DNA of 64,000 bases from a virus (taxonomy: Duplodnaviria; Caudoviricetes). Of this stretch, positions 1-64,000 are shown in pieces. Below the pieces are notes generated by a model. The model was not told the origin of the DNA. It did no database searches and saw only the letters and a list, made by a program, of their open reading frames with translations. Location of the stretch: positions 1 through 64,000 of IMG/VR virus record IMGVR_UViG_3300030620_000005. One strand, given 5' to 3'. Numbering within the stretch: the first letter of the stretch is position 1; every line of letters starts with the position of its first letter. The position numbers and the translations under genes were made by a program.

Positions 1-147
1 CTCCAGCAGCAGCGCACGGGTTCCGCCGTATGAGCGGCCGAGCCGGTCGGCGATAGACCGGATCGTGCAGCCTTGCGCGTACAACTCCGCAGCCTGCTGG
101 CGGACTCGTAGGCGTTCGGCGCCTTTGGTGTAGGGGCGCTTCTTCAT
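1..147 (-). CDS. Helix-turn-helix protein (runs off the window edge)
   Basis: Manual translation MKKRPYTKGAERLRVRQQAAELYAQGCTIRSIADRLGRSYGGTRALLLE; actinobacterial HTH pattern. Confidence 0.75.
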   Translation of the reverse strand, partial: MKKRPYTKGAERLRVRQQAAELYAQGCTIRSIADRLGRSYGGTRALLLE

Positions 148-262
148 GGGTGGTGCCTTTCTCGTGGTGGATGGGGGTCCCGGGCCTCGCGCCGGGGGAG
201 GTGGCGGGCTCCCGGGTGGCGGTCGGCGCGTGGGGGTCGGGCCGACCGCCGGTTCGGGTGGC

Positions 263-415
263 TTAGAGGAGGTCGTCGAGGATGAGCTGGCCGAACCAGA
301 CGAGGACGGCGACGAGCGCGCCGATCCCGGCGGTCCAGTACGGGGAGGCCCCGGCGGCGTACGCGATCCCGGCGGATGCGGAGCCGAGGAGCAGCCCGGT
401 CATGAAGCGCTTCAC
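263..415 (-). CDS. Small two-TM membrane protein
   Basis: Hydrophobic ORF; GTGA overlap with the vWA gene stop. Confidence 0.6.
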   Translation of the reverse strand: MKRFMTGLLLGSASAGIAYAAGASPYWTAGIGALVAVLVWFGQLILDDLL

Positions 416-1098
416 CGGAGGATCCCGGCCGCGCGTGCGGCAGTCAGCCACCCGGCGAACTCGGCGGTGATCCCGTCGTACAACTGGGCGTCAGTGACGG
501 CGTGCGGGTTCGCGGCATGAAAGAACGACGCGTTGTCGACGGCCCGTCGGCGCAGGCCGTCGAGCTTCTCCAGGAAGTCGACGCGGCCGCCGAACCCGAC
601 GAACGCCCAAAAAATCGGCAACGTGGACGCCTCGCGGAGCAGCTTCTCGGCGGCGCGCCGGTCGTTGGGTTCGCCGTCGGTCTGGAAGATGACGAGGCCC
701 GGGTCGGTGGCGCCGGACTGCTGGTACTCGGTGATCGCGGCCTGCATTCCGGCGACGTAGTCCGTCGAGCCCCAGTGCACCTTGGGGTGGGTGCGGTCGA
801 TGATCCCCGCGTAGTTGTCGAGGCGGGCGTCGTCGTACTGCTCGACGTGCGAGCCGAAGAAGATGACGGGCACGGCGCCGTCGTCGTCCAAGTTCACGGA
901 CAGGCCGAGGGCTTGTTCGGCGAGGCGCTGCACGGCGCCGTTGGCGTAGTAGGGCTGCATGCTGCCGGAGTGGTCGAGGACGAGCTGGACGGCGGCGCGC
1001 TGCCCGGCGAGGCCCTGCTTTTCCAGGGACACGGCGGCGGTCTTGGCGAGGTTGACGAGGCCGGGGGCCTGCTGTTCGACCTTGGCGAGGTTGATCAT
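412..1098 (-). CDS. vWA domain protein (TerF/TerY-associated type)
   Basis: MIDAS motif VLDHSGSM, ST, FQTDG; AAGGAG RBS before ATG at 1098. Confidence 0.85.
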   Translation of the reverse strand: MINLAKVEQQAPGLVNLAKTAAVSLEKQGLAGQRAAVQLVLDHSGSMQPYYANGAVQRLAEQALGLSVNLDDDGAVPVIFFGSHVEQYDDARLDNYAGIIDRTHPKVHWGSTDYVAGMQAAITEYQQSGATDPGLVIFQTDGEPNDRRAAEKLLREASTLPIFWAFVGFGGRVDFLEKLDGLRRRAVDNASFFHAANPHAVTDAQLYDGITAEFAGWLTAARAAGILR

Positions 1099-1163
1099 TT
1101 GGTGTTCTCCTTGTGGTGGGTGCCCCGCCGGATTCGGGTCGGCGGGGCGCTGTTGTCGGGCGG

Positions 1164-1382
1164 TCAGGCGAGGTGTTCGTTCTCGTACGCCTCCGCCGCT
1201 TCCGCCGCCCTGGCCGCGAGGGCGTCCTCTGCGCACGACTTATGCGCCGGAGACCGCTTCGAGTCGCGGAGGTTCGTCGGCCGCTGGCAGTACCGGCATG
1301 GCTTCTCGGTCCATGACCAGTGGCTTGCGTCGCGCCAGTCGAGGAGCGGCGGCGGGTCCGGGCCCGCGGGCTCCCCGCTCAC
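1164..1382 (-). CDS. Small CxxC hypothetical protein
   Basis: GTGA-coupled ORF with PCRYCQRPT...HKSC. Confidence 0.6.
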   Translation of the reverse strand: MSGEPAGPDPPPLLDWRDASHWSWTEKPCRYCQRPTNLRDSKRSPAHKSCAEDALAARAAEAAEAYENEHLA

Positions 1383-2065
1383 ACCAGGGCCTTGGTGGTG
1401 CCGGTGCGGCGCAGCCGGTTGTCCGCGTCCGCGTTCGCCTGACGGCACGGAGGACACGGCGTCTGGCCAAGCTTGAGATGCCGCTGATAGCCGGGCCGGG
1501 TCCCGCACCGGGCGCGTCCCTCGCTGTCGATGAGGTGCGCGGGGAGGTGGCATTCCTGGCTGCGGCAGTCGACTGTCACGGGGCCGTTCGGGGTGTGGCC
1601 GCGGTCGAGGGTGAAGCACAACTGCCGGGGCGTGTACGTCTTCCCGCAGAAGCTGACCTTCCTCGGGCCAGTCCAGGCGAGGTGCCCGCCGTACAGGCGC
1701 ACGGTGTTGTCGTCGAAGATTGACTGCATGGTGCGGGGCTTGACGGGCCGGCGGGTCTGCCCGGCTTTGACCTCGTCGGGGGTGAGGTTGCGGCGTGCGG
1801 CCTGGCGGAGCAGACCGCGGCGCTCCGCCTCCGACATGCCGCCCCACACACCGAACGCCTGCCGTGTCGCCAAAGCCCAGGCCCCGCACGCTTGAAGGAC
1901 CGGACAGCCGGAGCAGATGACTTTGGCGTGGCGCGTCTGGGCGTTGGCAGCGGGTGTGGCGCCGACAGGGAAGAACAGCTCGGCGTCCTCGTCGCGACAT
2001 GCCGCGGAGTCGCGCCAGTCGGTGGCGCGTGGGGTGTCGGGGACGGCGCCGGTGTGGTGGGTCAT
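1379..2065 (-). CDS. WhiB-family Fe-S transcription factor with C-terminal Cys/His-rich extension
   Basis: CRDEDAELFF...CSGCPVLQAC...GVWGG; ATGA overlap at 2062-2065. Confidence 0.9.
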   Translation of the reverse strand: MTHHTGAVPDTPRATDWRDSAACRDEDAELFFPVGATPAANAQTRHAKVICSGCPVLQACGAWALATRQAFGVWGGMSEAERRGLLRQAARRNLTPDEVKAGQTRRPVKPRTMQSIFDDNTVRLYGGHLAWTGPRKVSFCGKTYTPRQLCFTLDRGHTPNGPVTVDCRSQECHLPAHLIDSEGRARCGTRPGYQRHLKLGQTPCPPCRQANADADNRLRRTGTTKALV

Positions 2066-2340
2066 GACTGCTCGTCCTCTCGCTGCTGGCGGATGGCGTC
2101 GCGGAGCCGGTCGCACCCGGCGGCGTCGGCCGGGGGAGGCCCGAGTTCTTCGAACAGGGGGGCCAGGCGTGCGAAGTGGGCGTCGAGGTGCGCGTCGAGG
2201 TCTTCGAGGAGGCGCAGCCCGTCGGGGCCGACGTCGTGCTCCTCGTCGTCGCCCGCCCAGGCGGTGAGGATCTGCCAGGCCAGAGCGAGCGCGGTGAAGA
2301 CGGCGATCGTGGTGATGGTGAGGGCCTGACTGGTACTCAC
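2062..2340 (-). CDS. Hypothetical protein with N-terminal TM segment
   Basis: Coupled ORF with hydrophobic N-terminus. Confidence 0.6.
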   Translation of the reverse strand: MSTSQALTITTIAVFTALALAWQILTAWAGDDEEHDVGPDGLRLLEDLDAHLDAHFARLAPLFEELGPPPADAAGCDRLRDAIRQQREDEQS

Positions 2341-2942
2341 CGCGCGATCACCTGCTCGCGGTCCGGCCACGCGCAGCCAGCCAGCGCCGCACGATGCCCA
2401 TCCGGAACCTCAGCCAGAGGCTGCTCGAGCCAGTGCAGACCCATCGCCCGCAGGATCAGCGCGTCCGCCTCGTCGTCAGACTCGAGGACCGCCCCGTACC
2501 GGCGGCGCGCGGCCTCGAGCACTGCGGTCTTCCTCGAGCCTCCGTTGCCGGTGGCGTACTTCGCTCGAGCAGTCGGCGAGATCACGGCGACGGGGATGTC
2601 CCGCTCGAGGAGCGCGGCGACGATGCGCCACCACAGGCCGCCGCGGTCCCAGGTGGATCCGCCGGGGGTGGTGTAGCTGACGGGGCCTTCAGCACACGCG
2701 AGGTCGACGGTGCCGACTTCCTCGAGGACGCGGGTGGTGATGTGCTTCAGGCGGGCGTTCCGCTCGAGCAGGCTGTCTTTGCGGCGGCCTTTGGTGGGGA
2801 CTCGAGTGGTGCCGCCGAGGGTGGCGATGCCGGTGCCGGTCAAGGAGATGTCGAGCCCGGCGACCCGGTAGAGGCGGGGCCGAGGCCCGGCCGCCGTGGT
2901 GGCGACCGGAACCCGCGGGGTGAACAGGGTCGGGGTGGTCAT
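2337..2942 (-). CDS. RuvC-like Holliday junction resolvase
   Basis: VAGLDISLTGTGIA, CAEG, AKYATGNG, DDEADAL motifs. Confidence 0.85.
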   Translation of the reverse strand: MTTPTLFTPRVPVATTAAGPRPRLYRVAGLDISLTGTGIATLGGTTRVPTKGRRKDSLLERNARLKHITTRVLEEVGTVDLACAEGPVSYTTPGGSTWDRGGLWWRIVAALLERDIPVAVISPTARAKYATGNGGSRKTAVLEAARRRYGAVLESDDEADALILRAMGLHWLEQPLAEVPDGHRAALAGCAWPDREQVIAR

Positions 2943-3748
2943 GTCATGCACCACCCGGAGTCACAGGCACCATCGGCTTCGTCGAACATCGGCAGCAGGT
3001 CGACGCCGTCCGGGATGGCCTGCCGCAACGGCTTGTTGAACCGGGTCAGATAGACGTGGTCCTTGCCCCGCTCGTCGCGGCGCTCGTTGAGGAGTTCTTC
3101 GAGCTGGCACGACTTCTCGAACAGCTCCGGCTCGTCGCGCCGCTGGTCGTGCCACGTCTCCGGGCGGTGGAACGGGCAGAAGAAACATGAGCTCTTGGGC
3201 GGCACCGGCAGGCCTGCCTCGCGGATGATGCGCGCGCAGTCGGTGCGCCTCAGGCCGAGGTCGAGCAGCGGGTAGGTGATGACCTCGTGCGGCTCGGTGC
3301 GCCGGTTGTTTGCCCGGTGGATCTCGTCGACGCTGATGCCGATGCCGATCACGGCCGGGGCCGTGGCAGTTGCGCCGCGCCGCTTCAGTTCCTTCCCGAT
3401 CACCTTGATCTTGAAGTCGGCGGTGCACGACCGCTGGCCGGGCGCCCCGTTGGACATGCGGACCGGGATCGGCAGCGAGCGGGAGCCGGGCCGGGTGAGT
3501 CGGCCTATGAGGGTCTCGACGCTGCCGTCGCGCTTCACCCGGTCCAGGACGGCGAGCTCTATGCCGTGCTCGGCAGCGAACGGCCGGGCGTACTCCTCGA
3601 CGTACCGGAGAGTGCTGGGGTTCTCGGAGTCGTCGCCCACGTTGGCCATGAGGAACAGGCGGAAGTCGATGCGCTCCTGTGCGGCGAGGACGAGGAGGGC
3701 GGTGGATTGGACGCCACCGCCGTAGCTGATGGATCTCAGGACGGTCAT
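2939..3748 (-). CDS. PAPS-reductase-like PP-loop protein
   Basis: SYGGGVQS PP-loop, CTADFKI, KSSCFFCPF. Confidence 0.8.
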   Translation of the reverse strand: MTVLRSISYGGGVQSTALLVLAAQERIDFRLFLMANVGDDSENPSTLRYVEEYARPFAAEHGIELAVLDRVKRDGSVETLIGRLTRPGSRSLPIPVRMSNGAPGQRSCTADFKIKVIGKELKRRGATATAPAVIGIGISVDEIHRANNRRTEPHEVITYPLLDLGLRRTDCARIIREAGLPVPPKSSCFFCPFHRPETWHDQRRDEPELFEKSCQLEELLNERRDERGKDHVYLTRFNKPLRQAIPDGVDLLPMFDEADGACDSGWCMT

Positions 3749-4035
3749 GAGTCCCCCAGGGTGGTGGTGCCGCAGTCCCAGCAACGCCGGGACGTGTCGC
3801 GGTTGACGGCGTGGGCGGTGGCCCGCTCGCAGCGCGGGCAGTCGGCGTCCTCGTGGGTGGCGATCTCGTCCGCGTCGAGGAGCTGGCTCAGCTCCGTCTC
3901 GTTGAGGACGACGTGCGGGATCGGCACCGTCTGTTCGACGAGCGGCTCATCAGGCAGCAGCAGCACAGGCCGGCGCGGGCGGTGTTTGCCGGTGGGGGCG
4001 ACGATCTGCCGCAGGACACGCAGTGGGCTGGTCAC
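3745..4035 (-). CDS. Small zinc-ribbon protein
   Basis: CPRC...CWDC; coupled start and stop. Confidence 0.65.
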   Translation of the reverse strand: MTSPLRVLRQIVAPTGKHRPRRPVLLLPDEPLVEQTVPIPHVVLNETELSQLLDADEIATHEDADCPRCERATAHAVNRDTSRRCWDCGTTTLGDS

Positions 4036-4397
4036 GAGACGTCCGCCTCCTTCCGGGGGTGGGGCTTGTCCATGCGCCGCGACTGCCAGGCCGCGCCCGC
4101 GCGGACGGCGGGATCGTTGAGGCCGAGGGCGTCGTCGAGCTGCTGCTCCAAGTGCTCGATCCGGCGCTCCAGGCCGGCCATGTGGGCGACGTCGGTGCTG
4201 TCGTCGAGGCGGCGGGCCAGTTCCGTGTTGCGGCCCTCGAGGCGCAGGTTCGCGGCGTGGAGGACGGCGTTCCGGGCGGCGAGGACGCGCCGCTCGCCTT
4301 CTGCGTCGTCGTGGCGCGCCTCGGTGTCCAGAACGCGTTGGCGTAGCTCGGCGATCTCGGCGTCGCGCAGACGGCGGGTGACGAATGGCCAGTTCAC
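4032..4397 (-). CDS. Coiled-coil hypothetical protein
   Basis: GTGA-coupled ORF, heptad-like composition. Confidence 0.6.
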   Translation of the reverse strand: MNWPFVTRRLRDAEIAELRQRVLDTEARHDDAEGERRVLAARNAVLHAANLRLEGRNTELARRLDDSTDVAHMAGLERRIEHLEQQLDDALGLNDPAVRAGAAWQSRRMDKPHPRKEADVS

Positions 4398-4699
4398 AGG
4401 TCGGCTCCTTCCAGGCGTGCGAGCTCGATCTGCAGGTCGACTCCGGCGTCGGTGAGGGCCTGCTGGAGTGCGTCGGCGAACGCCTGCGGGCTTTGCCACG
4501 CGGTCGACGGATGACCCGCGGCGGCGATGCGGGAGGCGATGACGTCCTTCGCGCGGGACAGCTCCCCGGCCACCTGACCGAGCGCGCGGCCGGTCGCGTC
4601 GGCGTCCGCCTTCCAGGCGTCCCGGTCTGCGATGAGTGCCTCGTTGCGGGTGGCGAGGCTGCGGACGCGTTCTTCGAGGCGGCGACGGGACACGATCAC
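4394..4699 (-). CDS. Hypothetical protein
   Basis: GTGA-coupled ORF. Confidence 0.55.
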   Translation of the reverse strand: MIVSRRRLEERVRSLATRNEALIADRDAWKADADATGRALGQVAGELSRAKDVIASRIAAAGHPSTAWQSPQAFADALQQALTDAGVDLQIELARLEGADL

Positions 4700-5421
4700 G
4701 TCGCACCCCCACGCTGAGCCGGAATCAGTGGCCACTCCGGTGCGCAGTACGCCTCCGGATCCGACTTCCGCAGGAAGGCTTGCAACCCGGTCTGCTGCTC
4801 CGCTCGCCACGCCTTCTGAGCCGCGTACAACTGCTGCGGGCCCATCGCTGCGAGTTGCGGGTGGTAGTCGAACTGGGCGTCCGTCAGCAGCAGCGCGGCG
4901 AGCGCGTCAGCCTCCGCGGTGTGCCAGTCGGTGAGGGCGACGCCGTAGCGTTCGCACGTCGGCTTCAACTTCCGCAGCCCGGCCCCGCGGAGCCGCTGGA
5001 CGCACTGCCGGTCGATGACGTGCGGGTCCAGCAGTGTGAGCGGCTCGCCGTCGAGACGCTCGGCCATCGTCGGCAGGCCGTGCCGTACGAGGTCGTAGTG
5101 GAGGATGCTCCAGTCGAACGACTGGTTGAACGCGATGACCGGCATGCCGTAGGCCAGGGCCTCGGCGAGGCGTCCGGCGATCTCGTCGAGCGTGGTCTTC
5201 GGGTCGGTGCCCTCGGCTTGCGCTCGCTCGTCGGTGATCCCGTGCACGGCACTCGCGGCCGGCGGGATCGGAACCTTCGGATCGATCAGATAGGAGAAGG
5301 TTCGGTCGGGGAGCCCGCCGCCGCGTACGACCAGAGCAGCCGTCACAATGCGGGCCTCAGTCGGACTTACCGACGTAGTTTCCGTGTCCCACGCAAGTCG
5401 ACGAAGCTGATTGAAGTTCAT
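4696..5421 (-). CDS. DEDDh 3'-5' exonuclease (DnaQ-like)
   Basis: WDTETT, AFNQSFD, HTAEADALA. Confidence 0.9.
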   Translation of the reverse strand: MNFNQLRRLAWDTETTSVSPTEARIVTAALVVRGGGLPDRTFSYLIDPKVPIPPAASAVHGITDERAQAEGTDPKTTLDEIAGRLAEALAYGMPVIAFNQSFDWSILHYDLVRHGLPTMAERLDGEPLTLLDPHVIDRQCVQRLRGAGLRKLKPTCERYGVALTDWHTAEADALAALLLTDAQFDYHPQLAAMGPQQLYAAQKAWRAEQQTGLQAFLRKSDPEAYCAPEWPLIPAQRGGAT

Positions 5422-5945
5422 GCGGACGTGCCCTTCGGAAGGAACCGGCCGGTCTCGGGGTCGTGTCGACTACCCGCGTACGCCGACGGGCGACGGTTCT
5501 TGGCTTGCGTGGAGTAGTCCGTCCAGCGGACGTTGTCCGGCTCGTAGCCGCGGTCGTTGTCGATGCGGTCGAGAGTCATGCCGGATGGCCGGTCACCGAC
5601 GTCAGTAAGGAAGTTGGCGAAGTCCCGCCACCGCTCGCACACGGTGATCCCACGACCGCCGTAATCGGCCCACCTCTTATGCGTGGGGCGCGTGCAGCGG
5701 CCGACGAGGTCGGTCCACGTCATGTAGATGGAGGTGCCGCTGTAGCCGTGCCTGGTGTGCCGTGCGAGGAGGATCTCACTACGCAGGCACCCGCAGGACT
5801 GTGTGCGCCCCCATTGCCCGAGAGGGAGGGAGTGGTCCTTGCCGCAGTCGCACCGGCACTGGATGCGCGGCTCACACGGGTTGCGCTGGACGGTGACGAC
5901 GAGGCGGCCGTATCGCTCGCCAGCGGGGATGATGCGCGGGGTCAC
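5418..5945 (-). CDS. Free-standing HNH-type homing endonuclease
   Basis: CRCDCG, SCGC, YGGRGITVCERW, TLDRIDNDRGYEPDNVRW. Confidence 0.85.
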   Translation of the reverse strand: MTPRIIPAGERYGRLVVTVQRNPCEPRIQCRCDCGKDHSLPLGQWGRTQSCGCLRSEILLARHTRHGYSGTSIYMTWTDLVGRCTRPTHKRWADYGGRGITVCERWRDFANFLTDVGDRPSGMTLDRIDNDRGYEPDNVRWTDYSTQAKNRRPSAYAGSRHDPETGRFLPKGTSA

Positions 5946-6460
5946 TCGGCACCGCCTGTGGTGATCTGCGGCAGCGCGAGGTGCGAGAGCGCCCCGGATC
6001 GCCAGGCCTCGGCGATGGCCTCGCGGCCGCCGTCGACCGGCCGCACCGAATGCGTACGGCCGCGGGTCGCCTTGATCTCCACGCCTGGCACGTCGAAGAC
6101 TTCGCCGGTCTCCTTGTCGGCCCACTGCGCAGTGCCGGCCGCGGTCATCTCCGCGAGGAGCGCGGTGGTGTACGCGGGCCGGACCTCGATGACGAGGCGG
6201 GAGACGATGTTGGCGGGACTGTGCTCGCGGACCCAGGCGAGGAACTTGTCCGGGTCGGTCACGGTGGCAGCGGGCTTCGGTTCGGTGCGGGAGATGGTGG
6301 CGACCTTCGTACCGTCGGGGAGCTTGGCGGTGACGCGGGTGGCGCCGTTGGTGTCGAGGGCTTCCTGCATTTCGGCCTTCACCGCCTTGAGGCGGTCGCC
6401 GATCGCATCGACGAGGCTCTTCAGCGCGGCCTCTTCGAGCGCGAGTTGCTGCATGTCCAT
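5942..6460 (-). CDS. Gam/Gp157-like protein next to the recombinase
   Basis: N-terminal coiled coil, DKETGEVFDVPGVE motif, position beside RecT-like gene; family call is tentative. Confidence 0.5.
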   Translation of the reverse strand: MDMQQLALEEAALKSLVDAIGDRLKAVKAEMQEALDTNGATRVTAKLPDGTKVATISRTEPKPAATVTDPDKFLAWVREHSPANIVSRLVIEVRPAYTTALLAEMTAAGTAQWADKETGEVFDVPGVEIKATRGRTHSVRPVDGGREAIAEAWRSGALSHLALPQITTGGAE

Positions 6461-6476
6461 GTGGTCTCCTGGAAGG

Positions 6477-6509
6477 CGGGGCGCCCTCGATTGCCGCGAG
6501 GGCGCCCCG
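6477..6509. terminator. 13-bp GC stem-loop
   Basis: CGGGGCGCCCTCG-N7-CGAGGGCGCCCCG between two genes. Confidence 0.6.
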
Positions 6510-6522
6510 TGTTCGGGGTGGG

Positions 6523-7581
6523 TCAGGCGGCGCTGTTGCGGAGCTGTGCGGTGAAGCCGCGGATCGCGGCAGGGGACACGTCGTCGAGCGGCGCCCCGAG
6601 GGCGGGATAGGCGGCGGCGTCGATGTCCGTGATGCCGTTCTCGGCGGCGAATTGCCGCAGCTCGGCTACGGCGGCGGCGTGCTCGTCGGGCGCGGGCTCG
6701 TCGACGGTCTCGACGTCCACCACGTCGCCGTCGTCGCCGGCCGGGGCCTGCTCGGCGGCCGCCTTCTGCTTCCCGATCTCCACGATCTGTGCGAGGTACT
6801 CCGGCACCGCGCCGTCGGCTGCGGCCTCGCGGTAGATGCCGCGTACTGCCTCGGCGTCCGGTGCTTCGCTCGCCTCGTGGAGGTAGTCGCGGCCCTGCGC
6901 CGCCGTCTGCGGGGCGGGCGTTTGCTGGACGGCGTGCAACTGCTGCACTGGCGCAACCGGCGGCTCTACCGGGTGGCCGTCCTGGTCCACCCACGCGCCG
7001 ACTTCCTCCGGCGTGTAGATCGCGCCGTGCAGGACCTCGGGGCACGCCGTGCGTACGCACTCGGAGATGGCGCGCGCCCGCAGCATCGCCCGCGGGTACT
7101 TCTCCCAGTTCTGCTTCTCGCCCTTCTGGCTCCGGGAGTAAGGGCGGTTGTTGCGGAGCTCGCACAGTCCGGCGGTGACTGCGTCGTCGTAGGTCCAGGT
7201 GATGACGTTCTCGAACTCGGGGTCGTCGGACCGCCAGATGCTGACGGTGCACTGGCCCGGCTCCTGCCGGATGCGGACCTTGTGGCCGGCGTCCCGGGCT
7301 CGGGACAGCATGAGGTCGGCGGACTGGGTGGGCTTGCCCTTGATGACGTGGATGGTGTTGATCGTCGTCACGACGTCGAGGCCGAGGGCGCGGCCGTACT
7401 CCATGGCCCACAGCACGGAGGCGGGGTTGCGGCGGTAGGCGTCGGGCAGGAGCGGAGTGTCGGCGAGGGACTGGCAGAACAGCCACGCCTCGTGCGGGCT
7501 CATGTGGCCGAGGGAGAGGGCGCCGCCGCGTTGGGCGATGGCGGGCGCGTTGCCCTGGCGCTTGACGATTTCGGCGTTCAC
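6523..7581 (-). CDS. RecT/Bet-like single-strand annealing protein
   Basis: GRALGL...IHVIKGKP...WEKYPRAMLRARAISEC...YTPEE. Confidence 0.85.
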   Translation of the reverse strand: MNAEIVKRQGNAPAIAQRGGALSLGHMSPHEAWLFCQSLADTPLLPDAYRRNPASVLWAMEYGRALGLDVVTTINTIHVIKGKPTQSADLMLSRARDAGHKVRIRQEPGQCTVSIWRSDDPEFENVITWTYDDAVTAGLCELRNNRPYSRSQKGEKQNWEKYPRAMLRARAISECVRTACPEVLHGAIYTPEEVGAWVDQDGHPVEPPVAPVQQLHAVQQTPAPQTAAQGRDYLHEASEAPDAEAVRGIYREAAADGAVPEYLAQIVEIGKQKAAAEQAPAGDDGDVVDVETVDEPAPDEHAAAVAELRQFAAENGITDIDAAAYPALGAPLDDVSPAAIRGFTAQLRNSAA

Positions 7582-7967
7582 TTGCTGCCGTCCTTCCGGG
7601 TGGTGCGGGAGGCGCGGGTGTAGAACCTCACGCCGGCGGTGTCGTGTTGGGTGATGGCGCCGGAGTCGCGGAGGGTCGCGAGGTCGTGGCGTGCCGCCCG
7701 GACGTCGAGCCCGGTGAGGCCTTGGGTCTGGTACCAGCGGGCGACGTCGCCGGACTTCCACCGGCCGCCGTCGAAGGTGATTTCGTGGAGGAGGCGGGCG
7801 CGGCGGTTGGTGTCGGTGGGAGTGGCCGTCGGCGCCTGGGCGCTGGCCTTCTCCTCGGTCTTGGTCGCCCGCTCGGCGTCGTAGTTCGCGAGGAGCTTCC
7901 CGACCAGCTCGGCGTTGCCGTCGTAGTAGACGGTCAGCGCGTGCTCGATCACACTGCGGGCGCTCAT
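7578..7967 (-). CDS. Hypothetical protein with possible winged-helix C-terminus
   Basis: Coupled ORF; AARHDLATLRDSGAI pattern. Confidence 0.55.
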   Translation of the reverse strand: MSARSVIEHALTVYYDGNAELVGKLLANYDAERATKTEEKASAQAPTATPTDTNRRARLLHEITFDGGRWKSGDVARWYQTQGLTGLDVRAARHDLATLRDSGAITQHDTAGVRFYTRASRTTRKDGSK

Positions 7968-8344
7968 TCGTCGGCCTCCGGGTCGTACTTGGCGGCGACT
8001 TCCAGGGCGGTCACGACGTAGCCCGTCGTGCACTCCTCGCCGCCGACCCAAGCGGTCATCTCGGCGACGCCGTCCTCTTCGTCCTCGATCCAGTCGAGGC
8101 TGCTGTCCGGCTGGTCGCGGCGCTCGTACGCCTCGCAGTGCTCGCGGGCAGCCTCGGCCGTGGTGTAGAGGCCGAACACGATCGAGTCGTGGGAGGCCCG
8201 GAACACCGTCAGCGGGCCGGTCTGCTGCTCGGCGAGGACCTCGTCACGGAACGCATCGAGCATCGAGCCGATGCGCTCCCAGCGGGAGGACATCTCATGA
8301 AGGCCCTCGCCGAGGGCGGCTTCGAGTTCATCGCGGGCGCTCAC
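7964..8344 (-). CDS. Hypothetical protein
   Basis: Coupled ORF. Confidence 0.6.
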   Translation of the reverse strand: MSARDELEAALGEGLHEMSSRWERIGSMLDAFRDEVLAEQQTGPLTVFRASHDSIVFGLYTTAEAAREHCEAYERRDQPDSSLDWIEDEEDGVAEMTAWVGGEECTTGYVVTALEVAAKYDPEADE

Positions 8345-8784
8345 GCTGTCCGCCTCCCGTCCTGCTCCGGAAGCGGGTTCGCCTTCAGGTGACGGCGGGT
8401 CGCCGCGTGCGACGGATGCTTGATCAGCGACGCGCCCTGCGACCGCTCCGGGTTGAAGCGGGACAGCGACCGCTCCACCTCGGCCAGTTCAGCGGCCAGA
8501 CGGTGCACGTCCCGGATCGAGACTTCGACCTGCGCCGTGTCCATCCCGGCGACGTCCTCGACCTCTTCCAGCACGGCATCCAACTCGCCCTCACGGGCCA
8601 CGCCCTGCACGACAGCGGCCAGTTCGTCGAGTGCGTCGAGGACCTGGTCGCGGGTGTCGGGGTCACCCCACTTGGCGACGAGGGAGACGAGGGTGTCGGT
8701 ACGGATGGCGTCGAACCGGGCGACGCCGTGGAGGTGGTTGGAGCCGAGGTGGAACGACTGCTGCGGCTTCGACGAGTGGTTCAT
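8341..8784 (-). CDS. Hypothetical protein
   Basis: ATGA-coupled ORF. Confidence 0.6.
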   Translation of the reverse strand: MNHSSKPQQSFHLGSNHLHGVARFDAIRTDTLVSLVAKWGDPDTRDQVLDALDELAAVVQGVAREGELDAVLEEVEDVAGMDTAQVEVSIRDVHRLAAELAEVERSLSRFNPERSQGASLIKHPSHAATRRHLKANPLPEQDGRRTA

Positions 8785-9035
8785 CGGGCGCTCTCCTCGG
8801 TGATGTAGTCGACGGGGCGCACCGAACGCTGCGTCCACGAGAACCGGCCGCCTCGGGCCGTCCGGCGCTGCATCAGCCGCAGCACACCGTGGTGGTACTC
8901 GTCCCAGCGGTGCTCCCACTCGCCGGCCTTCTGGTGCTGGGACTCGGCGGCGAGCGCGTAGGCCTGCGCCAGTTCCAGGCTCGGCGTGGCGGCAGTCGGG
9001 AATTCGCCGACCATGACGACGTAGACGGTCTTCAT
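8781..9035 (-). CDS. Hypothetical protein
   Basis: ATGA-coupled ORF. Confidence 0.55.
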   Translation of the reverse strand: MKTVYVVMVGEFPTAATPSLELAQAYALAAESQHQKAGEWEHRWDEYHHGVLRLMQRRTARGGRFSWTQRSVRPVDYITEESAR

Positions 9036-9370
9036 CGGGTTGCCTCCGGGCGGGTGGTGAGGAGGATGAGGAGCGCGGCCATGTCCCGGCACGCTTCGCG
9101 GGCGGTGAACAGCGCGTGCCACACCCAGGCCGCGACCGGGGCCAACTGGTGGTGGGCGGAGGCGTACGCGCGGTTCAGGTTGTTGCCCGCGCACACGGCG
9201 CCCTCGTGCACCGTCCTGGCCGTACGGCGCACCAGCGGGCGCGGGTCGAGGTCGCAGTCCAGCAGCGGCTCGAACAGCAGCAGCCACAGCAGCCAGCCGG
9301 TGGCGGTGAGGCCGGTGCCGAGCGACAAGAACGCCGCCCACTCGGCGAGGTCGTGGGTCTGATAGCTCAC
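9032..9370 (-). CDS. Membrane hypothetical protein
   Basis: Hydrophobic segments; coupled. Confidence 0.55.
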   Translation of the reverse strand: MSYQTHDLAEWAAFLSLGTGLTATGWLLWLLLFEPLLDCDLDPRPLVRRTARTVHEGAVCAGNNLNRAYASAHHQLAPVAAWVWHALFTAREACRDMAALLILLTTRPEATR

Positions 9371-10242
9371 GAGCCACCGCCCGTCTCGGGCAGGTCGTGC
9401 GAGACCCGGTAGTCGTGGTGCAGCAGCGAGTCGTGCGGCTCCTCACGCAGCACCTGCGTCGGCGCGATCAGCCGCGTCAGCTTGTCCGCCGACACCTCAG
9501 CGTTCGGGCCCGGCGCCGTGTTGTGCCCGTGCTGCGACTCCGCAATCAACCGCCACGTGGCGACGGCCTTCTCCATCTCGGCCAGCGCGCGCTCCTGCGG
9601 ACGGTGCGCGGTCGCGGCCACCAGGTCGGCGCGGAAGTCGTAGAAGTCCTCCTCGTCCATGAGCGCGGCCCACGGGAACACGAGCGGGTACGAGCGGCGC
9701 TCCACCAGCCCCTCAGAGGCCTTACGGACAGCGTCGACGGTGAACATGCCGCCCGACGTGATTCCTTGGGCGTCGGCCTTGTCGCACAGGTCAAGCACCG
9801 CGTCGACGCAGCGGGAGAGGTAGGCCATCTCCTCGGCAATCGTCGGTTCCTTGCCGACGTACTTCGCGCGCTCGGCCTCCAGCTCGGCGACCCGAGCCCG
9901 CAACCCACGAACCTCCGCCAGCAGCGCAGCAAGGTGCCCGCTCACGACCGCCGCCGACTTCTCCGGCATCATCGCCAGCAGGTCGAGCGCGCCGATCGCC
10001 TGCTCGCGCTCCGACGTCAGCCCCGACGGCTCCGGCCCGACCGGCACCGGCAACGCATCCGCCTGCCCCGCAATCCCGTGCTCCGCCAGCTCGGCCAGCG
10101 TCACCATCAGATACGGCGGGCACTTGCAGGAATCCGTCACCGCATACAGGCCGCGCCCGTCCTGCGTCACCGCCCGACGCACCCACGTCACACCGTCCTT
10201 CGTGTTCACCACCAGCGGGTCATGCGACGTCGGGGCGCTCAT
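9367..10242 (-). CDS. Hypothetical protein
   Basis: 291-aa coupled ORF. Confidence 0.65.
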   Translation of the reverse strand: MSAPTSHDPLVVNTKDGVTWVRRAVTQDGRGLYAVTDSCKCPPYLMVTLAELAEHGIAGQADALPVPVGPEPSGLTSEREQAIGALDLLAMMPEKSAAVVSGHLAALLAEVRGLRARVAELEAERAKYVGKEPTIAEEMAYLSRCVDAVLDLCDKADAQGITSGGMFTVDAVRKASEGLVERRSYPLVFPWAALMDEEDFYDFRADLVAATAHRPQERALAEMEKAVATWRLIAESQHGHNTAPGPNAEVSADKLTRLIAPTQVLREEPHDSLLHHDYRVSHDLPETGGGS

Positions 10243-10538
10243 GCCGGCACCCCCGACGCGTCCGCGTCCAGCGCCGCCAGCAACATCCGCAGCCGGATCT
10301 CCAGCGTCACCGCCGCCTGGACCATGGCCTCGCGGTCGTGGATGTTCGCGCCCTGCTGCACGGCCAAGTCCTCCCGCGCAAGGCGCAGCGCGATGTCCAG
10401 CGGCGGCGCATACGCATCGGACGGCAGCGGCTGATACAGCGCCTCCACCGGCGGGACAGCCTTCGGCCGCGCCTGCGGCTTCTGCGCCAGCGTCATCACG
10501 GCGATCGACGCGCCGGGGAGATCAGTAGGATTACTCAA
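10239..10538 (-). CDS. Hypothetical protein
   Basis: ORF with AAGGAGG-like RBS upstream. Confidence 0.5.
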   Translation of the reverse strand: MSNPTDLPGASIAVMTLAQKPQARPKAVPPVEALYQPLPSDAYAPPLDIALRLAREDLAVQQGANIHDREAMVQAAVTLEIRLRMLLAALDADASGVPA

Positions 10539-10624
10539 GGTGATCCACTTCCTTCTCTGGGTTCAGTGGGTTGCCGAGGGGCTGTCGGGACCGGGCATGG
10601 TCCGGGCGGCCCCGTCTTCTTTGG

Positions 10625-10882
10625 TCAGGCGGCCGACGTGCGCTCCCGGCGCTTGCGCGCCGACTCCAGCCCCATCCGCCTGAAGTGCGCCCGCCGCAGG
10701 TTCTCTGCGACCTTCGCGATGAACTCGTCACCGGCGTCCGGGTGCAGCTCGCGGGCCTGCTTCTCGAAGCGGGCTTCGGCGGCGCGGTTGCCGGGTGCGG
10801 TGCGGGCGGTGCGGTCGGGGGTTTTCGCCCAGCTCATCTCTGCGCCGAGTTGGGCGCGGAGCCGGCGTTCTTCGGCGTTCAT
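10625..10882 (-). CDS. Small basic phage protein
   Basis: MNAEERRLRAQLGAEMSWAKTPDRTARTAP; ATGA-coupled to the Cro-like gene. Confidence 0.7.
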   Translation of the reverse strand: MNAEERRLRAQLGAEMSWAKTPDRTARTAPGNRAAEARFEKQARELHPDAGDEFIAKVAENLRRAHFRRMGLESARKRRERTSAA

Positions 10883-11163
10883 CTCTCTTCTTCCTCCGTG
10901 TTCGCGTTCTTGAACGTGTATGCGATGGGCGTGAAAAGCCAGCCCTGTTCGGCGTCGACTTCGTTGAGGACGGCGTGCATCTTGCTCTGAGGGAGCTTGG
11001 GCTGCCGTCCGTGGATCATGTGCCAGATTTTGCTTTTGCTGATGCCGGTTGCGTCGGCGAGGCTGCGTGCCGTGTGGCGGCGGCCGTTTTCGGTAGGGCC
11101 TCGCATGAGCCGCTTCAGGAGCGGGGCGTTTGTGAGGCGGTAGATGGGTTCGGCGTCGGGCAC
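10879..11163 (-). CDS. Cro-like XRE HTH protein
   Basis: TARSLADATGISKSKIWHMIHG; first gene of the early operon; GGAGGA RBS. Confidence 0.8.
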   Translation of the reverse strand: MPDAEPIYRLTNAPLLKRLMRGPTENGRRHTARSLADATGISKSKIWHMIHGRQPKLPQSKMHAVLNEVDAEQGWLFTPIAYTFKNANTEEEER

Positions 11164-11325
11164 CAGTTCCTCCCGTGGCGTCCACGTTCGTGAACATGAA
11201 CAAGCTAAGCATGGCGTTGCTCTGCTGTCCAGTGCTGTGCGGGAATCGTCCGATCCTGTCCCCGTTTTCCGTAGCGTTCGGCTTGAACATTCGAGGCTGG
11301 GGGCGCGTGAGTGTTCTTGAACGTG
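10906..11325. promoter_or_regulatory. Three near-palindromic operator candidates GTTC(G/T)TGAAC(A/G)TG
   Basis: Copies at 10906, 11186 and 11313, around the divergent cro/repressor promoters. Confidence 0.6.
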
Positions 11326-11403
11326 GACAATGACGCTGACTCGGGCGGAGGTTCGCCCCCCACACCGACCAACCCGCCGGCCCCCGCAAGCGAGGACACG
11401 ACC

Positions 11404-11772
11404 ATGCAGACCCTCACCGAACTCGTAGCCGACCGCCTCGGCCCGGGACGCCCACTCACCTACGACAAGTTCGAAGAACAGGCCATCGACGAACGCACCG
11501 GATACCGGCCCAGCAGGGGAGTCCTGTGGAAAGTCGCCCACGGTAAAAAGGTCCACATCGATCCGCCGCTCATCCGGGCCATCGCCGCCGGCCTCCGCAT
11601 CCCCGAAGCGCAGGTGCAGGCGGCTGCGGCTTACCAGTTCCTCGGCCTGGTCGTCACCCAGACCGCCGAGGGGATCGCTCTCACCATGCCCGGCACCAAA
11701 GATCCGGACACGGACGCAGTGCTACGGCAGGCCGAGCGCGCGCGGAACGAGGGGGAGGACGACTCGAACTGA
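11404..11772 (+). CDS. Putative immunity repressor (XRE-like HTH)
   Basis: Divergent from the Cro-like gene; SRGVLWKVAHG...IRAIAAGLRIPEAQVQAAAAYQFLG. Confidence 0.7.
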   Translation: MQTLTELVADRLGPGRPLTYDKFEEQAIDERTGYRPSRGVLWKVAHGKKVHIDPPLIRAIAAGLRIPEAQVQAAAAYQFLGLVVTQTAEGIALTMPGTKDPDTDAVLRQAERARNEGEDDSN

Positions 11773-11935
11773 CTGCCTGTTTACATACAACCGACATGTG
11801 TTGAAAGGGCATGCATTTATGCATTGCGGGTTCTGTGGCGGTCGGGATGCGGCGTACAGTTCCTGGCTCGACAACGGACGTGCGTGCGGCTTTTCGGACG
11901 TTGTGCGGCCAGCACGCACGAGACAGGGGGATCCT

Positions 11936-12178
11936 GTGGTCGCGCTGACGCTCAATCTTGAGGCGCGCGAGCATGCGCCCGGCACGGCTGTCGCGCTTCA
12001 CCCTGGCGGCCGCGGCGCGTACGCGTCGTACGACCCTGCGCAGATCAGTGAGGCGGATGCGGTTCGGGCGATCGGGCTGGTTGCCAAGGGCTGCCCGGAT
12101 GCGCTGGAGGTGTGTACGGCGGGTGGCCGAGAAAGAAGTTCAGTCGAGGGTATTGCAAAGCATGGCGGCTCTTTGTGA
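11936..12178 (+). CDS. Hypothetical protein
   Basis: ORF between repressor and integrase; start uncertain. Confidence 0.35.
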   Translation: MVALTLNLEAREHAPGTAVALHPGGRGAYASYDPAQISEADAVRAIGLVAKGCPDALEVCTAGGRERSSVEGIAKHGGSL

Positions 12179-12252
12179 CCCCCAATGACGGGCTTAAGCA
12201 TGGCGTTAATCGCTGTGTAGTGCGCGACTATCTTGACTGAGTGACGTCACGG

Positions 12253-12293
12253 AAAGTGCCCCTGACCTTTACAAACATGGTCGGGGGCACTTT
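12253..12293. terminator. Stem-loop upstream of the integrase
   Basis: AAAGTGCCCCTGACC-N11-GGTCGGGGGCACTTT. Confidence 0.6.
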
Positions 12294-12358
12294 GCTGTCC
12301 GAAGCATGGCGCTGCCAGTGGAGATACCACATGGTAAGACCATGCGCAGGGGGCGACC

Positions 12359-13252
12359 ATGACCACCGACGACATGCGCAGACTCCTCGACTCCTGGACC
12401 CTCCACCTACGCGCCGAACGCAAAAGCCAGCAGACCGTGAAGACCTACACCGACGGCATCAAACGCTTCATCGCCTGGTGCGAGCGCACCGGCCGCGAGC
12501 CTGACCTCGCACGAGCCGTAGTGAACGCCTTCGTCGCAGATCTCCTCGACGACGGCGCAGAGGCTGCCACGGCCCGCTCTCGACAGTTGTCCCTCCGCCG
12601 GTTCTCCACATGGCTGGCCGAAGAGGGAGAGCTCGACAGCGACCCGCTGGTGGGCCTGAAGCCGCCCAAGCTCGATAGCAAAATTATCCCTGAACTATCC
12701 GACGACCAGCTCCGCTCGTTGATCAAGGCGTGCGCCGGCAAGGACTTCTGGGAACGCCGCGACGAGGCAATCATCCGACTAATGATCGAGACCGGGGCGA
12801 GGATCGGTGAAGTCGTCGCCATGGAAGTGGACGACATCGACCTGCCCGCCGGCACTGTGATCGTGCGCCGCGGCAAGGGAGGCAAGGGCCGCAGGGTGCC
12901 TATCGGGCCGCAGACGTCTCGCGCGGTTGACCGGTATCTGCGGTTGCGGCGGGCTCACAGGCTTTCCGGGACGCCGGATCTGTGGCTCGGTGACCGGGGT
13001 AAGACGATCGGATATTCGGGTCTCTACGACAGTCTGGTGCGGCGTGCGAGGATCGCGGGTGTTGGGGACTTCCATCCGCATGTGTTGCGGCATACGGCGG
13101 CTGGGAGGTGGCTTCAGCGGGGTGGGTCGGAGGGGGGGTTGATGGCGGTGGCTGGGTGGTCGCGGCGGGACATGATTGATCGGTATACGCGGGCGACGGC
13201 GGCGAAGCGTGCTGCTGATGAGGCGCGGGGGCTGAATCTGGGTGATCTTTGA
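12359..13252 (+). CDS. int: Tyrosine integrase/recombinase without an obvious arm-binding domain
   Basis: TGARIGE, KGGKGR, HPHVLRHT, GWS, MIDRY catalytic set. Confidence 0.95.
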   Translation: MTTDDMRRLLDSWTLHLRAERKSQQTVKTYTDGIKRFIAWCERTGREPDLARAVVNAFVADLLDDGAEAATARSRQLSLRRFSTWLAEEGELDSDPLVGLKPPKLDSKIIPELSDDQLRSLIKACAGKDFWERRDEAIIRLMIETGARIGEVVAMEVDDIDLPAGTVIVRRGKGGKGRRVPIGPQTSRAVDRYLRLRRAHRLSGTPDLWLGDRGKTIGYSGLYDSLVRRARIAGVGDFHPHVLRHTAAGRWLQRGGSEGGLMAVAGWSRRDMIDRYTRATAAKRAADEARGLNLGDL

Positions 13253-13270
13253 TCGCCGTAGGCTGTCTGT

Positions 13271-13459
13271 ATGCCCTTGAACTTTCCCGCCTCTGGTTCC
13301 GTGCGGTCTGCTGCCGTGGTGAACGAGGAGATCCGTGCCCTGTGGGGAGACCGGGGAGATCCGCGCGTGCAGCTCGTCGGCGAGGCACGGGACCGGTACG
13401 AGCGGCTGTATGCGGAGTGGGCGGCAGCGGTACGGGCCGAGGTGGTGGAGGCGGCGTAG
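13271..13459 (+). CDS. Small hypothetical protein
   Basis: VRSAAVVNEEIRALW...EWAAAVRAEVVEAA. Confidence 0.6.
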   Translation: MPLNFPASGSVRSAAVVNEEIRALWGDRGDPRVQLVGEARDRYERLYAEWAAAVRAEVVEAA

Positions 13460-13460
13460 C

Positions 13461-13553
13461 TTTTCGTGCTGTCACGAAAAAGCCTGGTCAGCCAGGTTCC
13501 CCGCATGGGGAAGCTGAGGTCAGCGCATCACTTCGCCGTCTGGCGAAGTGATG
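13461..13553. repeat. Five back-to-back inverted repeats with 4-nt loops
   Basis: Stems of 8, 5, 6, 4 and 12 bp read directly from the sequence. Confidence 0.85.
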
Positions 13554-13561
13554 TCCCGCCG

Positions 13562-13819
13562 TCACGACGAGCCGTCACCCGCGGACAGGTGCTCCTCGAA
13601 CCGCTGCCTCAACTCACACAGTTCCCGCGCCGTCTCGTCCACCTTCCGTTCGGTGCGTGTCACGGTGTCTTTGATCGAGTGGCCGCCGTTCGGCGACAAC
13701 TCCTGCACCGCGGTCACGATCGTCACGATCCGCCGGTTGATGCGCCACACGCCGCGGGCGAGTGCGCCGATGGCGATGAGTGCGGCTGCTCCGGCGCCGA
13801 GGTAGATGAGTAGGTCCAT
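13562..13819 (-). CDS. Single-TM holin-like membrane protein
   Basis: N-terminal TM plus coiled coil; preceded by the late promoter motif. Confidence 0.65.
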   Translation of the reverse strand: MDLLIYLGAGAAALIAIGALARGVWRINRRIVTIVTAVQELSPNGGHSIKDTVTRTERKVDETARELCELRQRFEEHLSAGDGSS

Positions 13820-13868
13820 GGGCCCCTCCGTGGTGCGGGCCCTCATGGTGGTGGGCCGTTCGAACGTG

Positions 13869-13901
13869 AGTGTGGCATTCGAACGCTCGGGCATATTCCG
13901 G
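13869..13901 (-). promoter_or_regulatory. Late promoter motif
   Basis: CCGGAATATGC-N16-CACACT. Confidence 0.65.
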
Positions 13902-13972
13902 CAACATGGGCCACTTGCATCCCGGCTGCATAATGGTATTCAGCCCTCCGGCGAAGTGAATGCGAGGCCAGC

Positions 13973-14218
13973 ATGCAGCAAACCGCACGACGGCCCGGAC
14001 GCCCCCGCGACCCCGACGTCATCGCCCGCGACGAGACCATCTACCAACTCATCGCCGACGGCCACGCCACCCGCCGAGACCTCGCCACACAGGCCGGACT
14101 GGACCGCGACGCCGTCTACCTCTCCTGCTCCCGGCTCCGTAAGCAGGGCCGTATCCGGCAGTGCCTCCAGCACGGCGTCATCGTCTGGTCCGTCGCCGAC
14201 GACACCCCGTGCCCCTGA
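13973..14218 (+). CDS. Winged-helix DNA-binding protein
   Basis: IYQLIADGHATRRDLATQAGLDRDAVYLSCSRLRKQGRI. Confidence 0.7.
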   Translation: MQQTARRPGRPRDPDVIARDETIYQLIADGHATRRDLATQAGLDRDAVYLSCSRLRKQGRIRQCLQHGVIVWSVADDTPCP

Positions 14219-14229
14219 GAGGAGACGCC

Positions 14230-14469
14230 ATGGTCGCCATCGGCCAGACCATCAACATCCTCAGCGTCACTGTGTTCCTTGCCGCCGCACTACTCGCCGC
14301 GCTCGGCAAACTGTCCGCCCGACTGTTCTTCACTACAGGCGTCGCCACCAACATCGTCGGGCTCATCGGAACCTCGATCAGCGGGAGCGTCTGGGGCGCC
14401 ACGCTGCACGTGATCGCTATCGGCTGTTTCATCGCTGCCTTGGCCGTACACCGTTTGAGGTCGTCATGA
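14230..14469 (+). CDS. Three-TM membrane protein
   Basis: Hydrophobic ORF with GGAG RBS. Confidence 0.65.
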   Translation: MVAIGQTINILSVTVFLAAALLAALGKLSARLFFTTGVATNIVGLIGTSISGSVWGATLHVIAIGCFIAALAVHRLRSS

Positions 14470-14861
14470 GCATCGTCGAGTTCTTCTCCGCCGATGACGT
14501 CGCCTGGCAGGCCGACGCCCCCTGCGCCACCGTCGGCTTCGACTTCGTCCCCGACGTCGAAACGGACGAAGGGCTCGCCGCCGCGCAGGAGTGGTGCAAA
14601 ACCTGCGACGTCCGCACCCGCTGCCTGGCGTGGGCGATGCTCAACCGGGCCGAAGGGTATTGGGGCGGCACGACCACCTACCAGCGTGACCAGCTACGGC
14701 GGGTGCGCACCCGCGCGAAGTGCCCGCTGTGTCTCTGCACGGCACCGGCGCTGGTGTATCAGGGCCCGCACGAACTGTGCCTCGCGTGCGGAATCTCGTG
14801 GGTGCGCGACGTGCGTGAGGAACCAATCGCCGCCACACCGCTACCATCGGCCGCAGCCTGA
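14466..14861 (+). CDS. Second WhiB-like protein with C-terminal zinc ribbon
   Basis: C...CKTCDVRTRC...GYWGG plus CPLC...CLAC. Confidence 0.8.
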   Translation: MSIVEFFSADDVAWQADAPCATVGFDFVPDVETDEGLAAAQEWCKTCDVRTRCLAWAMLNRAEGYWGGTTTYQRDQLRRVRTRAKCPLCLCTAPALVYQGPHELCLACGISWVRDVREEPIAATPLPSAAA

Positions 14862-14882
14862 ACTGCGAAGGAGCATCACCCG

Positions 14883-15440
14883 ATGCAGAAAATCCCAACC
14901 CTCTTCGTCCGTAACCCCGAAGACCGCCGCCACGTCCTGCCCGACGTCACGCCCGGCTGCGAATGGGTGATCGACGGCGAAGGCGTCGCCACCCGCAAGT
15001 GGGACGGCACCTGCGTCATGCTCGACGAGCACGGCGCCTGGTGGGCCCGCCGCGAGGTCAAGCCCGGCAAGAACATCCCGCCCGGCTACCAGATCGTCCA
15101 GCATGACGAAGCGACGGGAAAGCTCGTCGGCTGGGAGCCGATGGCGCAGTCGTCGTTCGCGAAGTTCCACGCCGAGGCTGTGGAGAACTGTGGCGGTGTT
15201 GAGGGCGCGGACACGTATGAACTCCTCGGGCCGAAGATCAACGGCAACCCCGACGGCTTCGACGTCCACGTCCTCATGCCCCACGGCTGGGCCCGGCGCT
15301 CCGACCGTATCGACTGTGAAGCCGCGCCCCGCGACTACGGCGGACTCCGGACGTGGCTGCTCGCCCGCCACTACGAGGGCCTCGTCTGGCACCACGCCGA
15401 CGGACGGATGGCGAAGCTGAAGGCGAAGGACTTCCACTAA
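14883..15440 (+). CDS. RNA-ligase-like nucleotidyltransferase
   Basis: ATRKWDGT (KxDG), TYEL, YEGLV, AKLK motifs. Confidence 0.7.
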   Translation: MQKIPTLFVRNPEDRRHVLPDVTPGCEWVIDGEGVATRKWDGTCVMLDEHGAWWARREVKPGKNIPPGYQIVQHDEATGKLVGWEPMAQSSFAKFHAEAVENCGGVEGADTYELLGPKINGNPDGFDVHVLMPHGWARRSDRIDCEAAPRDYGGLRTWLLARHYEGLVWHHADGRMAKLKAKDFH

Positions 15441-15468
15441 GCCGGGACCGCCATGCGAGGATGCCACC

Positions 15469-15702
15469 ATGGCTCGACAGGAATGGGTCCCAGAACTCAC
15501 CGACGAAGACTGGCGGATCTGGTTCGACTCACCAGACGGCTCGATGGCTTGCCCCGCCGACGGATGCGGACGAGTCTCGGCCGCCTACTGGGACGGCATC
15601 AACGAGGTGCTGAAGTGGGCCGGATGCAAGCACCGGGCGTTCGTGCCGGAGTCCCCGCTGATGTGGCCGCCGCCGGAGTCTCACGTACGACGAGGACAGT
15701 GA
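15469..15702 (+). CDS. Hypothetical protein
   Basis: ORF with GAGG RBS. Confidence 0.5.
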   Translation: MARQEWVPELTDEDWRIWFDSPDGSMACPADGCGRVSAAYWDGINEVLKWAGCKHRAFVPESPLMWPPPESHVRRGQ

Positions 15703-15743
15703 GCGCTACACCGCTACCCGCGTCGGCTGCTTAGGATGCGTTC

Positions 15744-15914
15744 ATGAGCAGCGAGGAAGAACCGGACTTCAAAGACCTCAAGGCCTACTACGAAGGCACC
15801 CCCGAAGAGCGCCGCGCCGCAGCCCGACGTCTCGACGAACGGGCGCTCCGCGAAGGGCAGATCAGCCAGGAAGACTTCGACAGGCAATGGGGTCCCGGCG
15901 CGTCGCCGAGTTAA
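15744..15914 (+). CDS. Small acidic protein, probably leaderless
   Basis: TAGGAT 6 nt before ATG; 56 aa MSSEEEPDFKDLKAYY... Confidence 0.55.
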   Translation: MSSEEEPDFKDLKAYYEGTPEERRAAARRLDERALREGQISQEDFDRQWGPGASPS

Positions 15915-16996
15915 GCCGGGACCGCCGTGCGAGGCGTAGCCTGCTGCATCTCATACGCCCTCTGCCAGGCATCGGCCCAACGCCAGGCGTGATCCCGCAA
16001 CCGGAGCTGCTCGGCGACCGCACGCCCCGCCTCCGACAACTCCGCCCGCAACGCAGCCGACTCCCGCAGTCGCTTCAACTCCCGATACCAAGTCCGCGGC
16101 CGATCAGCGAGGATCCCGGCGCCCATCTTGTGCAGCCGCGCATACTCCGCCCGCGGCGACGCCACCCACGGCACACCGCAGGCAGACATCTCCATCGGCT
16201 TCAACGCCGACTTGGCCTGATTGAACTTCGTGTCCGCCAGTGGCGCGATCCCGATCCCCAACTCGGCGACGGCGCGCGGCCACTCCTCGATCGGCACCGC
16301 GCCGCCCGGCGGATCCGCAGCGAGACCGAGCGCCTTCCCCGCGCCCGTCGGATCACCGCGCATCACGAACGACGCGCCCTCATCCACCAGCCGCGCGACC
16401 GCACCGCCGACCACCTCCGGGTCGTTCGGGTGGGAGTGGAACGAACCGGGCCAGCCGATCGTGTCCGAGTCCGTACGCGGCAGCCCGTAGTACATGTCCG
16501 GCAGATAGTTCGGCAGCACATGCCCCCGCCCATGCCGCGCGTACACGTCCAACAGGGCAGGCGTCGACACCGTCACCAACGTCGCATCCCGACACGCCGC
16601 CGCGAGATTCCGCCACGAATGCCGATGCACCTCCCGCCCCCCGGCCAGCCGCTTCCCCTCGTTCCCGGGATGGTGCATCGCCCACGCCGGATTGCTCGGG
16701 TGGATCGACGACAGATCGTCGTCGACATCGACGACCACCGCGACGCCCTTCGACCGCATCACCCCCACGGCCTGCGCCATGTAGGCGTGCGTCACCCGCT
16801 GCATCACGACCACATCCACACCCGGCTCGACGAGGACGTCCTTCACAAGGTCGCCCTCCATGACCAAGCGCACCGTGCGCCGCTCCTGCGCGACCACGGT
16901 CACGTCATGCCCGGCCGCCGCGCACGCCTCGCCGGGCCAAATCATCCTAAATGAGCCACAGCCCCAACGATCCGCAGGAAATACGACGACCTTCAC
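15911..16996 (-). CDS. GT-B (GT4-like) glycosyltransferase
   Basis: VVMQR, VVVDVDDDL, GIAPLADTKFNQAKSALKPME...GVPWVASP. Confidence 0.85.
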   Translation of the reverse strand: MKVVVFPADRWGCGSFRMIWPGEACAAAGHDVTVVAQERRTVRLVMEGDLVKDVLVEPGVDVVVMQRVTHAYMAQAVGVMRSKGVAVVVDVDDDLSSIHPSNPAWAMHHPGNEGKRLAGGREVHRHSWRNLAAACRDATLVTVSTPALLDVYARHGRGHVLPNYLPDMYYGLPRTDSDTIGWPGSFHSHPNDPEVVGGAVARLVDEGASFVMRGDPTGAGKALGLAADPPGGAVPIEEWPRAVAELGIGIAPLADTKFNQAKSALKPMEMSACGVPWVASPRAEYARLHKMGAGILADRPRTWYRELKRLRESAALRAELSEAGRAVAEQLRLRDHAWRWADAWQRAYEMQQATPRTAVPA

Positions 16997-17283
16997 TCTT
17001 CGGTGGTCTTCCGGCGTCCACGGGTCCGCGGCGCCTCCGCCGTCGCCCCCACCAGGGTGTCGGCGTTGACCGGTCCCGCCGCTGCCTCCAGTGCGTCGAT
17101 CCGCTTGCCAAGCCGGTCGATCGCGGTCGCAGCGTGGTGAAGGTGCTCATGCAGGTCGGTGATCTGCTGCTGCAGCCCGGCCGTGTCGGGCGCCGCATGG
17201 TTGGGCTGTCCGACGCCGAGGAGCGCCTGCGTGGCCTCCTCGCGGGCGAGCTTGCGGATACGTCCGTCCAAGGGGCTGCTCAT
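16993..17283 (-). CDS. Coiled-coil hypothetical protein
   Basis: ATGA-coupled to the holin. Confidence 0.6.
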   Translation of the reverse strand: MSSPLDGRIRKLAREEATQALLGVGQPNHAAPDTAGLQQQITDLHEHLHHAATAIDRLGKRIDALEAAAGPVNADTLVGATAEAPRTRGRRKTTEE

Positions 17284-17480
17284 GCTTCCGTGTCCTCTCC
17301 AGCGGTGAAGGCATCCCGGTTGGGGACCGCCCAGGTGAATCCGAGCGCGGCGAGGACAGCGATGAGCGCGGCCCATCCCTCGGCGGCGGTCACGGTGTCG
17401 TCGATGACTGCGACGGACAGAGAGCCGGACCCCGCGGCGAGCGCAGAGACAACGGCTTTCCAGTACTTCGAAATCCTCAT
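17280..17480 (-). CDS. Holin
   Basis: Two TM segments directly after the endolysin. Confidence 0.8.
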   Translation of the reverse strand: MRISKYWKAVVSALAAGSGSLSVAVIDDTVTAAEGWAALIAVLAALGFTWAVPNRDAFTAGEDTEA

Positions 17481-17495
17481 GGGGGATTCCTCTTC

Positions 17496-18383
17496 CTATT
17501 CAGCAAGTCGGGCGGCAAGCAGGTCTGCCACCCGCGAGGCGATGGCGTCCGCGAGCCCCGGGGCCACCGCAGCGCCGAGCGCGGCGAGCTGCGTGTCCGT
17601 CAGCTCGACTGGCTTCTGTGCCTCTACCGCGGCCTTGGTGGCGCGCACCAGGTTGTTGGTGTCGGTCTCGATCGAAGCGAGCATCCAGGTCGGGTTGGTG
17701 TCCCGCGTCGAGCTGGTCAGCGGCGCGGGCATCCGGTCGTTCCTGAGGACCGCGTCGTACACCGCGTCCTTGCCCGCCTTGGACTTGAGGGCGGTGAGTA
17801 CGGCGTTCTGGATCTGGTCGGGGGTCACGTCAGCTTCCTGGGGTGGGGTGGGTTTGCCGGTGGCGCGGGCGACGATGCCCGGGAACACGACCTCGTTGAA
17901 CTGGCGTACACGCGCGTCCCCAGGGCATGCGGTGCCTGAGGTCGACCACTGCGGGAACAGGCGGTGGTAGCCGTATCCGGGGTCGGCCCAGCTTCGGCAG
18001 ACCCGCAACGTCACACCGTGCCGTTCGTGCATCCACACGCCGAGCCGGATGAGTTCCTCGACCTGCTGGGAGGTCCACGGATCGGACGCCTTCGTGTTCG
18101 ACGCCGTCTCGACAGACACGGCGCCGGTGCCGTCCGGCCGGCGGTTCGCGGCCGCGTTGGCGTCGGCGCGTGTCTCGGTGCCGATGTACTGCGCGATGTC
18201 CCCGTCATAACCAATGCCGAAATGCGACTCAAGCGCCGAGCTGTCCCGCCAGAACTCATAGGTACGCCGTGGCGTCCACGGGGCGACGATGCTGTGGAAG
18301 ATGAGCTGCGTCGGCCGGATCGCAGGCTGCTGATCGCTCTCCGGCTGGAGTTCCATCTTGGTGGCGCCCGGGTACCAGGCCAT
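17496..18383 (-). CDS. Endolysin, N-acetylmuramoyl-L-alanine amidase
   Basis: IFHSIV, SHFGI, SVET, GYHR, CPG zinc-amidase motifs. Confidence 0.9.
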   Translation of the reverse strand: MAWYPGATKMELQPESDQQPAIRPTQLIFHSIVAPWTPRRTYEFWRDSSALESHFGIGYDGDIAQYIGTETRADANAAANRRPDGTGAVSVETASNTKASDPWTSQQVEELIRLGVWMHERHGVTLRVCRSWADPGYGYHRLFPQWSTSGTACPGDARVRQFNEVVFPGIVARATGKPTPPQEADVTPDQIQNAVLTALKSKAGKDAVYDAVLRNDRMPAPLTSSTRDTNPTWMLASIETDTNNLVRATKAAVEAQKPVELTDTQLAALGAAVAPGLADAIASRVADLLAARLAE

Positions 18384-18384
18384 C

Positions 18385-18879
18385 TCAAGCCCCCGTGTGG
18401 ACGGCGAGTTTGAACTCGGCGAACACCATGCGGCGCGGCACGCTGTCGTTGTGGGAAACCCGCAGTGCTAGCGGCACCCCGGGGTGGACGAAGATCTCGT
18501 GGGCTTTGTGCCAGCACTGCATCCCCGGCGACGGAGGCCGGTGCTCCGTCGCGGTCGTGTTCACCGGGTCGTTCGTGAGGCCGAGCGGGTCACGCACGAA
18601 CTGATCCCGCAACTCCGTATAGCCGCCCGACTCCCACTGGATTACCGCCGTCAGCGAACCCCAGCCGTCGGCGGTGGGCCAGATCAGCCCGGACCGGTCA
18701 TCGGTTGGCCAGCCGGCCACGGTGTAGCCGTCGGGCTGCTCGGCCGGGTGCATGTTGTGGGCGTCGTAGGACTCTGCGGAGCCGTAGGGGAACCGCACCA
18801 CGTGGTAGCCGTTTGTGGGGATTTCCTGCGGCTGATTGGTGATCAGCGAGCACACGAGGACGGGCACGGGCGTCTCCAA
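18385..18879 (-). CDS. Minor tail or structural protein
   Basis: Beta-rich ORF at the end of the tail module. Confidence 0.55.
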   Translation of the reverse strand: METPVPVLVCSLITNQPQEIPTNGYHVVRFPYGSAESYDAHNMHPAEQPDGYTVAGWPTDDRSGLIWPTADGWGSLTAVIQWESGGYTELRDQFVRDPLGLTNDPVNTTATEHRPPSPGMQCWHKAHEIFVHPGVPLALRVSHNDSVPRRMVFAEFKLAVHTGA

Positions 18880-18880
18880 T

Positions 18881-19426
18881 TCAGTAGGGCAGCACGATCA
18901 GGCGGCGGCGGCGGAAAGTCCCCGTCCCGGAGGACACCCGGTACTTCATCGTGAACGTGTTCACCCCAGGCAAAAGGTCGATGTAGAACACTGCGTGAGA
19001 CGCCTGCAAGAGTGCGCCCGCGTCGACACCACTCAGGGTCAAAGCCCGGATGTCTTCGGCGGCGATACTGCTCGCGCCGGTCACCTCCACGCTGGTCCGC
19101 GTGGACCCCGTGCCGTCGTTGCTCTGCTCGCAGCCGAAAATCACCAGGGCGAGAGTGCCGGTCGTCACGGTAACGGTCGGGCCTGCGGTCGGCAGGTCAT
19201 CGAACGTCGTGGACGCGGTGGTTTCCTGAGCGGCGAACGTCTGCGCGGACCCGACGCGCTCGGCGATTTGGTTGAGTGCTGTGGAGACGAAATAGCCGCC
19301 GTTAGTTGTGGCTTTCGCTGGGGCGGTCTCGTTCAAGTTGTCGCGGACGAATGTGTTGAATTGCGCAGCGGTGTATACCGATCCGGCGACCGCTGTCATT
19401 GGCGCTGTCCAAGCGATTTTGATCAC
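18881..19426 (-). CDS. Minor tail protein, paralog B
   Basis: AWTAPMTAV...TAAQFNTFVRDNLNET shared with the neighbouring gene. Confidence 0.7.
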   Translation of the reverse strand: MIKIAWTAPMTAVAGSVYTAAQFNTFVRDNLNETAPAKATTNGGYFVSTALNQIAERVGSAQTFAAQETTASTTFDDLPTAGPTVTVTTGTLALVIFGCEQSNDGTGSTRTSVEVTGASSIAAEDIRALTLSGVDAGALLQASHAVFYIDLLPGVNTFTMKYRVSSGTGTFRRRRLIVLPY

Positions 19427-19430
19427 CCCC

Positions 19431-19973
19431 TCAGAAAGGCATCACGATGATGCGGCGGTCACCGAATGTCCCGGTCCCCGAGCTGACCAGGTACTTCATC
19501 GTGAACGTGTTGCTCCCGGGCGTGAGGACGAGGCCGCCCGCGTACAGCACGGAGGTGCCTGCGCCGATGCGAGTGTTCGCGGAGTTGAAAATGTTGATGG
19601 ACCGGTTGAGGGCCGGGGCGATGCTGGTCGCGCCGGTGACTTCCACGCCTGCGTATGCGGATCCGGCGCCGCTGTTTTCTACCTGCGCGTGGGTGAGGAC
19701 GAGCGCGTATGGTCCGGTGTCCACGGTGACCGTCGGGCCGACGGTGGCCAGGTCGGCGAATGTGGTGGACATGGTGGTCTGGGGGGTGAGGACGGTGTCA
19801 CCGTCCAGTGCGCGTTCGGCGATGGAGTTCACGCCGTCCGCTACGAAGTGCGATCCGGCGGCGGTGGCCAGTGCGGGCGTGGTTTCGTTCAAGTTGTCGC
19901 GGACGAACTGATTGAACTGCGCGGCGGTGAATATGGTATTTGCGACCGCTGTCATTGGCGCCGACCAAGCCAT
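19431..19973 (-). CDS. Minor tail protein, paralog A
   Basis: AWSAPMTAV...TAAQFNQFVRDNLNET. Confidence 0.7.
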   Translation of the reverse strand: MAWSAPMTAVANTIFTAAQFNQFVRDNLNETTPALATAAGSHFVADGVNSIAERALDGDTVLTPQTTMSTTFADLATVGPTVTVDTGPYALVLTHAQVENSGAGSAYAGVEVTGATSIAPALNRSINIFNSANTRIGAGTSVLYAGGLVLTPGSNTFTMKYLVSSGTGTFGDRRIIVMPF

Positions 19974-20350
19974 CAGGCCACCGCCCCGGTCGGGACGCCG
20001 TGCTCGGCGTTCTCTTCGCGCAGCTCATCGACGCTCTGCCCGTGCGGGATGTTGCACTTGACCGCCTCGTCGTGCCCGGCCGGATACCAGATACGCGTTT
20101 GCGGAACCGGGCGCAGCATCAGAACGGCGGTGATGTCGGCCAGGTTGGGGGGCCACTCGACCGGCGCGGTGAGCTGGCAGTTGGTGCAGTGGAACTCGCT
20201 CTTCTGCACCACCCGGGGTGAGCGGGGGTTGCGGGGGTTGGACAGCGAGTAGAGGTGCTCGGCGCCCCCGCAGTCGGGGCGTGGGCAGTCCGCTATCCAG
20301 TCCCCGCAGTAGACGCGGGCGCGTGCCGTGTGCGCGATGAGCTGGACCAT
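19973..20350 (-). CDS. Zinc-binding late protein
   Basis: CPRPDC and CTNC; leaderless start behind the late promoter motif. Confidence 0.7.
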   Translation of the reverse strand: MVQLIAHTARARVYCGDWIADCPRPDCGGAEHLYSLSNPRNPRSPRVVQKSEFHCTNCQLTAPVEWPPNLADITAVLMLRPVPQTRIWYPAGHDEAVKCNIPHGQSVDELREENAEHGVPTGAVA

Positions 20351-20357
20351 GCGGGTG

Positions 20358-20390
20358 ACGGTAGAACCCGCACACCGAAGATCATTCCGG
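20358..20390 (-). promoter_or_regulatory. Late promoter motif (leaderless)
   Basis: CCGGAATGATC-N16-TACCGT-N7-ATG. Confidence 0.75.
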
Positions 20391-20392
20391 GG

Positions 20393-21280
20393 TCAGGTGC
20401 CGAACAGTCCCGTACCGAACTGGCCCTGCGTCGGATGGTCGAAGATGAACACCGTGTCCGGACTGTCGGCCGCAGTCGGATCGAACACCCCGTCGTCGAA
20501 ACCCGCGCCCGCCTTGTCGAACGTGAACGGATTGTCCGACGCATCCGCAAGCGCCCGCTCACACCCGAACGTCGCGTAGTGCACCGGCTCCTCGCACACC
20601 TCCCCGTCGACGGTCATACGGGTCAATGCCTGCTGGATCTGCTCAATGTAGAAGTCCGCATTCAACCCCAGCTCCCCGTTGCGGATGGTGATCCGGTCCG
20701 ACAGTGCGCGGGTGAGGATTTGCAGCCAGTGCGGAATGTCGCAGGACACGATCCGCAACTGCACCGTCGGGCTGCGCTCCGCATAGTGGGCGAGCAGCAG
20801 TTGAACGATCGCCGCCGAGTCGTTGGCGTTCGGCCACGGCGGATCCTGCTGGTAAGAGCGGCGGCTGTGCCGGCTGATACTCACCGAGTCGTCTGCTGCC
20901 ACCTGCACGGTGCGGGCGACCGGCACGGCACGGGCCCGCACTTGAAGGTGGGTGATGGTGAGCGCGCCGCCCGCCGCGGTGATGGTGATGGCCAGCGACT
21001 GCCCGGAGCGGCGCGACAGCAGTACGACAGGCACACCGGCGCCGGAGTAGACGATGTCGACGCCGTCCGTGAGGTCCTGTGCGTCACGGAAGGGGTCGCT
21101 GGCCTGGACGCGTACCTGTACGGACTGCCCGAGTGCGAGGGAGATGACGGTGCCGGATTCCCAGACGACGGACAGTGAGGCTTCGGGTACGCGTTCTTCG
21201 ACGGCGAATGTGACGCTGTTGACGATGTCGCGCCAGCCGTTGGTGTAGCCGAAGGGTTCGATGAAGTCGAACTCGGCCAT
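20393..21280 (-). CDS. Minor tail protein (probable C-terminal half of a tail-tip protein)
   Basis: GWRDIVNSV...SDRITIRNGELGLNADFYIEQIQ pattern; position in tail module. Confidence 0.7.
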   Translation of the reverse strand: MAEFDFIEPFGYTNGWRDIVNSVTFAVEERVPEASLSVVWESGTVISLALGQSVQVRVQASDPFRDAQDLTDGVDIVYSGAGVPVVLLSRRSGQSLAITITAAGGALTITHLQVRARAVPVARTVQVAADDSVSISRHSRRSYQQDPPWPNANDSAAIVQLLLAHYAERSPTVQLRIVSCDIPHWLQILTRALSDRITIRNGELGLNADFYIEQIQQALTRMTVDGEVCEEPVHYATFGCERALADASDNPFTFDKAGAGFDDGVFDPTAADSPDTVFIFDHPTQGQFGTGLFGT

Positions 21281-21282
21281 GG

Positions 21283-21465
21283 CTACTCCTTGGCGGTGAG
21301 GGTGGCGCGTCCGGGTTCGACGATGAGGCGGAAGCCGTGCCGGTCGAGGACTTCTTCGATCTCTGCGCGGCAGGCGTCCATGCGGGTTTTGGTGTCTTCC
21401 TCGACGAGGCGGTATGCCTCGGCTACGGGGTCGTGTTCAGCACTGGTGCCCGTTGTGTCTGCCAT
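21283..21465 (-). CDS. Small protein, possible fibre chaperone
   Basis: 60-aa helical ORF directly after the fibre gene. Confidence 0.5.
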   Translation of the reverse strand: MADTTGTSAEHDPVAEAYRLVEEDTKTRMDACRAEIEEVLDRHGFRLIVEPGRATLTAKE

Positions 21466-21482
21466 GACGTTGTCTCGTTTCC

Positions 21483-22550
21483 TCAAGGCCCTGCCGCCAC
21501 CCACGGCCCGGCGAATCCGGTCGCGACGTTGCTGCCGGGGGTGATGGATGCGGGGAGCGCGGTCTGGCCCACGCCGTTGGTTGCGTACCGGTAGGTGCCG
21601 GAGGTGAGTCCCATGTTGACGGCTGTGGCGATCCCTGCGCTGCCGGTGGCGCGGGCGACGGTCGGTGCGGTCCCGGCGTTGAAGACCATGGCCACCCAGT
21701 AGAAAGAGCCCGCGGTCAGGCTCTGGCTGGCGATGGTGGTGGTCTTCAGGCCGGTGCTGCTGATGTCCGCGTCAACGTTCGTGGCCGCCAGCAGTGTTCC
21801 GGCCGAGTTGTACAGTCCGACCTCGTTCTGTCCGGCCGTGGGGGTCACACCCACGGCGGTCACCCACCAGTACAGGCTGACCGCGGCGACCGCTTCCGAG
21901 ATGTGGACCTTCGTCAGGTAGACGGTTCCGTTGGTGAGGAGGCTGGAGTTGAACGACAGGGTCGGGTCGAATGCCCACGCTGCTACGCCGTGGTTGACGG
22001 GCTGGAACGCCCCTAGCGCACCGACCGAGGAGTGCAGGGTGCCCGCCGCGGGGACTGTGACCAGGTTCGCGCCGCCGTTGCGGAGCGTCAGCAGACGGCC
22101 CGTCGTGCCGCCGTCCGTGGCCGTGACGAAGATGCCCTGCGCCGCAGTGCCCGTCTCGCCGTCCCGGACCAGGTCGATGGAGATGGCTGCCGCGTTGGCG
22201 TCTCCTGTTGCGGAGCCTGAGTGGTTGCGGTGGCTGATTTTCACGGAGCCGCGCGCGTTCTCCGATGCGGTGATCTGTACGGCGGAGGTGAGCGGGTTGT
22301 CGCTGATCAGGTTCAGTGCGCTCGCGGTGTCGGTGCCGGAGGTGCCTGCCTGGTAGATCGTGACCGCGTGCTCGGTGGTGGATGTCGTCTTGAAGAACGC
22401 GGACCGCACTGCGAGATCGGTCGTGATGCCGCCCGTCAGCGCGCCGCCCGTCTTGCTGTACTTGCCGTCGATCTGCGTCTGCAAGTCGTTGAGGGCATCG
22501 TTGAGGGGCTGCCCCCAAGCCGTCTGCCCGATCGTCGGTGTCGTGACCAT
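21483..22550 (-). CDS. Tail fibre with HylP-type (phage hyaluronidase) beta-helix
   Basis: SALNL...SAVQI...KISH...DANAAAISIDLV...GTAAQGIFV...GTTGRLLTLRN recalls the streptococcal phage HylP core. Confidence 0.8.
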   Translation of the reverse strand: MVTTPTIGQTAWGQPLNDALNDLQTQIDGKYSKTGGALTGGITTDLAVRSAFFKTTSTTEHAVTIYQAGTSGTDTASALNLISDNPLTSAVQITASENARGSVKISHRNHSGSATGDANAAAISIDLVRDGETGTAAQGIFVTATDGGTTGRLLTLRNGGANLVTVPAAGTLHSSVGALGAFQPVNHGVAAWAFDPTLSFNSSLLTNGTVYLTKVHISEAVAAVSLYWWVTAVGVTPTAGQNEVGLYNSAGTLLAATNVDADISSTGLKTTTIASQSLTAGSFYWVAMVFNAGTAPTVARATGSAGIATAVNMGLTSGTYRYATNGVGQTALPASITPGSNVATGFAGPWVAAGP

Positions 22551-22559
22551 GTGCGTCTC

Positions 22560-23921
22560 TTACCCTCCGTAGATGCCGAAGCCGTAGCAGCCGTCCCCAT
22601 ACTCGGTGACGGGGTCGCTGCACGGGTCGCACTCCCCGATCTGCCGGGAGGCGAACGTGGCCTGCGACACGATCGACGCGGTGCGCAGCAGCCGGTGATG
22701 GCGGTCCCGGTAGACGAACGTCCCACCCGGCGCCACATACGCGATGCTCGGCGGGCCCTCCGATTGCAGCAGATCCGTCAGCGCGTCGAACGCGTCTTCG
22801 TCTTCTGCCCACCACCAGGGCACGAACGTCGCCCCCAGGTCCAGATCCCTAGGGGCGGTCCAGCCGATCTCGTCGAGGATGACCCCGATCAGGGTGCCGG
22901 TGCGCTGCGCCTGGTACAGCTCGGTGGACAGGGATGTGCCGCGCAGCAGCGACAGATCATCCAAGGCGGTGATCTCAGCGGACCGGTTACTGCGGTCAGG
23001 GTGGACCACCAGATCGTCGATGCGCCCCCGGATCAGGGGATACAAGGTGTTGCTGTAGACGACCTCAGCTTTGACCGGTGCTGCGGGGCCCACGTCATCG
23101 ACGATGGGAGACTCAGGGTTATCCGGCGAGTAGACACGGTCAGCGTTGCACAGCGTCATCCCCAGCGAGCCCACTCTGGGTGGGGACAGGGCGCGTTCCT
23201 GGTCGCGGCCGTACTGGAAGGTGACCACGCCACGCTGAAGAACATCGTCGGTGACGTTCTCATTGGTGTCGTCGAAGTCGCCGTCGCCGTTCCAGTCAAT
23301 CGCCACGGTGTACCCGTCGGCGAGCGCAGGTGCGACGTTGAAGTCGTCGAACTCCGCGAACTCGCCCGTTGGTGCGCCGGTTACGGTCGGCGAGCAGTGC
23401 GCGAGGAGCTGCAGTTCCAGATCGGCGTCCGTGACCCATGCAGGAGAGGCATCGGTGTGCTGTGTCGTCCACTCGCGGCCGTCGGGCGACGTCTCCCAGT
23501 ACAGGGTGCTGGACTCCTCGCGGACCCGCAGCCACGCGTGGTCGACCGGGTCGTAGGGGATGGTGCGGCCGCCCTCGTCGACGAATCCGACGTGGACGGT
23601 CATCAGCAGCAGGTTCGTGACCGGGTTGATCTCGAAGACGATCTGCGTGCCCACGACGTTCGACAGGACGAGGAGTTGGCAGAATGCTTCCGCCATTCCG
23701 GTCGCCGGTGGGGGGAATGCGCGTACGAAAGCGTACGAGTCTTGCAGGGTGTAGATGTTGTCGGAGGCGTAGGCCGCGAAGCCGGCATCGCAGGGGACGC
23801 GCGCGCGTCCGCCCGTCTCGACGGGTAGGCCGCCGGTCCCGGTGTTGTAGTTGTTGGGCCACTTGGTGGGGTCGACGGTGTTGTCGTTGAAGTCGTCGAA
23901 GAGTTCTTGTGTCAGCGGCAT
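22560..23921 (-). CDS. Minor tail protein with N-terminal beta-sandwich domain
   Basis: Follows the tape measure gene; IDWNGDGDF, YGRDQ, RDRHHRL. Confidence 0.75.
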   Translation of the reverse strand: MPLTQELFDDFNDNTVDPTKWPNNYNTGTGGLPVETGGRARVPCDAGFAAYASDNIYTLQDSYAFVRAFPPPATGMAEAFCQLLVLSNVVGTQIVFEINPVTNLLLMTVHVGFVDEGGRTIPYDPVDHAWLRVREESSTLYWETSPDGREWTTQHTDASPAWVTDADLELQLLAHCSPTVTGAPTGEFAEFDDFNVAPALADGYTVAIDWNGDGDFDDTNENVTDDVLQRGVVTFQYGRDQERALSPPRVGSLGMTLCNADRVYSPDNPESPIVDDVGPAAPVKAEVVYSNTLYPLIRGRIDDLVVHPDRSNRSAEITALDDLSLLRGTSLSTELYQAQRTGTLIGVILDEIGWTAPRDLDLGATFVPWWWAEDEDAFDALTDLLQSEGPPSIAYVAPGGTFVYRDRHHRLLRTASIVSQATFASRQIGECDPCSDPVTEYGDGCYGFGIYGG

Positions 23922-23927
23922 CGGCGG

Positions 23928-26759
23928 TCACCGGGCCCGTGCGGTGGGAAGCCGGCCGGTGCGCTGAAGGTTTTCCATGGCCCGGGTAAGGAAACCTTCC
24001 ACCTCGAACTGCGAGCCCAGGACACCGCGGTTGGTGAGGTTGAGGCTGATGTTCACCACTGTCGGTGGAGGGGTGGCTTGCGGTGTACGCAAGGCCGACA
24101 GATTCGCGGCAACCGCAGTCGGCGACGACGGCGCCGCCTCGCCTGGCATCACCATTGAAGGGGTCAGTGCCATCTGAGTGCGCTCGGCGAGATCGAGTGC
24201 AGCACGCCGAACCATCGCCTCGCGTTGGCCGATGCCCTCCGCTAGCGCCTCGCTGATGGATCGGCCGGAGAAGAGAGTCCAGCCCTTCCCGGAGAACGGG
24301 CCCTCCTTCGCCGGGGAGAAAGGCAGCACGTCACGGGCGCTCGACAGCACGCCGCCGACCGCGTCCTTGACGCTCCCTGCGAGTGATTTGATGCCGTTGA
24401 TGAGGCCCTGGATGATTGAGCGTCCAGAGCTGTACAGCAACCTGCCGAGACTGCCCAGGGCGCCTCTGATGCGGCCGGGGATACCGCGTGCGAAGCCGAT
24501 CGCGCGGGAGGCGCCGCTGGAAATGGCGGAGCGGAACCGGCCGAACGCGGCAGTGGCCAGCGAGCTGATCAGGCTACCGAGCCTGCTGAGCGCGGATCGG
24601 ATGCGGCCGGGGACGCTGCGGACAAAACCGATGGTGGCGATGGCGCCCTTTACGACGGCAGAGCGGAACCGGCTGAACGCGTCTGTCGCGATCCGGATCA
24701 GCCCGGCGGCCAGCGATGCGAGCGCGGCGAACACCTCGCCGGGCAGTCGGGCGACCCAACTGATGATTGCGTTGATGAGGTCGGGGATGATGCTGTTTCC
24801 GACCAGGACGTCGAACAAGTTTTGGAAGAACCCGATGATCCCGTCGATCAGCAAACCGATGGTGGACAGGATGTTGGTGACCGTCTCACTGATCGCGGTC
24901 CCTACCCCGCTGATGAGTTCTTTGAATGCTGCCCACGCTGCGGAGGCGTCTCCGTTGAGCAGTTCAGTGATGACGGTTAGTGCGGGGACTACGACGTTGG
25001 TGATGACGTTCGCCAGTTGGTCGGCGAGGATCGTAGCGAGTTGCCCGACCAGCTCGATCAGCGGAGTGATGACCGGCAGGAGTGCCGTCAAACCTTCTGC
25101 AATGAGGATCCCGAGTATCTCCAGTAGCGGAGCCACCGCGACGAGGAGCTCCCCGAACGACTGGCCCAGCGATGCCAGCGCCGGGGCCAGCGCGGTCAAA
25201 AGCTGCGCCACGAGGGGCAGGATGATCGCCGTGATCTCGCTGAATGTGTCGATCAGTGGTGTGAGGATCGTGGGGAGCTCCGCGATGATCGGCGCCAGCA
25301 CTGCGGTGAGGATTTCCCCGAGCTGCTGCAGGATCGGCGCGGCCCCCGCGAACGCCTCCGCGATTGCCTGAATGACCGGGACCAGTGGCGGCAGCAGCGA
25401 CGCGATCAACTCGCCTACCACAGGCAGCAGCGGCGAGATCGCATCGACGAGAACACCGACGGCTTCCGCGGCCACGGCGAGGACCGGCCCGAGCGCTTCG
25501 ATGATCGGCGACAGTGCAGCGCCGAGGTTCTCGATCAGCCGCTCGACAGGGGGCCCGAGTGTGGTGAAGACGGGTCCGATTGCGGCGAGCGCCTGCCCCA
25601 GCAGCGGGCCGACCGTGCTGGCCAGAGTGCTCATCACCGAGGCCAGTGCGCTGATCGCGTCCTGGAATGCTTGGGTGCCGGTGGCTTCCCGCAGCACGCC
25701 GGTGATCTCCAGCAGGGTTCCGACCAGACCAGCGCCTTGTTCTTGGACCGGGGCCATGATGTTGCCGAGGATCGCGAACACATTGCCCGCGACCTCTGCA
25801 AGGTCACGCAGCACGCCCACTGCCGTGTTGACCGCTTCTTCCAACGCACCCGACTCGAACGCCCGACCGAGCCGCTCGCCGATACTCGTGGCCGCTCTGC
25901 CAGCTCCCGCAGTGAGGCGGTCGAACGCCGGCGCGCCCGCAGCAGCGAGTTGCCCGAGTGCGGTGACGACCTGGGCAGGTACTCCTTCAAGGTTTCGCAG
26001 CCCTAGGTTGGCGCCTTCCATAGCGCGGCCGAGTGTGCCGTTGTCGGCCAGCGCGGCGGCGGCCAGTCCGGCGGAGGCGGCCATGTTGCCGAGGCTGTTC
26101 GCGGTTGTTGTCAGGTGGTTCTGCAGCTCGGGCAGCGTGGCGGTGGCCACCGTTTTCAGGACGCTGTCCAGTTCGGTGAACAGTTCTTCCTGGATGGTCT
26201 GCTGGAATTCGCGGAACGCGGGCGCAAGCTCTCGGACCTGCTCGGCGAACGCGCGTGCCGACGGCGACAGTTTTTCTAGCGCCTCCGCGAAAGCTTCCGC
26301 GCCTTCCTCGCTGGTGTCGAACGCGGCAGTGACCGCGTCCCCGACACCGGCCATGCCGAGCTTGATCGCCGCACTCGCCTGGACGACCGCGAACATTCCT
26401 GTCACCGCGACCGCCCCGGCTGGCGCGATGCTCTCCAGGGTGGTGACGATCCCCGCCAGCAGAGGCGCCGCCGAGCCCGCTGCGGCGCCGGCCTTGCCGA
26501 GGACCCCGGCCACGCTGGCGAGAGCACCGCCGACGCTGCCTGCCACGCGGGTGAGACTGCGTAGTGATCCGCCGAACTGGTCGCCGCCGTCTGCCGCGTT
26601 GATGAGTGCCCGGTTGATGACGGTGCCGTCAGCGATGAAGCGGCCACGGATGTCACGGACTCGGCCTTGGGCATCGCGTGAGAAGCGGGCGAGGGCGAGG
26701 GTTGCCGCGTCGGTATTGGCGTCGACGCGGATTTCGGCGTCGCCGATGGGGGTACTCAT
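23928..26759 (-). CDS. Tape measure protein
   Basis: 943 aa, Ala/Leu/Gly-rich helical repeats, C-terminal LPFSPAKEGPFSGKGW. Confidence 0.92.
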   Translation of the reverse strand: MSTPIGDAEIRVDANTDAATLALARFSRDAQGRVRDIRGRFIADGTVINRALINAADGGDQFGGSLRSLTRVAGSVGGALASVAGVLGKAGAAAGSAAPLLAGIVTTLESIAPAGAVAVTGMFAVVQASAAIKLGMAGVGDAVTAAFDTSEEGAEAFAEALEKLSPSARAFAEQVRELAPAFREFQQTIQEELFTELDSVLKTVATATLPELQNHLTTTANSLGNMAASAGLAAAALADNGTLGRAMEGANLGLRNLEGVPAQVVTALGQLAAAGAPAFDRLTAGAGRAATSIGERLGRAFESGALEEAVNTAVGVLRDLAEVAGNVFAILGNIMAPVQEQGAGLVGTLLEITGVLREATGTQAFQDAISALASVMSTLASTVGPLLGQALAAIGPVFTTLGPPVERLIENLGAALSPIIEALGPVLAVAAEAVGVLVDAISPLLPVVGELIASLLPPLVPVIQAIAEAFAGAAPILQQLGEILTAVLAPIIAELPTILTPLIDTFSEITAIILPLVAQLLTALAPALASLGQSFGELLVAVAPLLEILGILIAEGLTALLPVITPLIELVGQLATILADQLANVITNVVVPALTVITELLNGDASAAWAAFKELISGVGTAISETVTNILSTIGLLIDGIIGFFQNLFDVLVGNSIIPDLINAIISWVARLPGEVFAALASLAAGLIRIATDAFSRFRSAVVKGAIATIGFVRSVPGRIRSALSRLGSLISSLATAAFGRFRSAISSGASRAIGFARGIPGRIRGALGSLGRLLYSSGRSIIQGLINGIKSLAGSVKDAVGGVLSSARDVLPFSPAKEGPFSGKGWTLFSGRSISEALAEGIGQREAMVRRAALDLAERTQMALTPSMVMPGEAAPSSPTAVAANLSALRTPQATPPPTVVNISLNLTNRGVLGSQFEVEGFLTRAMENLQRTGRLPTARAR

Positions 26760-27120
26760 GTGATCATCCCCTTCGCGCGGGCCATCTCCACGAATACGGC
26801 GGAGGACTGGTCTGCTTCAGCCTGGTTCCACCACCACGGCGTTGCGGCCTGTGCCGGGTCTGTCTCACGGGTTTCGCTGCCGGGTGCAGCCCACGCGGAC
26901 ACGCCGAGTTGCCCGTCGAACCGTCGGCGGGCGGCGTCGGGCTTTTCGTTGTCGCGGACGTTCAGGCGGGTGAGCATCTCGGCGTAGATGAAGTTCAGCC
27001 AGCGGTGGGCTGGAAAGTTGCTGGGATCGATGCCTGCTGTGGCGGCCCGTCCGTCGAGCTCGTGCCAGGTGCCGGGTTGGGCGCACCATTCGGCGAGGGC
27101 GAGGACGGCTGTGTAGGGCG
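26756..27120 (-). CDS. Tail assembly chaperone T segment (-1 frame extension)
   Basis: Open -1 frame without its own start, ending in ATGA overlap with the tape measure gene. Confidence 0.7.
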
Positions 27121-27444
27121 TCGGCCGTAGTGCCCCATGAGCCACTGGATGACGTCGGCGGTCTGTTCCAGTTCGATGGGGTTTGCCAGGTCGGAGAGGC
27201 GTTTGGTGAAGCGTGTGTGGGATTCGGGGAGGAGGACGAGGGAGAGTGCGTCTTTCATGACGGCGAGTTGCTGGTCGAGTGGTGCGCTGCCGACGTCTGC
27301 GTAGCGTTTGGCGAATTCGGTGAGCATGTCGCCGGGGATGGCGGGGGTGGCTTCGAAGGTGTCGTCGTCGATGCGGAAGGTGAGGCGTTCGCGGGGTCGG
27401 GTGAAGTCTTTGATGGGGGGTGTTGTGGGTGTGGGCTGGGTCAT
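26995..27444 (-). CDS. Tail assembly chaperone G
   Basis: Position before tape measure; leaderless ATG behind the late promoter motif. Confidence 0.8.
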   Translation of the reverse strand: MTQPTPTTPPIKDFTRPRERLTFRIDDDTFEATPAIPGDMLTEFAKRYADVGSAPLDQQLAVMKDALSLVLLPESHTRFTKRLSDLANPIELEQTADVIQWLMGHYGRRPTQPSSPSPNGAPNPAPGTSSTDGPPQQASIPATFQPTAG

Positions 27445-27451
27445 GGTGGTG

Positions 27452-27484
27452 ACGGTAGGCACCCACTCGTCATGATCATTCCGG
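27452..27484 (-). promoter_or_regulatory. Late promoter motif (leaderless)
   Basis: CCGGAATGATC-N16-TACCGT-N7-ATG. Confidence 0.75.
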
Positions 27485-27488
27485 AGTG

Positions 27489-27884
27489 TTAGAGGGCGGC
27501 ACGCAAAGCCTCCCGGAGAAAATTGTTCGGTTTTGTGCCGGGATGGTTGACGAAACTGGCATACACGACCCGGCCTCCGACAGTGAACCGAAGCACCCCG
27601 CCCGGCCTGCGAGGGGAGATCCTGTGCGGCCTCGTCCCGTCGATGACATACAAAGCGGCGGGATGCCGGACGTTCACCACCCCCCGGAACTCGCCGCCCG
27701 GGCCGCGCTGGATGGACGCGCGGATGGTGCGGCCCATGCTGCCGGGTGCGAGGCGGATCGCTTCCCGCTCGACACGCTCCACCCGGCGCGTCATGTTCCG
27801 GTACACCAGGCCGCCGGGCAGGCGCAGCATGCGTTCCACCCGGGAGCGGTCGAGGTTGAAGCTGGTCGAGACGCTGAACACCAT
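27489..27884 (-). CDS. HK97 gp10-like neck protein
   Basis: AALYVIDGTRPH...VNHPGTKPNNFLREAL. Confidence 0.75.
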   Translation of the reverse strand: MVFSVSTSFNLDRSRVERMLRLPGGLVYRNMTRRVERVEREAIRLAPGSMGRTIRASIQRGPGGEFRGVVNVRHPAALYVIDGTRPHRISPRRPGGVLRFTVGGRVVYASFVNHPGTKPNNFLREALRAAL

Positions 27885-27891
27885 GACGGCC

Positions 27892-28389
27892 TCAGTTCCG
27901 GCCCAGCGCGACGAGTGCCCGCAGCTCGTTGCCGACGCAGCCACCGGACGGTCCTTGTGGGGTGAGTGGGCGGAGGATGAAGTCGACGATGTCCCTTGCG
28001 TCGTTCATCTCGCACAGCTTCACTGACACGGCTTTCAGCAGTTCGTACGCGTCGCGGAGTACCTCTTGTGCGGACGTGTCCAGTTCGGCGGTGGTCGGTG
28101 ATGTGATCTGGTCTTCGGGGTTCGGTGCGCAGCGCACGATCTGGATGATGAGTTCGCCGACTTCGTAGATGGCGTCGCAGTTGCCGGTCTTGCGTATGGC
28201 TTGGTCGGGGAAGTTGTCGCTGAGGAAGATCGGGCCGACGGTGACGGCGAGCATGCCGCAGTCGCATTCGTCCCATGCGATCGCACCGGGGACGACGCCG
28301 TGCCGGGACGGCTCGACCGTGAGTTCGGCGTACACCGCCTGCTCCAAAGTGGATGCGACGGTGTACCACTTCAACGGGCCCGTGATCAC
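27892..28389 (-). CDS. Tail terminator-like protein
   Basis: Position; WDECDCGMLAV...GPSGGCVG. Confidence 0.6.
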   Translation of the reverse strand: MITGPLKWYTVASTLEQAVYAELTVEPSRHGVVPGAIAWDECDCGMLAVTVGPIFLSDNFPDQAIRKTGNCDAIYEVGELIIQIVRCAPNPEDQITSPTTAELDTSAQEVLRDAYELLKAVSVKLCEMNDARDIVDFILRPLTPQGPSGGCVGNELRALVALGRN

Positions 28390-29222
28390 GTCCCTGCCCT
28401 CCGCACCGTCGGCCGATCCACGCTGTACACCCGCGAGCGTTGCCGCAGCCCGTACGGATTCCACGTGCTGACGAACATGTCCACCAGATACAACCCTGTG
28501 CGCCCCTGCCGGAACAACTCGCCCACATCCGGATAGGAGATCGTCACGCCCTGCCGTACGAGCTGCTGCAACCCCGCAGGCAGCTTGCAGTCCCCACCCG
28601 CCGCCGCCTTCGCAATCTCACACGCCAACTGGCCCACAGCCAGAGACGCGCCCTCCGGCAACGCCTCCCCATACGTAGCCGTCACCGACCACGTACCCAC
28701 CTCAGTGTCATCCAGGTTGAGATCGTTGCAGCGCGGCCACCTACCGCCGTCCGTGCGCACCAACAGCCGGTTGTTGTCGATGCGGTACGCGCCCGACACC
28801 ATCGGCGTCCCGTCGATCTTCACCTCAACGATCGTGTTCACCGGAGCAGGCAGCCGAACCTCAGACACCTGTGTGCACGAGCAGTCACCCGCACAAGAAC
28901 CGCACGTCAGGTTGTACCAAAGCCCACCGATCAGCGCAGGCTGCGGATAAGAGCCCGACGCCCACGGAGGCCCGAAGTCGTCGTAGAACGAACCGGTCTG
29001 ACACTCACGGGCACACGGACGCAACGTCACCTGACACACCCCGAACCGCATCCCCGTCAACGCCCACAACGTCTCGGTGGCCATGCTCACGGCCAGCCCG
29101 GTGACGGCCGGATTCAACGTGTCAACGTCGCACGTCCACGTCACAGGCCAGTCCGCACACGGGCCAGTGATATCGCCCGTGCCGCCGGGAACGGTCTGCG
29201 GGGTTGGGTTGATGACCGGCAC
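28386..29222 (-). CDS. Head-to-tail adaptor
   Basis: ATETLWALTG...VTLRP; LVRQGVTI; GRTGLYLVD. Confidence 0.7.
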   Translation of the reverse strand: MPVINPTPQTVPGGTGDITGPCADWPVTWTCDVDTLNPAVTGLAVSMATETLWALTGMRFGVCQVTLRPCARECQTGSFYDDFGPPWASGSYPQPALIGGLWYNLTCGSCAGDCSCTQVSEVRLPAPVNTIVEVKIDGTPMVSGAYRIDNNRLLVRTDGGRWPRCNDLNLDDTEVGTWSVTATYGEALPEGASLAVGQLACEIAKAAAGGDCKLPAGLQQLVRQGVTISYPDVGELFRQGRTGLYLVDMFVSTWNPYGLRQRSRVYSVDRPTVRRAGT

Positions 29223-29230
29223 AAGTCCTC

Positions 29231-30415
29231 CTACGGTGCGGCGAACTTGGCGGGCGCCACGATCATGGCCTGCGTCGGGTCGGACAGGTCGGTTGCCGTA
29301 CGCGTGACCGCGATCCACGCGATGAGCGCGCCGTTACCCACGATGAGCGGGTTCACGACGTGCCCGGACTGGCCGATCGCGTTCACGGCCGCCGACAGAC
29401 TGGAGTAGGTGGCCTGCCCGTACTGGAACGCCAACTGTGTGGATGCTTCGCCCGTGCCGAACAGCCACAGCCGGTGAATGCTGGACGTGTTGGCGCCTCC
29501 ACCGATCGGAGTGATGACGCCCCCGTTGTCGAAGTTCGCAACGTCCACCGTGTTGACCAGTGGACCGAACACGGTTCCCGTCGCGGTGATGTACCGGAAC
29601 TGTGACGGGGACTGAGACGGCACCGTGACGATGTGCGGGCTGTCGGTGAGAACGCCGCTGATGAAATGGGAGAACGCGCGGGCGAACATCTGCCCCGACG
29701 ACTGGTCGATCATCAGGTTGGCGCCGTTCGCGGTGACGATGTTCCCTGAGATGGAGAACGGACCCAGCGAATCCATCAGATCAGCAAGCTGGTTCGCCGG
29801 CTGCGCCAGGATCACCGGCAGGGTCTGCACCACCACGACCGTGCCGGAGAAGAACGTCGTCACCCCGAGCGCGAGATGCGTACGCCGCTGCTCGGGCGTC
29901 GGCTTGGTCCCCTGCTGAATGACGTTCGCCGACGAGTCCATGAGCCACCACGTCACCGACCGCAGCAACGACGCCGCATCCAAAGCAACGGTCTGGTCCG
30001 CGGTCTTTATCCGCGTCACCGCAGGCTCGGACTGGTCGCCCGCGAGGTAGTCGACGATGTAGCCGTCCAGTGCGCTGATGTCGATCGCCGCAGGGTTGCC
30101 CGCGTTCGGGTTGAGTTCGCCGCCCGAGGCGATACCGGTGGACAGGTCGGCTTGCTCCTGCGTCATGCCTACGCTGACGAGGAAGCTTTCGGTGTCGAGG
30201 TGGACCCAGTAGGTTCCGGACTCGGCCCAGAAGGTGAGCACGCCTGCGCCATTGGTGGCTGTCGGGTTGGCCAGCGGGGTGGCGCCTGTCGCATCAGTGA
30301 ACAGTGATGCGAACGCGGTCGAGCCCTCCGGGAACACCCGCGTCTCAATGTTCGCCGCCAGCGCCCCGGAGGGAAACCAGAACCGATCGCTGTACCGGGC
30401 CAGAGCCACACCCAA
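29231..30415 (-). CDS. Virion structural protein (fibre-like)
   Basis: Beta-rich 394-aa ORF in the structural operon. Confidence 0.6.
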   Translation of the reverse strand: MGVALARYSDRFWFPSGALAANIETRVFPEGSTAFASLFTDATGATPLANPTATNGAGVLTFWAESGTYWVHLDTESFLVSVGMTQEQADLSTGIASGGELNPNAGNPAAIDISALDGYIVDYLAGDQSEPAVTRIKTADQTVALDAASLLRSVTWWLMDSSANVIQQGTKPTPEQRRTHLALGVTTFFSGTVVVVQTLPVILAQPANQLADLMDSLGPFSISGNIVTANGANLMIDQSSGQMFARAFSHFISGVLTDSPHIVTVPSQSPSQFRYITATGTVFGPLVNTVDVANFDNGGVITPIGGGANTSSIHRLWLFGTGEASTQLAFQYGQATYSSLSAAVNAIGQSGHVVNPLIVGNGALIAWIAVTRTATDLSDPTQAMIVAPAKFAAP

Positions 30416-30427
30416 CCCCCTTTCACA

Positions 30428-31015
30428 TCACGTGGTGGTTTCGTCGACGATCAGCCCGAGGTTCGCCAGCACAGTCAGCAGCGACGCGAGCGCAGTCCCA
30501 TCAGTGCGTGACCCCGTCACCGTCTGCTGGGACACTGGTGTCACGCCGTGAAAAGCAAGCTGATCGTTGTCGGGGTCGATGACATGACGGACCGCCCCGT
30601 ACAAGGCGTCAACGAACTCGCGTCGCCCCGCATGCTGCGCGTTCAGGGCGTCCGCCGAGTACCGGTCGTACGCGCGCTGCGTCCCGTCGAAACCAGTACC
30701 CGACCAGTTGGAGACGATCAGGTCGGCGCCCGTCGCCTCCAGGTCGAGGGCGCTGCCGCCGCGGCGGAACCGGTAGCCCTTCTCCGTATCGGAAACCGTG
30801 AGATCGCCGTCGGATACCCGAGCATTCCCCGTGACGTTGAGGCCACTCAGAGACGCGCTGCCGTCCTCAATCGCAGAGACCCGCTCACCGACACCAGTGA
30901 CGGTGTCAGAGAGCGTGCTCACATCCACCTGGGTGGCGAACGTTTCGTCGGCGTACGCCCGGTCACCGTGAGGGTCCGCGACGGCGACATGCGCCTGCAG
31001 CAGACTCATGGCCAT
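30428..31015 (-). CDS. Virion structural protein
   Basis: HVAVADPHGDRAYAD fibre-like N-terminus. Confidence 0.6.
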   Translation of the reverse strand: MAMSLLQAHVAVADPHGDRAYADETFATQVDVSTLSDTVTGVGERVSAIEDGSASLSGLNVTGNARVSDGDLTVSDTEKGYRFRRGGSALDLEATGADLIVSNWSGTGFDGTQRAYDRYSADALNAQHAGRREFVDALYGAVRHVIDPDNDQLAFHGVTPVSQQTVTGSRTDGTALASLLTVLANLGLIVDETTT

Positions 31016-31024
31016 GGCGACGGC

Positions 31025-31702
31025 CTAAGCGGCGAGGGTCGTCGGGTCACACGCCACCGTCGGCGGAGCGGTGGTGGTCACGTTGAACACCCAGTGCTCA
31101 TCCGTATCCACGATCTCACCGGCAGGAAGCCAGTCCGCCCCCACGAGGGTGTCCCACGACGCCGACGCGCCCCGCGTCTCCGCCGTGAACTCCAACGCGG
31201 AGCGGCCGAGTTCGATCGTGTACCCCTGCTTCTGCACCGCGCCCACGTTCGGCCACGCGTGGTAGACGTACTGCTGCTGCCCCGACGCATCACACGCCGC
31301 GGCGCCGGCGACTTCCTGCCACACCTCCAGGCTGAACCGGTTCGTCGGATTGCCCTCCGCCAGCGCGAAGCCGGTCCCGGTGGTCGGGGTACCGGTGACG
31401 AGCTCGCGGGCCGAAAGGATGTAGGCGACCGCAGACACGTTGATCTCACACAACTGCACCGTCAGCACGACCCGCTTCATCGTCGGGTCGTCTTTCTGAT
31501 TCACGCACGGGGCGCCGGCAGCGTTGCGTTCGAAGAACTCCTCGCCGTCCTCGTACTCCTCCGCGGACTCGACGGAGACGAAGCTGTTGGTGACGGCGAC
31601 GAGCCCGGAGGCGCCGGTGACGGGGATGCCGCAGGCGTCGAGGGCGACGATACGGAAGTGCGTGCCCTTGACGGGGACGACGCATGTGGAAGTGGCAGCC
31701 AT
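31025..31702 (-). CDS. Major tail (tube) protein
   Basis: RIVALDACG...RNAAGAPC...FSLEVW...YHAWP. Confidence 0.75.
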   Translation of the reverse strand: MAATSTCVVPVKGTHFRIVALDACGIPVTGASGLVAVTNSFVSVESAEEYEDGEEFFERNAAGAPCVNQKDDPTMKRVVLTVQLCEINVSAVAYILSARELVTGTPTTGTGFALAEGNPTNRFSLEVWQEVAGAAACDASGQQQYVYHAWPNVGAVQKQGYTIELGRSALEFTAETRGASASWDTLVGADWLPAGEIVDTDEHWVFNVTTTAPPTVACDPTTLAA

Positions 31703-31711
31703 GGTGTCTCC

Positions 31712-32593
31712 CTAGGTGGTGGGCACGCCGAGGTTGAGGTGAGCGCCGATCAGGCAACACTCGAAGCCGAGGACGTACGTGCGTTCGGCGATCATTCGGA
31801 GAGTGTTCGCGGCGCGGTCGATGGAGTCCCGCGGCGCATGGAATGCGACGTTGCCCCGGTAGCCGAACAGGCCACCGGTGGCGTAGATCCACGCCGTTCC
31901 CGCATCCGGTGTGGTGCCGTCGGGTGCGCTGCCGGTGTAGCCGCCGCCGACGACGACACGGTTGCCTCCGGTCGTGTACAGGGCGCCGTCGCGTTCGGCG
32001 ATGAGGTTCCAGGAGGCGAAGGTGGGCAGCACTTGGCGTGGGATGTGGATGACGCCTTGTCCGGCGTAGCAGTCGCCGAGGCAGTCCTCCAGGGCGCCGA
32101 GTGCGTGGGCTGCGTCGGCTCCGGTCACGCATGTTGATGCGGTCGGCTGCAACAGGATGCTCTGCGTGTCGGATACGTCCGCTGCTGCGGCGAGGTGCGG
32201 GAACACGAGGGTTTGTGCGCCTGCGGTGCCGGTCCAGAACGCTGCTTCGAGCTGCTGGTTTTCGACGCGTGCCAGTGCGTCCGCCGCGACCTCGGCCGCG
32301 TCGCCGAGGCCGACGGGTGAGCAGTCGAACTCGGTGAACACGGTGAACGGGGTAGCGCCGCGGAATGTCTGGTCGACATTGTCGGCCTTCGCGGCAGGTT
32401 CGGGGGGTGCGCCGGTGCCGGTGACGGACAGGCACTCGTCGTACGTTGTGCCGCCGGCCGGGCAGCGTTCGATCCAGGTGACACCCTGCTGCCAGTGCGG
32501 ATTGTCGATGGACGGTTTCTGTACGGCGTCCCACAGGCCGTAGGGCAGTGGGGTGAACGCCGGTGGGTCGATGATTTGGCGTGCTCCGGCCAC
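31712..32593 (-). CDS. Capsid-associated structural protein
   Basis: Directly after the major capsid gene; exact role unknown. Confidence 0.6.
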   Translation of the reverse strand: MAGARQIIDPPAFTPLPYGLWDAVQKPSIDNPHWQQGVTWIERCPAGGTTYDECLSVTGTGAPPEPAAKADNVDQTFRGATPFTVFTEFDCSPVGLGDAAEVAADALARVENQQLEAAFWTGTAGAQTLVFPHLAAAADVSDTQSILLQPTASTCVTGADAAHALGALEDCLGDCYAGQGVIHIPRQVLPTFASWNLIAERDGALYTTGGNRVVVGGGYTGSAPDGTTPDAGTAWIYATGGLFGYRGNVAFHAPRDSIDRAANTLRMIAERTYVLGFECCLIGAHLNLGVPTT

Positions 32594-32632
32594 CGGCGCT
32601 CACCCCTTCCTGCTCACTCGGTTGGCTGCCGG

Positions 32633-34384
32633 TCAGACGCGGGCTTCGTCACCGAGGAGCGCACCCGTGGCGCCCTTGACGTTGAACGGCACCGTGTACC
32701 GACGGGACTCGTGGCCGACGCGGGCGATGAGGTGGCACTCTTCCGACCACAGCGCGGTGTGGTCGTTGGTCTGGTTGAGGACCGAGTCACGGACCACGCC
32801 GAGGTCGAGGCTCATGCCTGTGCCGCGGACGAAGGTGCCGGCCGGGTAGATGAGGAAGTCGACCGTCGTCGGCCACGCGGTCAGCGCGGTCGCGTTGCCG
32901 AACTGGCTCGTGCCGCGGACCTGCCAGTCGTCGACCCACTGGACGCGCACGTTGCGGTCGGTGAAGTAGCTGGTGATCTGCTCGTTGGACACGGCCGGGA
33001 GTTCCACCCCAGCCTTCCAAGCGAGGTCAGCGCGAAGCACTTCGCGAACCCAGGACGGCAGGACGACTTCGAGGACGTCGTCGATGCACATGCCGAACCG
33101 CTCGCGGACGTCGGTCGCGGCGAGGCCCACGCTGTTGTAGATGCGGGGTGCGGCGGAGTCGTCGACCTCGCCTCCGATGGTGATTGCGGCGGTGGAGTCG
33201 GCGACCATCTGCGCGATGAAGCGGGCGTTCATGGCGTGGTCGTGGGCCGTCATCAGCAGCCTGATCATGTGCTGCGTCGCCTCGGGGTACGCCGAGTCGG
33301 TGAGGTTGCCTGCGGTGAGGCAGATACCGAAGCACTCCAGCCGTTCCTCCGAGAAGGTGGGGCACGGCACCCGGACGCACGGCTTCGTCGGCGAGCCGGT
33401 CGCGGCGGCGATGTCGTCGGCTTCGGTCCACAGCCACGGCGCGGACGCGTTGGTGAACTCGACGGCGAACCCGCCGAACGCGATGCTGCCGACGGTGTCC
33501 GCCAGCGACGGCGATACGGGGAACTGGATGCCCCCCCTTGTGACACCGAAGGTCGGCAGGTCGATCATGCCGCTGGAGCAGGCGATGTTGAAGAAGTCGT
33601 AGCGGATCTCGCTGGGTGCGCACCAGCCGCCGCCCGCGACGAGCGCATCCTGCTTGTCCTGCGAGGTCAGGAAGTCGAACAGTTCCTTGACCTGCGCGGG
33701 GCTCGACCGGTCGTCGAGGGTGTGCTCGTGCTCGTTGCGGATGCTCGCGACGAGCTGGTAATTCGGGTTGCCGTTCGTCTCGGGCATCGACTTGGCCTTG
33801 CGGTTGACCACGTCGGTGAGGCCGCTGAGGCTGCGGACTGCGTCGCCGTGGGCGACGCCGGGGATGTCGACGGAGGCAGTGACCGCGAGGCGCTGGGTGG
33901 GGACCTTGGGCTTCGGCGCGTGCGCGGCGGTCTCGGCGAGACTGGCGGTCGCGCGGCGGGCGATCTCCTCGGGGCGGACGCTGCCCCCGCGTCGGTCGGT
34001 CATGAGTGCGGCCATGCCTGCAGTGACTCCGCGGGCTGCTGCGGCGGCGATGGCTTCGACGTCGATGGGTGCGGCCGGTGTGGTGCCGGGGGTGGTGGTG
34101 TCGCCGTGGACGCGTTCCTTGAGTGCGGCGAGTTGTTCGCCGACGCGGGTGCGCTGGAGTTCGGCGTTGGCCTGGGCGCGGACTTCGCGTACGGAGAGTT
34201 CGGCGCGGATGCGGTCGAGGTCGTCGGCGAGACGCATCGCGTACTGGAGGGTTTCGGGGTCGACGTCGTCGATGGCTTCGACGCGTTCGAACTCGGTGGC
34301 GCCTCGGGTTTCGAGGTCGGTGAGGTCGTCGTCGCTGACGAGGGTGAGGTCGGGTGGGGCGTTGAACAGTTCTTCTGCGGGCAC
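32633..34384 (-). CDS. Major capsid protein with N-terminal scaffold-like region
   Basis: LVAGGGWCAPSEIRYD, RGGIQFP; GGAGG RBS before GTG at 34384. Confidence 0.85.
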   Translation of the reverse strand: MPAEELFNAPPDLTLVSDDDLTDLETRGATEFERVEAIDDVDPETLQYAMRLADDLDRIRAELSVREVRAQANAELQRTRVGEQLAALKERVHGDTTTPGTTPAAPIDVEAIAAAAARGVTAGMAALMTDRRGGSVRPEEIARRATASLAETAAHAPKPKVPTQRLAVTASVDIPGVAHGDAVRSLSGLTDVVNRKAKSMPETNGNPNYQLVASIRNEHEHTLDDRSSPAQVKELFDFLTSQDKQDALVAGGGWCAPSEIRYDFFNIACSSGMIDLPTFGVTRGGIQFPVSPSLADTVGSIAFGGFAVEFTNASAPWLWTEADDIAAATGSPTKPCVRVPCPTFSEERLECFGICLTAGNLTDSAYPEATQHMIRLLMTAHDHAMNARFIAQMVADSTAAITIGGEVDDSAAPRIYNSVGLAATDVRERFGMCIDDVLEVVLPSWVREVLRADLAWKAGVELPAVSNEQITSYFTDRNVRVQWVDDWQVRGTSQFGNATALTAWPTTVDFLIYPAGTFVRGTGMSLDLGVVRDSVLNQTNDHTALWSEECHLIARVGHESRRYTVPFNVKGATGALLGDEARV

Positions 34385-34487
34385 GGCCGCCTCCACGTTC
34401 GTCGGAGGGTTGTGTTTGCGTGCCCGCTTGTTGAGTTGCGCCGGTAGCGGGCGCATCCGGCGCAACTCAAGGCGAAGGGTATCCGCT

Positions 34488-34520
34488 AGCACACTGTGCT
34501 GCAATGTTCAACTATGTTGA
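34488..34520. promoter_or_regulatory. Two adjacent 5-3-5 palindromes upstream of the capsid gene
   Basis: AGCAC-ACT-GTGCT and TCAAC-TAT-GTTGA. Confidence 0.45.
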
Positions 34521-34610
34521 CCGGACCAGTGAACCTAATGGTCAGGCGCTCGGAGAGGGCGGCGGAGGGGGCGCCGGACGCCGCTTCTTATTGCAACTGC
34601 ACACGCTTGC

Positions 34611-37600
34611 TCACCTCCCTCCCGGGTGGACACGACGCGACAGCATCCGCATCACAATCCGTACCGCATCACGCTCGGTCTGCTCCTGCGAGCGGCCCCA
34701 CGCAACCGTCGGCCGACCAGCCGCCACCAGCGCCTGCGGCTCACCCGACGCGACACGGGCCCGCATCTTCGGCACCGGGAACCCCGGCACATTCACCGCC
34801 AGCAACCCCACCAGCCGAAGCTGCCCCCCGATCCGCCGCCAGTCCCCACTGACCTGGCCCGCGGCCTGAAGCTCGTACACCTTCAACGGATCAGCGCCCG
34901 GACGGACCGCGCCCGCGACCCAGATCCCGTGCGCGTCGTTACCCACCGCGACATCGGCGACCGCAGCACCCGTGTTGTCGTAGTGCTCCGCCGCCGGAGA
35001 CGCACCCATGTGCAGCGGCGCATGCCCCGTCCCCACAGTGATCTGACCGACCGCCACCCGGCTGCCGTCGTCGCACTTCACCTCACCGGTGCGGTAGTAC
35101 GGGTGCTGCTCTTCGTGCGGCGGCTGCACACACACACCTTCCTGCCCGATGTGGCAGGACCCCCACTGCGCGGCATGCCCATAGATCCGGCCATCATCCG
35201 TCACCGTGATCGGCGTGGGCAACGACAGGCCCGGGTCAGTGAACCAGGCAGTCGGCGGCGCCCATACCGAGCCGGAGGCGGCCAGCGCATGCACGGACCG
35301 AAACGGCTCCGGCTCCCGCCCGGCGTCCCGCAGGTGCGCGGCGACGTGGTCGTACACGCCACGCCGGTCCGCCTCCGGGATCGACGTGCCGCCGCGGGCG
35401 CCGTGCAGGGCGCCGATCGACGCAGAGCAGGCGGCCAGGTTTGCCGCGCCCACGGTGCCATCTGCGCTGATCTCGTGGTGCAGGAATTTCGCCGCGGACT
35501 TCGCCAGTTCGCCAGCCTCGACCGCGTCCCCGTCGTACCAGCCGTACGCGGCCCGCGCCTTGGCCAGCGTCAGCGGCGAGTCGATGCGCTTCTCGTTCGC
35601 GCCCGCGTCCCATGGCTCGTCGGAGGTGGCGGTGTCGTGGGTGCCGACCGCGCCCATCTCCTGCACCGCCAGCGCCAGGACAGCGGTCTCACCGACCGGC
35701 TGGCCGCCGGCGACGATGGCACCCTGCTCGTCGAGGAGCGCGACGTACGCCTCGGCGAACGCGGGAATGTCGACCAGGGTTGCGGCCCTGATGCGGCCGC
35801 CGTGGAAAATCATCTTCTCGGGCTGCGCGAACAGCATCTCGAACAGATCGTCCTCGTCGCCTTCACCGGCGCCGGCGTTGACGTCGTCGGGCCACACGAA
35901 CTCGACGTCGGCGTCCGCGATGGAGTCGGCGTCGATGGAGACACCGCGAAGGAACTCACCCTTGAGCTTGTCGTAGGCGCGGCGCCCGTTGTCGTCGGAG
36001 AGGTCGATGACACCAGCACCCATGATCTTGTTGTCGTCGCGCCATATCCGGTCGATGCGGCCGACGTTGACGGCTACGGTGTGGGGCTCGCCGCCGTGGG
36101 AGTCCTCGATGTTCCAGCGCAGCGGGACGGGCAGGTCAGCCCACTGCAGGGCGCCGGGGGCGAACTCGCGGCCGTCGCCGGTGACGATGCCTTCGACGGC
36201 GAGGACGCCTTCCCACGGGGCCGTGTCGCCCGCGTAGTCGAGGCCGCGCTCGTCGTCGTCTTCGTCGTCGCGTTGCATGCGGTCGCCTTCTTCGGCGTAC
36301 AGGGCGGCCTGCTGCTCCATGGCTTCCGCCTCGGTGGCGTGGCAGCCCATGAGTTCGTCGGTCATTTCCTTGATGACGGCCCACGGCGTATCGGCGCCGC
36401 AGTCCGGGTGATCCTGCTGGACGCGATACGGCATCGTGCCCTCCATGTTGGTGGTCTGGTGGGGCATTGTGTCCGCGTTCGCAGACAAGATCATTCCGGC
36501 GGCGGCTTGCTCGTCCGCCTGTGGCCACACCGTCACGAGGGTGCCGCGACAGCGGGAACCGCCGAGGCAGTTGATGTAGCCGCCCGACGGGTACGCGGTG
36601 CGCGCATCGGGCAGCGTGGTGTAGCGGGTTCCGTCGATGTCCCGGCAGGGCTTGCACGTTCGGCCCGGTTCGAGAATCTCGGTGGCTGTGTACTCGGCTG
36701 GCGGCGCGACTGCGAGGACGGCCATGCGGCCTTCGTTCTGCGCCGCGGACATGGCCGCACCCACCTGCTCCTCCACCGCAGCACCCGACAGCCCGGTGAG
36801 ATGCTCGTCCACCTGGCCCGCTACCTGCGATGGCGAGCCGGAGCCCCACACGCGCATCGCCTGCCGCACCGCGGACTGCACCAGGCCGACGCCGAGGACG
36901 CTGGCTGCGGTGCGGCCGATCTGCCGCAGCCGGTCCCGGATCGCCGCGGCGGTCAGCGCCTCATCGTCGAGGGACCATTCGGGAATGTCGACGCCCTGCG
37001 CTTCGGCCTCCGCCTGCTGCTGCTCGCCTGCCTCCCGCGCGTAGGCGATCATGCGGGCGATGAGGAGGCGCGCCCCGTCCTCGGTGTCGACGGTCAGTCC
37101 GTCGAGCAGGTCCAAGTTGTCAGCCTCCGCCGCGGCTTGGATGCTGGCGGTGATCTCGGCGCGCATCGCCTCCTGCACGCTGGCCCACGCCTCGACCGTG
37201 CCGTCTACGGCTTCGTGCCAGGCCTTGTCCATCTGCGTGAAGTCAGCGCGGGACGCGAGTTCGAGTTCGGTGGGCTGGCGGCGCAACGGACCGGCCGCCG
37301 CGGTTCGAGCGGTGGTTCGTGTGCGGCCGGTGACGCGGACGGGGACACCGAGTTCGGCAGCGAGTCCTTCGGCGGCCGTGCACATCGCGTCCAAGAGCAA
37401 GGCGCCGCCGCGGTTGGTCTCCACCTCGACATGGACGACGTCCTCGTCCCACCTCGGGGTGAGGACGCGGGCGGAGGCGGTGACGTCGCCGCCGAGGGGG
37501 ATGTCAGTGTGCTCCCCGGCGAACGCCACGCGGACGCGGTCGAAGGTGACCGACCCGAGGCGCTCCTCCAACGCGATGATGAGATCCAGCTCGTCGGAGT

Positions 37601-38051
37601 ACGCGGCACAGATGCGCGGCTGCCAGGGCGTGTACTGGTCGGGAAGGTTCTCCGCGTCGAGGACGTTCGCCACCGAGTAACGGGCGGCGTCGTAGGCGTT
37701 CGCCAGTGCAGGTGCTACGGCCGGGCGGCCGTCGCCGCGATCGTCGCCGACGGCCCACACCCACGACGGGGAGTCGCCGTCGGAGTTCCAGTGGTTCGCG
37801 CCGAAGATCCGCGCCTCGATGGGCTGCCCGATCCAGTTGGCGTAGTCGGCGACTTGGTCGATGAGAGCGCGCCGCTCTTCGTCGGTGAACACGCTGCCGT
37901 CGTCGCCGAGGAAGTACAGCGTGCAGTGCAGATCCTCGGCAGCCTCGCCGCCCTCGATCGCCAGCCGCGCCGCGTCCTCCGGCGTGGGCATCAGCGCAAT
38001 CATCGCGCCAGAGGTGTGCGAGCCGTCAGCGGCGGCCGTGAGCGAACCCAT
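34611..38051 (-). CDS. Fusion of 2H-phosphoesterase-like, MuF-like and prohead protease-like domains
   Basis: DLHCTLYFLG; TCKPC...CLGGSRCRG; GVLAVEG...DGR...GRIDRIWRD...RAATLVDIPAF. Confidence 0.75.
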   Translation of the reverse strand: MGSLTAAADGSHTSGAMIALMPTPEDAARLAIEGGEAAEDLHCTLYFLGDDGSVFTDEERRALIDQVADYANWIGQPIEARIFGANHWNSDGDSPSWVWAVGDDRGDGRPAVAPALANAYDAARYSVANVLDAENLPDQYTPWQPRICAAYSDELDLIIALEERLGSVTFDRVRVAFAGEHTDIPLGGDVTASARVLTPRWDEDVVHVEVETNRGGALLLDAMCTAAEGLAAELGVPVRVTGRTRTTARTAAAGPLRRQPTELELASRADFTQMDKAWHEAVDGTVEAWASVQEAMRAEITASIQAAAEADNLDLLDGLTVDTEDGARLLIARMIAYAREAGEQQQAEAEAQGVDIPEWSLDDEALTAAAIRDRLRQIGRTAASVLGVGLVQSAVRQAMRVWGSGSPSQVAGQVDEHLTGLSGAAVEEQVGAAMSAAQNEGRMAVLAVAPPAEYTATEILEPGRTCKPCRDIDGTRYTTLPDARTAYPSGGYINCLGGSRCRGTLVTVWPQADEQAAAGMILSANADTMPHQTTNMEGTMPYRVQQDHPDCGADTPWAVIKEMTDELMGCHATEAEAMEQQAALYAEEGDRMQRDDEDDDERGLDYAGDTAPWEGVLAVEGIVTGDGREFAPGALQWADLPVPLRWNIEDSHGGEPHTVAVNVGRIDRIWRDDNKIMGAGVIDLSDDNGRRAYDKLKGEFLRGVSIDADSIADADVEFVWPDDVNAGAGEGDEDDLFEMLFAQPEKMIFHGGRIRAATLVDIPAFAEAYVALLDEQGAIVAGGQPVGETAVLALAVQEMGAVGTHDTATSDEPWDAGANEKRIDSPLTLAKARAAYGWYDGDAVEAGELAKSAAKFLHHEISADGTVGAANLAACSASIGALHGARGGTSIPEADRRGVYDHVAAHLRDAGREPEPFRSVHALAASGSVWAPPTAWFTDPGLSLPTPITVTDDGRIYGHAAQWGSCHIGQEGVCVQPPHEEQHPYYRTGEVKCDDGSRVAVGQITVGTGHAPLHMGASPAAEHYDNTGAAVADVAVGNDAHGIWVAGAVRPGADPLKVYELQAAGQVSGDWRRIGGQLRLVGLLAVNVPGFPVPKMRARVASGEPQALVAAGRPTVAWGRSQEQTERDAVRIVMRMLSRRVHPGGR
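36466..36499 (-). promoter_or_regulatory. Late promoter motif inside the fusion gene
   Basis: CCGGAATGATC-N17-CACAAT, then GGAGG and an in-frame ATG at 36434. Confidence 0.6.
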
Positions 38052-39822
38052 TGGAACTCCGGTGGGAGACGGTGGTCAGAAACCCGGTCGTATCCAGATG
38101 CGGGGACAGCCGGCCGATCGTGAGCTGCCCGAACGCAGACAGTCGCGCCTCGTACACGCCGGACGTGCCTGGTCTGGGCAGAGTCGGGAGCTTGACCGCG
38201 GCGTGTGTGAACGGGCAGGAGTAGGCGTGTGTTGAGCACAGTGCGGGGTGGAGGAGTTCGGGCGGCCGACCGGCGGCGAATCTGACGGCGTGTAGGGCTT
38301 TTGCTTGTTGGGCCATGCGTTCGTCGCGGGCGCGTGCTGCTTCGGCGCGCGCGGCTTCGGCGGGTGGTGGTTCGCTGGGTGTGTCGGGCGGTGTCCGGTC
38401 TTCTGGCTGATCCGTCTCCGGCTCGGTGGTCTGGCCGGGGCGCGCGGCGGCGACGGGTTGGATGGTGACTTGTTCGCCGGTGAGTTCGGTGATGGCGGAT
38501 GGGGCTCCGGTGGGGAGGGTGTGGATGACGATCTTGAGGGCTTGTTCCTTCAGCTCGTCGTCGCTGGGTTTGTCGGCTTCGGTGAAGCCGGTTTCGCGGC
38601 GGAGTGCGTCGCCGTTGATTTCGAGGCGGTCGTAGAGCTGGATGGCGTCTTGGCTGCGGTCGGGGCGGAGGGTGAGTTCGGACATGTCGTACCAGACGAC
38701 CCAGCTCGCCCAGTCTTCGACGCGGGAGGCTTGAAGCCGGGGCTGGAGGTAGCCGGTGGTGAGGGCTTGGGCGATGAGTTCGGCGTCGGGGGCGACGTTG
38801 ACTTTCAGGTTGGTTTCGTCACTCAGCCAGCCGTTCCAATGGTTCAAATCGGACATGCCGAGCAGCACTTCGGGTGGGATGTTGAGCTGCGAGGCGAGGC
38901 GTTTGATGGCGCTGTCGCGCTTCTCGATGATCTTGTCGTCGATGCGCAGCGTGAAGTCGAGGTGCTGGAACTTCCCGATCAGTTCTTCCGGCACCTTGAT
39001 CGGGATTGGCACGATGGCTGCCGCTGTCCCTGGCGTACGGATCGCCTCAGCAGCGAGCTCGATCCACTCGGCCACGAACGGGTCCGGCGCGTCAGCGAAC
39101 TCTTCTCGCACCGGGAAGGTGGCCTCGGACGGAATGAACCACACGCCAGCGCTGGCAAGTCGGCTGAGGTACTGGCTGATGATGTGCCGGTTCACCAACT
39201 CCAGCTCGCGCATGGTGGTGCGGGCCGCGCGGGCGGGGCTGTCGGCAACATGGTGGTAGCGCTTGTTGGGGCGCCATACCCGGATGGGGGCCATGGAGTC
39301 GGGGGCGAGGGGGCGCCAGTTGTAGCCGTCGCGGGGGTTGTTTTCGTCGATGACTTCGTAGTGGCCGCGTGCTGCGCGTACTTCGTCGATGGACCGGACA
39401 GCCCACTTCTCGATGCCGCCCACGTTTTCGACGATGACGTAGCCCTCACCGGGGACTGCGAGTTGGGTGCCGAGGCCGTTCATGATTTGGGCTTGTCCGG
39501 CGACGCCTCCGGCGAAGGTGGTCATCAGCTCGACGGCGGTGCCTGCTTCGGCGCGTACGGGTTCGTCGGCTCCGGGTTCGAGTTTCGCGGCGTAGAAGCG
39601 GATGCGGGAGAGCATGTTGGCTTCCCAGTCGGCGGCGTATCGGAATTCGCCGAGGTCTGAGTAGTACTGCCAGGCTTCTTCTTGCCAGGTGTCGGGGGTG
39701 CGGATGAGTTCGGTGCGTGGGTTGGTGACGGGGGCTGCGGCGGCGGTGAGGGCGTTGGGTTGTGTGGGCGCGTGCGGGATGGGCGCGGCGCTTCGTCGGG
39801 TGAAGGCGTGCCACCAGGCCAT
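38026..39822 (-). CDS. Portal protein
   Basis: 598 aa between terminase and head genes; WQEEAWQYY...GEFRY, HWNGW. Confidence 0.85.
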   Translation of the reverse strand: MAWWHAFTRRSAAPIPHAPTQPNALTAAAAPVTNPRTELIRTPDTWQEEAWQYYSDLGEFRYAADWEANMLSRIRFYAAKLEPGADEPVRAEAGTAVELMTTFAGGVAGQAQIMNGLGTQLAVPGEGYVIVENVGGIEKWAVRSIDEVRAARGHYEVIDENNPRDGYNWRPLAPDSMAPIRVWRPNKRYHHVADSPARAARTTMRELELVNRHIISQYLSRLASAGVWFIPSEATFPVREEFADAPDPFVAEWIELAAEAIRTPGTAAAIVPIPIKVPEELIGKFQHLDFTLRIDDKIIEKRDSAIKRLASQLNIPPEVLLGMSDLNHWNGWLSDETNLKVNVAPDAELIAQALTTGYLQPRLQASRVEDWASWVVWYDMSELTLRPDRSQDAIQLYDRLEINGDALRRETGFTEADKPSDDELKEQALKIVIHTLPTGAPSAITELTGEQVTIQPVAAARPGQTTEPETDQPEDRTPPDTPSEPPPAEAARAEAARARDERMAQQAKALHAVRFAAGRPPELLHPALCSTHAYSCPFTHAAVKLPTLPRPGTSGVYEARLSAFGQLTIGRLSPHLDTTGFLTTVSHRSSNGFAHGRR

Positions 39823-39860
39823 TTCGTCTCCCGCGTTCCCTGTGGGTGGGTCTGCGGGTG

Positions 39861-39893
39861 ACGGTAGGCACTAGCCGGGGAAGATCATTCCGG
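39861..39893 (-). promoter_or_regulatory. Late promoter motif before the portal gene
   Basis: CCGGAATGATC-N16-TACCGT. Confidence 0.75.
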
Positions 39894-39911
39894 GCGTGGG
39901 ACGATGACCGC

Positions 39912-40370
39912 ATGGCCCACACCCAGAACTTCACCGGCGTCCTCGCCGTCCTCCACAAGGCCACATCCGACGGGCGACGCCTCGACGACCCGAACCCGGA
40001 ACTCACCTGCCCCCTGCCGATCCCTCTCATGACGGAAGACGGCAGCCCTGCTGGCCGCATCGACCGCGTGTGGCGCGACGAGGACCTGATCCGCTACAGC
40101 GGGCGCCTTCTCTCGGAAACGGCTCAGGCACTCGTCGACGCCAAGCTTGTCGTGGGCAATCTCGACGCCTACGCAGCGCAGTGGGACAACCGATACAAGG
40201 GCCTCGTCGTGGACGACGGTGTGCCTCTGGACGCCGACCCGTCCGACTTCGAGATGATCGCGCACGACTGGCTCATCGCAGGCGCCACGCTGGGACCGTC
40301 GTACAGGAAGGCGTGGCCGGAAGTGTCGCTCACCTTGGACGACGCCGATCCGCAGCACGGTGAGGCATGA
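39912..40370 (+). CDS. Stand-alone paralog of the prohead protease-like domain, opposite strand
   Basis: GVLAV...TSDGR...LPIPL...GRIDRVWRD...IAGATL aligns with the 34611-38051 protein. Confidence 0.7.
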   Translation: MAHTQNFTGVLAVLHKATSDGRRLDDPNPELTCPLPIPLMTEDGSPAGRIDRVWRDEDLIRYSGRLLSETAQALVDAKLVVGNLDAYAAQWDNRYKGLVVDDGVPLDADPSDFEMIAHDWLIAGATLGPSYRKAWPEVSLTLDDADPQHGEA

Positions 40371-40399
40371 CCGAGCAGGAAGCCTAACTGATCATCCGC

Positions 40400-40609
40400 A
40401 TGGAGATGGCCTTCGCGGACGAAGGCATCGGACCGAAGCACCTTGTCGTGGACGGCGAATACGTGATGCCGGACAAGGCAGACAAGGAAGTCCGGAGCGA
40501 AGCCGTCCGGGTGGCTGGGCATCTGTTCGACGAGCACTACGACCTGTGGGACATCGGTCTCGTGCCGGACGAGGCGCACTTCCCCCGCTGCATCAAGCAT
40601 CGCCACTGA
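40400..40609 (+). CDS. Hypothetical protein
   Basis: 69-aa ORF; start uncertain. Confidence 0.45.
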   Translation: MEMAFADEGIGPKHLVVDGEYVMPDKADKEVRSEAVRVAGHLFDEHYDLWDIGLVPDEAHFPRCIKHRH

Positions 40610-40829
40610 GCATGTGAGGGAGCCGCCTGCGGAACGCCCGAACGCAGACGGCCCCCACCCCACCACAAGAGCCCGGGGGGAACCGGCCCTCACCGTCACC
40701 ATCCCACGCCTGAGACCGCACCCATTCCGAACGCGCGAGAGCCGCCTGCCCGTACCCCTACGGCAGACGGCACCAGACGAGGCCCATGCTCTGGCGGGCG
40801 GGCCTCGTACCCATGACGCGCCCCAGACG

Positions 40830-41027
40830 CTACGCCCACGCCAACTCGGCCGGTTCCATCATCGGATCGGCATCCGCCTCGTCCAGCCAAAAATCAAGAT
40901 GCGGCTGGCAGAGAAAAACACTGTGCCCGTGATAGAGCCCCAGCCTGGCGACAACCGGCCCGCAGTCAATGTGATCCGGAGCCACGCACGGGCATCCCGT
41001 ACTGGTGTGATCGTGGAGGCACTTCAC
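40830..41027 (-). CDS. Small Cys/His-rich protein
   Basis: GTGA-coupled ORF. Confidence 0.5.
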   Translation of the reverse strand: MKCLHDHTSTGCPCVAPDHIDCGPVVARLGLYHGHSVFLCQPHLDFWLDEADADPMMEPAELAWA

Positions 41028-41200
41028 GCCCGCTCCTGCTCCCGCCGCGAAGAGCCCTCGGCGCCCCAACCGCGCGGCGGCCGCGCGTCAGACGTCTCGT
41101 TGAAGTCGTACTTGTAGTAGTAGCCCGCACCAGCAGTGATCAGGTGTCCCGTCTCGGGATCGATGCGCGGCGCCCGGTAGTACCGCTTCTCAATCGGCAT
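41024..41200 (-). CDS. Small hypothetical protein (58 aa)
   Basis: Manual translation MPIEKRYYRAPRIDPETG... Confidence 0.5.
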   Translation of the reverse strand: MPIEKRYYRAPRIDPETGHLITAGAGYYYKYDFNETSDARPPRGWGAEGSSRREQERA

Positions 41201-41209
41201 GCCCAGATC

Positions 41210-41644
41210 CTAAGCCCACTCCTGCGCCGCGAGCAGCGCCCCGACCGCCCACACCGCAGGCCACACCAGCAACGGCACCGGCAGCCCCACCGACGCCCAC
41301 ACACCGCCCGTCACCGCGAGAGCCACCCAGCCGGACGCGCACCACGGGCACGACAGCAACTCCGCCAACCAGAACGGCGACCGCTTCCACCGACGGGCAT
41401 AGATCTGCAACTCGCCATCAACCAGGCTGAACATGCCTAGACCCCGGACGTTCTTCAGGACGCCCTCGTCGACTTCGCCTGTCGGGAACGCCTCGTGGTG
41501 CTGCTCCTTCATCGTCGGCTCACGCCAGCCGCCGACGAGCCGGTCACGCAGCCACAGCACGGGCGGAAAAGTGTCGGCCACAACGAGCCGCGTAAGCCGG
41601 TACACCGCGAGCGACATCACGAGCAGCAGCAACCAAGTCTCCAT
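41210..41644 (-). CDS. DUF1360-like membrane protein
   Basis: YRLTRLVVAD...ELLSCPWCASGW. Confidence 0.75.
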   Translation of the reverse strand: METWLLLLVMSLAVYRLTRLVVADTFPPVLWLRDRLVGGWREPTMKEQHHEAFPTGEVDEGVLKNVRGLGMFSLVDGELQIYARRWKRSPFWLAELLSCPWCASGWVALAVTGGVWASVGLPVPLLVWPAVWAVGALLAAQEWA

Positions 41645-41648
41645 GCCG

Positions 41649-44048
41649 TCAACGTACGCGCCCGCCAACAATCTGCTTTCTGGCCAGATCGCCACCCAAC
41701 GAACCCTGACCACGCGACGCCGTCCCCACCAACTTCAGATGCCACGCGGTCCACACGCAGTTGTGCACGAGGATTCCGTTCGCATAGAACTCGTGCTCAC
41801 CCTCGATCGTCAGGTCGTACACGGGCTGCCTTGTTTCGAGCGCGGAGATGCGCTCCACACGAGTTCGAGCACGTCGCCGGAACCGGCTGATACTTGCTCT
41901 GCATGAACTCCCCTCCGCAGATCGGGCAGTTCGCCGGCTTGCGATACCGGTCAGCGCGGTCAGCAACACGACGCATGCACGCAGGAGAGCAGTACCGCGA
42001 CTCCTTGAAGCCGCGCGTCTCGTAAGGCCTGTCACATGCTTGGCAGACCTCCGTGCGGTACTCCTGCTTGGCGTAGACATCCTTGCCGTGCTGTCGATGC
42101 CACTCGCGTCCCTCATCGCTGCTGTGCCACTCGGCAGCCATGGGGCGAATGCTCGCCAGGTGCTCCAGCCATTCCGGGCTATCGAGGTCCCGTTCGTGTT
42201 CGTGGAGCAGGGCGTGCTCCTTGCGGGTGACGCACCGGAGGTTGCTGGACTCGTTGTTGAGCGGGTTGAAGTCCACGTGGTGGATGACATGGCCGCGAGG
42301 AACTTCGTCAGCGCCGTTCGCAGCCTTCCAGACCTCGACGTGGAGCTGACCCATCCTGGGTATGCGCCGGCTGTTCGCGTAGGCAGTGAAGTAGACCCTC
42401 GACGAGCGACTCTTCGACAGAGGGAAACGAGTGAACGTGATGCCGTTGAAAACGACCGACTCAGTCTGTTTGGGCATACGTCAATTCTATCGCCCCAGAC
42501 CATCTCATCCACTCGAATGAACCCATTTTGTTCGGTCCATACCTTGTGATCTGGAGTGGCCGTGAACGCCCCGGCCGTCGTCACGACACGCATCACCTCA
42601 GCGCTCGGACGCGTCATGCCAGACCACGTCACACGGCGCCACCCGGCCCGCGTCCACGCCAAGTCGTCCGTCGTCACCTCCTCAATCGGGATCTGCCCGC
42701 GACGGGTAGTGACCAGAGTCCCGGCAACAAGGCACGCGTCCAATCGGTCCGGTGACCAGCCCGCTTCCGGGTACCAGGTCGCCATCTGGTCCTCCAGCTT
42801 CGGGAACTCGCCGGCGTGGTGCCACCTGTTCTGTGCAGTGAGCGCCGCCACGGGCTCCGCTCGCACCGCCTTGCCCCTGGTCGCGGTGACCGTGCGGATC
42901 GGAATGTCCACGCCGAGCGCGTCGGCCGCCGTGCGCAGCGTCGCGACGGCCATGTCCCCTCCAAAATTTCGCTCTACGACCAAGTCGTCTGCTTCCCAGT
43001 CGATCGCGGCCTGCACCGCGCGCCGGCCCCATCCGTCGGGCGACAACTGGCAGGACCGGTCGTCGAGGACGTAGCCGTGATGCTGCGGCCGGCCGCCATC
43101 CCCAGGAAGTACGAGGCCGGACTTCCCGACCACGACGATGCCCTGCTCCCCGGCGCCGCCGGACGGGTCGACGCCGACGGTGATTCGTACGAGGTCGGGT
43201 ACGTCGCCGGGCCGTACGCGCGCTTCGTCGATCATCGTGTGTTGCCAGAGCGCGTTCTCGTCTTCTTCGATCAGCTCGCCGTACAGTTCCTGACGGCCGA
43301 GCTGCGTGCCCGCATACCGTTCCTCGAGGGAGGCTTTGATGTCCTCGGAGATGTGCGGGTTGTCGCGGTAACTGGCGTGCGTCAGCATGACGTTCGCGAC
43401 CGCTCCGGAGTGCAACTGCTTGATGAGCGGCTTCGGCTTCGGCGTGGTCGAGGCGACCCAGTGCGGGCGCGGGCCGACACGGAGGCCGAACCGCATGTGG
43501 TCCCAGGCGTCGTCGAGGTGCCGCCACGCCGCCAACTCCTCCAGCCACGCGAGGCATCGGTTACCGCCGGACCGTAGGCGGTCGACGTCGTTGGGTCCTT
43601 CCGTGCCGAAGATCTTCGCCTCGGATCCGTTGGGCCAGCGGACGATGGTGCTGCCCTTGACGGTGGCGAGCTTCGCTTCTGGGCTGTGGACGCTCAGCCC
43701 GGATGGCCCGGAGAAGCAGGAGGTGACGGCGTCGCCTTGGGTGGGGCCGATGATGGCGATCCAGTGCGGGATCGGGCCGGGTAGGCAGGGCGGTCCGTGG
43801 ACGTGCTGGTGGACGTACGCGGCACACGCGTCCGTCTTGCCCGCCATCCTGCCGGCGAGCAACAGCCACCCGTAGAAGTCGCCGGGCGGCGGCACCTGGT
43901 GGGGAAGCGGAGTCCACCTGGGTTTCGTCAGCGCGTCGTAGAGGCTGCCCACGTCCGCAGCCGATCGGATAGCGGCCTCCGCGAATTCGGCGCGCGTGTT
44001 CCCCCGCTCCTGCTGGAGTGGGAAGAAGCTTTCCCAGTCGACGCCCAT
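41649..44048 (-). CDS. terL: Terminase large subunit, intein-containing
   Basis: LAGRMAGKT Walker A, WLEELAAW Walker B, VGVDPS nuclease motif, SPDRLDA/CVW; start supported by the promoter motif. Confidence 0.93.
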   Translation of the reverse strand: MGVDWESFFPLQQERGNTRAEFAEAAIRSAADVGSLYDALTKPRWTPLPHQVPPPGDFYGWLLLAGRMAGKTDACAAYVHQHVHGPPCLPGPIPHWIAIIGPTQGDAVTSCFSGPSGLSVHSPEAKLATVKGSTIVRWPNGSEAKIFGTEGPNDVDRLRSGGNRCLAWLEELAAWRHLDDAWDHMRFGLRVGPRPHWVASTTPKPKPLIKQLHSGAVANVMLTHASYRDNPHISEDIKASLEERYAGTQLGRQELYGELIEEDENALWQHTMIDEARVRPGDVPDLVRITVGVDPSGGAGEQGIVVVGKSGLVLPGDGGRPQHHGYVLDDRSCQLSPDGWGRRAVQAAIDWEADDLVVERNFGGDMAVATLRTAADALGVDIPIRTVTATRGKAVRAEPVAALTAQNRWHHAGEFPKLEDQMATWYPEAGWSPDRLDACLVAGTLVTTRRGQIPIEEVTTDDLAWTRAGWRRVTWSGMTRPSAEVMRVVTTAGAFTATPDHKVWTEQNGFIRVDEMVWGDRIDVCPNRLSRSFSTASRSLVSLCRRVARRGSTSLPTRTAGAYPGWVSSTSRSGRLRTALTKFLAAMSSTTWTSTRSTTSPATSGASPARSTPCSTNTNGTSIARNGWSTWRAFAPWLPSGTAAMRDASGIDSTARMSTPSRSTARRSAKHVTGLTRRAASRSRGTALLRACVVLLTALTGIASRRTARSAEGSSCRASISRFRRRARTRVERISALETRQPVYDLTIEGEHEFYANGILVHNCVWTAWHLKLVGTASRGQGSLGGDLARKQIVGGRVR
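41651..41683 (-). promoter_or_regulatory. Late promoter motif (leaderless, divergent copy)
   Basis: CCAGAA-N21-TACGTT-N6-ATG. Confidence 0.55.
41797..42477 (-). CDS. HNH homing endonuclease overprinted inside the intein in another frame
   Basis: IHHVDFNPLNNESSNL HNH motif plus CQAC/CSPAC and CPIC/CSNSC zinc fingers; own ATG and TGA. Confidence 0.9.
   Translation of the reverse strand: MPKQTESVVFNGITFTRFPLSKSRSSRVYFTAYANSRRIPRMGQLHVEVWKAANGADEVPRGHVIHHVDFNPLNNESSNLRCVTRKEHALLHEHERDLDSPEWLEHLASIRPMAAEWHSSDEGREWHRQHGKDVYAKQEYRTEVCQACDRPYETRGFKESRYCSPACMRRVADRADRYRKPANCPICGGEFMQSKYQPVPATCSNSCGAHLRARNKAARVRPDDRG
42484..42489 (-). promoter_or_regulatory. -10 box for a leaderless HNH transcript
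   Basis: TAGAAT 6 nt before the HNH ATG; no Shine-Dalgarno; no clear -35. Confidence 0.55.
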
Positions 44049-44054
44049 GGTCGG

Positions 44055-44087
44055 ATTGTGGCTGCTGTTCGAGGGTGTGCTGTCCGG
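44055..44087 (-). promoter_or_regulatory. Late promoter motif before terL (leaderless)
   Basis: CCGGAC-N21-CACAAT-N6-ATG. Confidence 0.6.
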
Positions 44088-44199
44088 AGCGGGGGTTGGT
44101 TGTTGTCTCGTACGCTGGCCGTGCGCCAGGGCCTCATGTCCCTCATTGACCCGTGGGCGCCCCCGGGAAGAAGCGCAAAGGGGCGCCACTCAGCGGCGG

Positions 44200-44772
44200 C
44201 TACCAGCGGTCGGGCAGACCCGAGGTGTGCTCGCCATGCCAGTGCCACAGCCACGTGCGTGCGGGGGCGTGGTGGAAGCGGGCTCCGGCTGCGAGGAGTT
44301 TGCGCCACAGGCCCCAGTCGTCGCAGGCGCTCTCCTGCTGGTCGCCGTACGGTTCGAAGCCGCCGACATCGCGTACGAGTTCGGTGCGGGCAAGGACCGT
44401 GACGGGGATGTAGTTCCGCTGGCGGAGGTCATCCGGGTCGAAGGGACGGCCGAATACGCCGGGCCACGGATCGAACGCGCGGGACGAGACCACATCGAAC
44501 CACGGATAGACCACGTCCGCGCCGGTCTCCGCGGCGCCCTTGACCAGGGTCAGGATGTGCTCGGGGCGCCACTCGTCATCGTCGTCGAGGAACGCCGAGT
44601 ACTCGGTGTCGACTGCGGCGAGCGCCCGGTTGCGGGCTGCGGCTGCGCCGATGTGCTGGTGGTCGACGTAGATGCTGGCGCCGGTGACGGGGCGGGTTTG
44701 GGCGTGGATGCTGTCGAGGGCACGGCGGAGGTAGTCGGCGCGGGGCGGGATGGTGGGGATGACGGCGGTCAC
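44200..44772 (-). CDS. GT2 glycosyltransferase
   Basis: TAVIPT, GAAAARNRAL, AFLDDDD, DDWGLW. Confidence 0.9.
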   Translation of the reverse strand: MTAVIPTIPPRADYLRRALDSIHAQTRPVTGASIYVDHQHIGAAAARNRALAAVDTEYSAFLDDDDEWRPEHILTLVKGAAETGADVVYPWFDVVSSRAFDPWPGVFGRPFDPDDLRQRNYIPVTVLARTELVRDVGGFEPYGDQQESACDDWGLWRKLLAAGARFHHAPARTWLWHWHGEHTSGLPDRW

Positions 44773-45086
44773 GCCTGGGTGGAGTGCCAAGGTTCGTCTC
44801 CGTCCTCTCGCTTGCGCCGTTCGCAGATGTCACAGACCGTTCCGCTGAGTGCGTAGTGAGTCCATTTCGGCTTGTGCGTGCGTCGCTTCCGGTCGGCGCG
44901 GTCGGCGAGGACGTTGATCATTCCTACGGTCTTAGGGGCCTCGCCGCTCAGTACTCGGTAGGCGTCTGCTGCGCCTTCGATGTAGGCCCGTTCTTCTTCG
45001 CCGAGGGAGTCTGACTCGTCGTCGTTGTCCAGGTCGGGGAGGCGTGCAATGAACTGCTTGAGCGCTTCCTCGTCGGGCGCGGCCAT
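44769..45086 (-). CDS. Hypothetical protein
   Basis: GGAGG RBS; coupled to the GT2 gene. Confidence 0.6.
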   Translation of the reverse strand: MAAPDEEALKQFIARLPDLDNDDESDSLGEEERAYIEGAADAYRVLSGEAPKTVGMINVLADRADRKRRTHKPKWTHYALSGTVCDICERRKREDGDEPWHSTQA

Positions 45087-45150
45087 GGGGTTCCTCCGGG
45101 TTTCTGGCGAACGCTCCAGGATACATTGGCCGGTCCGGCGAATGCTCGGT

Positions 45151-45723
45151 TTAGCGGTGTCGGGCGTCGCCGCGGTCGGGTCGACCGGAGGTGTTCCCGC
45201 CGCCGTGATGGTGCCAGGTCCAGCTACGCACCGGTAGGTGGACGATCTTTGCTCCGGCGATGATGCAGTCCTTCGTGAACGTGAAGTCCTCCCCGGCCAC
45301 GTTGCGGAAGCCGACCTGCTGCGCCAGTTCGGTGCGGACGAGGATGGTGATCGTCGTGGAGTGGGGGTGGGCGTTGTCCCAAGGCTTGCCGAAGAACATG
45401 GGGAACGGGTCGCGGCCACCGCGTACGCGGAACCATGGGTAGACGTAGTCCGCGCCCGTCTCGGTGGCGCAGGCGAGGAGCTGCGCTAGGTGGGTGGGGT
45501 CGAGTTCGTCGTCGCTGTCGAGGAACGCCACCCATTCGGTGGTGACTTGGTCGAGGCCGCGTTGCCGGGTCGCGGCGGCGCCCTGGTGCTGGGTGTCCTC
45601 GACGGTGATCAGCAGGTGGGGGATGGTCTGTGCGTTGACGGAGTTGATGGCGCGTTGCAGCATGCCGTTCCGCTTGCGGGCCGCGTGGTACGGGACCACG
45701 ACGGACACGAGCGGCTCGCTCAC
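45151..45723 (-). CDS. GT2 glycosyltransferase, paralog of 44200-44772
   Basis: VSVVVP, GAAATRQRGL, AFLDSDD, GEDF; shared GADYVYPWF. Confidence 0.9.
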   Translation of the reverse strand: MSEPLVSVVVPYHAARKRNGMLQRAINSVNAQTIPHLLITVEDTQHQGAAATRQRGLDQVTTEWVAFLDSDDELDPTHLAQLLACATETGADYVYPWFRVRGGRDPFPMFFGKPWDNAHPHSTTITILVRTELAQQVGFRNVAGEDFTFTKDCIIAGAKIVHLPVRSWTWHHHGGGNTSGRPDRGDARHR

Positions 45724-46043
45724 TGCGGCTCTCCCCCTGGGCAGTACCACAGCCCAGTGACAGCCCCAGCGTCGCCTTCGGCGGTCTCCCATAGGTGCAC
45801 CCCGTGAGGCCGCTTCTGCTGGCCGCAGTGGCGCGCAGCGGGCTCCGTGCGGATTTCTGCCATCAGCTTCGCGGCATTCGCTTCTCCGACCAAGCGAATC
45901 AGAGTTGGTACCAGGCCGTCTCGTAGCGCATCGCGTCCGATCTCCAGTGCCACTTCGTCGCGGTGTGCGTCGATGAGGGCGTTCTTCTCCGTCGCCGATC
46001 GCATGTCCCAGATGTCGTCGAACAGCCTGTCGCGCGCGCTCAC
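45720..46043 (-). CDS. Hypothetical protein
   Basis: GTGA-coupled ORF. Confidence 0.55.
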   Translation of the reverse strand: MSARDRLFDDIWDMRSATEKNALIDAHRDEVALEIGRDALRDGLVPTLIRLVGEANAAKLMAEIRTEPAARHCGQQKRPHGVHLWETAEGDAGAVTGLWYCPGGEPQ

Positions 46044-46477
46044 CGTGGCGTCCCCTTCCACAAGATCTCGTTGTCGCCCTGAATACGGAGCTCCAGCGTC
46101 TTCCAGGGGCGGAGTCCGTAGTCGGCGTGGGCGGCTTTCGTCCCGTCGAGGTAGTGGAAGCTCTCGACGCACCAGAAGCTGACGTGGGTGGGGTCGGCGA
46201 ACGCGTGCCACGTCCCAGACAGGGCGTTGGGTACACGGATCTCGAACACGCCGCCGGGGCGGAGGACGCGGTGCGCTTCGTTCATCACCGCGATCCGGGC
46301 GTCTCCGGCGGGGATGTGTTCCATGACGTGGGAGGCGCGCATGGCCTCCACGGTGTGGTCGCCGGTGGGCCATGGCGTGTCTTGTGCGAGGCGCCGCCAT
46401 GGGCCGGTGCCGTGGTTGGGGTCGAGGTTGGTCCAGCCTGCTGGCAGGAGCTTCCCGCCACCGATCTCCAGTCTCAT
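46040..46477 (-). CDS. Class I SAM-dependent methyltransferase
   Basis: LEIGGG, SHVMEH, EAHRVLRPGG, DPTH. Confidence 0.88.
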   Translation of the reverse strand: MRLEIGGGKLLPAGWTNLDPNHGTGPWRRLAQDTPWPTGDHTVEAMRASHVMEHIPAGDARIAVMNEAHRVLRPGGVFEIRVPNALSGTWHAFADPTHVSFWCVESFHYLDGTKAAHADYGLRPWKTLELRIQGDNEILWKGTPR

Positions 46478-46752
46478 CCGACACGCTCCGGCCAGTGCCA
46501 CGTGCCGCCCTGCTTGCGCAGCTCGTCGTGGCACGCGTCGTTGAAGAACATGCCGCTCGGGTTCAGCACCGCAAGCGCCACCCACTCGGCTCCTTCGGCC
46601 TCGGTGTGTACCTCGGGGTCTGGGTGCGGGTTGTCGAGGCTGTAGACGGCGGCGACGATGGCTGCCCGGCACTGGGAGGTGTACTCGCCGCCCGGGGTGC
46701 CGTAGCTCTGATAGTGCACGATCCTGCCAACGCTCGGTACCTGCTCGCTCAT
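46474..46752 (-). CDS. Phage hypothetical protein
   Basis: PSVGRIVHY...CRAAIV...TWHWPER. Confidence 0.7.
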   Translation of the reverse strand: MSEQVPSVGRIVHYQSYGTPGGEYTSQCRAAIVAAVYSLDNPHPDPEVHTEAEGAEWVALAVLNPSGMFFNDACHDELRKQGGTWHWPERVG

Positions 46753-47189
46753 CAGTGCCTCACTTGTAGTCGTCGAGGTCGTAGTGCCCGCACTGCAAGC
46801 ACTGGTACTTGTGGTCTGCCGGGCGCGGGTGCGGCTTGTACCAGTCGTGGCCGTCGCCCTTCGGGCACACGCTGTGGTTCGCCGGGTCCGGGCAGTCGTC
46901 CAGCACCGAGCCGGGGCCGGGTGACCGCGCTGGTCTCCACGGTGACGGGGGCTGCTGTCCTTTCCAGTCCCGTGCACGGCGCCTGCGCTCCGCCTCCCCA
47001 GCAGCCCTGCTCACAGCAGTTCGACCGTCCACACCGTGTCCGCCGCGTCCGGAGGCAGCACGTGACCGACGTAGCCGTTCGCTTCTGTGCTCAGGCACAG
47101 GACGCCGAACTCGCCCGCCTCGACGCTGATCCCTTCGGCGCCCAGCTCGTTGAGGAGGGCCGCCAGCCGCTGCGTTGCTTCCTGCGGGG

Positions 47190-47843
47190 TCAATGCCGTC
47201 CGCTCCCCTCGTACTTCAGCCACGCGTTCGCCAAATGCTTCCCCGGCAGACTCGCGGGCTTCAGCTTCGCCTGCCGCAGCACGAACGGCTGCGACACCTG
47301 ATCCCGCGCCGACCCGCTCTCGACCTCACGCGCCCACGCTGCGCCCATCCGCCGCACTGCCGTCGTATGCCGGCGGGCGATCACACCCGACGCCCACAGC
47401 CCCCAGCCGGTGGGGTGCCCGGCCTCGCGGTAGCGCTTCGTCTGCCACGCCGCCACGCCGTCCGGGTCCTTGCCGAGTGCGGCGATCTCGATCGCCTCGT
47501 CGTACAGGCACGACCGCCACGGGTGCTCGAACTGCGCGATCGGCTTCGCCAGAGCGAGCGCCTCAACCGCAAAGTCCGAGGAGACGACACGGAACGACGC
47601 GTCGATCCAGACCGAAGCCGCAGCGTCCGTGTACTTCCACGGCTCGAACTTCGCCACCTTCGCCGCACGCACCGGCAGCACATCCGGCTGAGGCTCCACC
47701 ACCACACGCCAGCCCTTGGCGTCCACAGGCTCCGCGTCGGTGACGAACACCCAGTCCACCTCGACGCCAGCCTGCGCCAGCACCGGCTTCACCGGGTCGT
47801 AGGCGTCGTAGCACGCGGTCACAATCGCGATATCAGCGGGCAT
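47190..47843 (-). CDS. DUF616-like glycosyltransferase
   Basis: IVTACYDAYD, VFVTD, SVWIDAS, HPWRSCLYDE, RDQVS. Confidence 0.8.
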   Translation of the reverse strand: MPADIAIVTACYDAYDPVKPVLAQAGVEVDWVFVTDAEPVDAKGWRVVVEPQPDVLPVRAAKVAKFEPWKYTDAAASVWIDASFRVVSSDFAVEALALAKPIAQFEHPWRSCLYDEAIEIAALGKDPDGVAAWQTKRYREAGHPTGWGLWASGVIARRHTTAVRRMGAAWAREVESGSARDQVSQPFVLRQAKLKPASLPGKHLANAWLKYEGSGRH

Positions 47844-48648
47844 CGCGGTACCACCTCACAGTCTCGGCAATCCGGTCCCAGTCCAACTCCGGCTTCCAGT
47901 CCAGCCGGTCCCAGCCCTCACCGCCTGCGGTGATCTGCACCGGCACCTCACCCGCACGCATCGGCAGATGCTCCACACCCGCGCGGCTGCCGGTTTCCCT
48001 CAGGACGAACTCCGCGAGCTCGTTCACGGTGACCGCAGTCCCGGTGCCCGCGTCGAACGTCTCGTCATCCCCGAACGCCGTGGCCTCAACGAGCATGCGC
48101 CCGACGTCGTCGGCGTGGACGAGGTCCATGGCCTGCTCGCCGTCACCCCAGATCGGCAGCGGCCGGTTCTCCCACGCGGCGCGGGCGAAGGTGGGGAGGA
48201 TCTTCTGCGGATGGCCCGGCCCGTAGTGCTGGTAGGGGCCGTAGCCGTTGAACGCGCGGACCGTCGACACCGGGAGCCCGTACGCGTGGTGCCAGGCGGT
48301 GGTCAGCCTGCGGGCGGCGACCTTCGTCGCGGTGTACACGCTCGGGAACGGATCCGGCATGCTGATGCCGACGTAGCGGGCGTCATGATCCCGGCACCAC
48401 TCCAACACCCGGAGGGTGCCGATGACGTTGACGTGGATGGCGGTCTCCGCCATGTCGAACAACTCGCTGGTGCCGAGGACGCCGGCGAGGTGAATCACCG
48501 TGTCCGCGTCGCCGAGCGCGTCCAGCGAGCCGAGGACGTCCAGGCCCTGCGTACGGTCGAACGCCCACACCTCATGCCCCGCGGCTTCGGCGGCTTGAAT
48601 GGTGGCGCGGCCGAAGAAGCCTGCACCACCTGTTACTGCGATCTTCAA
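47833..48648 (-). CDS. NAD-dependent nucleotide-sugar epimerase/dehydratase
   Basis: VTGGAGFFG, HLAG, YTATK, FNGYGP; AAGGAG RBS before TTG. Confidence 0.9.
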   Translation of the reverse strand: MKIAVTGGAGFFGRATIQAAEAAGHEVWAFDRTQGLDVLGSLDALGDADTVIHLAGVLGTSELFDMAETAIHVNVIGTLRVLEWCRDHDARYVGISMPDPFPSVYTATKVAARRLTTAWHHAYGLPVSTVRAFNGYGPYQHYGPGHPQKILPTFARAAWENRPLPIWGDGEQAMDLVHADDVGRMLVEATAFGDDETFDAGTGTAVTVNELAEFVLRETGSRAGVEHLPMRAGEVPVQITAGGEGWDRLDWKPELDWDRIAETVRWYRDAR

Positions 48649-48665
48649 CGGTTTCTCCTTGCTGG

Positions 48666-49343
48666 TCACCACGGCCTCTTCCCCCACTTCTTGCCGAACG
48701 TCTCCATGTCGCGTCCGGCTTGCGTCTGAAGCTCGGGGCGCTCGTACATCGAGCCGTTGGGGCACCGGTGCTCAACCGCCAGGCCCGGGACGAGGAGCGC
48801 ACCGCCCCGCTCGCGTGCAACCCAGTCGATGTCGTCGTCACTCGCCCACCAGGCCATCGACTCGTCGAGACGGAGCCCGGCCTCACCGCGGAGCAGGTAG
48901 GCGTAGCCGGTGATCCGTGTCCGCAGGTCCACCGGTTCGGCCTTCGTGTGGAGGATCTGCCGTCGGCCGCCGTGCTGGTCTGGGTAGGCGAGCACCGCGG
49001 TGGTGGAGCGCATCGCCGTGGACAGGCCGTCGATCCAACCAGCGGGGACGGTGACGTCGGAGTTGAGGACGGCGATGTCCCACCGGTCGGCGCCGTGGCT
49101 GTATGCGGTCAGGTCTGAGTTGGCGAGCCCGATGTTCCACAGCAGGCTGATGTTCGGTGGGTCGATTGGCGCCCACACCACATGCACCTTGCCGTGCCAC
49201 GGCTCGGGGTCGATGCGCGGGTCGGAGAGGTTGTCGATGACGGTGACCTGGTCGACCTGGTCGACGACGGAGTTGATGCAGTCGGCGAGCATGTCGTGCC
49301 GGTTCCGCGTCGGGATCACCGCGGCCCGGAACAGGTCACCCAT
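48666..49343 (-). CDS. GT2-like glycosyltransferase
   Basis: AVIPTRNR, VIDN, WNIGL, VLNSD, SDDD. Confidence 0.8.
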   Translation of the reverse strand: MGDLFRAAVIPTRNRHDMLADCINSVVDQVDQVTVIDNLSDPRIDPEPWHGKVHVVWAPIDPPNISLLWNIGLANSDLTAYSHGADRWDIAVLNSDVTVPAGWIDGLSTAMRSTTAVLAYPDQHGGRRQILHTKAEPVDLRTRITGYAYLLRGEAGLRLDESMAWWASDDDIDWVARERGGALLVPGLAVEHRCPNGSMYERPELQTQAGRDMETFGKKWGKRPW

Positions 49344-49563
49344 CGGTCGACTCCCGCAAGGATGCGCGCAGTACGTCGCCGATCTCCAGCAGGGCGTGTA
49401 CAACGGCAGCGGTGGCGATGGCTTGGGCTTTCGCCGAGTGCGCCAGCATGACGTCGGTCCTGACTTCGCCAATGGGGATCTCGTTGAGGGCGGAAGCGAC
49501 GCCGTCTAGGCATCCCTTGGCGGACTTCCGGTGGGGCCCCTCTCCGGGGGCTGAGGCGCTCAC
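49336..49563 (-). CDS. Hypothetical protein
   Basis: GTGA-coupled ORF. Confidence 0.45.
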   Translation of the reverse strand: MSASAPGEGPHRKSAKGCLDGVASALNEIPIGEVRTDVMLAHSAKAQAIATAAVVHALLEIGDVLRASLRESTDG

Positions 49564-50582
49564 GCGGCGAGCCACTGCGGGTTGTCGGCGTACCACTTCA
49601 CGATGTCCGTCAGCGTGTCGTCCAGCGGCCGCGGACCAGGCCACCCAAGCCCGGCGAGCTTCGACCCGTCGAGCGCGTAACGGTGGTCGTGTCCCGGCCG
49701 TTGCCCGTGGTAATCGACGAGCTCGTAGTCGAGGGTGCGGCCAGCCGCGGCGGCCATGCGCTGGGCGACGTCGAGGTTGGTCGCCTCCTCACCGACGATG
49801 TTGTAGCGCAGCGGGCCGGTGGGCATCGTCGGGTAGTACGTCAGCCGCTCGTCGCCGTCGAAGTGCTCGGTGAGCCACAGCCACGCGTTGGCGAAGTCGC
49901 GGGCGTCGACCCAGCAGCGGGAGCCTGAGACGCCGTCGGGGCTGGCGTGGACAGTGAGCTTCTCCCCGCGGTAGATGGCGCGGGCGATCTTCGGAATGAA
50001 CTTCTCCGCAGCCTGCGGGGCAGGGGAAAGGAGATTCATAGTGTTGGTGACCAGCAAAGGAATCCCGAGTGCGCGCCAGTACGAGTAGGCGATTGCCTCC
50101 TGCGCCGCCTTCGACGCGGCGTACGGATTGGAGGGGCGGATGCTGTCCCACTCGTGATGCCGGTAGCCCTCGGCAGCCGGCCCGAACACCTCGTCGGTCG
50201 ACATCTGCAGGAACATCCGCGGCTTCGCCACGCGCGCGTACTCCAGCATGTTCAGCATGAGCTCGACGTTGTTCCGCACGAACGACACCGGGTCGGTGAG
50301 GGAGCGGTCGACGTGGGACTCGGAGGCGATGTTCCACACGTAGTCGATCGGGCCGATCTGCTCGGCGAGGATCGGCGTGATCGGAAGCGCCAGGTCGTGG
50401 GCGATGACGTCGACCCGGTTGCGGGCGTCGGGCTGTGCGTCGAGGACGGCGTTGATGCGGGCGCCGTCGCCGTGGTGCCGGTACGACACCGGACACGTCA
50501 CATGCCAGTCCGTGTTCGCGAGGACGTGGGCGAGGACGGTCGAGCCGACGAACCCGGACGCCCCGCTCAGAAGAATGCGCAT
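49560..50582 (-). CDS. dTDP-glucose 4,6-dehydratase-like protein (RmlB family)
   Basis: SGASGFVG, ASESHVDRS, STDEVFG, PSNPYAASK, RPGHDHRYALD. Confidence 0.88.
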   Translation of the reverse strand: MRILLSGASGFVGSTVLAHVLANTDWHVTCPVSYRHHGDGARINAVLDAQPDARNRVDVIAHDLALPITPILAEQIGPIDYVWNIASESHVDRSLTDPVSFVRNNVELMLNMLEYARVAKPRMFLQMSTDEVFGPAAEGYRHHEWDSIRPSNPYAASKAAQEAIAYSYWRALGIPLLVTNTMNLLSPAPQAAEKFIPKIARAIYRGEKLTVHASPDGVSGSRCWVDARDFANAWLWLTEHFDGDERLTYYPTMPTGPLRYNIVGEEATNLDVAQRMAAAAGRTLDYELVDYHGQRPGHDHRYALDGSKLAGLGWPGPRPLDDTLTDIVKWYADNPQWLAA

Positions 50583-50589
50583 GCGCGGG

Positions 50590-50622
50590 ATGGTGCCAGC
50601 GGATCCGCGATGGTCATTCCGG
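50590..50622 (-). promoter_or_regulatory. Late promoter motif before the sugar operon (leaderless)
   Basis: CCGGAATGACC-N16-CACCAT-N7-ATG. Confidence 0.7.
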
Positions 50623-50663
50623 ACGTCGGCGAAGGGCAGCAGGGCTGGCGCCCCGAGGTGCCG

Positions 50664-51203
50664 TCAGCCCGCCTCCAGCAGGCGCCCTTGCGCCGCCTCC
50701 AGTGCTGCAACGCGCTGCTCGTGCGGCAAGTCGAGAGCATCGAGGGCAGCGCCGAGCGCGTTCGCCACCAACTCGCCTTCGAGATCCAGGCGTCGTTCCA
50801 AGGCCACCATCACTCCAGCGTCTACAGCCTGTTTCGCCGTGCTCGCGGCGAGCTTGCGTTCCTCACGGGACTGGGCGAGCCACGGCTGTAGCGCCTTGGG
50901 CGGCTGAAGCGGATCCCCGCCGCCGGCAACATGCTCGCGCAACTGCTGAAAAATGATGTTGTCGGTCCATGCCGCGCGGGCTGCGGCCGCGCGTACAAGG
51001 CCGAGCAGCGCCTCATGCGGGGTGACGTTCCGTTCGGCTGCGAGTTCTTGTGCCATGGCCCATGCCTCCTCAACGTGCTTCTGCCCGCCGCGGTGCCAGA
51101 TGCAGGTTCCGTACCCGGGATGCGTGGTTCCTTGTCCGGCGGGTTTGTCGCACATGCGGCCGTTCAGGTTGCGGGCGGGGCACCGCGCCGGGTAGGCGGT
51201 CAT
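50664..51203 (-). CDS. Probable terminase small subunit
   Basis: N-terminal C...C...CIWHRGG motif, helical C-terminus, first late-promoter gene upstream of terL. Confidence 0.6.
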   Translation of the reverse strand: MTAYPARCPARNLNGRMCDKPAGQGTTHPGYGTCIWHRGGQKHVEEAWAMAQELAAERNVTPHEALLGLVRAAAARAAWTDNIIFQQLREHVAGGGDPLQPPKALQPWLAQSREERKLAASTAKQAVDAGVMVALERRLDLEGELVANALGAALDALDLPHEQRVAALEAAQGRLLEAG

Positions 51204-51210
51204 AGGGGTG

Positions 51211-51243
51211 ATTGTGGCCCGGCGCGCGGTGGTGATCTTCCGG
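51211..51243 (-). promoter_or_regulatory. Late promoter motif (leaderless)
   Basis: CCGGAA-N21-CACAAT-N7-ATG. Confidence 0.65.
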
Positions 51244-51307
51244 GCGCATACGGAGGCCCGGCCACGCACGGGGCGTGAGCCGGGCCAGTCGGCGGTTGCG
51301 GGGCTGG

Positions 51308-51949
51308 TCAGGACACGGCGACGCGCACCGAGTCACCGAGCCAACTGTCCGTGTAGGTCACGTACTCCGGCGTGAATTTGCCTTCGCCTGTGATGCTGCC
51401 GGAGACGTTCTCGCCCGGGGCCAGCTTCACGGTGTCGATCTGGTTCTCGTCGGCCGCGAGCTTGTGGGAGTGCTTCGTTCCCTTGCTGTCGGTGATTGCG
51501 AAGTACAGCGGGTTGACGCTGATCGTGTCGTCGCTGTTGTTCGTGACGGTCACCTTGACGCTGGTGTAGTTGCTGCCGTCGGCGAGGATGCTCGGGGCGA
51601 ACGCCGTCTCCTTCGCGGTGACCTTGACGGGCGGGTCTGGCTCGGGCTCCTCTTCGGCGGGCTCCTCCTGCTCCGCCTCAGCCTCAGCCTCAGTGTCCTC
51701 GTCGGCGCCGTTGTCCTTGGCGGTGGCGCCGGAGCTGACCGTGCTGCCCTTACTGCTGCTGTCGTCGGAGCCGCCGCCGAGGGCAGCACCGATGATGCCG
51801 ATGATGACGAGCAGTGCGAAGACGCCGGCGCAGCCGAGGCCGATGGTCTTCCCGGTGCTGTTCTTCTTCGGCGGGGGTGGTGGGGGTGTGCCCCATCCGG
51901 GTTGTTGTGGTCCGCCCCATCCGGGTTGCTGCGGGTATTGCTGGCTCAA
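51308..51949 (-). CDS. DUF4352-like membrane-anchored protein
   Basis: Pro-rich N-terminus, one TM, VKVTVTN...VNPLYF...LAPGE Ig-like domain. Confidence 0.75.
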   Translation of the reverse strand: MSQQYPQQPGWGGPQQPGWGTPPPPPPKKNSTGKTIGLGCAGVFALLVIIGIIGAALGGGSDDSSSKGSTVSSGATAKDNGADEDTEAEAEAEQEEPAEEEPEPDPPVKVTAKETAFAPSILADGSNYTSVKVTVTNNSDDTISVNPLYFAITDSKGTKHSHKLAADENQIDTVKLAPGENVSGSITGEGKFTPEYVTYTDSWLGDSVRVAVS

Positions 51950-52106
51950 GGTTCCCCCCTTGTAGCGGTGTGCGTGAGATGGGGGACGTTATCCGATGTA
52001 GGTGGGGTGTGAAGGGGTGGGGTGTTTCTGTTACCGGGCTGGAGCGAATCGGTGAAGACGAAAGGGCCCGCTCCCGGGTGGGGGCGGGCCTTCGGCGTGC
52101 GCGGGG

Positions 52107-52370
52107 TCAGGCGTCGTAGACGCATCCCTCGTGCGGGAAGTTGCACGGCCTGGGGTGCGACTTGGAGGCGTCGCGGACGGCGATGATGGCGCCGATCTCG
52201 TCCATGCTGAGGCCCTTGACGAGGCGGTAGCTCTCGCGCCAGTAGTCGGCCTCCATGTACTGGGCGTCGTTGTCGGCGAGGAGGGTTGTGGCGATCTCGC
52301 GGAGTTCGTCCATGTCGAGGCCTGGTGTGGTGAGGCGGGCGCGGATCGCGTCGATCTGCTCGTTCGTCAT
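52107..52370 (-). CDS. Hypothetical protein
   Basis: ORF ahead of a stem-loop. Confidence 0.55.
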   Translation of the reverse strand: MTNEQIDAIRARLTTPGLDMDELREIATTLLADNDAQYMEADYWRESYRLVKGLSMDEIGAIIAVRDASKSHPRPCNFPHEGCVYDA

Positions 52371-52471
52371 GGGGCTGCTGCTGGGCATCAGGGGCTCCTG
52401 TCGGCGGCGGGTTGGGCGTATGGCGGGGGTCAGGCGGGGCGCCCCGTCTCGGGCGCCCCGCGGAGTCCTGG

Positions 52472-52906
52472 TCAGCTCTCCCAGCCTCGGGCGACGTCCC
52501 GGGCGCGGCGGAGCGCGGACGCGAGCGGCATGCGCTGCGCCTCCGGGATGTGCATGCTCACGGTGACGTCCCGGACTGCCGAGTCGTAGCGGACATCAGT
52601 AACGGTCAGGACCATGCCGCCTTCGACTGGGGCCACGGTGAGCTCGTCGTCCAACGCGGTGGCGTGCTCCCATACGGTGCGGGTGTCGAGGGCGTGGAGC
52701 AGGCTGACCATGTAGGTCGTGGTGATGCCGATCTCCGCAGTCTGCGCGTGGCTTGCGGTGATGCGGACCATGATCTCGGCGTAGCCGCGGGCTTCGCGGA
52801 GGCCGGCGGGGATGACGCGCAGGGTGGTGGCGTCGGGGGTGGTGTGCTCCCAGGGTTGGGGGGTGAGTTCGGCGATGACCTGGTTGAGGGCGGTGTGGAA
52901 GTCCAC
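52472..52906 (-). CDS. Hypothetical protein
   Basis: AAGGAG RBS, 144 aa. Confidence 0.65.
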   Translation of the reverse strand: MDFHTALNQVIAELTPQPWEHTTPDATTLRVIPAGLREARGYAEIMVRITASHAQTAEIGITTTYMVSLLHALDTRTVWEHATALDDELTVAPVEGGMVLTVTDVRYDSAVRDVTVSMHIPEAQRMPLASALRRARDVARGWES

Positions 52907-52924
52907 GGGGGTTCTCCTTCGGGT

Positions 52925-53134
52925 TCAGGCGGGTGTGATGGAGTGGGCGCGGACGCAGGACGCGACGGTCCGCCCGGTGTCGTCTGCGAGTTGGAAGCGG
53001 ACGGCGCCGTCGCCGAGGTTGCCGCAGTTCAGGCACGTGCAGGGGTAGGTGCGGTGGGTGCCGTGGAGATCAGTGAGGGTGCCGTGGTAGCGGACGCGGG
53101 TGCCGGGTTCCCAGCGGATCAGCGGGTTCAGCAT
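52925..53134 (-). CDS. Small hypothetical protein, paralog 2
   Basis: YHG, CTC, RFQLAD, TGRT, VRAHSITP. Confidence 0.65.
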   Translation of the reverse strand: MLNPLIRWEPGTRVRYHGTLTDLHGTHRTYPCTCLNCGNLGDGAVRFQLADDTGRTVASCVRAHSITPA

Positions 53135-53152
53135 GGCGGCGTTCCGATCCGG

Positions 53153-53356
53153 TCAGGTAGGGGTGAGTGAGGTGGGTCGGACGTGCCATGCCGCGGTGCG
53201 GCCGGTGTCGGGGTCGGTGAGTTTGAAGCGTGGCTGGTCGATGGCGTGGGCGCGGCGGCAGGAGCAGAGCCACGCGCGGTAGGTGCGGCCGCGCTGGTGG
53301 GTGATGCTGCCGTGGTAGGTGACGGGCTGGCCCTCGGTGTACGGGTAGGTGAGCAC
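53153..53356 (-). CDS. Small hypothetical protein, paralog 1
   Basis: YHG, CSC, RFKLTD, TGRT, VRPTSLTP. Confidence 0.65.
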   Translation of the reverse strand: MLTYPYTEGQPVTYHGSITHQRGRTYRAWLCSCRRAHAIDQPRFKLTDPDTGRTAAWHVRPTSLTPT

Positions 53357-53368
53357 GAGCGGGGCTCC

Positions 53369-53755
53369 TCAGGCGGCGAGTGCGGTGGCGAGCCAGAGGA
53401 CGGCGATGAGGACCGGCTGTCCGCTGGCGTAGGCCGCTGCGGTGAGCTCGCGCACGGGGGCATCGATCGTGGCGAGGACGGCGCGGGCGGTGTCGGGCAG
53501 GTGCTCGTCGGCGGGGTGGCAGGCGATACCGAGCATGCGGGCGAAGGTGTCGCCCTGGCGCATGCGGTAGGCGTCGGCGTGGTTGGCGCGGTCGTCGATG
53601 ATCGGCTGGTTGTAGCCGACGGGGAGGCGGCGGCGGTCGATCTGGGAGAGGTAGTTGTCGGCGGCGGCCTGGATGATGCGGCGGCGGCCTGGGGTGGTGT
53701 GGGTGAGGGCGGTGAGGGCGTGGCGGGTTTGGCGGGTTTGGGTGGGGGTGGTCAT
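53369..53755 (-). CDS. Hypothetical protein
   Basis: AAGGAG RBS. Confidence 0.6.
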   Translation of the reverse strand: MTTPTQTRQTRHALTALTHTTPGRRRIIQAAADNYLSQIDRRRLPVGYNQPIIDDRANHADAYRMRQGDTFARMLGIACHPADEHLPDTARAVLATIDAPVRELTAAAYASGQPVLIAVLWLATALAA

Positions 53756-53813
53756 CGGGGTCTCCTTGCGGGCCGTGCTGGCCTGGGTCGTCTGCTGCGC
53801 CGTGGAGTTGGTC

Positions 53814-54197
53814 TCAGGCGGCCTCCGCGTAGCGGGAGGCGAGCAGGTGCTGCGTGCCCTTGTAGCTGTAGAGGCCCTCGTACAGCGCCTCGTCGACGAC
53901 CCCGTAGGCGTAGACGTGAATCCAACGGCCGGTGGTGCGGTGCTGCGTCCAGACCTTGACGGTGTCGCCGCCGTTCGCCGCGCGGTAGGCCTTCGCCACG
54001 TGCCGGCCGAACCAGCTCTTCACGCCGTCCTTCAGATCTCCGCCGCCGACCCGCTCCAGGAAGTCGCCGGTCCGCACGAGCCGGCCGGCTTCGACGGCTG
54101 CGGCGATGTGGCCGGAGAGGGTGCGGTAGCCGAGGGCCTTGGTGGTGCGGACCGCGGTGCGGAGGGTGTTGCGGCGGGTGCGGGTCTTGGCGTTCAT
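53814..54197 (-). CDS. Hypothetical protein
   Basis: First gene behind a consensus promoter. Confidence 0.65.
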   Translation of the reverse strand: MNAKTRTRRNTLRTAVRTTKALGYRTLSGHIAAAVEAGRLVRTGDFLERVGGGDLKDGVKSWFGRHVAKAYRAANGGDTVKVWTQHRTTGRWIHVYAYGVVDEALYEGLYSYKGTQHLLASRYAEAA

Positions 54198-54228
54198 CTC
54201 GGGGTCCCCTCGTTGCGGTGATACCTAC

Positions 54229-54272
54229 ATGGTAGGCCTACCGCATTACGCATGTCAACTAGACTAGGCCTA
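54229..54272 (-). promoter_or_regulatory. Consensus sigma70-type promoter with two TAGGCCTA operators
   Basis: TTGACA-N18-TACCAT; palindromes at 54233 and 54265. Confidence 0.75.
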
Positions 54273-54294
54273 TCCAATGAGGCAAACTGGGGGT

Positions 54295-54528
54295 ATGCCC
54301 ACCACCGCCGAACTCACAGCCATCCGTACCCGCTACGAGGAAGCCGTCGCCGCCGCCGAAGCCGAACGCACCGCCGCCGTGAAGGCGGCCCTCGCCGCTG
54401 GCACCCCGCAGAAGGACCTCGTCGACGCCACCGGCTACACGCGCGAAACTCTGCGCCGGATCGCCAACCCCGAGGCAGCCGAGGCCATCCGCAACGCCCG
54501 CCGGACGAAGAAGGAGCAGACCGCATGA
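54295..54528 (+). CDS. Small HTH regulator
   Basis: AALAAGTPQKDLVDATGYTRETLRRI. Confidence 0.8.
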   Translation: MPTTAELTAIRTRYEEAVAAAEAERTAAVKAALAAGTPQKDLVDATGYTRETLRRIANPEAAEAIRNARRTKKEQTA

Positions 54529-54764
54529 GCTACCGCCCGTACCCCAACCCGACCCGCGCCCGTCACCAGATCGAGCGCCACGACGACGAGACCCCTCCGC
54601 TGCCGGACGGTTCGGGGCGTCCGCTCTCGCCGTTCGAGCAGCACGTCATGGCGGGCGTGGAGGGTATGGGTGAAGCGCTGCGCCCGCAGTTGGAAGCGAT
54701 GGGCAGGTCCCTGCTCGCCGCGTTCCGGCCGCGCCCGGCGAGCAGCGAGGAGAAGACCGCATGA
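54525..54764 (+). CDS. Hypothetical protein
   Basis: ATGA-coupled, MSYRPYPN... Confidence 0.65.
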   Translation: MSYRPYPNPTRARHQIERHDDETPPLPDGSGRPLSPFEQHVMAGVEGMGEALRPQLEAMGRSLLAAFRPRPASSEEKTA

Positions 54765-63790: not shown

Positions 63791-63819
63791 AGGCCCCGTC
63801 GACCTGGACGACGGGGCCT
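63791..63819 (+). terminator. Stem-loop after the HNH gene
   Basis: AGGCCCCGTC-N9-GACGGGGCCT. Confidence 0.65.
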
Positions 63820-64000
63820 TCGCCATGCCCGGTCCGAGCCAGCGGGGTCGACCGGGGCAACGCCCAGCGTACGACGCGGGTACGACAACGGGCGCCTGCT
63901 CTGGGGGAGCAGGCGCCCGGTCTCCGGGGGCCTCTCACCCGCGCGGCGTGATCCCCCGGTGTGGGGCGCCGCTCGGCGGGAGGGTCCAGTCACCTGGTCC

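What the first reader, a model, noticed from the sequence alone, without database searches (positions are those of the whole stretch)
41760..42734. Terminase intein with its homing endonuclease overprinted in a second reading frame
Seen: terL is one continuous ORF with canonical intein motifs (CLVAGTLV at 42734; TPDH; VYDLTI...VHN/C at 41760). The central ~225 codons of the intein frame are Ser/Thr/Arg/Ala-rich with no recognisable domain. The same DNA, shifted one frame, encodes a 226-aa HNH nuclease with two zinc-finger pairs. Its ATG at 42477 sits 6 nt after TAGAAT, with no Shine-Dalgarno, and its stop lies inside the DNA for intein block F. Established: inteins normally carry the endonuclease in frame, and leaderless transcripts are common in Actinobacteria. 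Inference: splicing and homing are decoupled. The intein must splice around a long nonsense linker to give functional terminase, while the nuclease is expressed separately from an internal promoter. I recall a hidden second-frame HNH being reported in an actinophage methylase insertion without splicing domains, so the degree of novelty needs a literature check.
Basis: partly seen in the sequence, partly recalled or inferred. Interest (0 to 1): 0.9.

Follow-up and report, generated by a model that had tools for sequence, protein, structure and literature searches.

The report
Terminase intein with out-of-frame HNH gene
A phage DNA-packaging gene (terL) carries a self-splicing intein whose middle also encodes, one base out of step, a complete HNH homing nuclease with its own start signal; it is real, kept by selection and common in phages, but the layout was already described in 2025-26 for other nucleases.

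Summary
terL (41649-44189, minus strand) is one open frame interrupted by a 325-residue intein (41760-42734). A 226-aa HNH_3 plus double zinc-ribbon gene (41797-42477) lies in frame 3 of the intein.

It is not an assembly error. Four independent metagenome assemblies show no indels. 73 of 80 viral contigs carrying this HNH family (GC 0.30-0.70) have the same nesting in the same relative frame, and none has it in frame.

In the overlap, selection acts on the HNH frame (omega 0.14-0.21). The terL frame is only kept stop-free (omega 1.5-2.7) and folds as a roughly 200-residue disordered linker between two confident Hint lobes.

The ATG follows TAGAAT by 6 nt. The same TANNNT-N6-ATG geometry recurs in 21 of 29 high-GC relatives (background 1.6%). 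It is written in rare codons, and it is lost in a sister allele whose HNH gene was deleted. Other relatives use Shine-Dalgarno sites.

Novelty is limited. Out-of-frame intein endonucleases were reported by the Gogarten lab in 2025-26 (endonuclease VII-like, LAGLIDADG). This scan has already noted the same arrangement 88 times in at least 81 genomes. Verdict: a new variant of a known kind.

The parts
41649..44189 (-). terL precursor ORF (longest form). The probable real start is ATG at 44048 (Met48).
   Evidence: Homologues start near Met48. CACAAT-N6-ATG at 44060-44046.
42735..44048 (-). N-extein: ATPase domain and most of the RNase H-like nuclease domain, ending SPDRLDA.
   Evidence: Pfam Terminase_6N 110-318 and Terminase_6C 356-487. 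Alignment with the intein-free TerL of Streptomyces phage mu1/6.
41760..42734 (-). Class 1 intein, 325 residues (Cys1 ... His-Asn).
42471..42734 (-). N-terminal splicing lobe (intein residues 1-88; blocks A and B with TPDH).
   Evidence: pLDDT 96-98, beta-rich. Foldseek matches mini-inteins. omega 0.08-0.17 in the terL frame.
41868..42470 (-). terL-frame linker (intein residues 89-289), Ser/Thr/Arg/Ala-rich and kept only stop-free.
   Evidence: pLDDT about 40, no secondary structure. omega 1.5-2.7 in this frame. No Pfam hit.
41760..41867 (-). C-terminal splicing lobe (intein residues 290-325; blocks F and G, ending VHN).
   Evidence: pLDDT 96-98. VYDLT...ANGILVHN is conserved in 77 loci.
41649..41759 (-). 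C-extein starting with Cys+1 (CVWTAW...), including the stop codon.
41797..42477 (-). HNH homing-endonuclease gene, 226 aa, in frame 3 relative to terL (stop TGA at 41797-41799).
42211..42345 (-). HNH_3 catalytic core (residues 45-89; invariant H66, H67, N75, N79, H88).
   Evidence: Pfam HNH_3. Invariant columns. I-HmuI match, Z=6.9.
41977..42045 (-). First zinc ribbon (C145, C148, C163, C167).
   Evidence: Invariant in 26 relatives. Strand pairs in the model.
41857..41928 (-). Second zinc ribbon (C184, C187, C203, C207).
   Evidence: YacG-like or FCS-like zinc-finger matches
42484..42489 (-). -10-like hexamer TAGAAT, 6 nt upstream of the HNH ATG; inferred promoter of a leaderless HNH transcript.
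   Evidence: The same geometry occurs in 37 of 70 relatives, and in 21 of 29 at GC>=0.58 against a 1.6% background. Rare codons GAT AGA ATT, and loss of the hexamer in the HNH-deleted allele.

Best explanation
This is a two-part selfish element inserted in the nuclease-domain motif SPDR(L/M)DA|xVW of the large terminase. Part one is a class 1 mini-intein-like Hint splicing domain, read in the terL frame. Its two lobes are joined by about 200 codons that mean nothing as protein and only have to stay free of stop codons. After translation the lobes fold, the linker stays disordered at the position where canonical inteins hold their endonuclease domain, and the intein splices out to give active TerL. 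Part two is an independent gene for an I-HmuI-like HNH nuclease with two C-terminal zinc ribbons, written in frame 3 across that linker. In this high-GC phage it is most likely transcribed from an internal -10 element (TAGAAT) as a leaderless mRNA that begins at its ATG (42477). The nuclease would cut intein-free terL alleles in co-infecting phages, and repair would copy the whole element in (homing). Shown here: the anatomy, selection on each frame, conservation of the arrangement and of the start signal, the predicted folds, and the existence of empty and HNH-deleted alleles. Inferred: transcription start, translation, splicing, and cleavage specificity.
For: - **Anatomy and domains:**
- **Same nesting, always the same relative frame:** Tetrasphaera phage TJE1, Clostridium phage phiCDHM19, Acinetobacter phage Highwayman and a Rhodobacteraceae phage, and 73 of 80 IMG/VR loci at GC 0.30-0.70.
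- **No in-frame version found:** the best 150 of 3004 HNH cluster representatives are all 118-307 aa. None of 120 intein-bearing homologues or 59 enclosing ORFs carries an HNH Pfam domain.
- **The host frame is kept open by selection:** 0 stops observed in all 66 distinct loci. About 4 are expected in AT-rich loci (median P(0)=0.001). The third frame has a median of 17 stops.
- **Substitutions shift position:** they peak at terL codon position 3 in the exteins and splicing lobes, and at terL position 2 (= HNH position 3) in the overlap. There are no indels in the 225 overlap codons.
- **dN/dS per frame:** omega is 0.14-0.21 in the HNH frame against 1.5-2.7 in the terL frame in the overlap, and 0.08-0.17 in the N splicing lobe.
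- **Predicted structures:** the splicing lobes have pLDDT 96-98 and match solved mini-inteins; the linker has pLDDT about 40. The HNH protein has pLDDT 91.8, and its N-domain matches I-HmuI at Z=6.9.
- **Start signals:** TANNNT lies exactly about 6 nt before the ATG in 37 of 70 loci, and in 21 of 29 high-GC loci against a 1.6% background. Others have AGGAG-type Shine-Dalgarno sites. HNH-frame stops sit just upstream of the start.
- **Rare codons:** the window's hexamer is spelled in rare codons (GAT 18%, AGA 2%, ATT 9% of their families). It is replaced by common codons in the sister allele L094, where the HNH gene has an internal deletion.
- **Same geometry elsewhere in this phage:** terL's own probable start has the hexamer-N6-ATG layout.
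- **Mobility:** an intein-free allele exists in Streptomyces phage mu1/6. The element sits in Terminase_6, Terminase_3 and GpA-type terminases and in a DegT aminotransferase. The intein is more similar between relatives than the exteins are.
- **Sequence integrity:** four independent assemblies show no indels.
Against: - No transcript, protein, splicing or cleavage data exist for this phage or any relative examined. No RNA run holds the stretch.
- A simple sigma-70 scan finds no full -35/-10 promoter. Only a -10-like hexamer supports the promoter.
- The GD residues encoded next to the hexamer are part of a conserved intein strand, so some of the DNA conservation there could come from the protein.
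- For the window alone, the open terL frame is not statistically remarkable (P=0.14). The argument rests on relatives.
- omega for overlapping frames is biased by construction, so the values are comparative only.
Confidence: 0.8

Rival explanations
1. The element is the same, but there is no internal promoter. The HNH protein is made by internal translation initiation on the long terL (late) mRNA, and the TAGAAT hexamer is incidental.
For: Many relatives clearly use an internal Shine-Dalgarno site (AGGAG-8-GTG in phiCDHM19, GGAGGG in LS06), which needs no separate promoter. No full sigma-70 promoter is found by the scan.
Against: The window has no Shine-Dalgarno within range of the ATG. TANNNT-N6-ATG is enriched more than 40-fold over background in high-GC relatives. 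It is written in rare codons and disappears when the HNH gene is deleted. terL itself seems to start leaderless with the same geometry.
Confidence: 0.12
2. The HNH ORF in this phage is a silent relic. The intein now behaves as a mini-intein with a junk linker and no longer homes.
For: Homing endonucleases are expected to decay after fixation. An HNH-deleted sister allele exists. No expression data are available.
Against: The window's copy keeps every invariant catalytic and zinc-binding residue. omega in the HNH frame is 0.14-0.21 against four relatives, with no indels. The start codon and -10 hexamer are intact. The model has pLDDT 91.8.
Confidence: 0.04
3. The HNH protein is not a homing enzyme but a packaging accessory of the terminase, like the HNH proteins next to cos sites in HK97-like phages. 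It is nested in terL for co-expression.
For: HNH genes next to terminase genes are common and some are needed for cos cleavage (abstract of PMC3592412). Free-standing relatives sit directly after terL in L040 and L070.
Against: The nesting follows the intein, not the terminase. The same intein-plus-HNH unit sits in a DegT aminotransferase (L011) and in three unrelated terminase families. Intein-free and HNH-deleted terL alleles exist. The closest solved relative is the intron homing enzyme I-HmuI.
Confidence: 0.03
4. Assembly or sequencing artefact: two compensating indels hide an ordinary in-frame HNH intein.
For: The window comes from a metagenome-derived viral contig.
Against: Contigs from four studies carry 41659-42900 without a single indel. 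The same frame relation holds in 73 of 80 loci and in four cultured phages. The HNH frame is closed by TGA and TAG just upstream of its ATG.
Confidence: 0.01

Closest known systems
[quoted passage not shown]
   Same: A same-strand nuclease gene lies in frame 3 between the splicing blocks. The intein frame is stop-free and unstructured. Many are in terL. The proposed origin is invasion of a mini-intein by a free-standing endonuclease gene.
   Different: The nuclease family differs. Theirs is a short Endonuclease_7-type protein (CVDHDH...CNDCN) in 795-nt inteins of Gordonia-type phages. Here it is a 226-aa HNH_3 / I-HmuI-like protein with two zinc ribbons. No PhagesDB-type phage was hit by tblastn. 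This family spans GC 0.30-0.70 and several terminase families.
Cyanobacterial dnaX intein with an out-of-frame LAGLIDADG endonuclease (Phillips, DeSimone & Gogarten, bioRxiv 10.64898/2026.09.14.751524)
   Same: Splicing domain and endonuclease are in overlapping frames. The intein-frame region is disordered. omega is frame-dependent, with purifying selection on the nuclease frame.
   Different: LAGLIDADG rather than HNH. The host gene is cellular (dnaX) rather than phage terL. No promoter analysis is reported.
ShiLan domain: hidden out-of-frame HNH in mycobacteriophage DNA methylases (Arsenault, Gosselin & Gogarten, Genes 2025, PMC11855218)
   Same: An HNH gene with zinc fingers lies in the third frame of a host ORF that stays stop-free.
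   Different: ShiLan has no splicing domain, so the host protein keeps the insert. Here canonical Hint lobes flank the gene. The domain order also differs: central HNH with flanking fingers there, N-terminal HNH with two C-terminal ribbons here.
Fractured genes: split inteins with a free-standing endonuclease gene between the halves (Dassa et al., NAR 2009, PMC2677866)
   Same: The endonuclease is a separate gene lodged at the intein's endonuclease position. Same proposed origin.
   Different: There the host gene is broken into two ORFs and spliced in trans. Here the host frame runs through the nuclease gene and splicing is in cis.
I-HmuI (PDB 1U3E), intron-encoded HNH homing endonuclease of Bacillus phage SPO1
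   Same: Closest solved relative of the nuclease core: profile E=0.0023; Z=6.9, rmsd 3.1 A over 76 residues, 24% identity.
   Different: I-HmuI sits in a group I intron and lacks the two C-terminal zinc ribbons and the WH..EGR.WH helical region.

Membership tests
Intein (class 1 Hint splicing domain) | Nucleophilic Cys/Ser at intein position 1 and Cys/Ser/Thr at +1 of the C-extein | tested here: met
   Cys486 and Cys811. C1 is invariant, and +1 is C or S in 77 loci.
Intein (class 1 Hint splicing domain) | Block B TxxH and terminal His-Asn (block G) | tested here: met
   TPDH and VHN are present. T545/H548 and N810 are conserved to invariant. Relatives also show SN, GN, KN and LN.
Intein (class 1 Hint splicing domain) | Hint fold formed by the N- and C-terminal lobes | tested here: met
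   Pfam Hint_2 and Intein_splicing. The AF2 lobes have pLDDT 96-98. Foldseek gives prob 1.0 to NrdJ-1, gp41-1, DnaX and RecA mini-inteins.
Intein (class 1 Hint splicing domain) | Protein splicing activity | not testable with these tools
   Inferred from terL being essential and from omega 0.08-0.17 on the splicing lobe.
HNH / His-Me finger endonuclease (Pfam HNH_3) | HNH catalytic motif in a beta-beta-alpha-metal core | tested here: met
   HNH_3 at E=1.2e-12, above the gathering score. H66, H67, N75, N79 and H88 are invariant. I-HmuI match at Z=6.9.
HNH / His-Me finger endonuclease (Pfam HNH_3) | Nuclease activity | not testable with these tools
   No assay was possible.
Homing endonuclease gene of a mobile intein | Lies inside the mobile element at the canonical endonuclease position; occupied, empty and degenerate alleles coexist; the element is found in divergent hosts | tested here: met
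   Empty allele: mu1/6. HNH-deleted allele: L094. The element occurs in four extein families. The intein is less diverged than the extein.
Homing endonuclease gene of a mobile intein | Cleaves the intein-free target site | not testable with these tools
   No assay was possible.
Non-canonical inteins with an out-of-frame endonuclease (Gosselin et al. 2025) | Endonuclease ORF on the same strand, in frame 3, between the splicing blocks; intein frame stop-free and unstructured | tested here: met
Non-canonical inteins with an out-of-frame endonuclease (Gosselin et al. 2025) | Endonuclease of the endonuclease VII-like family (IPR004211) | tested here: not met
   Only HNH_3 is found at E<=0.1. Their sequences are a different, shorter family. 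So this is the same architecture with another nuclease lineage.
Large terminase, Terminase_6 type | N-terminal ATPase plus C-terminal RNase H-like nuclease domain | tested here: met
   Terminase_6N at E=5e-15. Terminase_6C at E=9e-4 is below the cut-off because the intein splits it. 46% identity to mu1/6 TerL after removing the intein.

The most novel reading that the evidence does not exclude
This HNH_3/double-zinc-ribbon lineage (over 1,000 protein clusters) may be an almost obligately intein-nested gene. It would have co-evolved with one mini-intein lineage across phages of all major host phyla, always in frame 3. That would be because only this register lets the host frame be cleared of stops by synonymous changes: a median of 17 stops in the other frame, against 2-4 removable ones in the host frame. 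It would carry host-adapted expression signals written into intein codons: an internal -10/leaderless start in high-GC hosts and Shine-Dalgarno sites elsewhere. These would let the nuclease be made independently of late terL expression. That would amount to a general design rule for selfish genes that hide inside essential ORFs.
Probability: 0.4. Interest if true: 0.6.

Novelty: new variant of a known kind. Interest (0 to 1): 0.45.

Why it matters
- **Origin of inteins.** It gives an abundant, cross-phylum example of an intein whose splicing and homing functions are separate genes sharing one stretch of DNA. This supports the 'splicing domain first, endonuclease invaded later' view of intein origins.
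- **Annotation.** Gene callers and intein surveys systematically miss these nucleases. The terL ORFs of TJE1, phiCDHM19 and Highwayman are annotated as plain terminases, and such inteins may be misread as decaying.
- **Testable biology.** A 200-residue meaningless linker must be tolerated by splicing in an essential protein. A promoter is written into rare codons of that protein. These give concrete, testable cases of dual coding and of how a selfish gene secures its own expression.
- **Engineering.** The splicing lobes are a natural mini-intein that tolerates a long disordered insert.

Tried and rejected
- **RNA evidence.** No RNA holder is listed among the 24 runs, so expression could not be examined.
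- **Sigma-70 scan.** The simple promoter scan of 41500-44400 found nothing. It requires a -35 element, so it does not test a -10-only promoter.
- **Foldseek with the whole HNH model.** No hit at E<=0.001; the best was I-HmuI at E=0.11. The wide VIA search was needed.
- **blastn of terL against phages.** It gave only short extein matches and no close cultured relative.
- **Programmed frameshift into the HNH frame.** Considered and rejected, because TGA and TAG close that frame 2 and 4 codons before the ATG. Most relatives likewise have a stop within about 4 codons upstream.
- **Regex for the N-terminal intein boundary.** It was unreliable for about 12 loci. Boundaries were taken from alignment A3 instead.
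- **Pfam on the 75-member alignment.** It exceeded the size limit and was repeated with 59 members.
- **Earlier reports.** A literature search for earlier reports of inteins in the phiCD119, phiCDHM19 or TJE1 terL genes found none in the searchable library. A pre-2025 search for out-of-frame intein HNH genes found nothing relevant. One earlier scan note mentions a 2015 report that I could not trace.
Full report
**What is in the sequence**

- On the minus strand, 41649-44189 is one ORF of 846 codons. Pfam finds Terminase_6N, Terminase_6C, Hint_2 and Intein_splicing.
- The intein is TerL residues 486-810 (42734 down to 41760). It begins CLVAGT, contains TPDH, and ends VHN followed by Cys+1.
- A second ORF, 41797-42477, starts 1712 nt (2 mod 3) after the terL start, so it is in frame 3.
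- This second ORF encodes a 226-aa protein that matches Pfam HNH_3 (E=1.2e-12) and phrog_15471 'HNH endonuclease' (E=1.2e-28).
TAGAAT lies at 42489-42484, 6 nt before the ATG. There is no Shine-Dalgarno sequence in range. The HNH frame is closed by TGA and TAG 2 and 4 codons upstream.
- The window is part of a 72-kb IMG/VR viral record with a single copy of the HNH gene.

**Not an artefact**

- Contigs from four different studies cover 41659-42900 with no indel. One 3308-nt contig is identical, and three runs share a single A>C change at 42209.
- tblastn with the HNH protein hits inside the annotated terL genes of four cultured phages: Tetrasphaera phage TJE1, Clostridium phage phiCDHM19, Acinetobacter phage Highwayman and a Rhodobacteraceae phage. 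In all four, terL is continuous and the HNH ORF has the same 2-mod-3 offset.
- A profile of 26 HNH relatives retrieved 80 IMG/VR loci. In 73 of them an ORF of 600-1259 codons is open across the entire HNH gene, always in the same relative frame. The HNH stop is followed within 2-30 codons (median 20) by intein blocks F and G (VYNLTV...ANGILVHN|C).
- Of 59 distinct enclosing ORFs, 57 match Intein_splicing and none carries an HNH domain in frame. The exteins are Terminase_6 (34), Terminase_3 (23), GpA-type (3) and one DegT aminotransferase.
- An exhaustive HMMER search found 3004 HNH cluster representatives (1268 at E<=1e-10). The best 150 are all 118-307 aa, so no in-frame fusion appears among them.
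- The seven non-nested loci are genuinely free-standing genes. Two sit directly after a terL gene.

**Selection on each frame**

- In all 66 distinct IMG/VR loci the host frame has zero stops over the HNH gene.
- After synonymous-codon shuffling, about 4 stops are expected in AT-rich loci (median P of none = 0.001), 2.5 at medium GC and 1.7 at high GC. The third frame has a median of 17 stops.
- For the window alone P is 0.14, so the argument rests on relatives.
- Against four relatives (L005, L008, L009, L012), substitutions peak at terL codon position 3 in the exteins and both splicing lobes. In the overlap they peak at terL position 2, which is HNH position 3. There are no indels in the 225 overlap codons.
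- Nei-Gojobori omega values are as follows:

| Region and frame | omega |
|---|---|
| Overlap, HNH frame | 0.14-0.21 |
| Overlap, terL frame | 1.5-2.7 |
| N-terminal splicing lobe, terL frame | 0.08-0.17 |
| N-extein, terL frame | 0.16-0.32 |

- Such values are biased for overlapping frames and are used only comparatively.

**Predicted structures**

- In the terL frame, intein residues 1-88 and 290-325 have pLDDT 96-98. They match solved mini-inteins (NrdJ-1, gp41-1, DnaX, Mtu RecA splicing domain; probability 1.0).
- Residues 90-289 have pLDDT of about 40 and no secondary structure.
- The HNH-frame protein has mean pLDDT 91.8.
- Its N-terminal domain matches the intron homing enzyme I-HmuI (Z=6.9, rmsd 3.1 A over 76 residues; profile E=0.0023).
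- The catalytic residues H66, H67, N75, N79 and H88, a WH..EGR.WH segment and two four-Cys ribbons are invariant in 26 relatives.
- The last 23 or so HNH codons overlap the folded C-terminal splicing lobe. That short stretch is constrained in both frames.

**How the nuclease is expressed (inferred)**

- Among 70 distinct loci, 37 have TANNNT about 6 nt before the HNH start, typically GGTGATATAAT-N6-ATG or GGCGATAGAAT-N6-ATG, which resembles an extended -10 element.
- At GC>=0.58 the count is 21 of 29, against a 1.6% background.
- Other loci have clear Shine-Dalgarno sites instead. Most have an HNH-frame stop within about 4 codons upstream of the start, which argues against a frameshift fusion.
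- In the window the hexamer is spelled GAT AGA ATT. These codons make up 18%, 2% and 9% of their families in this phage.
- A natural control exists. A sister terL (P0012/L094, 64% identical) has the same intein at the same site but only 144 residues. Its HNH frame retains just the two ends of the gene (…ESVVSNGITF joined to RPVPATCS). There the hexamer has become GAC AGC CC.
- terL's own probable start (ATG 44048, Met48, matching the homologues' N-termini) lies 6 nt after CACAAT. A CCGGAC element begins 27 nt before that hexamer, as an earlier scan note describes. Leaderless starts with this geometry therefore appear to be used by this phage.
- It is established knowledge that -10-only promoters and leaderless mRNAs are common in Actinobacteria.
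- A simple -35/-10 scan finds no full sigma-70 promoter, and no RNA data exist.

**Mobility**

- Streptomyces phage mu1/6 TerL (448 aa) is an intein-free allele: GSPDRMDA|LVWAATHL against WSPDRLDA|intein|CVWTAWHL.
- With the HNH-deleted allele, all three states of the homing cycle (empty, occupied, degenerate) are seen.
- The intein is less diverged than the exteins between relatives.
- The unit occurs in unrelated terminase families and in a sugar aminotransferase.

**Comparison with what is known**

- The architecture is published.
[quoted passage not shown] They propose invasion of a mini-intein by a free-standing endonuclease gene.
  - Phillips et al. (bioRxiv 2026) describe an out-of-frame LAGLIDADG gene in cyanobacterial dnaX inteins, with the same frame-dependent omega.
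  - Arsenault et al. (Genes 2025) describe a hidden frame-3 HNH gene in methylases without splicing domains.
- The 2025 endonuclease VII-like sequences are a different, shorter family. No PhagesDB-type phage was hit by this HNH protein.
- I found no paper linking the phiCD119, phiCDHM19 or TJE1 terL genes to an intein.
- This scan has already noted the same arrangement 88 times in at least 81 genomes, with follow-ups reaching the same verdict.

**Verdict**

It is a new variant (an HNH_3/zinc-ribbon nuclease lineage, cross-phylum) of a recently described kind.

What this window adds:
- Evidence for a conserved -10/leaderless start written into intein codons, with a deletion allele as a natural control.
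- A stop-codon rationale for the frame-3 rule.

Noticed in passing
window 44046-44087 (-): The terL ORF probably starts at ATG 44048 (Met48), not at GTG 44189. CACAAT lies 6 nt upstream and CCGGAC begins 27 nt before that hexamer. This matches the 'late promoter family' noted by another reader, and it makes terL itself leaderless.
   Followed up: partly
L094:1001-2857 (protein P0012): Sister terL allele with a 144-residue mini-intein at the same site. The HNH frame keeps only the first 15 or so and last 30 or so codons of the nuclease gene, which indicates an internal, frame-preserving deletion. The -10-like hexamer is lost.
   Followed up: yes
L011:3001-5085: The same intein plus out-of-frame HNH unit interrupts a DegT/DnrJ/EryC1 aminotransferase inside a sugar-biosynthesis gene cluster. 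The element is therefore not restricted to terminases.
   Followed up: partly
L040 and L070 (IMG/VR loci): Free-standing members of the same HNH family lie immediately downstream of a terL gene whose C-terminus carries the DA(L)RY homing-site motif. They are possible ancestors of, or escapees from, the nested form.
   Followed up: partly
alignment A3 /: Two neighbouring insertion points seem to be used: after DA in Terminase_6-type genes (SPxRxDA|CVW), and about three residues earlier in Terminase_3-type genes (DDH|CDAxRY). The penultimate intein residue is often not His (SN 18, GN 3, LN 3, KN 2 of 77).
   Followed up: no
L016, L083 and one more member of A3: Three enclosing terminase ORFs (up to 1259 aa) also carry a LAGLIDADG_3 domain. 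This is presumably a second, canonical intein in the same gene.
   Followed up: no
window 44200-44790 (-) and 41210-41713 (-): terL is flanked upstream by GT2-type glycosyltransferase genes and downstream by a DUF1360-like membrane protein. The synteny is conserved in relatives L005, L009 and L094.
   Followed up: no
window 42209: Three independent metagenome assemblies carry C instead of A (plus strand). The change falls at HNH codon 90, position 2, a variable position in the family.
   Followed up: partly
L001 (TJE1), L002 (phiCDHM19), L003 (Highwayman), L004: GenBank annotations of these cultured phages list only 'terminase large subunit' over the region. Neither the intein nor the nested HNH gene is annotated.
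   Followed up: yes
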